This document shows, in pieces, positions 1 to 41,366 of a stretch of 41,366 nt of DNA; within the stretch, counting starts at the first letter, position 1; each line of letters begins with the position of its first letter. The translations under genes were made by a program, and so were the position numbers. Under the pieces are notes generated by a model. The model had not been told where the DNA came from. It saw only the letters and a list, made by a program, of their open reading frames with translations, and did not search any database. Origin of the DNA: Neophaeotheca triangularis (taxonomy: Eukaryota); the NCBI GenBank assembly GCA_054600435.1, contig BAAIJX010000024.1, forward strand, positions 310,001 to 351,366. Reading direction: 5' to 3'.

Positions 1-143
1 GGTTGATTGGTTGATTGAGAGCTCTCCAATGGTAAAATATATATCGTTCCCTTTCCTATGCTCTATCACAATGATTGTTTCCAACATCTAAACATATTCC
101 TATCCGTCTCTTAGTCCCATTGATTCCCCTTCTGCCCCCAAAC

Positions 144-1091
144 ATGACAGACACCTCCAACCCGCCACGCCTCGCCTGGATAGGCCTAGGCAACATGGGT
201 CGCGGTATGGTCAAGAATCTCGCAACCAAAGGCAACTTCACCGCACCCCTGACAATCCACAACCGCACCACCTCGCGGGCCGAGGACCTCGCCTCCAGCC
301 TCCCATCTGGCCGCGCAGCAGTAGCCCAAAATATCCACGAAGCCGTACACAGCGCCGACATCATCTTCACATGCGTGGGCGACGATGCCGCAATCAAAGA
401 AACCCTCACTACCGCTCTCTCTACCCCTTCCGACGGAGCAAAGGGAAAACTTTTTGTTGACTGCAGCACCGTGCATCCGGAGACGACCGAAGCACTCTCC
501 ACTCAAGCCACAACCGCAGGCGCGCACTTCGTAGCCTGCCCAGTCTTCGGCGCGCCCGCCATGGCCGACGGGGGCCAACTCATTTGCGTGCTCGCGGGCC
601 CAGCAGCCCAAACAAGCCGAGTTAAACCCTTTTGCACCGGCGTCATGGGCCGGGCAGTCATAGATTTCAGCGACCAAAACCCGGGCACCGCTTCCAAACT
701 AAAAATCATCGGCAACACTTTTATTTTAAACATGATCGAAACGCTGTCAGAAGGCCACGTGCTAGCGGAGAAATCCGGTCTCGGAGTCGACAACCTCCAC
801 CAATTTATCGAACAGCTCTTTCCCGGCCCATATGTCGCTTATAGCAATCGTTTGCGTTCTGGCGATTATTATCAGCGCGAGGAGCCGCTTTTTGCCGTTG
901 ATTTGGCTAGGAAGGATGCGAGGCATGCTATGGGGTTGGCGCAGGATGCTGGGGTGAGGATGCGGGATGTCGAAGTTGCGGATCAACATTTGGCCATGGT
1001 TAGGGAGGAGATGGGTCAGAGGGGGGACATTGCGGGGATTTATGGGGCGGTGAGGAAGGAGAGTGGGTTGGAGTTTGGCAATCAGGGGTAA
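144..1091 (+). CDS. NAD(P)-dependent beta-hydroxyacid dehydrogenase (6-phosphogluconate / 3-hydroxyisobutyrate dehydrogenase family)
   Basis: First in-frame ATG at 144 (the ORF track starts at a TTG). Rossmann motif AWIGLGNMG, FVDCSTVHP, CPVFG and catalytic-Lys region KLKIIGN. Intronless. Confidence 0.9.
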   Translation: MTDTSNPPRLAWIGLGNMGRGMVKNLATKGNFTAPLTIHNRTTSRAEDLASSLPSGRAAVAQNIHEAVHSADIIFTCVGDDAAIKETLTTALSTPSDGAKGKLFVDCSTVHPETTEALSTQATTAGAHFVACPVFGAPAMADGGQLICVLAGPAAQTSRVKPFCTGVMGRAVIDFSDQNPGTASKLKIIGNTFILNMIETLSEGHVLAEKSGLGVDNLHQFIEQLFPGPYVAYSNRLRSGDYYQREEPLFAVDLARKDARHAMGLAQDAGVRMRDVEVADQHLAMVREEMGQRGDIAGIYGAVRKESGLEFGNQG

Positions 1092-2920
1092 GGCAGGGTG
1101 CGTTTTGACGACAATGGCGTCACGTAGTCATGAGAGAACGTGCTTGGAATCGTGGTTGGAATAAAAGACCACCTCGTTCTAGGGCTCGGGTTAGAGAAGA
1201 CCATCCCTCTTGCTCAGATTGAAACAAATCCAGCTCCCGAGAATCCCCCTATGTAAATCAAGCACAACCACCAAGCGACCTCCACTAATCTAGCTTCCAA
1301 AGTCCTCGGCAACCAGTTGTACTCGCCGTGCCACCCATATAAACCACATCTCCCAAAAAGCCCAAAACCTGCTTACAGACTCCAACCAAGACCCGCACAA
1401 ACCCTTGCACATGTTAAAGCAAAGGCGACACACTCACGAGGCATCGGCCGACAGCATCCCTCCCACAGCTAAGCCAGCCACCATGCCAACCAATCCCCCT
1501 TCCGGCATCTCCATCCCACCAGACCACCAGCCAACCTTTCACGCACCCAAAAAATCGCCTCTCACGTTCGTTTACTTTCTCCCCCGCTCTCTCTCTAGGG
1601 TCGATCACCACATGAAAACCAGCCCTGTACTAACAACAACAGCCTCCAAGCATACACCCATCTTGGAGCTAGACATATACCCGGCCAAAGACTCTTCCCC
1701 TGCGAGCAAGGTGGCCCCGCTGCTCTCTCTCGGCTACTAAAGCAACGCAACCTATTCCGTGACCACGCCTAGATAAGTAACAAAGAGCGGCAGATGGCAA
1801 CTCGAGGGAAAACAGGCTTTGGACGAAGGGGAGTTTGGGAATTCCGCTCTAGCGAAGGCGCAGGAGGGAGCGCGGAGCGCCAAGGGTGAAAGGGAGCCTA
1901 TACCACTTCGGAAGCGGGAGGACGAAACAGAAAGACAGGCCGGGACGGCACTGTGGCTCGTCTCTTCTCTTTTCTTTTCTTCTTTTCCCCATCCTCCACC
2001 TCCTCCTCGCTTTCTCCTTCTCGCTTTCTCCCCTGCCCGGCGCTTTGTCGCGGTGAGAGAGAGCACAAGGGCGATTGCTAAGTGTTGAAAGTGCCTTTGT
2101 GTCAACCCCGTCGCTTGAAGAACCCCACTAGCTAGCGCTGGACGAACGAGTAAAGCGGACTGAGGAGCTGGCGCTGGAACCGCGAACGCGACTCCCGCGA
2201 AGCCTAGGACTGGCGTTGGGGAAGCGTGGAAGCGGAAGCGCGCATGACGTGTCCTTGCTACCGAGATTGCGGTTAACCGTACCGAACGCGTGACTGGGGG
2301 GTTGGGGGCAATGGGATGGCACACGTGGGCTGTGCGGGACGGAAGGCGGCGGAAAGGGGGGGAGAATGGAACGTCTATCTTGATGCGTCGGTAACGTGGG
2401 ATTCGGACGTTTTGCCTGGTGTCTTGTACGACTGGGGAGGAAGGGAGGTGTGGTCGGCTGTGCTGTTAGCGTAAAGCGGCAGGGGGGAAAGGGGTCTGGT
2501 CAGCCTAGGTATGGAACCGATGAGTGGGGTTGGAGGTTTGGAGCGGTTTTCTCCTGGATAGCGTTGGCAGCTTGGCGTCCGGCGAGGAGGCTTGATGTCT
2601 TGCTTGTATTAGGGAAGGAGGGAGGAAAGGACAGGCGACGTGCGTATGGTGGTAAGCGATGCATCGCTCCGGCGCGAAAGAGAAAATCAGTCGAGCCGTG
2701 CTCGTAAGTAAGCAGAGATGTACTCACGGCCATGCAAGCGGAAAATTTGGACTTGAGTCGGTCAAAGGGAAGGGAACGGGACATTAATGGGGAGAAAGGA
2801 GAAGAAGTAAAAAGCTGGCTTCAAACCGGCCATCTCATACAGTTAAAAAAGGAGCTCCGCACTCGCACCTCGGAGCGCAGTCTACATTTCCTCCTCTCTC
2901 TCCCATCCAACAGCCAAGAC

Positions 2921-2955
2921 ACACTCACTCACTCGCTCACTCACTCACTCACTCA
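2921..2955. repeat. (TCAC)n microsatellite overlapping the LTA4H stop codon
   Basis: acactcactcactcgctcactcactcactcactca. Confidence 0.8.
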
Positions 2956-4870
2956 GCGCCTTCCCCTCATCAAAATCCCTAACCATTCGCTCAATCATAC
3001 CCCAGCAAATCGGATGGTAGAACTCCTTATTAGCCTCAACAGTCCACTTAGCAAGCCAGGGATCCCTCTTCAGCAACTCCCTCAACAACGGCCGCACAAA
3101 CTTCATCCTCCCCACTCGGCCCAACAACTCGGCCGTGGGCTTGTAGACGGCTTCCGCGCCCGCTTTGAGACCCAGAACGTAGTACCGCGACAGGAGTTCG
3201 ATGTTCGCGGTTGTTGTGAAAGCGTAGGTTTCGCCGAGAGTGGTGACGAGGGAGGGTTTGAGGAGCGGAGTGCTCGTTTGTAGGGTTTCGAGGAAGACGA
3301 CGGATTGGGACGAGGTCCAGGAGGTGATGTCGGAGGGGGACGGGGTGAAGGAGGTGTCAGCGCCGGATGAGAGGAGAGTCCATTTCTCGGCGAGGGCATA
3401 GCATTCGTCTACGAGGCTTGTGTCGAAGGTCGGTTTGGGCGGGAGGCCGGGGGAGTAGAACCAGCCGTCCCAATCGAGGGATGTGAGTTTGGAGGAGGCG
3501 TCTTGGTCGGTGGAGAAGAAGTCGAGGAGGGTGGCTTTGAATTCGTACGAGTCGACGGAGCGGCGGGAGTAGGTGCGGAAGTAATGGGGGATGAAGGCGT
3601 CCCATTTCTCGAGACCGACGAGTTTTTCGAGGTGTAGGAGGAAGGTGAAGCCCTTTTCGTAGGGGATCGAGGAGAAGGCGTCGTCGGGGTCTTGGCCTTT
3701 GAGGTTGGGGATAAGTTTGGTGAATTCGTGCGTTCCGCCGAATTGGTTGATGCTGTCTGTTAGGGCTTTCCAGCCGATGATGGCGCTGAAGTCGCGGTGT
3801 TGGAAGCCACCGTGGATGGAGGCTTGGAGACGTCGTTCTAGGTAGGTTGTCCAGCCTTCGTTGAGCCAGAAGTGTTCCCAGCTAGCGTTGCTGACAAGGT
3901 TGCCGCTCCAGGAATGGGAGAGCTCGTGGGCGATTACGTCGACGTTTTGGCGATCACCAGAGACAACTGTGGGTGTTGCAAAGGTGAAGATGGGATTTTC
4001 CATGCCGCCGTAGGGGAAGGAGGGGGGTAAGACGAGGATGTTGTACTGGGTCCATGCGTAGGGAGAGACGATGGATTCAGCGGTTTGGATGTACTTTTCG
4101 GTGTCGGCGGCGAATTCCCATTGGCAAGCTGTAAGTTCTTCCGGTCCCGTCCAGACGCTGGAACGGGGACCAATGCTGGCAGACGCCAAGTCGCCGGATG
4201 CCAAAGCGAAGAGGTAGGAGGCCATTGGGATGGGCTGGTTGAACGTATACAGCAGAGTGCCCGGCTTGCCTTCCCGGCCATGCTTGAAATCTTTAGCACC
4301 TGTGGGTAGACCAGACGCGAGAACCGGGAGCGAGGAACGGATGTTGAAGGTGTATGTAGACTTGACGTCTGGGGTGTCCTGGCAAGGGAAGAGGGATCGA
4401 GCGTGGATGGCCTGGCATTGGGAGAACATATAAGGGTGCTTCTTGTTGCTCGTCTGGGCAGGTGTCATCCACTGCAGAGCGGTGCAGTCCTTGGTCGTCT
4501 TGACGGAAATGTTGACATGCAGCAGTTGGCCTTGGTGCCTGTCGGATACCTCAATCCTCAAGGGCGAGCCATAGGGGCCGTGACGCTGAGAGGCAAGCTC
4601 GAATTTTGCCTCTTCGCCTTGCACCCTGACGCTTGATATGTCGAGGTAGCTGGTGTCGAGGGTGATGCTGGACTCGGATCGGGCCAGTCTCTCCAACGAG
4701 AGGGTGACATCGCCTTTCAAGTGTTTTGCGTCAAAGTCTATCTCAAAGTTGGCCGTGGTATGTTTTGTACGCCAGGCATTGTAGTTGGACAGCGTGTTGG
4801 GGTCTCGCGGTTGATGGATCGAGGCAGCCGCCTTTTGCACGTCGGCGTCTGACATGGGCCTCATGACCAT
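2945..4870 (-). CDS. LTA4H: Leukotriene A4 hydrolase / M1 zinc aminopeptidase
   Basis: PRDPNTLSNY N-terminus, GGMEN, HELSH...NEG zinc motif (HEXXH-x18-E), VGRMKFVRP C-terminus. Start uncertain: ATGs at 4990, 4870, 4864 and 4855 are all in frame. Confidence 0.95.
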   Translation of the reverse strand: MVMRPMSDADVQKAAASIHQPRDPNTLSNYNAWRTKHTTANFEIDFDAKHLKGDVTLSLERLARSESSITLDTSYLDISSVRVQGEEAKFELASQRHGPYGSPLRIEVSDRHQGQLLHVNISVKTTKDCTALQWMTPAQTSNKKHPYMFSQCQAIHARSLFPCQDTPDVKSTYTFNIRSSLPVLASGLPTGAKDFKHGREGKPGTLLYTFNQPIPMASYLFALASGDLASASIGPRSSVWTGPEELTACQWEFAADTEKYIQTAESIVSPYAWTQYNILVLPPSFPYGGMENPIFTFATPTVVSGDRQNVDVIAHELSHSWSGNLVSNASWEHFWLNEGWTTYLERRLQASIHGGFQHRDFSAIIGWKALTDSINQFGGTHEFTKLIPNLKGQDPDDAFSSIPYEKGFTFLLHLEKLVGLEKWDAFIPHYFRTYSRRSVDSYEFKATLLDFFSTDQDASSKLTSLDWDGWFYSPGLPPKPTFDTSLVDECYALAEKWTLLSSGADTSFTPSPSDITSWTSSQSVVFLETLQTSTPLLKPSLVTTLGETYAFTTTANIELLSRYYVLGLKAGAEAVYKPTAELLGRVGRMKFVRPLLRELLKRDPWLAKWTVEANKEFYHPICWGMIERMVRDFDEGKALSE

Positions 4871-5151
4871 TCTTGTTGTTGACGTGCTTGTTGTACTGAA
4901 GGATTTGAATACTTTCTGGACGTCTACGGTGAGAGATTTGGGTGACAATCTTAATCTTCTGTGGAAGGGGATGAGGAAGAAGAAGGTCATGAATGGAAAC
5001 AAACGGTTGTGATGTGTCACGTGTCGTCGTGTTGAATGTGACCTCAGATGGAAAGGGATGAGGGGGAGGCAAAACAGCTCCCGAATTCAATAATATCAAC
5101 TGAGAGCTGTACTAACTAACGTTAAGGTACCTAACCTTACTAACGCCAGAG

Positions 5152-5180
5152 TATTCAATATTCAATATTCAATATTCAAT
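5152..5180. repeat. (ATTCAAT)x4 tandem repeat in the divergent promoter
   Basis: tattcaatattcaatattcaatattcaat. Confidence 0.85.
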
Positions 5181-5474
5181 CTTCCACACGTGTACAGTAC
5201 ATGCTCAATACTCCCAAACCATTAACATAGGAGGCTGACAGGTAGTCTCGAATGCTTAATGTCTGTATCTGTATCTGTATTGGGGTGTATAACAAAGAAC
5301 AGTATGTATTATTCATCATCACGCTCCAGTCACGTGTTTTTGTGTTATTCTCGAAACCCGTGGCCCGTGCGCTTTCAGACGCGTCGAATCCGTCATGCAT
5401 CGCACGCTGCTGTCGCTTTCCATACTTCTACCACACCGACAACATTGCTTACCCCAACACCAACCACCGTCTAC

Positions 5475-7529
5475 ATGGCGAGACCACGCAACGCATCGGG
5501 CACGCAGGCCGTCGCGCCGCCACCAAACACACGCAGCACTCGCGCCGCATTGAAGGAAAAGACCAACACGACGCGCCACGCACCAACCTACGAAAATGAC
5601 GGAGACACCGAAGCTCTTGTCAAAGAGGCCAAGCCACGAAGAGGGAGACCCAAGAAAGCATCACCGACAGGAGAGGCATACACCATGAGAGGCGGGCTTG
5701 GATCTAGCGACGCGCCCGCGACCGAGAACCCGGCGCAAACTGACGCAGCCATGAGTACGGATCCGCTGGCACGTGTGACCAGCGATGTCGCACCCAGCAC
5801 TGATCCATTGGCCAAAAGTGATGAGGCGGAAGCGCCGCAGCCGAAAGGACGAGGTCGTCCGGCGCGAACGAAACGGAAGATTGCACAGAGTGAAGCCCAG
5901 ACGAAGATGTTTGCGGGTATGCGCCAGCGTATGGAGGCGACTGCAAAGGGCGAAACCGCGCGTCAGAACGAGTCTGCGGCTGCTGTACCGCCCGACCAAC
6001 CTACGACCGATACACCGCGCGCTGCAACCAAAAAAGCGTCCGGAGTTCCTGCTGCCTCGACCAACGAACGCTCCGACTTGTCACTATCACCTTCTCCCCC
6101 TCGCGCTGGTAAATTGAGTACTGTCAAAGGTCATCCATCAATGGCTCCGGGCTCCACTCTGCGAGTACAGGGAACTCCTGCGATCGATACTAGCATTCTG
6201 AAGAATTTTAAGCGCAGACCGCGGCAGCAGAGTATGCTACAGATGGTGAAGCAGAGAACCTCACTCGCCCACCAGCAGTCTCAAATGCTCAATGACGAGA
6301 GCGTGTACGATTTGGAGGATCTGGATGATGATGTCGAAGATGAGTTTGCACCAGAGGCGGAGGGTACGCCGTTGCGTGCGAACAAAACCAGACGTCAGTC
6401 GAGTGCTGCAAAGAAGACGGCTCCCAAGTCGGCGCAAAAATCTACGCCCCTGACCGAAAAGATCTCGAAGAAACGCAAGTCTGACGATGTTACAAGCTCT
6501 ACCAGCGCTCTGGACGCTCTGCATGCGAAGCGGAGAAAGTCTGCAGCGCCTGTTGAGGAAGACGTTGTCGTGGAAGACAGCCAGAAAAACAAGCTCGCTA
6601 AACACCCACCTGAACCAGTGAGGGAATCTCCTCCAAAGCTTGCTTCTGGAGTTCAAGTCATCGGCTCCTCTCCGATACCATCTTCTCCGCTCACCGAAGC
6701 CTCCCCGGCGCGTGAGGCTCAACACGTTGACGACGGCGACGCTGTAGTCCCATCCACCGAAGAGCAGCAGGCAGAAACACACAATGACCTGCCCCAGGAT
6801 CTCGACCCCGGCATACCTGACGACGACCAACATATGGACCCCTTGAACAGCACAATGGCAGACCCAGCAAGCAGCAGCCCGCCCCCTGAAGCAGCCCGCC
6901 CACTCGCAACCCAACGCACAGACATTTTCGCAGACCCAATAACCCAACGCACGCCCTCACCACGACGAGAAACCCGCAAGAAAAAAGCCTCGCCCAAACC
7001 CCTCACAACAGCTAAACTCCAAGCCCTCCTGCCCAAACGCCGAGCAAAGCGACAACCCGCTCGCTGGCGGACCGAATTCGACCTCCCGTCTGGCTCGGAA
7101 GATGAAAACGAAGAGCCCTCGGACAGCGAGAGGGAAACCCGCACTCGAAGGAAGACGAAAACAAAAGTTAGCGCGGGCAAAACCAGCAAGGCTGCCTCCA
7201 AGACCAAGCCGAAAACGCGCACAGCCCAAAACATCTCATCCCGCAAAACCACCGCGCCCCAAAAGAGCCCAGCCGCGACAACAAAGCCCAAACGCACCTA
7301 CGGCCGGAAAGACCAGGATAAAGAGAACTCGCACCCAGCTGCTTCGGACGACGAGGAAGAAGGTGAAGCTTCCGTCTTGCCGGACACGACGATGAGTTCA
7401 CTTGAAGTCTCGAAGAGTGCCGAGCTGGAGGCTGCGAGGCGAAAGTTTGCCGAGATTGATCAGTGGGATATGGAGTTTGAGAGTTTGGGGGGTGAAGAGC
7501 ATCGGAGTAGTAGTCAGGGGTGGAGGTGA
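5475..7529 (+). CDS. Low-complexity nuclear protein with AT-hook-like motifs; probable Sororin-like cohesin regulator
   Basis: Long intronless ORF, likely start MARPR at 5475. RRGRPK and GRGRP AT-hook-like motifs, RTYGRK followed by a KEN box, and a C-terminal KFAEIDQWDMEFE resembling the Sororin C-terminal motif. Coding status is firm; the function is inferred. Confidence 0.7.
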   Translation: MARPRNASGTQAVAPPPNTRSTRAALKEKTNTTRHAPTYENDGDTEALVKEAKPRRGRPKKASPTGEAYTMRGGLGSSDAPATENPAQTDAAMSTDPLARVTSDVAPSTDPLAKSDEAEAPQPKGRGRPARTKRKIAQSEAQTKMFAGMRQRMEATAKGETARQNESAAAVPPDQPTTDTPRAATKKASGVPAASTNERSDLSLSPSPPRAGKLSTVKGHPSMAPGSTLRVQGTPAIDTSILKNFKRRPRQQSMLQMVKQRTSLAHQQSQMLNDESVYDLEDLDDDVEDEFAPEAEGTPLRANKTRRQSSAAKKTAPKSAQKSTPLTEKISKKRKSDDVTSSTSALDALHAKRRKSAAPVEEDVVVEDSQKNKLAKHPPEPVRESPPKLASGVQVIGSSPIPSSPLTEASPAREAQHVDDGDAVVPSTEEQQAETHNDLPQDLDPGIPDDDQHMDPLNSTMADPASSSPPPEAARPLATQRTDIFADPITQRTPSPRRETRKKKASPKPLTTAKLQALLPKRRAKRQPARWRTEFDLPSGSEDENEEPSDSERETRTRRKTKTKVSAGKTSKAASKTKPKTRTAQNISSRKTTAPQKSPAATTKPKRTYGRKDQDKENSHPAASDDEEEGEASVLPDTTMSSLEVSKSAELEAARRKFAEIDQWDMEFESLGGEEHRSSSQGWR

Positions 7530-7878
7530 GGAAAGCTCAAGTCTTGGGGTCAGAGAGGGTAGGCGTCGATGTTGGTGGGTTTGATCCTGTCGGGCCAGAG
7601 ATTATGGCAGATGAAGAGATATCTCGAGGTGCAAGTGGCTCTTTCGTAGTCCTGCGAGGAATTTGATGGGGTCTGGGATGATACCTACGGCGCGACTTCA
7701 TAATGAGTTACGGCATGTCTTGTTCTATGCGTATGCAATCCATTCTAGCCATTCCCAATAATCTTCTATAACATCATATATCCGTCAATCCCGGGTATCA
7801 TCACCGCCAAAGCCCCTCACGTCCCTCAATGCTCGCCCCAGCTCCGATCGAACGCTCCCTCAGTCACTTCCAATCATT

Positions 7879-8622
7879 CTAATCACTAGGCCGATACTTC
7901 CTCCCATACTCCTCCATCCCCCTAACCTCATCACTCTCCCCCCTCCCCATCTCCCTCAACCCACTCACCATTTCCCCAAGCGTCAAAATGCTCAAAACCG
8001 GCACCCCCGTCACCCTCCTAACCTCTCCAATCGCGCTCCCCCTCTCCCCCTCCCCAGGCTCCTCCCCAAACCTCCCCTCCTTCTCCGCAGCACTCGGCAT
8101 CCTCTCCTCGCGATCCACAGCAACCACAATCCCCACCAACTTCCCCCCAGCCCCCTCAATAACCCCAATAGCCTCCCGTATAGCCGTGCCAGCCGTAATC
8201 ACATCATCGACAATCACGACCCTCTTGCCCCTCAAATCCTGCCCGATCAAACTGCCCCCCTCGCCATGCGTCTTGGCCTCTTTGCGGTTGAAAGCAAACC
8301 CCACGCTCCCATACTTCTCCCCGTCCACTCCCGCCAGTGCCTGCGCCGTGCAGCTCGCCAGCGGGATCCCCTTGTACGCCGGCCCGAAGAGCACGTCGAA
8401 GCCCCATGTCGGGTCCGCGAGGGTGTGGGCGTGCAGGGTTTGGGCGTACGCGGCTGCGAGGGACGAGATGAGTTTGGATGTGCTGAAGAGGCCTGCGTTG
8501 AAGAAGTAGGGCGATTGTCGGCCGGATTTTAGTGTGAAGGTGCCGAAGGTTAGGATGGAGTTCTCGAGCGCCAGGCCGAGGAGGGCGGTTTTGTAGGCGG
8601 GGGGTTGGGGTTGTTGGGACAT
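7879..8622 (-). CDS. URA5: Orotate phosphoribosyltransferase
   Basis: FGTFTLKSGRQSPYFFNAG, LFGPAYKGIPL, NRKEAKTHGEGG and the PRPP-binding motif VVIVDDVITAGT. ATG at 8622. Confidence 0.97.
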   Translation of the reverse strand: MSQQPQPPAYKTALLGLALENSILTFGTFTLKSGRQSPYFFNAGLFSTSKLISSLAAAYAQTLHAHTLADPTWGFDVLFGPAYKGIPLASCTAQALAGVDGEKYGSVGFAFNRKEAKTHGEGGSLIGQDLRGKRVVIVDDVITAGTAIREAIGVIEGAGGKLVGIVVAVDREERMPSAAEKEGRFGEEPGEGERGSAIGEVRRVTGVPVLSILTLGEMVSGLREMGRGESDEVRGMEEYGRKYRPSD

Positions 8623-9178
8623 ATTTTTTGGGGGGGGGTGGTTTTGGCTTTGGTTTTGGTTTTGTCTTGCGGGCAAGTGAGGGTTGGAAGAGGGGTGGGT
8701 GGTCTGATGTGCCCAGCCGTAGCTTTGAAAAGATTTGGAGGGGGTTTGATGTCGTATCTTATCGGAGAAGCCCGCCCCGCTTTCTGAGTGAGTGAGCGGT
8801 GGCTTCGACTGGGATTTGATTGACAATGATGGGGTTTATTAATCAAATTGATGGTGAGATTAATGAGAATAAGGTGATGAGCCCGCGTTTGTTTACCCCG
8901 CTTCTGATGCGCGACCTCACCTCCTTCCAAGCATCGCATCTTCCCCTCTTGCCGCAAGCAGGATGGATCTGCCATGATACAGTAGGTACTAGTAGTTAAC
9001 GTTGACACTCTCTCTCCTTTCAACTTCATCAAATACAAGCGTAAGGTGGTCTCTTCCATTAAGTTACCCATCAATCGGTCGATAATCGACATCACCTCTC
9101 ACATTACTTACTTCTCCAATAAAACCTCTCTCATTGCTTTTCTTCTTTCTGCCGTCTCATCAGAACACCAGCCCAGCC

Positions 9179-9989
9179 ATGGCATCTAGGCTTTCATCTC
9201 TTCTGGTGCTGGCGCTTGCCGTTGTAAGCAAAGTGGTTGCCATTGAAGACGCCGACGACCTCTCTCATGACGCCTGGAACGACAGAGTCCAAGAGCCTTT
9301 CGTTCAGCCAGGCGAAAAGAGCGAGAAAGGCGTCGGGAAGTCCTCCACTTCCCTCGAGCCTGTCTTAGGGTCCGAATGGAGGCGGTGGTGGCGTCGGGCA
9401 TGCGAAGAATATAACTTTTCAGAATTTCAAGTTGCAGGATGTCAGAGTTGCTTGGGCGATTACGCAGTGTACGAGCTACAATGGGGTGAGTGGGGGTTGT
9501 GATAGTGAGTTTCCCTCTTTTTCTCTTGCTCTCTCTCTCTTGGCCCCGGCCTACATCCTCTTGAACCTCCTCTTTTGCCTTTTCCGAGCAGTAAAAACAT
9601 CATCCCGCTCTATCCCCCAAAAACTCGAAGCGCTTGCCATCCCCCTCACCCTCATCCCTAACGCCCCAACCCTTTTCCCCTGCTCTCCCCGACGCACCCA
9701 ATCGAAACCCCAAACGTACCGCAATCCACCCCTTGCCACTAACCAAAACCCTCCCCCTTTAGCCTCCCTCTTCAAAATCTCCAACCTCAAGTGGGGAAAC
9801 ACCACAGGCACGACCAAGCAGAACGTCGCTTCCCTACAATGCAGCGGCAACGCGCCGTGCGAGGATTTGGTTTTTGAGAATAACCACCTCACCCTCTCTG
9901 GCTCCAACGGGAGGGACAAGGCTGAGGGGTATAAGTGTAATAATGTTGTTGAGCCGAGGGGGTTTGAGTGTAATGGGAGGGCGAGGTAG
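9179..9989 (+). pseudogene. Internally deleted GH28 glycoside hydrolase (RgxB / exo-polygalacturonase-like)
   Basis: Signal peptide from ATG 9179 is joined out of frame at ~9370 to a GH28 C-terminus: PNGGGGGVGHAKNITFQNF..AITQCTSY..CD, intron 9505-9762, then TSLFKISNLKWGNTTGT..VASLQCS..PC. The catalytic NTDG/DD/HG/RIK region is absent. Confidence 0.75.
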
Positions 9990-10596
9990 GGGGTTGGCTT
10001 GGGATTGTAGTTGGGGGGTGGCTGGGGCGCGTGGACTTTAGGAGGGGGAATGGGTTAGGGGAAAAGAGCGGAGAACGCGTGAGATGATAGTGATGGCGAT
10101 GTGGTGAAGGACGATGAACCGGTCTTAATCCGTAGGTAGGTATTATGACTTAGTATTTTGCGACTCGCCCTTTTTATCTTTCACATCTACGGCGTATACG
10201 GTGAGTAGCACGTAAGCCCACGGTAGCACGTAGCGGTAGGTAGTAGGAGCCTATAGTAGAGGGAGGACTAGGGGGTGTAGTAGGAGTAAGTTAGTGATAA
10301 TTAGCTACCCTCGACTCTAGTAAAACCAAAACCCCTCGAACCGCTCGCTATTCGGTGATACTTCGGACTCTTTCTCCGTCTTCCCCGCGCGTGGCTGAAT
10401 AGGTAGGGCTGCTTGACTTTATGCTACAAATGCAAAATTCAAAATGCAAATGTAAACGTTTGTTTTAGATCTACATTGTCAAGACTCGATTTAGTTAGTT
10501 AGAGGGGTTTGGTCTTTAACCAGCCGGTTTGCTCGATACCTATAGGTATTAGTGGGTTGGATTGGAGAGTGAGGTGGGTGCTTGTTGCTTTTTATT

Positions 10597-10700
10597 GTAC
10601 TACTGTACTAATATACTACTACGCTAATATACTACTGTACTACTATACTACTATACTACTATACTACTATACTACTACACTACTACACTACTACGCTAAT
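10597..10700. repeat. Degenerate TACTACTA-type simple repeat
   Basis: tactactatactactatactactatactactatactactacactactacactactac. Confidence 0.8.
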
Positions 10701-12193
10701 AGAGTAGAGCGTTACTTCCACAGGGAGTAGGGCATGGCGTGGAGGCTAACGGTAAAAAACCAAGCGAGCTACCTTGCCTACCAAGGCGCCTAAGGTTGTG
10801 TTTTTGGGTTGCATGCATACTGTACTGTAGCGTACACTTTTTCCAAGCCAGTCGGTTGATAGGGAAGGGTTCCGGTTAGTGGTGCGGCGGGCTGCGGGTT
10901 GCTTTGGGTGTCACGATACTTATTAATTGCTACGTTGGATCTGTACTTGGGTTCGGCTGAGCTGGGCTGCGCTGTGCTGTCTGTTTTGCTGTCTGTTTTG
11001 CTGTCTGTCTTGTCGAAGAGTGGATGGGGGCTTGCTTCGCTCTCGTAGCTAGTGTGGTTTGGTTGGTTGATTGGTTGGTTGGTTGGTTGATTTGGGCACG
11101 GGGAAGGGGAGGTGAGAGCCGATTTGTTATGTGTTGGGCATGCATAATGTGAGTAAGGTGGGTATTTTGTCTTTCGCGGCGGTGAAGATGATAGAGGTTC
11201 GCGTTTTCTACCCGGCGATGCTGTTGCTATCGTCTAAGGTAGGTACCTTACTTGGGTCTGAGGATGGCGGTAGCGATGGCGATGGCGGTAACGGCGGCCA
11301 TGCAGTTGGTCGAGGTTTTCGCGCCACGTGTCATGGCTTTTGGTGAATATTATGTAGATGGGAGATTTCGAGGGTGTTGTGACTTGTCGGAGGAGGAAGA
11401 AATGTGCACGCCCCGTGTTACTCCGTGAAGATCCGATCTGCAGGTCGTGGGGGTATACCGGCACGTGAATAACTACCAACCTAGGTGGGTTTGGTGGGTA
11501 GGGACTGGTTACAGTTTACCTTTCCGTCTCTCGGCTCGGACCTAACTTGATACAGACTACCTAAGGTACAGACTACTACAACTGTCACTACATATACATA
11601 TACATATACAGTACATACTATCCACTGTATTGGATTGCCCTCTCTTTTCTCAACTCGCCACTTGATATAAAAGCTTCCAATTCAATCAATAAGGCATTTT
11701 CCGTCTCTTCGCACTGTTTGTCCCCGGTACCGTGCGTCATCTTCAACATTTCTCACCCATAGCCCCTATCTCTCGTTTCGTCTTCCTCTTCCTCTTCCTC
11801 TTCTTCTTCACAACAACAACATCACCCGATCGTCGACAGGAACAGCAAACGGCGACTAGTCTTTATTAGCAGTAGTTCAAGCCTAGACCTACCCTTCCAG
11901 ACTATAGTAGTACTCCATGCCCATCATATCATCATACCACACCCTACCTCTACTACATACTACCTATACCACCACACCTCGCTCTCCCCACTCCTACCTG
12001 TCACCCCACTATACCCTACTAGTCTCGAACACAGCAGATCCGGCTACACCGCAGCATTAGTACATGACCTCCTCCCCGACACCACCATCACCGCACATAT
12101 CAAATCCGCTTATCATCAATAAACGTGACTTCACCCTCGACAATCACGAAGAGATTTGGACCGTCGTCGTCGTCGTCGTCTCAGACAATCATC

Positions 12194-14294
12194 ATGGCCC
12201 CTCAAGAGCCTCTCCAAGACATTAGATACTCCTACGACATCAACAGATCAAACAACAGCACTCGCGACTCTCTAGACTGCCAAGATGAAGACGCCTACTT
12301 CTACCGCCCTTCATACTCCAACAGCGATCGCTCATATCACACTCAACCCTCCGACTACTCAACTAGCCCCGTCTACCCTACAAAACGACCAGCCCTCCTC
12401 CACCACCACGACACATGTCCAAACCGTATACCCCCCGATCCAGCAGCAAGCAATACCAGCTCCATAAACACCTACACCTCCACAATCCCAAGCATCGCCT
12501 CCATCGCAAAAGAAGAACAAGAACAAGAACACGCATACTCCTCAAACACCCCACCCTCTTACCACTCGACCACATCCCTTCAACCCATCCCAGCAACCCC
12601 CTCCGACTTTTCCGAACTCTTCCCCTCGCCTCGTCGCCTGGACATCCGCCACGATGACACTACCCTCGACGGCAACATGAACCTCCGCATCGACACGCAC
12701 GTCCTCAGCGACGCCGGCCAAAACCAGCAAACCATCACCCTCTTCCACCTACGTATGCACGACCTCAAAACACGGGACTTCTCTTTACGGCGATACCACC
12801 GCGATTCTGGAAGGGAAGTCTGCCATTCCGTGAGGAAAACCGCGCAACAGCCCAAACCTCCTGCTGCCGCTGTTACCACCGGCTCTGTCCGACCCAGTCT
12901 CCAGCGCTCCATGACCAGCGCCCTACGCACTCTCCGCTCCAAATCCGAGCACAAAGCCTCCACCCTCACCACCTCTCACACCCGCGACTCAGGCTACTCC
13001 TCGACCCACTCCAGCGATCCTCAACCCACTGCCAGCTCTTCAACTCCGCGTCCGCAATCCGCCCACAACCCTTCCCAACTCCCACCACAGCCCAAACCGA
13101 AGCCGAAAACGCTCTCAAGCAAAGACAGCTCCATCAAACTCGAATTCGCAAACTACGCCCAAACAAGCCTCAACCCGCGGTCGTCTTCGACAAGCAAAAG
13201 GCCCAAACGTTGGGATTTCGAGTACTGGGGTCTCGCTTACAGTTGGCGCAAAGTTTTTAACAAGAAGAACCGCACTTCCACTTCTAGCTCTGGAGGAGGA
13301 GGTTTGGGTTTCGAGTACCAGCTTACACGTACCGGTAGGAGTGGTGGTGGTAGTGGTGGTGGTAATGGTGGCAGGGGTGAGGTTTTGGCGTACATTGTTC
13401 CCGTTCCTTTGACGCCGGAGCAGGGGGTCGATGAGAGGGCAAAGGGGGGCTGGGTTCCTCCGTGTAGGTTGTGGGTTGTGGATGAGACCGTTTTGAAGGG
13501 GGAGAAGGATGTTGTTGAGTAAGTTCTACTTCTTCTTTTTTTTGTTTTTCTCTTTTCTCTCTTGGGACTTTTTGTGGGGGGTTTTTTTTTTTTTTTTGAG
13601 GTTTCTTGGTTTTCGGTGGTTCGATCATCTGGGGCGGGGTTTTTGAGGTGGGAGTTTGGAGATGGGAGACCTAGGAGCTCTAGAATTTGGGCTAGCTCTC
13701 CTGAGCGATTCGAGGTGTGGTCTTGGGTTCGCCGGCTCCTGGTTCGGACTTGCAAGTGTTGTGGCTTGTTCACTCGCTCTTGCTCCAGGGTCGATCTTGG
13801 AGGTCTTGTGGCTTACTCGCTCGCACTTCGTCCGCCTCTGCCCATGACGGATGAAGGAGAAGCAATCGCAGCACATCCTGGAAACTTCACTTCCGCAGCA
13901 TTGTCCCGAAGCGTTTTGATACCTGGGAAACTTGCTTGCTCAACCTCTTCCTTTCTCCCTCCCGCTTCTACCCCATCTAAAAGCTAACACAAACCCAATC
14001 ACCCCCTTCCCCTATTCCCGAACATACGAACATCTTGAAAAAAAGGAGTTGAAGAGAGAAGAGCAAGAGTCGAAAGAACGCACGCTAACCTGACCCCCCA
14101 TCTACAGCGTCGTAGTCGCCACAGCCCTCATAGCCCTCGTCGACGACGCTATCGCGACCAACTTCGGTCCTACAGCTCGCGACAGTAGCAAAAAACCTTC
14201 CACTACCACCACCACTACTACTACTAATAACAACAGTCGACCGGCCAAGCTATCTAAACGCAGCAACACTACCCCTTCTAGTCACCACTACTAA
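12194..14294 (+). CDS. Conserved fungal hypothetical protein; exons 12194-13518 and 14108-14294
   Basis: Globular-looking blocks DIRHDDTTLDGNMNLRIDT, TLFHLRMHDLKTRDFSLRRYHRDSGREVCHS, IKLEFANYAQ and KGGWVPPCRLWVVD. A GTAAGT...GCTAAC...CAG intron joins these to DVVDVVVATALIALVDD. C-terminal end uncertain. Confidence 0.8.
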
Positions 14295-14896
14295 GCAAAC
14301 CCATACCCCTAGCAACGGCAACATGGTCGCAACCCACTACCGCGCTCCGTCTCCCACTATAATTTTCGGACGTGTATGTAGCAGTAGACGTAGAATAAAA
14401 CTAGTAACCCCCTCGCTCCCTTTCCCCCCTTCGAAACCGCCGAACCTAAAAGTAAAAGCCCATCCCTTATCGAAGCTAACGCGTAGCTGTAGAGTCGAGT
14501 TTGTAGCGCCGAAACGGTTTTGGAGCGAGGCTGTTTCCGCTAGGGGGAAAATTACGGGGGCTAGACAAGGGCATTACCGGGCTAAGGAGGCGTGTTAACT
14601 AGTCTAGACCAGCCGATAGATTTCCTTCTTAACGTAACGCCGAGTGTATATATGTATAGTTATTCCCGTCCGTCTAGATAGAGGGAGTAGCTATAAGCTA
14701 CCCTACTAGGTTAGTCGAATAGGATAGCTCGTCAGGCCTATTTGTTACTTATAATGACTTGGCCTATCGCCTATCGAGCGCTCGCGGAGCCGGCGTCGGC
14801 TATAGCCTCTATTAGGCGTGAGGATAACCCCTCCCCCCCGAGTATACATACCTTCGGTTAACGCGACGCTAAAGGAGATCGTGAGGTCTCTAGCTA

Positions 14897-16013
14897 CTAA
14901 GCAGGGCTCCGTCGCAAACGAAATGCGGATGGGAGTGAGGAATAGTGGGGAACCAGGAACCATGGCCCCGTCCGCTCGGGCATTTCGTTTGCGTATGAGA
15001 AGGGGTACGCCGAATTAAAGGCACCGAGGATCGACTTCCCTTTAGCCAACCCTATGTAAAAGGAGCGCGGGAACGCCACGGCGTGATTGTAATCTTTCTA
15101 ATGGTCTGTCTATGGCGATGGTCTGACTAACCTTGTTTTTTTTGGATGGCGTGGCATTGATCTGTAAGGAAACACGGACTGGACTAGACGGCGTGAAGGG
15201 ATTTTTGTGCATCTTGGACGATTCCATCGAGATGGTCCGGCTTCACTGGTTTGAATTGGTCGTTGTCTTCGACGAGGCAGATGCCCTGGGAACTACCGTG
15301 GCTGGCAATGTGAACGATGTAGGGCTTGTGCTCCAGTATCGCTCTATACAGGTCGCGCGAACAATATCGCGGAACGGGTACGATGGCGATAGACTTGGTG
15401 CAGCGAATTTGACGTCTCAGGGAGCTCCTTTTCTTGTTTCAGGGATTGCGCATTTGATGGGTTAGCCGACACGAATAGAGACATCGTAGAGTGTATCTTG
15501 GAGCTTCGTCGGGAGACGCTGCAAATCGTTGTGCACTCGCTCGTCCAAGGCTCTATTCTTGCCCTTGACGATTCGTTCCAATCATTGAAACAGGGCTTTG
15601 TAACCTTTTGACCTGAGCTTCCGCGATCTCGGTCCCAATCGTCTCCAAGCGAGTTTGCAGTCAATCGCTACTAGAGCTGTATAGCCACATGCCCATTGCT
15701 GAGACGATCGTGAAATAGACCCTTGTGGCTGTCAGGGTCATATCGGCCCAATGTGCGGCCAATCTCCTCGACGAATTTTCTTCCAGACCCCTCGAGCATC
15801 TCGCTTGCTTTCGTGATCGTACGACTGGATCTGAATGCGGACCTGTTGAAGTCCTCAATCCAAGAACTGTAACAGTCGCAACGTTTATCTTCGGTCATGT
15901 TTTTGTTGGCTAGATAGGATTCCAAGCCAAATGAGGCTTCCTGAGATGAAGGCTTGATCGAGGGTAACGGAATCGAATCGCGCAACGTTTCCAAGAATAT
16001 TCGCTTGAGCCAT
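14897..16013 (-). pseudogene. Decayed CHAT-domain (caspase-like, clan CD) protease with a helical, probably HeLo-like N-terminal domain
   Basis: Stitching frames gives LFVSANPSNAQSLKQEKEL / RDLYRAILEHKPYIVHIASHGSSQGICLVEDND / SLHAV*SSPCF / VSQTIAIDRPL / AVAFPRSFYIGLAKGKSILGAFNSA, the CHAT motif order with a His (15298-15300) and Cys (15172-15174) dyad. Several frameshifts and TAG stops. Confidence 0.75.
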
Positions 16014-16464
16014 GTTCCAAGGTCAGCTAGTCTACGTTGATAGGTGCGGTGAGCCGTGGATATGCTGAATTTTTAAAGGGATGTGGAGAAATGTGGAAGG
16101 GTCACGGTATGCTAGCTAGGCACTGTGAAACTGAAGGTCAGAAGAGAGGTTGTGGCAATACATACCTATGAGTGCCGGAGTATAGTACGGAAAATGAACC
16201 GGAGGAGGCATGTACAAGGCCGTAGACCGCTCTGATTCTACTCTTTAGAAACTGGCGGCTCGTTTCCGTCTCTGGACTTGAACGTCACAACGCATCAATG
16301 GCCAGTCCAGCGAGTTCCGGAGGAGTAGTGGATAGATAGACGAAGGGTCGGGAAGAGTCGTTGGATCGTTGACCATCGCTCGACAGGCTACATCCCTAGC
16401 TATTACGGATTTCTATAGGTGGCATTGACACGCAGTCGCACAGTCGTGCATTACTCATCATGTT

Positions 16465-17543
16465 CTAAAGCTCCTCCTTAAAACCCTGCTCGCCGCTCGC
16501 AAGTTCCCTTGCGCCCAACTCCGTCAGTGCCATCGCTCGCGAACCCGCGAAGGCAGGATCAGGCGAGAGTTTTCGCACGCCCATGAAGTCTACGGATCCG
16601 CCGTTGGTGAACTGCTTCTCGAGGACTTGACGAAGCGTCGTTGTCATATTGTCTTCGTCGGCCATTTCTCCGAAGACTATGACTGAGTCGAGAGAATCGT
16701 TATCGGTGCGGTGCGGCTCGCTGACGCTACTCAGCGCGGCTTTGAAGCGTTTATAGCAGTCGTTCGGATCGTCTGCAGTCTCTGTGCAGCGTGACAAAGC
16801 GTTGTGGCCAATGTCGCCAGAACTGGCGCGGCCAATGATATCTACCACGCCACATTCCTCCCTCCATAGGATAGCTGTCATGGACTCGCGTGTGTATTCG
16901 ACGGTCATGATGAGGCGTTCTGGATCCTCGCGAAACGCCGGATCGTCCGGGCGGATGTACGGATCTGAGCAAGTCCCATGCTTTCCAAAAGCCTGGACGA
17001 GCTGGCTTGCTCCATGTTCGAGGCGATCCCAGCCGTATACACCTAGGTCCTTCAAGGCTGACTCTACGGTTTGCTGAGCCATTTCGTCCTTGAAGTTGCC
17101 GGGATCATAGGCAGACACGGCTATGGAGTGGATGTCTGTCTCGAGCGCGGTCTCTGCGGCGGCAACGAGCGCTTTAAGCATGGGTGCGAGAGATTGGTTC
17201 ACACGGGCCCTCCGAATAGGCCAAAAGTCGCATAATCGTAGTGAGAATGGGCAGTACCTGGGAACATTGAAGGTGTTGCCTTGGTCGGACGAGCCGAGCA
17301 TGTGCGCTTTGTATCGATCGCCGCCTTCAATTTTGGCTATATCGATGTAGCTGCCATTTGGAAAGCGAGCGCTCACGGTTCTAGAGAGTAGTTGTTACCT
17401 GGTGGTGCCCTTGATTAATCTTAAATCGGAGAGCCTCACGCATATCCGCTCGATAGAGAGATCCCGAGACCTGGGCCATCGTGTATTACAGTACTCGAGT
17501 GAGATAAGGCCGAGAATGGGAGCAGAACGTGTTGCCACCGCAT
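16465..17543 (-). CDS. Secretory-pathway protein with a degenerate Hsp70/actin-like ATPase fold and C-terminal KEEL; exons 17543-17440 and 17380-16465
   Basis: Exon 1 MRWQHVLLPFSALSHSS...GLGISLSSGYA, a 59-nt GTGAGG...TAG intron (17381-17439), then an open 303-codon frame ending FKEEL*. Confidence 0.75.
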
Positions 17544-17787
17544 CTTGCTTGTTGTCGTTATCTATAATGCGATGGAAGGAGAAAGATGCGGAGAGCCAGG
17601 TAGAGCAGACCGGACGCTCCAGCGCTTTACAGTTATCAGACGTTACTCACCACTCCTAAGGCGGTCATTCCACGTATGCGCGTAGTAGCGCTGGAAGGAC
17701 CGCTACAGCCTACAGCCTCGTATATCTCACATTCATTGGAGAACCTGGTCTGTCATTCACGCGCGACTTTGCTGATTTAATTGAGGC

Positions 17788-17800
17788 TTAGGGTTAGGGT
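17788..17800 (+). repeat. Interstitial telomeric repeat (TTAGGG)2T
   Basis: ttagggttagggt, same orientation as the terminal telomere. Confidence 0.8.
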
Positions 17801-17805
17801 ACATA

Positions 17806-19142
17806 ATGCAAGCGAAAGGGGCTCGACTGCAAGTCGATCGACGGGTATGCTCGGAACGTCAACTGGCTCTTCTGGACTTACGGCCATATCAACATGTGTG
17901 ACCCGTACATTAGCTTGCCAGACATGTCTTACAAGATGCAACATCTCAACGATCGAGGAAGGAAAGGGCTGTTAACAAGTTGCAGGATATGCAGTGTTAC
18001 TAGACACTCGGTGAGAAGATGCTTCGCGGAATGATGCACCTTTACCCTGAGCCACACATCATCGACAAATACCTCGAAGGCGCCGGCTGATAATTCACAG
18101 ACGACAAACGCGCCTACGGACCTAAGCAAGTGCGTCGGTTACCACATGGCGATGCTATAGGTAAGAAGATTTTCAGCTGAGCCAAAGCCTCGACCGTCAA
18201 CGCCGATGGTTATGAAATGCTCATCAACTCCATGTTCTGGTGCGATATGACTTAGTACTTCCCCGGCGTGCCTGGCAGAAAGAAGGCTCCGGTCCGACTG
18301 GCCTACCGGCACCTCTTGTCGTCTTCCCCTCCGTCTCTCTAGGCAACGAGACCGACGTTTCCTCGTAGAGCCTTGACGACAATCTCAGTAACGCTGTCAA
18401 CGAGTACCCCGCAGCGAATGACGACTTGGAAGCCAATTCCGATGTGTGGACCGACGAAGACTCCCACGACGACTCTGATGAAGATACTAACTAAGGCTCT
18501 AATAAAGACTCAGACTCAGACTCAGACTCTGACGAAACACTGCCAGTTGCAGATGATCAAAATCCCTACCATGGCGTTAGTGGCGACTACTAGGTGTTAT
18601 CCGCGACACGGCCGTTGACAACGTGGAGGATCTGCAGTCAGACTGACCTGGGGAAGAAGTACAGTTTAGATTCCTTCCACGAACTCTAGTTGTCGGTCAG
18701 AAAGCTCGACGACGACAGTAAAGGCCCGAAGGATGCCCCAGACCTCTTTGGCCGCTTTAAGGGCGCTATCCATAGCTGCGATGGAAATAAGCCTACTCAC
18801 AATCCTCACAACTACAAGTATGGCTCTCCTCTGACGACTGCCGACGGCTAGGGGTACAAAATGACACCGCTTTGCAAGCAGGTAAACGAGGTCAGATGTG
18901 ACGTTTCCTATAAGGTCTTCCACGGCTTTATCGAAATCCGCGGTGAGAATCTACTAGATACTATGCTAGGCGCTGAGCGCGAGGGCCTGAAACGTGAATT
19001 ATCTGGTTGCGAACTGCTTACAAAGTGGTATTTCGGACGTATACACCCGACCTTTGCTGCTTCCAGTGGGGCGCGAAAGGACACCTGCCGACGGGACAAC
19101 GGCCTGTGTTGGCCGCGCGCTCATCTCGGCTGGTGGTTCTAG
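17806..19142 (+). pseudogene. Stop-riddled pseudogene of unknown family with an acidic linker
   Basis: Protein-like text across two frames (MLRGMMHLYPEPHIIDKYLEGAG; YEMLINSMFWCDMT; DEDSHDDSDEDTN*GSNKDSDSDSDSDE; DLFGRFKGAIH; VFHGFIEIRGENLL) interrupted by isolated TAG/TAA/TGA codons compatible with C-to-T changes. Confidence 0.55.
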
Positions 19143-19931
19143 CAAGGGAAACTGCAAGAGCAGTGCGAAGTTGACTGTAGGTGGCACCGACAGCATCGAG
19201 AAATTACATGAGAACGGGTCCAGATCGCCGACATAATTTGTTCACCAGAGTACTCGACGTGGCTTTGGCAATGAAAAACTGCTTCCATCGTGGCGTCTCG
19301 TTAACCGGATCCATCGTTCTGGCTTATCGAACCGGGAGCAGCTCTAGGCAAGTTTGGTGCCGAGATTGACTCATTATATCATCATGAAGCGGAGCTCTTT
19401 GTCTTCTTTGTTCCTTTTTCCCGGACTGTAGGTCACCGGGTCAGGTCTCGAGAGGCTGGTCGTGTCTCGCACAATCGCGAGCTTGCTTCGTCCGCATTGA
19501 ATGAGTGCTAGACTACAGCGTGGTGTCCTAGGAGCTCACCCGCATGCTTCAAGACAAGTAATCGGAACCGTGACTGTTGATGTTGTATCTAACAGCCTTT
19601 GGCTGATCCAGGGGTAAAAATGAAGACAGCGCGTGGGAGATGCGGCAATCCGATTGGTCGCTCGGAGATCTCGGTACTTCTCATCCATGCTATCGCGCTA
19701 TCTATCGATCTCCCCTCACATCGACTCATTGACCACCTGCAGCTCCAGGTACCTTATCTTCCCTCCGCCTCCATCTCCGTATCATTCCCTCAATCCTACC
19801 TCATCGCCCTGACCCCTAGCCATTGTTGCATATCTCCTATCTCCCTTGTATCCCCGCGCAATCCCTCACCCAGACCTCAGCTCATTCACGCCACCTCTCA
19901 ACCTCGGACTAAAGCCCCCACGGCCGCCACC

Positions 19932-20959
19932 ATGCCAACCCACCCTCTGAGCAGCCCCGACCAGCCCATTCCGCCCGCCAGCATCGAAAAAGTGGAAGCC
20001 TGGAGCGTCTCCCAAGCCGCTGACGTCCTCAAGGCGACCTCCATCTCCAGCCCTTCACCCACGCCTCGCCGCACCGTAACCCTCGACATCCCGCTCGACG
20101 GGGAGCCCATCCCAGACGCACCTCCTCGGCCCAAGCCCAGCGTTCCCGTCCACACCGTCTATAAGAAACGCGAACCGATCCGTCGCGATAGCCTCAAACG
20201 CCGTGAAGCTCTGCTCAAAGGCAAAGAGGGCAGCAGACAGCGGCGCCGCTGGGAGAACGACCGCTTGCTCGACAACCCGTACGCGCAGCCGCCTTTGCCT
20301 TCTGATTGGGCTGTTGGCCCCACGTACTCGCAGCACAGCGTGCCGTATTTCCTTGCACCACTCTGGGATGCTGAGTTTGCTGCGCGCAGACAAGCAAAGC
20401 CCGCCCCAGGTGCGCAGGTTAGGAACAAAGAGGAAGCGGAGGCCGCGAAGGTTGCGAGGGAGTTGCGGACAAAGCTGAAGCGTGCAAGGGGTGCGAGAGG
20501 CTTGTTGCAGGATTTGGAGACGGAGGTCAGGGGGTATGTGGAGCAGTGGGAAGACAAGGAGAGGCAGCTCGAGAGAGAGGGTTTGTTGGAGGCTGACAGC
20601 GAGGATGAGGAGATTGTTTTTGTTGGGAGGAACGGGGCGATGAGTGATGAGAAGCGCAAGCAGGATGAGGCGCTGAGGAAGGATAAGTTGGTGTTTGAAT
20701 CGTTGCTTGATCATCATGGGGCGAGCTTTGGGTGCGTATTCACAAGTGCACGCATGCTGGCCAAATTCCTTGCTGACTCTCTCACAGCCGCTACCTTGTC
20801 CATTCGATTGCGGCATACTATGGCTTGCGGACCTACTCGATTACTCTGGGCGACCCTGCACGACGCGAAGCCTACGTTGGCTTGAAAGAAGACCCCAAAA
20901 CAAGACGGCCTAGTTTGACTAAGAGTGAACTGCCCCGTCCGCTTTGGACCGTTGTCTGA
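19932..20959 (+). CDS. R3H-associated N-terminal domain / R3H protein; intron 20732-20787
   Basis: KGKEGSRQRRRWENDRLLDNP motif. Splicing GTGCGT...GCTGAC...CAG restores FGRYLVHSIAAYYGL (RxxxH) and the PRPLWTVV* end. Confidence 0.88.
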
Positions 20960-21418
20960 GAGCTATCGCAGGCCCTCATTAGCTCACTTTCATTGCACAT
21001 ACATACAACGTGATCTCCTTTCATGTCACAGTATGCACCAGGGACCAGACCATTATAGAAGCATAAGTAGGGGTCCTAGACAGCACAGTACAGCCCAGAT
21101 TCAGGCAGTAATTGAATATACATCTACCTCAGCTTCACTTGACGTCGAAATAAGGTTTTGGGTGCCTTCCCTACACATTCACATGGTTACACTAGCGTCG
21201 ATTGCTGCCTACATATTCTGCCTGCCACTTCCTATACACTCACAACCCAACCCTACAAGCAATATACGATTATTGACGGAACACCTCGAGAACATCGAAC
21301 CTCGACTTCGTCTTCTTCTTTAGAGCAGGAAACAAAACCAACTGCACCTTCCTCGACATCTTCTCCTTCCCAAGCCAAGAGCTAGTAATCAGCAACCACA
21401 CTGCCCCCCACAACCAAA

Positions 21419-21997
21419 ATGTGCCAACTCTGCGCCATCAAAACCCTTAACACCAGCGCCCGGTGGCCCAAACCCCTCGAGCCCAGCGTCAAAGACCTGA
21501 ACTTCCTCATCGACATCATCCACGAGGAGTTCCAAGAGCACGAGACCACGGGCAAAAGCCAAAGCCCGACGAAAAGCCCCCAAACCAACGTCAAATCCAC
21601 CACCACCGCCACTCCCACCTCAACCAGCACCACCACCACCACCACCAGGGGAACAACAATAAACTCCCTCCCCGCCACCCTCCTTGAAAACACCCGCCTC
21701 CTGCACGCCACGCTCTCCCACCTCGACGAATCGCGCCGCGAATGGTGGATCTCACCCGCCAAGCGCGCGCAACGCAAACAATTTGAAGACTCGGATGGCG
21801 CCAAGCTAACGGCTTTGCACAAGGTCAACAATGCGACGGTTGAGAGGATCGAGGCTATGGAGGCCAAGTTGGGAGGGTTTGTGGTCTGGGGTTTGGGACT
21901 GAGGGGTGGGGTTTGGGAGCTGGAGAATGGGGGGAAGGTTCGTGTGGGTGGGAGTGAGGCGGGGGATGGGCGCGAAGGGGAGGAGATGTATGATTGA
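21419..21997 (+). CDS. Hypothetical protein (192 aa)
   Basis: Intronless ORF with the C-rich 5' / G-rich 3' signature of genes in this window. N-terminal CQLC, ARWPKPLEP, and a helical C-half. Confidence 0.75.
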   Translation: MCQLCAIKTLNTSARWPKPLEPSVKDLNFLIDIIHEEFQEHETTGKSQSPTKSPQTNVKSTTTATPTSTSTTTTTTRGTTINSLPATLLENTRLLHATLSHLDESRREWWISPAKRAQRKQFEDSDGAKLTALHKVNNATVERIEAMEAKLGGFVVWGLGLRGGVWELENGGKVRVGGSEAGDGREGEEMYD

Positions 21998-22505
21998 GGG
22001 GGTCAAGACGGGGTCGGTGGTTGGGAGGTCAGCGTCGGAGGTGCATGGGCGTCGGTACTGGTTCAGGTGTGACTGTGAGCTGAAAGCGGTCGAGCTGAAG
22101 CCCCACGGGCCAGGTGGCGTTCTGCGGCGTGTTGTGGTGGGAGGTGTTTTCAACCTTCTGGCTTAACCTTCTCCTGAGTGGAACTTGGTCGTTTGATTTG
22201 CTGACGAAAGCCCTGGCCACGAGTCTCGCGATCCAATGAATAGCGAATTCAAGAAGGAAGAAGGTACTTGGGAGTAAAAGAACGGCGAGGTCCCGATCAG
22301 GGCGCGACGATTTCGAGCCTAAGCGCAACGCTTAGCTGATGTATTTCTCACTAGCCAGGGTATCCCGTGCAAAACGCTGAAAGGCGCTCAATGCAATGCA
22401 AAGTCAAAAATGCACAGATCCCCAAGTCCCTCCATACAAGTACCGCCCACATGTCTCCAAGCAAACGTGGAATTAAGATGAACGGCGGAAGGGGAAGAGT
22501 CAGAT

Positions 22506-23561
22506 TTACCAATCGCCAATCCAATCGCTCGCGCCGCTTTCCCAGAAAGCATCGCAAGCCGCCTTGAGCCCGTAGTTACTTCGCAAGTCGTTGATGGTGA
22601 GGGGGTCTCTCGTTAAGGGGTCTGTGGGACTGCGCTTAAGGTGCTCGTACAGCGTCGCGCGTTCGTAGGAATGTCCATTCTTGGTGATGACAGGGTCGTG
22701 CATGGGCTCAAAGGTGATCATATCGATTAAATGGTCTGGGATTTCGCGTGGTTGCTGGTTCTCCGGGTCGGCGAGAGCAAAGACGGTTCGCAAGTCGTTG
22801 GTTTTCTTCTCGTGCACGCTCAAGACTTCCTGGCTGCGTTCAGAAGCCTCGACTTGGCCGAGCTGGTTGTCGGCGAGCTTGGCGGAGACTTGATCAAGGT
22901 CGTGCTGTTTTTGCTTGTCGAGAGTCTCTTCCAGTTCGGCTCGCAGGTTGCCTTGACGGCGGAGGCGTTCACGGTCGCGGACGGAGAATTTGGCTTTTTT
23001 GCATTTGAGTACGAAGGCTGAGAAGGTTGCGACGTCGGAGGGGGAGGTTTTGGTCGTGGGAAGGGGATGGAGAACTTGTTCGTAGGCTGTCAGGGCGGAG
23101 GAGAGGGCTTCGTGGGGGTGGTGGAGGCCGAGTTGCGCCTGGGCTGTGAAATAGTTTAGTTGGGTTCGCCTCGACGATGGCGGTCAAAGGGTCGGTGGCA
23201 AAGCTGGGGTTGTCTCGCCACGCCCGAGATTGATCGTTTGGGGGCTTTGGCAGCATACCTAGGAAGTAAAAAGCCTTGTGGTTCTGCGCATCCGAGCCAG
23301 TAATCTCTAGACTCTTGAGACAATCGTTGACGGCGCCATCCCTGCAACACTATCAGTGAGATGCTCGATCGTTTCTCTCCTCTCCTACGAGCAATACCAT
23401 TGCTGCAATCGTAACCGAACATTCGCACGATTCGTAAAGATGAGAGGATTGCGAGAATATTTCTGAATAGCCTGAGTGTACAATTCCTCAGCCTCAAGGT
23501 AGTTGCCGTCGCGGAAAGCGACGTTGCCCTTGCTTTTGAGTGTTTCCGCAACGTGAGCCAT
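22506..23561 (-). CDS. STUB1: CHIP-type TPR + U-box E3 ubiquitin ligase; introns 23342-23397 and 23144-23258
   Basis: TPR start AETLKSKGNVAF..AEELYTQAI..FTNRA; U-box IPDHLIDMITFEPMHDPVITKNGHSYERATLYEHL..DPLTR; canonical splice sites keep the frame. Confidence 0.92.
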
Positions 23562-24153
23562 GATGTTGAACGATAGTGGTTAAGAATGGGAAAGGGAAGA
23601 GGGGGAAGAGTAGGCTTATGACTTGAAGGGGCGAAGTGTTCTTAAGAATGTAGAGGTGTTGTAGGTGGGCAGTGCATGCACTCAAGACGGACAAGCCGGA
23701 TTGGGCAAGGAGCTGTCGAGGCTGAGGTGAGAGCTGAAGCTGGAGGTGTTGGAAGCGTGGAAGTCGACAATTGATGACAAAGCGAAGACATTCGACGTTT
23801 CCAGGGGTTCCAGGTTCCATCCGTCGGCTTGGTCGGCTTCTTTATTAACCAGATAGCTATCTATCTACAGTACTACTTTTGCTACAACACGCACCCAACC
23901 CATGCTCATAGGAATGTCTCAATCAAATCACTGTGGTTTCCAAAATCGAACTGGTCCAGAGATAATCGGTTTTGATTTGAAATTCAAGAACGACAAACAG
24001 CACAAACAGCACACTGCGCATTTCCGACAAACCTCCCCCCTAATACAAGGAAAGAAAGACCTCTACCAATCGAAGAGATTCGACTCCAGCATAAAACCTC
24101 AAAAAGAGAAAAGCAGAAAGACAAAACTCCGTCCTAACCGACCCACAAAAAGC

Positions 24154-26367
24154 TCAGCCCAACCTCAGCCCCATAATTGGCATCCCGACCGGTACCATGG
24201 GCTTCGAAGGCGGGCCCCTCGCAAACCCGATAACATACTCAGCATCGCATTCCAACTTGAACCTCAACGAAGCTTCCAACTTCCAATCCTCCTTAGCCTG
24301 ATCACTATTACTGTCCCCACCATTCCAAGCCCTCTGCGCAAAAGCTGCGCCGCCTTTGCGGGAATTCAAACCCCTCGTCGCCACCTTCTCGCCGCTAGAC
24401 TCGTTCATGATCAGGCTCGTGAGTGAGAAGTGGAGCATTTGGAAGCTCGGGCGCTCGTCGGGGACGAAGCGGAGGCATTCTTCAACCATGTCGCAGAGCT
24501 GGGGGGAGTAGATGCCGTCGCGGCCGAATTGGGCGAGCGTGTATTGGAGTTGGCGAGGGCCTTTGGTGTCCGTTGGGAGGAAGGAGGGTTGTTGGCGGAT
24601 TTCGAATTCGCGATTGCCGGCCATGAGGCCCAGCATGATCGCTCCGACTTGCCAAACGTTGGTGTGGGCTCCGAGGGGGAAGCGGTCGACAGGGACGCCG
24701 GTGCGCCTGTCTTTGAAAGGGAGGGATTCTGGGGGAAAGTAGCCGGGAGTGCCGCCGGTACCGACATAGGCGCTTGGATTGAGTGGGTCGTCCTCGCTGA
24801 GTTCGAACGTTTGTCCAAAGTCGCCAAACTTGGGTGTCGGGTAGTCTGGAAAGCGCTTGGAGGGGGCGTCGAGGAAGACGTTACCAGGCTGTTGGGGTTG
24901 GGTTAGCTGCTGTCGTCTGAGGTGGGATTGTGCAGCTTAGACGTACCTTCAAATCCATATGGATCATTGATTTCCACGGCCAATCTTCCTTGTTCTGAAC
25001 AGCCGGCGGGTCCTTGACATAGCCTCGCTGCATGATAAGACCCGCCTCCACCAGGCACGTAAAGACATACCACAGAAACGGCTCTGGGAGAGGGGACTCC
25101 CATTTCTCCGGGGAGACTGGAAATTGCTCCTCGAGCTCCCTTTCCTGGAAGTTGCTCCAATCGGCAACGTTGTCCAGGTCGCGGTTTTGGCAAAAAGCGG
25201 TGTACAAACGTACAATACCCTTCGACATGTCGCTCTCGCCCCACAGAGCCTCGACAATATTTTGCGCACCTTCTTGACGACTGCACTTTGCCTGCAAACG
25301 GTATTCCTGAGGTATGAAAGCGCCGTTCTCGTCAACGTGAAAATGCCTGGGTTGGAGCCACTCGGACGGATGTTTCATTTCGTCTTTGCGAACAACGCGC
25401 TGAATACGAGCGAGCGTCAGTAAAATCACGATGTCGCTTCAAAAAATTAGCTCAACTTACCTCTTGCAAAGTCCAGTTGTCGTCAAATCTTCCCCAGACA
25501 GCTGCAACACCTTGACCTCCCTGGCCCAGCACACCTTTGCGTAGTACAGGAGCCCACCTATCCGCACCCTGCCCAATGAACGGATTGCCTTCCTTCTTGG
25601 CAATTGGCTGAGCCTTTCCCAATTGTCTTGCAGTAGTGGGATCGACCATAAGAGCAGCACCTTCAGGGACGCCACGAGGAGGTGGAAGAGGGTTGAAGTC
25701 CATCGCAAGTATCTTGAAGGGATTGTGTCCAGGACGGCCATAGATGTCCTCGAGCGCTGCGCCTGCGATGTTGATCGTGGCTACCAAATCCCGCAAGACC
25801 ATCTCGAAGTAACGGATGTCCCTGCCGTAGCCTAGGCAGGTCGCCGGTTTCTGCAGCTTGACGACCGCAAGAGCACTGGCTTGCCACCAGATGGCGTCGC
25901 GAAGTTTCCTAATTGCGCCCAGCGTCTCTGACCACTGGAAGTGAGCTTGGTTGGCCTGGCGCATGAAAGGTTCCAGTGCGTTCCGCTGGGCTAGGAGATC
26001 GGCCGAGTTGTGGATGGGATGCGACAGGTCTGCCTTGATGCTTTCTATCCCGGCCTTCAAGCTGTCGGCTTCGACGCGGGTTTCGAGGTAGGTGTCCATA
26101 AGGAGTACCATCCTATCTCGGACAGGGCCTCTGTAGGCTGCCCACGTATTGCTGAGCAATTCTCCGAGATTGGTGACTAAACCACATTAGCAAACATGAG
26201 TAGTGATCCGAGATGGTTCGTTCAAACTCACAGTCTATAGGAGCGTCGCCCATTGCGTTGGTTTCTGGGTTCCTAGCCTCGCGCCGAGCGGCCCATTGGC
26301 CACAGTGCATCCATTTCTCGAAAGGTGCATCGTCCAAGGATGGTTCAGGTAGAATAGCGGCGGCCAT
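24154..26367 (-). CDS. Divergent Ser/Thr protein kinase (non-RD) with a long helical N-terminal extension; introns 26177-26231, 25400-25460, 24889-24946
   Basis: LGQGGQG loop, VVRK, HMDLK|PGN split by an intron, GDFG, GTPGYFPPE, NVWQVG, CLRFVPDERPS. All three introns are GT-AG with branch sites and preserve the frame. Confidence 0.88.
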
Positions 26368-27078
26368 TGCTGTGAAGGTAGGTGTTTTTTTTTGAATCGT
26401 TGAATGGTTGAGTACGTAGTCAGGCACCCAGAGTGGGAGCTTCTACTAGAGACACCTTCGAAAATCGGCATTGTTCCTCGATTCGAGAGCCGGATGCGGT
26501 CGTGATTGAGGTTTTCATTGTCCAGCGTCTCTCAAGTCCGGCACATTGCTTCGAACAAAGGAAAGGACAAGAGAGATTCATGTCAAAGAAACGACAAGAA
26601 AAAAAAAAAAAAGCAAGGAAACACTGATAATGCACTGGGCCTGTCTTATTTTGATGCTATGCAACGAGAGTCTCTACAAGGGAATCAAACAGGCCGGAGA
26701 GCAAAACAACAAGGGGCAAGGAGCATCAAGAAGAGTTCATGTTACTAACCACATGAAGCCAGGCGGAATATTTAATAGAGATAGACATGACGGGAGATAC
26801 AACTAGACCGTACTAGATCATCATGAAAAGTGAAAAAAGTGATGCAAGTAACGCAAGTTAGGTAGATCCGAAGAAGACAATAATGGAAGAGGGAGGAGAG
26901 GGTCGTCCGACTCGAAAGTCAGCACTGACCAACTTCCCAATCCCTTGGCACGACCCGGCCCACCAACAAGCAGACCCGACAACAAAGAAAGCGCACCAAT
27001 TCACTCGACAAGACCATAATGAGCGACCGACAGCCAGACCAGCACGAAGCAAAAGAATCAACAGCAGTAACAGAAACC

Positions 27079-27737
27079 ATGCCACCGTTCCCAGGCCGGC
27101 AAATCATGTTCGGCCCCTTCAACGTAACCAGCCAAGTAAAGCCCACCCCTCCCATCTCTCACCCCCATAACCTCCCCCATCCCTTTCCCTAAACCTCTCC
27201 AACCCACCCAAATGTAGCGCCCGCTCTCGCTGAGAAAGAAAACCCCCCCGGTAGGTCTTCCACAGTACCCCCCACACCTTCGCGCTTGTGAACCTCAAAC
27301 CGCTACTCCCGGGCCACATCCTCGTCTGCCCCCACCGCGTGACAGCCTCCCTGACCAGCCTCTCGGCGCCGGAAATCGCCGACCTCTTCACCACCGTCAC
27401 CAAAATCCAGCGGACTTTGCAAAGACTGTACAAAGCCGAGGCGTTCAATGTGGCAGTGCAAGATGGCGAAGCTGCCGGGCAGAGTGTGCCGCATGTGCAT
27501 TGTCATGTTATTCCACGGGTGAGGGGGGATCCAGGGGAGGGGGATAAGGTGCATGAGTGGTTGGAGGGAGGGGAGGGGAATGTAGGGAAACATCAGAGGA
27601 AGGGGGAGGTGGGGGAGAGGAAGGGGCAGTGGGTAAAGGATGAAGAGAGGAGGCCGAGGTCGAAGGGGGAGATGGAGGAGGAGGCTAGTTGGTTGAGGGC
27701 GGAGATTGAGAGGGATGAGCGAGAGGGGAAGCTTTAA
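27079..27737 (+). CDS. HNT2: Bis(5'-adenosyl)-triphosphatase, Fhit family HIT hydrolase; intron 27136-27254
   Basis: FGPFNVTSQ|VF, VNLKPLLPGHILVCP, QDGEAAGQSVPHVHCHVIPR (HxHxH) and PRSKGEMEEEASWLR. Confidence 0.93.
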
Positions 27738-28038
27738 TGTTGCAGTTGGTTGGGGATTGGGGGCATGGGTTGGATGTGTGTTTGATACAACTGTATAGAC
27801 AGCCTGTGCCGGTATCAGAAGCTGCAGCTCTGGTACTTGTTCGTAGCGGGATTTGAGAGAACAAGCAGCACCGGAAACTCGCCAATCGGACCCACCATGA
27901 GAAAAACCAAGGTATCCCCCTTTCCTGCCACCAAAAGAAAACGCCAGAAATCCATGCACAGCGTCCCATCATCGCAAATCGCACGTTACGCCAATCGCTC
28001 CCTCAAAATTCCCCAACTTCCAGCCCAGGAAATCTCCT

Positions 28039-28842
28039 TCAGTTCGCCAGAATCGTCTTGACCATCTCTGCGCACCCAAAAGTATTAGCAAGGCCACCCT
28101 GTCCCGTACCAAACCACAGCACAAATATACATACCCATATAGTTCAACTCGCCGTTCCCAGTGTCCACCGCCTTGAGCAACTCATCCACCTCCTCATCAC
28201 TCATCTTCTCCCCCAAATTCGTCAAAATGTACCGAAACTGCCCCACGCCAATGAAACCGGTGAGATCCTTGTCAAAGACCTGGAAACCACGACAGTATTC
28301 CTCAGGTTCGCCGGGGTCGCGGAACCCACCCGGGCGGTTGAGGACGCGGGAGAAGGAGTCGAAGTCGACTGTATCAAACAACGAACGTTGGTCAGCGAGT
28401 TGTTCTTTCTTCACGTCTGGTTCGAGTGTGGTTTCTTGGGATGTTTGGAAACTTACAGTCTCCGCCTACTTGTCCCTCGAGGTCGCGAATCTCGGCGAGA
28501 GTTGGGTTCTGGCCGCACGCGCGGAGGAGGTCGCCCAGGGAGTCGAGTTGGACACGACCGTTGCCGCGCTTGTCGAAGAGGGAGAAGGCTTCTTTGAAGT
28601 TTGTGGATTGCGCCTGTTCAGCCATGATTGGTCGGGTCAGCGGATTGTATGGATGGTGTTGGGCAGTGTGACGGTGTGGAAGTGGTAGTGGTGATGTTGA
28701 TGGAGAAAGAGGTGTAGGTGAGCAAAAGTGAAACGGTGAAAGTGCTGGTGCTTTCCGCGCAATTGTTTACTCCTCCTCCACGTGGTCGAGGGGGGTCCGC
28801 GACGGCAGCACCGCAGAGCCAGCTGATTGGGCAACGTACCAT
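28039..28842 (-). CDS. cdc4: Myosin essential light chain (EF-hand, Cdc4/Mlc1); introns 28614-28839 (after an ATG-only exon), 28369-28456, 28068-28134
   Basis: STNFKEAFSLFDKRG..LRACGQNPTLAEI, NRPGGFRDPGEPEEYCRGFQVFDKD, LTNLGEKMSDEEVDELLK, EMVKTILAN*. An alternative start exists at ATG 28625. Confidence 0.93.
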
Positions 28843-29345
28843 TGTTTAGCTTCACTGACTTTCGGTTGTTGCGGCTTTGTTGACTTGTTTGTGGTGCAGC
28901 GTGATGTTTCTTTTCCAGGGCAAGAGCAGATAACGATCGAATAGAGTCAAGTTGATGAAGTTGCTCAAGATGCGTCCAAGGAGTGTGAAGTGTAAAGTAG
29001 GTAGGTAGGTAGGTAGTGTTGGTGTTGGTGATATGCACGCTCTCAAACATACATGGGATAGGTAGGTACCTTAGGCACCACCAACTCCTGTCTTCGCGCT
29101 GTGGCCGTCCCGCGACTGTGCGTCGCGGCTTCCCGCTTGTCGCATAGCAACCAGCGCCAAGACATCAGCTTCACGATAAGATACCTGTCACATCCATACC
29201 AGGTACTCTCGTACTGTACCTTACCTTTTACACCGCAGAGGCCCATGAAGATACCTAGGTACCTACCTAAATGAACATATGATCGAAAATGGTCGCCGAA
29301 TGCTGTCGAGCTTCAAAAGTACCAAAGTCACAGTCATGTGAAAGC

Positions 29346-30310
29346 CTACCTCTTCCTCGCCATGACCAAAGCACTTCCCCACTCAACTTGCACTCTTGCT
29401 TCGACATCCCTAAAAACCTCGCCCTCCTCCTTGGCCATTGTCTCAAACATCTCATCCACCACATCCCCTTCCCCACCCCTAGCCTTAGCCTCCCTCCCCG
29501 GATGCGCCTCCCTCCATCCATGATAACTACTCCAAGTCCGTACATACTCCATCGCGTCCCCCACCCTCAACTCCTTGTCCATGAACAACGTACCCTCCCC
29601 ACTCACCCTCCCCCTCGTCCCAGGTTCATACTCCACCCTCTTGACATCCTCAAACGCCTCCCCCGGCGGCTTCACATGCCTCAACTGATCCTGCAGCAAC
29701 CTCCTCCCCGGCTGCGGCCAATAACTACCCAGCAGATCCGGGTGCGAACCGTACGCATACCGCTGCTGCACCTCCGACGCCTTGGGGAAATCAACAAATA
29801 CATGGTCCTTGTATCCCCAGAAAGCAACCGTGCCCTTACTCCTCAGCACCCGCGAGACTTCCGGCCAGACTCTGTCCAAGTCGAACCAGTGCGCGGCTTG
29901 CCCTGCTACAATGCAATCGACGCTGCCGTCGAAAAAGTGTTTTGGTGCATCTTCCGCGGTGCCTTGGCGGTATTCGACGCCGGGGAAGTTTGAGGCGGGT
30001 GTTTGCGAGCGAGCTTGGGAGACCATGCCGTCGCTGGGGTCGATGCCGAGGATGTTTGTGAAATGCGGGGCTAAAGCTCGCGTGGCTATGCCTGTGCCGC
30101 TGCCGAGATCGAGGCAGAGGTTTTGAGGGCCTTGGTGGTGGGCGAGGATGGTGTTGTAGAGGCTGGCTGGGTAGGAGGGGCGGAAGGCGGCGTAGGAGGC
30201 GTGGGAGAAGGTGGATTTGCTGGACAAGAGGGGGGAGAATTAGCACTTTGCTTGACTCTGATCAAATGCCGGGGAGCGGACTTATAGTAGACATACGCGA
30301 AGGTCGCCAT
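29346..30310 (-). CDS. TMT1: SAM-dependent methyltransferase, trans-aconitate 3-methyltransferase-like; intron 30220-30296
   Basis: MATFA|KSTFSHASYAAFRPSYP, motif I CLDLGSGTG, GIDPSDGM, AGQAAHWFD, YWPQPGR and YVRTWSSYHGW. Confidence 0.88.
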
Positions 30311-32633
30311 AGTTTATAGCTGGATTGTCGCGCGTATGCCACGAGTCCTCCTGATGCTACAGCGTTAATGGCCGGAGACTGGTGCAGGAGACAGGGCTCT
30401 AGCTATGCAAAACGGGTGGAAAAAAGGCAGCTTCTCGCTCGTGCGACTTGCTGTCAATATCGTTTCTACATGTTGGTGATGGTGGTGGTGATGGTGGTGG
30501 TGGCTCCCCAGACGAAAGCCACCTGACCTCCCATCACTCATCATCAACTGCCCTGCAGGGTGACCTGGAGTCGCAATAACGGCGGGGAGAATCGAATCAA
30601 CTCCGATATCGCTCCCACCCGACATGCCGACCTCACCCACTCCCCTCGATGTCTGTCCTTAGGCAAAAAAAAAAAAGAAAAAAGGAAAAGAAAAAAAGAA
30701 AGAAGACATCTACAAGGCTCCCTAGTACTTACCTCAGCTCAACTAGATTCAAATGACGGATCATAATTGTCCAGAGTGACGTGACGTTGCGACGACTCCT
30801 ACAAAATCTCACTCCCTTCTTTCCATTGGATGGATGCACTTCGAAGCTCGACTGTACACCTAGATATGTCTCCACTACCACCCCCTTTTGTCACTGAGAT
30901 GGGCGGCAACATCAACAACAGCTTCTACCAAAACATATCCCAGCGCTAGGATTATGGTCATCGATCCTCGAAACATGATCGCTGCTCGCTTTTGATGAGG
31001 CCCAAGGTTACAACGGCGCTTGCCCCGACTGATCTACCAGCCCCAGCAGCTTGGAAACTCCACACCAGGTCGAAGCATGGTGTTGAACTGGCAAAATAAT
31101 GCTACAAGAGACTACCACTGTTCCCGGCTTTATGGTCACCATCTGGAAGGCCTCCCGTCACTTTTCGGCAAAGCGGAACCTGTACAACGTTTCTCCAGGA
31201 CTATTTTTCTTCCCTTCCAGCCTGCCGCGTGTACGAGGAAGATAGTCGTTCAAAGTTATGGTCTATGGAAATGCTCCTGGGTCCTAACGCAAAGTCTCGT
31301 ATTTTTTGCAGTCAACAATGGCGAGACGCAGTCGTGTATTTGACCGAGTCACCTCAGGCTTACGTCCATCTTCCATGGATCTCAAGCCCACATATACTAA
31401 TTAAGTGGAGCGCACATTACTAACATCTGCCATCAAACACTCAGGAAAGACTTCCTTAACCGTCTCAAGGTACAGCACCACGGTGCTATCCATTAGACGG
31501 TTTCTCCCGGTGTTTGAACTCCTATAAGTGCTCTTTCCTCTTCTGCCTAGATGGCGCCGCGCTTCAGGCTCCCTATCCACGTTGGTAAATGGATGGCAGT
31601 CTTGTTCACTCCCGTATGCGTTTTGGCGACTCGAGGGATGATAGCAGCCATGTGCGCTACCTCCGGGGCGGCGCACAGCTGGCTAAAGTTGCCGTCTATC
31701 GTTACGTTGCCCTGATTCTTCGGCACATTCTTTCATGGTACTGGAACTCAACGATGAAGCGTATCCGCGAAGATCGATGTCACTTCAAGTATCATCAAGG
31801 TCGAAGGGTCGGCAGACCTTCACCTTATTGTTTGCAGTAGGTTCACTAGACTTCTCGGTCAAGCTCGGCTTGGTACAGCAAGGCGTCGCCACACTGAACG
31901 CTTACTTTATATCGACTCTGGATTCCCATACTAACATCCTTCATTCTCAACTATCGCATTGAACACCTTCTAGCACACGCCGAGCCATTGTGTCGGTTCG
32001 CTAGCCTGCACACCTCGCTCTTAGTCCTTGGCTTCCTATCCAGCCGTTTCGATGTCTTCATTAACCGAAACACTCCGGAGCCTACTTGGATTACCAGGCC
32101 ACGGGGATCAATGTACTGCGTACGAGCTGACGACGTGCCCAAACCAGCCATGAGCACACTTGGGGTGTCGTTAGTATGTGGGCTTCTCTGATGGAACCAC
32201 AGGTGTACCATATATCATGCCGCCCGAGCCATACCGCTTCGGTCACCGTGATGGTCAGTACTGCGAACAGTCTTCATGGACGGAGACTCCATCGACCAAC
32301 CACAGTTCTTCCTCGACAACCACACTCAACACCACTGGCGCTATCAGAAGGCACGGCGGACACGGGCTCATTCTCGAAACTTCTCCTTTAAGCCAAGCGA
32401 CTTGGATCTACAGTGCCGGCTGCATGGTAGCACTTGTTTAAGTCTGTCATGGTACTGGTAACCTCAACATGGCACTTCGTAGCAGATGACTCGTCAGAGA
32501 ACATGCTACCTTGACATCGAGAACCCGCACCACCATTTCTGGTCTCGGATTTGGCTTGCAAGAATTCTCGACCCTCCGGCGACACAATACCATCAGGAGA
32601 TGCGGATGCTGATCTTTCCCAACGGGAACAAAG

Positions 32634-32639
32634 TATAAA
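32634..32639 (+). promoter_or_regulatory. Putative TATA box of the secreted mucin-like gene
   Basis: TATAAA about 100 nt upstream of ATG 32738, followed by a pyrimidine-rich leader. Confidence 0.45.
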
Positions 32640-32737
32640 GAGCGTCTTCTGCCCTCCTACGACTTAGCAAACGTCAGGCATATCAATCTTTTCGTAAAAC
32701 TCGTTCTCGTTCATCACTCGTTCATCAGCTTCCAGCG

Positions 32738-35008
32738 ATGCGTCACGCAATCACTTTCGCTGCTTTGAGCAGCTTCGTTTCCGCGAGCCCTCTCCATCGC
32801 CGTGCTCCTTGTGACCCTCAGAATGTGGGTGCCCCAGGTGCTCCTGCTCCGGTGCCAAACACCCCTGCTGCTTTCGCGAACAATGATGTCTACGACTCAT
32901 TGTCGAGCGATGCAGCCACGCCGGATGGCTACGACCAAGTCTTTGCCAACCTGGCCGCTTCCAACAGGTAAGTCCAGATACCACGGCTACCATAGTAGAC
33001 AAAGCGCTGACGCCTCGCCAGTGCGCCCCAATACCTCACTACGACTTCCTTGGACTTCTACGACCCCTCCGCTTGCGCCAACACCTGCAACGGCATCGAC
33101 GGCTGCGTGTCTTTCAACATTTACCTCGAGCGTTCTCCTAGCGTCGAGCCTGGTTACTCGCAGTGCCAGAACCCCGAGGCCGTCACGACCATCCACTGCG
33201 GTTTCTGGGGCAGCGAAATTTCTGCCGCCAACGCCGATAACACTGGCCAGTTCCGGGCTGACTTCCAGATTCTCATTGCTGCTGCCAATGGGTACGTGAG
33301 GGCCTTGGACGAGCCTGTTACCACTTCGAGCTCCGCTGCGATCGAGACCTCGACTGCCGTTCCTGAGACGAGCACGATTGCGTCGGAGAGCGCGACAGAG
33401 ACAGAAACGCTGCTTCCCACCGACACTGCCGTTCCTGAGTTGACCACTTCGAGCGTCATCCCAACAGAGACCGTCGTTCCAGAGCCAACTACATCCTCCG
33501 ACAGCACCACGGTCATCGACGAGCCTACTTCTACCGTCTCCGAGAGCCTGACCGAAACTGTCATCCCAGTGCCGTCCGAAACCGCCACCCTCGAGCCTAC
33601 TACATCGAGTGCTGTTGCGACCGAGACCGCGGCCCCAGAACCCACCGTTTCCGAGAGCGCCACCGTTATCGACGGCACAACTTCGACTGTCATTGCAGTG
33701 CCGTCCGAAACCGCCACCCTCGAGCCTACTACATCGAGTGCTATTGCGACCGAGACCGCGGCTCCAGAACCCACCGTTTCCGAGAGCGCCACCCTTATCG
33801 ACGGCACAACTTCATCTGTCGTTTCCGTGACTCTAAGTGAGACCGACCTACCTCTCCCTTCTGACACCGTCACTCTGGAGCCTACCACAGAGAGCGCAAT
33901 CCCAGAGCTCACGACATCTACTTTTGTTTCGGAGAGCACCATCAGTGCTAATGGGACCAGCTTCACCATGTCGGAGACCATCTCCGAGACTGGCTTTCCC
34001 ACCTTGAGTGAGACTGCCGCTCCGATTGAGACCTCGACCTTTGCGTCCGTGAGCGCTTCCGGCATCAATACAACCAGCTTCACTGCCTCCGAGACTGCGA
34101 CCGAGACTGCCGCTCCGATCGAGACCTCTACCTTTGCGTCCGTGAGCGCTTCCGGTATTAACGCAACCAGCTTCACTGCCTCCGAGACTGCGACCGAGAC
34201 TGCCGCTCCGATCGAGACCTCTACCTTTGCGTCCGTGAGCGCTTCCGGTATTAACGCAACCAGCTTCACCGCCTCCGAGACTGCGACTGCTGCGCCCATT
34301 GAAACCTCTACCTTTGCTTCCGCCAGCGCTTCCGGCATCAACGCAACCACTGCTGCTCCGATTGAAACCTCTACCTTTGCTTCCGCCAGCGCTTCCGGCA
34401 TCAACGCAACCACTGCCGCTCCGATCGAGACTTCTACCTTTGCTTCCGCCAGCGCTTCCGGCATCAACGCAACCACTGCCGCTCCGATCGAGACCTCTAC
34501 CTTTGCTTCCGCTAGCGCTTCCGGCATCAACGCAACCACTGCCGCTCCGATCGAGACATCTACTTTTGCTTCCGTCAGCGCTTCCGGTATTAACGCAACT
34601 AGCTTCACCGTCTCCGAGACCGCGACTGCTGCGCCCATTGAGACTTCCACTTTCAACTTCGGGAACGCTACACTTTCGGAAGTCGTAACTGCGACCGACG
34701 CCCCCGTCGTAATCCCCACAACCTCTACGTTCCTCTCCACAAGCGCTACAGTCATCGACGGCACTACCTCCTCCGTAGCTGTGATTGTCACCGAGACTGA
34801 GGCTCCCGCCCTAGAGCCGACGACCTCCACAGTCATCTCCGAAAGCGCGACTGTCGTAGATGGCACTACCTCCTCCGTGGCTGTGATCGTCACGGAGACT
34901 ATCCTCCCAATCTGGACCTCGACGTTCAACCCTGAGGATGCCCTCCTCACCGGAGCCGTTACTCCTATCTTGGAGCCGATCGCGACGGCGGAGTCGACGG
35001 TTGTTTAG
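32738..35008 (+). CDS. Secreted protein with an N-terminal Cys-rich domain and a long Ser/Thr/Glu-rich mucin-like repeat stalk; intron 32968-33021
   Basis: Signal peptide MRHAITFAALSSFVSA plus RR pro-site; TPDGY..F.NL.AS, YDPSACANTC..GCVSFNIYLER.PS..C.NP..CGFWG..GQFR.DFQILIAAANGY; GTAAGT...GCTGAC...CAG intron in frame. Confidence 0.88.
33567..34640 (+). repeat. In-frame coding tandem repeats: 129 bp x2, 93 bp x3, 63 bp x~5
   Basis: Units VPSETATLEPTTSSA..TETAAPEPTVSESAT.IDGTTS (33567, 33696), TETAAPIETSTFASVSASGINATSFTASETA (34010-34285) and TAAPIETSTFASASASGINAT (34286-34600). Confidence 0.9.
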
Positions 35009-35434
35009 GGACGAATACCATTTTTCGTGACTCGAGCCCTTTTTTTTTTTTTTTGACTGGCGGGGAGTTCGAAGTAAGAGCACGATCGTGATCGTGTCTT
35101 GAGGCTCTTTGGTCAGATCTTCTCGTACAGCCCCTAGCATTCACGCCTCCGTGGATCATACATACACACATAAATTTTTTTGCTCTAGCATCCTGTCATT
35201 TCCGGTTTCTCGAGGAAAACAGCAAATGAGAGACAGGTTCCACGAATTGGTTTCAACATTATACTGACGATTACATTGTACGAGACATGTAGGGAGATCG
35301 GTTAAAAGTTCGACACGAACTGGTGACTCACAAGCTGTTCAATCAAAACTTACTTCAAATGATCTACTCCCTTCGCATGACCATCCATGTTCCATCACAA
35401 GGTAAGGGCAAGGACATGTCTCGCAGGGTACCTC

Positions 35435-35820
35435 TAGACGGCGCCGACATGAAAACTCTTAGCATAGCGGGACAGGTACCTCAACCCTTAGCCGCGAAGA
35501 AACCGGGCATTGCGCAGCCGTTGTTGATGATGGCTGCAGACACAGGTGCTGAGGCGCCGGTTCCTCCGACTCTAGTCGATAGTGTGTGTTCGAAGATAAC
35601 GACGTTGTCACCTATAGTGGACATGGCAGATGTCGGGGCGACCACCGTTAGTGACAGATTCTGGTAAATCGTTCGTGCTAGAGGTAGGGTAGGCTTTGTA
35701 ACTCTAGGTGTACATAGTGAGATAGGCGTTGACAGCGGTGGACTGGTAGGGGGGCTGCTTGTAGATGGTGGAGAAGCCACCGACCCCAGGGTAGCGGGTG
35801 ACAGCGACCTCCTGCTCTTT
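35435..35820 (-). pseudogene. Relic of an S53 sedolisin/aorsin-like peptidase C-terminus
   Basis: EQEVAVTRYPGVGGFSTIYKQPPYQ..AV.AYL / STIGDNVVIF..RVGGTGASAPVSAAII / GCAMPGFFAAKG*GT.PAMLRVFMS, with stops, a frameshift and internal deletions. Confidence 0.8.
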
Positions 35821-35859
35821 CGCTGCGGAATTAGATTACCCTAAGAAAGGTACCCTAAG

Positions 35860-37100
35860 AAAGGAAGACAACCTTGGAACTAGCTTTCGACCTTGCACTT
35901 TGCCGCACTACCACCTTGAGAGTCTTCTTGCGAACTTCAAACGCAGCCCTCTTCCAGAAGAGCGCCCAGTCCGAGTTTGCAATTAGCACATTCCCCTTCA
36001 TACGCCGCAACGCATTGGGAATCTGACCAGGCCTCATTTAGAGCCAAGCTCCGACCGCATGTGGAATGCGCGACAAATTGTAGAAGACTACTCGCTGAAA
36101 TTCCCAAGTCGGGTAGGAAGCGTTCCAGAGCGTCAAGAGTCTTGCTCGATATCGTCTTCGCAGTCGAGCCGTAAGTTGTCCGCATCCGAACCGAAAGAGG
36201 CCAAGTGCGTGTTACCTGCGGGCGTCGTGCCGTCACCGAACATGTAGGCCATAATATCTGCTGGGTGCGCGATGGTGCTGGAAAGAGATCTGAATCGGAT
36301 CTTCCGTTTCCACGTACGTCTTGGTGACTTGGTTGACGTGCCTGGATTCGGAAGCTTCGATTTTGATCTTGTCGAGAGGTGGGCTAAAGAGATTTTGGTG
36401 GAGTACGTTCAACGGCATCATGCACATTGCACTTTTGGCTTGGATGTTGCGGTCCCCGGCTTGAACGGTCACGATATCGTTATCGTTGAGGACGGCAGAA
36501 ACATGGGCGAAGCATAGTCGGGGTTGCCTGTGGCCATGGCTTCGTCAAGTGAGTTTCGTGCAAAGTGCGATTGACCGCTTCGCAGCTTGAATGCCAAGCA
36601 TTGTTTCATGTAGAAGTGCATGTCGTAGTTGTTCAACGCTCACAACCGAAGAAGCTCTCCGAAGCTGACTTCCTCTAGGTTCGCACCACACGATGTGTCC
36701 AGAAGATCTTGGAACGGTTGCAAGCTCTGTGTCGGAAAGCTCCACTTGATCCAAGCGATCTTGTATCGACCTGTTGTCGAAGTCGCCAAGCTGCCAGTGT
36801 AGAGTGCCCGCTCCGGGGATCAGGACCTGTTTTATTACCGTAGGCACCATTCACGGTGACTATCTTGCCAACGGCCGCTGTAGGAGATGGTTTGCGCATG
36901 GTGACAAGGCGGAGTCTCGGTATGCCTTCTAGCCCATCATAAAGTCTACTCGCCACCGATACTCGCCTCGTAGTAGATTAGCAAGCGGTGGCTACGGGAA
37001 GGTGTTGGTGACATGTCGGCTTGTTGACGTAGAGGGCGGGACTGGTTAACAAGAATGTCAAAGTGTCTACATATGTTCTTGAACCATCCTGGGTCCATTG
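35860..37100 (-). pseudogene. Relic of a flavin monoamine oxidase (MAO-N-like)
   Basis: Collinear fragments in changing frames: LLIYYEASIGG; SIQDRLDQ; LLRLWALNNYD..FKLRSGQSHFAR; MPLNVLH..FSPPL..HVNQVTK; MFGDGTTPAGNTHLASFG; VLIANSDWALFW. Confidence 0.8.
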
Positions 37101-37522
37101 GATACATCAGACATGCAACACAGCCTCTAGTCGCATGACTACACACTCATCGGAAAGCCGAGCGTCACGAACAAGGTGTGAGCGTTTCTTGCGCAAGTTT
37201 GCAGCTTGCTCGTAGTGGCCTATCAAGTTCTCCGACATGCCGTCGCTCAAGAAATGCGGTCTGCGTGCTGTGTTTCCGGCGAACGGGCATTCGCGATGTT
37301 TGTGACCCCGTGTAGGCGATGAAGCCATTGTCGAGCGCTCCAACCGCCAGCCGTGGCTTCGGGAGCGAGCGAGGACGGCCAGCGGGCTACTGAAAGCGAT
37401 GGCACGACGGCTGCGAGGGAGCTCAAGAGTTTATGAGCTGCTCCACTGTTGCAATCTGATTTTCATCTCGAGCGACAGAGCGCAGCAGCAGTACCAGGTA
37501 TACACGACACCTGCAGGCTCAG

Positions 37523-38002
37523 TCATAGCTTCTCGTCTTTCCCAGCATCACGCATCGCCTTCTCTCCGTCCACCAGAACACACCAGCCCTCCCCTCCCCG
37601 TGTTCCTCCTTCCATGCCCGCAACCGCAGCACCGGGAAACGCTTCGAGCGCGTACTGCATCTCTACGTCGCTGAAGCTGCCCGGCTGAAGCCAGACCGCG
37701 CGAATGCCCGCCTCTTTCGCTTCTCGTAGCAATTGCGCCGTGATTCTCGGTGGCGTGATGACGGAGAGTGCGGTGTCCTTTGGTGCCTGAAGAGCAGACA
37801 CGCTCGGTGCGGTCTCGTAGTCTTTGCGTCGAACGGTGACCGCACTGCATGATGGGTTCAGCGGTGTCACGGGTAGGTCATAAGCGAGGTACCAAGCGAA
37901 TATTTTGTGGCCGAACTTGTGCGTCTGCGAAGAGGCGCCGGCGACAGCGAAGTGCTTCGAGGCGAAAAAGGTACGCGCTGCGGATTGCATATCAGTTGAC
38001 AT
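37523..38002 (-). CDS. CoA-binding domain (YccU-like Rossmann fold) protein
   Basis: FFASKHFAVAGASSQTHKFGHKIFAWY, PVTPLNP, ALSVITPP, AVWLQPG, CVLVDGE. ATG at 38002; ends -EKL. Confidence 0.9.
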   Translation of the reverse strand: MSTDMQSAARTFFASKHFAVAGASSQTHKFGHKIFAWYLAYDLPVTPLNPSCSAVTVRRKDYETAPSVSALQAPKDTALSVITPPRITAQLLREAKEAGIRAVWLQPGSFSDVEMQYALEAFPGAAVAGMEGGTRGGEGWCVLVDGEKAMRDAGKDEKL

Positions 38003-38324
38003 TGTAGTAGAGCGTAAAAGATGTCTAATACTGCGGTGTTTCTCTAGAGATGCGTATTGTCGTTGACCCCACGAATTCGCTACGTTACCCCATGGTATCA
38101 CGGGTAACCTAGGTAACTTCATCTCCCGCACTACCTACGTAAGTAACATTGAACAAGGGTGTGACTCATCTCAATGAGCCCGTGATCGAAAGGGCATCAA
38201 CTCATGAAAGAACATTGGCCTCTGACGGTAGTTATAGCGTTAACGAAGACAACCTCTACAACCCTTCCGATTAATTACACCCACCTATCTTGTCAGCAAC
38301 CTCAGAATTCATATCAACCTCCAA

Positions 38325-39551
38325 ATGGCCAACGTTAAAGGCGCCCTTTCCATCACGGCCCGCCAAGAGCTGCGAACCTCTTTGGCCCAAGAAAAGAGAG
38401 ACCCTTTGATATGCGCGGTTCCTAAAGTCGAGCTCCACGTCCACATCGAAGGCACTCTAACCCCCGAATTAAGATGGAAGTTCTCCCGGCGAAACGGCAT
38501 GACACTTAGCCACCCTCGTACTGGCGCGGTCTTCTCGACTCTACAACAACTGCGCGACTCTCATGACACTATGAAACCTCTCCAAGAAGGGCCGACAAGC
38601 AATGCCGAAGAGACTTTGTCATTCTTCGAAGCCTACTACGGCGGGTTCGAGGTTTTAAAGACGACTCAGGATTACTACGATCTTGCCATGCATTACTTCG
38701 AGCGTGCCGCGGAGATGAATGTGCGATATTGCGAGGTTTTCTTTGACCCGCAAGGCCATACTCGTACCGGGACGACGTGGGAAACCATGATGACCGGCTT
38801 CCGTTCAGCTCAGGAAAAGGCTGAGAAGGAACTTAATGTGCGTAGAGAAAGGAACGTAGAGCTAACGGTTTAGATATTGACACAATTGCGACAGGTGAGA
38901 AGTGCATGGATAATGTGCTTGCTCCGCGACGAATCTCCCGAATCAGGAAAGGAGCACTACCTCGCCGCCCTTGCTTACCGCGATATGATAGTGGGTATAG
39001 GACTCGATTCAAACGAAGACCAGCGACCGCCTTTGTTGTTCGACGAAATATATGTCCGAGCAAGAACAGACGGCTTCCGTCTAACGGCGCACTGCGATGT
39101 GGGCAAAGCGTATCCTCTCGAGCATGTCCGTCAAGTAGTATCATCGATCGGCGGCAACGGCGCCGAACGTATCGATCACGGTTTGAATGCTACAGACAGC
39201 CTAGAGTTGATACATCTAATACGTCGAAAGGGAATCGGTATGACAATCTGTCCGTGGTCATACATTCGGCACCAGCCGTTCGACGAGGTCTTCAAACGCA
39301 TTCGCATGCTCTTTGATGCTGGCATCCGAATTGCAATCGCAAGCGATGATCCGACTTTTATGGAGAACGCCTGGATAAATGAGAATTTGCTGCTTGTGAA
39401 GGAGTTTTGCAATTTTGATGACAACGATGTTCTTCGATTGATAGAAGACGCGATAGAAGTCTGTTGGGCACCTGATGAGGTTAAGAAGGACATTCTTAAG
39501 GAGTTACGTAGCATTAGTAGGATAGTTAGCAAGCGAGCGAGGAACGAGTAA
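38325..39551 (+). CDS. AAH1: Adenine deaminase (adenosine/AMP deaminase family); intron 38838-38894
   Basis: PKVELHVHIEGTL, YCEVFFDPQGH, GIGLDSNE, LTAHCD, RIDHG, TICPW and IASDDP. Confidence 0.9.
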
Positions 39552-39619
39552 GGGGTAGGCATCGGACGGTCGCACGACTCGCTAAATATAATGCCATGGT
39601 GAAAATGCCTTAATTCCAT

Positions 39620-41246
39620 TTGATTTTAGTGAGGATTTTTAGCGCGAAATTCTAATAGGGGGGTATTGTCATTTGTTAATAGAGGGCACTTCTATTTATT
39701 AATCCTTAACTAATACTTCTAAAATTTTGATAGTTATAATGTAAGCTAAATTAGCTAGTAGAGCTAAAATCTTAGAGCATTTAAATAACTCTTAAGGTTA
39801 TAATCTAGTATAGCCTAAAAAGTAAAGTTCTTTATACTAAGGAAGCTCTAGCTAATTAGGGTTAGAGGGTATAAAGCTAGCTTACTAAGCTAACTAGCTA
39901 GCTAATAAGCTATATAGCTAGCTAGCTAACTATATAGCTAGTAGCTATTAAGCTAGTAGTTATTTATTATGACTATAGTACTAGTAGGATAATAGTAGCC
40001 TAGTAGTAAAGAGCTTAGGAGTACTAAGTATATATACTATAAAAGTATATAAGATAGCTATTAGTAAAGCCTCCTATCTACTATTAAATAGTTTCTATAT
40101 TAAAGGACTATTACTATTATTACTATTATTATACTCTACCCTCGCTATACTATAATCTTAACTAAGTTATAGTCTTAGTCTTATAATTCTATTTGATCTT
40201 AGAACCTCTTTAGGTTAAGATTTGCTTAGACATTATAGTACTAGCCTACTCGCTATATCCTTAGGTTAATAATACTAACCTAGTAGACTCTTCTAATACT
40301 ATAACTAGAGTTAATACCTTATAAGAATAAGAAGAGATAGTAATAGACTAATATATAGTTCTTACTAACTATAATGCTACGACTAAATTACGGCAATTTA
40401 ATTTAAAATAGGTAAGGATTTTAGTACTAAATTTTAACTAAGAGGGTAGTTTAATTTAGAAAGAGGTAGCAATTTACTATTTACTAGTACCTTAGATCTT
40501 CCCTATACTTTTATAGTTTAGACTATAAATTAATTCTGTAGTCAAAAATCAAATTTAGGATATTTAAACTATAGACTATTAAGAGATAGATTTTCGAAAA
40601 GAAGTAGTATTCTTAATATAGGTATAGCTAAGTAGTAACTTTAGGGGCTACTCTCTTCCTTTACTACTAGAGAGATATATTACGACCGAGGATATCTACT
40701 AAGTAGTTATTACGACTATAACACTAGTAGGATAACGGCGGCCTAAGCTATAGAGTAGCTCGAGAGTACTAAGTATATATACTATAAAAGTATATAAGAT
40801 AGCTAATAGTAAAGCCTCCTGTCTACTATTAAATAGTTTCTATATTAAAGGACTATTACTATTATTACTATTATTATATTCTACCCTTACTATACCGTAA
40901 TCCTAACTAAGTTATAGTCTCGGTCTTATAATTCTATTCGATCTTAGAACCTTTTTAGGTTAAGATTCGCTTAGACATTATAGTATAGACTTATTATTAA
41001 TTAAGCCTAATCAAATCAAAATCAATTTACCTACCGTTTTGACTTAAACTTAGTATTAAATCAAGATCAATTTAATTAAACCGTAGACCTACTAAGATTA
41101 ATCTAAGGGGTAGCTTAATTAATAAGCCTTATTAAGGCTTAATAGGGTTATAGGGGGTTATATGACTAATATGTTTATAAGTGAATGTTACTAGTTTACA
41201 AACTAAACTCTAACCCTACTACTTATTAGAGCTTATCGTAGCTACC
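39620..41246. other. AT-rich, RIP-mutated subtelomeric DNA
   Basis: Abrupt drop in GC, TpA very abundant, CpA/TpG scarce, no ORFs in the track. Confidence 0.9.
39965..40985. mobile_element. Pair of ~275-bp RIP-degenerate direct repeats (39965-40240 and 40708-40985), LTR-like
   Basis: The copies align almost exactly from gagtactaag to gacattatagta, and the differences are nearly all transitions. Ends tattacg...cattata could be RIP-mutated TG...CA LTR termini. The repeat is certain; LTR identity is inferred. Confidence 0.6.
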
Positions 41247-41366
41247 TTAGGGTTAGGGTTAGGGTTAGGGTTAGGGTTAGGGTTAGGGTTAGGGTTAGGG
41301 TTAGGGTTAGGGTTAGGGTTAGGGTTAGGGTTAGGGTTAGGGTTAGGGTTAGGGTTAGGGTTAGGG
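41247..41366 (+). repeat. Telomere (TTAGGG)20
   Basis: Perfect TTAGGG array running to the end of the sequence with the G-rich strand 5'->3' toward the terminus. Confidence 0.99.

Follow-up and report, generated by a model that had tools for sequence, protein, structure and literature searches.

A decayed gene related to proteins joining a predicted helical N-terminal domain to a CHAT caspase-like protease, in subtelomeric DNA of Neophaeotheca triangularis

Locus and surrounding DNA

The window (the whole stretch of DNA that was analysed, 41,366 nt) is eukaryotic DNA of fungal type. Genes recognised in it by Pfam matches of the ORFs encode an M1/LTA4-hydrolase-type peptidase, a CHIP-like U-box protein, a GH28 fragment, a kinase and other products. 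The window is closed by (TTAGGG)n at 41247–41366, preceded by AT-rich DNA; its end is therefore a chromosome end, and the gene relic described here lies about 25 kb from it. The relic locus is subtelomeric. The last ~2 kb of the window (39000–41200) has a GC content of 28–41% and RIP-like indices (TpA/ApT 1.84, (CpA+TpG)/(ApC+GpT) 0.23). Near the chromosome end a 229-nt direct repeat is present, with copies at 40012 and 40757. Tandem repeats of 63, 93, 102 and 129 nt are found in a 665-codon ORF (33011–35008) that has no Pfam match; the repeat units suggest a product rich in Ser and Thr, of a cell-wall or adhesin-like kind. An intergenic 8-nt tandem array of ~15 units, TACTACTA-like, is located at 10585–10706.

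No long ORF extends across the region 14897–16013. Genes flanking it have long ORFs that are still open, of 713 and 767 codons. Immediately upstream of the relic and on the same strand is a 309-codon ORF (16465–17394, minus strand), for which neither Pfam nor a PDB sequence search gave a match. The first-pass annotation had described the region by a set of minus-strand peptide strings, all of which were recovered in place by three-frame translation. LFVSANP is readable in frame 2. RDLYRAILEHKPYIVHIASHG contains the His codon, and GICLVED, TIAI and AVAFPRSFYIGLAKGKSILGAF are readable as well. V-stop-SSPCF contains the Cys codon and, as its stop, TAG 15184–15186. MAQANILGNVARF begins at the ATG that opens the N-domain remnant, and FVEEIGRTLGRYD..IQL is followed by TAG TAG (15668–15673). 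Coordinates of the relic and its parts are given in Table 1.

Table 1. Parts of the relic and its 3' flank, in window positions.
Feature	Position	Strand	Remarks
Relic, aligned span	15008–16013	minus	frame-skip alignment to positions 1–336 of the intact-family profile (N-domain + CHAT)
N-domain remnant, ~170-residue all-helical in relatives (models)	15489–16013	minus	starts at ATG 16011–16013
CHAT remnant, compact caspase-like	14960–15488	minus	LFVSANP through the last strand (..GPWFLV)
Catalytic-position His, CAC (HIASHG)	15298–15300	minus	aligned with the invariant His
Catalytic-position Cys, TGT (SSPCF)	15172–15174	minus	aligned with the invariant Cys of LNAC
Tail of the last open piece	14894–14959	minus	two terminal stops, 14897–14899 and 14894–14896
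3' flank of the relic	13900–14900		dinucleotide composition unlike the relic

Homology to intact relatives and disabling lesions

The CHAT profile of Pfam matched none of eight single-frame window pieces at E ≤ 10, so that the CHAT assignment of the ancestral gene rests on transitive homology. The query was a 77-codon frame-0 piece (P0001, 15130–15360, its single TAG read as X). Against 1.84 billion representative proteins it gave 128 matches at E ≤ 1e-3, most of which cover residues 2–74 with few exceptions; the lowest E-value was 4.7e-11. Among the best 30 of these 128, PF12770 is found in 29 at E ≤ 1e-3 and reaches the 24-bit gathering score in 28; partner domains in the same 30 are TRADD-like_N, EAD11, iSTAND, AAA_35, sigma-70 r4, Mrr_cat and receiver. 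With 33.5 bits in P0005 and 36.8 bits in P0026, PF12770 exceeds the 24-bit cut-off in these relatives too, and it is present in the precomputed list of P0055. Membership of the putative ancestral gene in CHAT (PF12770) is supported by these sequence comparisons.

The proposal that the C-terminal half is a compact CHAT domain with architectures mostly of bacterial type, and with the His and Cys codons kept, was borne out. In an alignment of 54 CHAT sequences the invariant columns are one Pro, the His and the Cys only. None of the 54 departs from the His or the Cys, and the relic keeps both codons in the conserved order. The CHAT domain has a caspase-hemoglobinase alpha/beta fold; the intact reading frame of a CHAT protease is absent from the window copy. 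The PADLOC SAVED_CHAT profile matched two of four queries (P0026 and P0055, best E 2.4e-5), with no match for P0005 and P0001. A word-index search with the 77-aa core in the 'longer' setting returned seven candidates, none of which was scored.

The three intact proteins P0005, P0026 and P0055 align over ~350 residues (alignment A1), as an N-terminal domain (N-domain) followed by ILFV.ADP ... HFSGHG ... LNAC ... FY.ALG.G. The N-terminal 165 residues of P0005 match P0026 (1.4e-26) and P0055 (5.4e-14) among the proteins matched before. P0005 is 42% identical to the relic in the CHAT core and starts with MGQLGVIGNIPCFDELT, the relic with MAQANILGNVARFDSVT; the start of the relic, MAQANILGN..., fits the invariant M-x-Q-x-G-x-x-G of the relatives. 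In tblastn of P0005 against the window, three colinear CHAT pieces in two frames were obtained (joint E 7e-14), together with an N-terminal piece that begins at the Met of both (E 0.018). Since the three intact proteins carry N-domain and CHAT in a single ORF, the two are one gene. The direct fusion without NACHT or TPR that had been proposed is thus found in three of three intact relatives. Intact alleles had also been expected in relatives; intact relatives do exist, but they are distant (31–42% core identity) and are not alleles.

An HMM of the first 362 columns of the three-relative alignment was searched against 1767 six-frame window pieces. The six best matches, and seven of the best eight, are on the minus strand of 14900–16072. 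The matches follow the order of the profile: 1–22, 31–59, 64–89, 84–116, 174–196, 213–273 and 310–351. Those in the N-domain are singly weak (E 0.2–8); what makes them significant is the order in which they occur, where they lie and how they score in the joint alignment, not single E-values. Frameshift-tolerant local alignment used a BLOSUM62-averaged profile, with −6 for a gap, −8 for a frame skip and −4 for a stop. For comparison, 384 control stretches of matching length were taken on both strands from the remainder of the window. The score of the N-domain on 15480–16100 is 78.2 (controls 21.0 ± 2.8, maximum 29.7), and that of CHAT on 14850–15500 is 199.7 (controls 24.1 ± 3.5, maximum 38.0). 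The frameshift-tolerant alignment came out in favour of homology, the relic being far above all 384 control stretches for both halves. A merely accidental likeness of non-coding DNA to CHAT motifs, to which the lack of a Pfam match in any single piece would be congenial, is of practically negligible probability: it is refuted by an E-value of 4.7e-11 against 1.84e9 proteins, by the colinear HMM matches and by alignment scores 20 SD (N-domain) and 51 SD (CHAT) above real-sequence controls.

In the traceback, 16013 is paired with profile position 1 and 15008 with position 336, and the family consensus is matched at 114 of 321 aligned residues. The path requires seven one-base frame skips, a number that is a minimum and that varies, as do the exact places, with the scoring scheme. 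Skips in the N-domain are near 15938, 15748 and 15609, with in-path stops TGA 15661–15663 and TGA 15582–15584. Skips in CHAT are near 15488, 15385, 15144 and 15098, with TAG 15184–15186 as the in-path stop. In the N-terminal half the family-guided path departs from frame 2 near 15748; an alternative path through frame 1 at 15741–15854 costs two more skips. The family-conserved A.AIYFIIGNA.G pairs with frame-0 TRVYFTIVSAMG in the relic. Because the path is out of frame 2 near 15748, GRYD..FHDRLS..IQL and the following TAG TAG are probably out-of-frame text and not ancestral protein. The two TAG codons, earlier thought probably to derive from CAG CAG, lie outside the best path. The view of the locus as a decayed gene held, with ~7 frame skips and 3 in-path stops in an alignment of 1006 nt over 336 profile positions, in which introns have no room. 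The P0055 gene is uninterrupted for residues 1–501.

Run X1 may be the source sample; its Logan contigs, made with another assembler, have 0 differences from the window over 13608–18000. In X2, another sample under the same organism label, the relic locus is ~90–97% identical, and the indels listed inside the relic include a loss of 2 nt at 15143 and a gain of 15 nt at 15862, the latter in one of two half-depth contigs. This divergence and the added indels fit neutral decay of the relic. X2 is represented at 13000–18000 by pairs of half-depth contigs that are 3–10% apart, with transitions ~1.8 times as frequent as transversions; the pairs suggest two haplotypes or a mixture. X5, of the same organism label, has no cover of the locus and X4 a 187-nt contig only, and both were left out of the evidence.

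The agreement of X1, the indels of X2 and the open flanking ORFs point to a true pseudogene under neutral drift. An intact gene with apparent breaks caused by introns or by assembly or sequencing errors is very improbable. Short introns are usual in fungal genes, and the contig of P0055 likely has one of 70 nt behind the CHAT part of that gene; but in the relic the DNA span of 1006 nt equals the profile length of 336, and the frame changes are all single-base skips. Three stops interrupt conserved parts of the alignment, and the catalytic Cys follows one of these stops at a distance of 3 codons. The X1 contigs are equal base for base, X2 has yet more indels, and the flanking genes are open. 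The relic is homologous to the family in both halves, has the layout of a single gene and bears disabling lesions. With a probability of about 0.88, what remains here is a dead copy, without introns, of a gene from a rare fungal-type family with a helical N-domain and CHAT. The copy would be a unitary pseudogene, although an intact paralogue may exist elsewhere in the genome. A fossil of a caspase-like gene thus remains readable in subtelomeric DNA of the fungus. The relic does nothing at present, and its value is that of a pointer to a rare, undescribed fungal-type CHAT family; frame-tolerant profiles applied to fossils can reveal families that gene callers overlook.

RIP was considered as the origin of the stops. 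Dinucleotide indices of the relic (TpA/ApT 0.54, (CpA+TpG)/(ApC+GpT) 1.21), judged against the usual threshold values, are similar to those of intact genes and so give no sign of RIP making the stops; RIP-type composition is absent from the relic itself. The 3' flank is RIP-like and unlike the surrounding genes (TpA/ApT 1.3–2.55, (CpA+TpG)/(ApC+GpT) 0.42–0.79, ~50% GC). It may be foreign, RIP-affected or degraded repeat DNA that replaced the 3' part of the gene. The disordered tail and ZZ-like finger of the relatives were not detected in the tail of the last open piece or downstream in the window (tblastn E at least 0.27; frame-tolerant score 34.0, controls 26.9 ± 4.8, maximum 44.5). The C-terminal part of the relic appears to be lost or no longer visible.

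Nature of the N-domain

Judged by structure models, the N-domain would be an all-helical domain of ~170 residues without a recognisable family. AlphaFold gives seven helices behind an unstructured conserved N-terminus (P0005 residues 1–167, pLDDT 66.5; P0055 residues 1–360, pLDDT 88.9). Residues 1–14 are coil of low confidence in both models. The sole Pfam match of the three intact N-domains is Lar_N (E 0.025, in one of three). PDB sequence and fold searches with the N-domain returned generic helical bundles only, the best sequence match of the profile being a designed bundle (E 0.11). ESM Atlas gave no usable match for the N-terminal window piece or for residues 1–176 of P0026. The same three members, and no others, were obtained with the N-domain profile from 5.8 billion proteins ('longer' length class). 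When 185,579 prokaryote genomes were scanned with a pattern of the N-domain, 60 matches to the pattern came up and 0 were confirmed, which is weak evidence. The family of N-domain plus CHAT appears to be very rare, with three intact members in all from searches of 1.84 and 5.8 billion proteins.

The HeLo-like, SesA and HeLo families are taken here to be PF17111, PF17107 and PF14479. The first-pass annotation had seen a HeLo-like/SesA domain in the N-terminal part, an identity that was not recovered: HeLo, Helo_like_N, SesA and Goodbye profiles matched none of eight window pieces and none of three intact N-domains at E ≤ 10, although the filters of HMMER may suppress matches that are very weak. 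That the N-terminal half is a membrane-targeting cell-death domain of HeLo-like/SesA type, with a direct fusion of pore-former and caspase as the ancestor, is decidedly unlikely. The N-domain resembles HeLo, HELL and SesA of fungal NLRs in its N-terminal position, which is typical of HeLo-like domains, in its helical nature (seven helices in two independent models) and in a fungal immune-related context, an NLR-like gene adjoining one intact relative; very distant helical-bundle homology could, moreover, escape the tools used. It differs in that searches by profile, sequence and fold gave no match to these domains: the four Pfam profiles were negative, the best PDB sequence match was the designed bundle, and ESM Atlas gave nothing usable. 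Its first 14 residues include charged ones and are modelled, with low confidence, as coil and not as the HeLo-type N-terminal helix (PMC12881547, excerpted text). In HeLo and HELL domains, which are bundles similar to the MLKL 4HB, the N-terminal helix is functional and key for membrane targeting (PMC12881547, excerpted text).

Gene context, proposed function and known systems

No NLR or gasdermin Pfam family was found in 84 window ORFs (20 of at least 150 codons; 64 of at least 75 codons, at 8.5–24 kb). The gasdermin link that had been suggested therefore found no counterpart near the relic, a negative that depends on the Pfam coverage of fungal gasdermins. For a HET-Q2-like protease such a gene (het-Q1-like) would be expected at a distance of up to about 10 kb. 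One relative was available with its contig, P0055 on L001 (16.1 kb of a 32.6-kb metagenome contig). None of 15 ORFs of L001 matches a gasdermin in Pfam. By eye, two ORFs of L001 resemble small secreted proteins. The gene upstream of P0055 and divergent to it (3–3014, minus strand) has TPR_10/TPR_12 repeats (E 3.4e-66), a GGQGKS P-loop and sub-threshold matches to NACHT (E 0.006) and nSTAND5 (E 0.003); from its sequence it looks like an NLR-like gene, in a single case. Its 5' part appears interrupted, and pieces upstream in it resemble, by eye, a putative SesB-like lipase.

The called P0055 (501 aa) is, by the same contig, probably cut short. Its ORF continues in frame, across what is very likely a GT...AG intron (6098–6167), into the ORF 6168–6976. 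The extension is of ~270 further codons and has at its end a Cys/His ZZ-like finger common to P0026. The Cys-rich end of this ORF shares homology with the end of P0026 (E 3e-9, three-sequence database) and gives sub-threshold ZZ matches (ZZ_ADA2, E 0.03).

The product of the family would comprise a ~170-residue helical N-domain with a conserved unstructured extreme N-terminus (M-x-Q-A-G-I-L-G) and, fused directly to it, a caspase-like protease domain, a compact CHAT with the His/Cys pair; a disordered tail would follow in the intact members, probably ending in a ZZ-like zinc finger. The ancestral protein may have been a regulated cysteine protease, for which a function in immunity or cell death is inferred by analogy. 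The N-domain, non-catalytic, may control activation by sensing or oligomerisation, in the manner of SAVED-CHAT and HET-Q2-like proteins. The protease might, by the same analogy, act on a target further down a pathway of immunity or cell death that is linked to an NLR, and cut it. No target, gasdermin or partner gene was found near the relic among the 84 window ORFs. The window copy would have lost this function and be in neutral drift. Should the family prove to be a protease of immunity or cell death, the fungal repertoire would gain a compact caspase module of bacterial type beyond the known TPR-CHAT/gasdermin pairs.

ZZ fingers read protein N-termini, so the finger of the family could bind the conserved N-terminus (MxQAGILG) of a neighbouring molecule. 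The full scenario, speculative and rather unlikely, is an undescribed fungal-type immune protease that is SAVED-CHAT-like, with the orphan seven-helix domain for a sensor, with head-to-tail filaments formed by finger and N-terminus that activate the protease, and possibly with control by an adjacent NLR-like gene. If this is true, finger-driven filaments are a fungal counterpart of SAVED-CHAT filament activation.

By sequence, the CHAT of the family would be of SAVED-CHAT type and closest to bacterial SAVED-CHAT. The SAVED-CHAT protease of type III-B CRISPR has a SAVED nucleotide sensor where a helical bundle is found here (PDB 8tl0; bioRxiv 10.1101/2023.06.23.546230, excerpted text). In addition, the present family is carried on contigs of eukaryote type, nothing points to a cyclic-nucleotide system, and the window copy is dead.

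Fungal CHAT proteases are described as HET-Q2-like gasdermin partners, and in Podospora a TPR-CHAT protein processes the neighbouring gasdermin (Clave et al. 2022, PMC8851545, excerpted text). Many HET-Q2-like CHAT proteins have long unannotated N- or C-termini, and 33% of 1,499 are annotated (PMC8851545, same excerpt). In Aspergillus fumigatus, hetB is a 1,327-residue CHAT protein and a het determinant (PMC11138114, excerpted text). The family shares with HET-Q2-like proteins and hetB a fungal caspase-like CHAT, found there in settings of cell death or allorecognition (excerpts of PMC8851545 and PMC11138114). Those proteins are large, TPR-CHAT having ~1,000 and hetB 1,327 residues (same excerpts), whereas the new family is small. 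In the described proteins CHAT is usually C-terminal to repeats and a gasdermin gene is adjacent (PMC8851545, excerpted text); in the new family CHAT stands behind an orphan helical domain, and repeats and a gasdermin neighbour were undetected in the window and in L001. A literature description of the family of N-domain plus CHAT was not found in a non-exhaustive search.

Bacterial-type compact CHAT fusions (with EAD11, TRADD-like_N, iSTAND, TIR, AAA_35 and receiver) form the bulk of the neighbours of the relic core, one example being P0131, TIR_2+CHAT. They are without the N-domain of the new family. Motifs common to both are ILF..ANP, H.P.IVHFSGHG, LNAC and FY..L..G.
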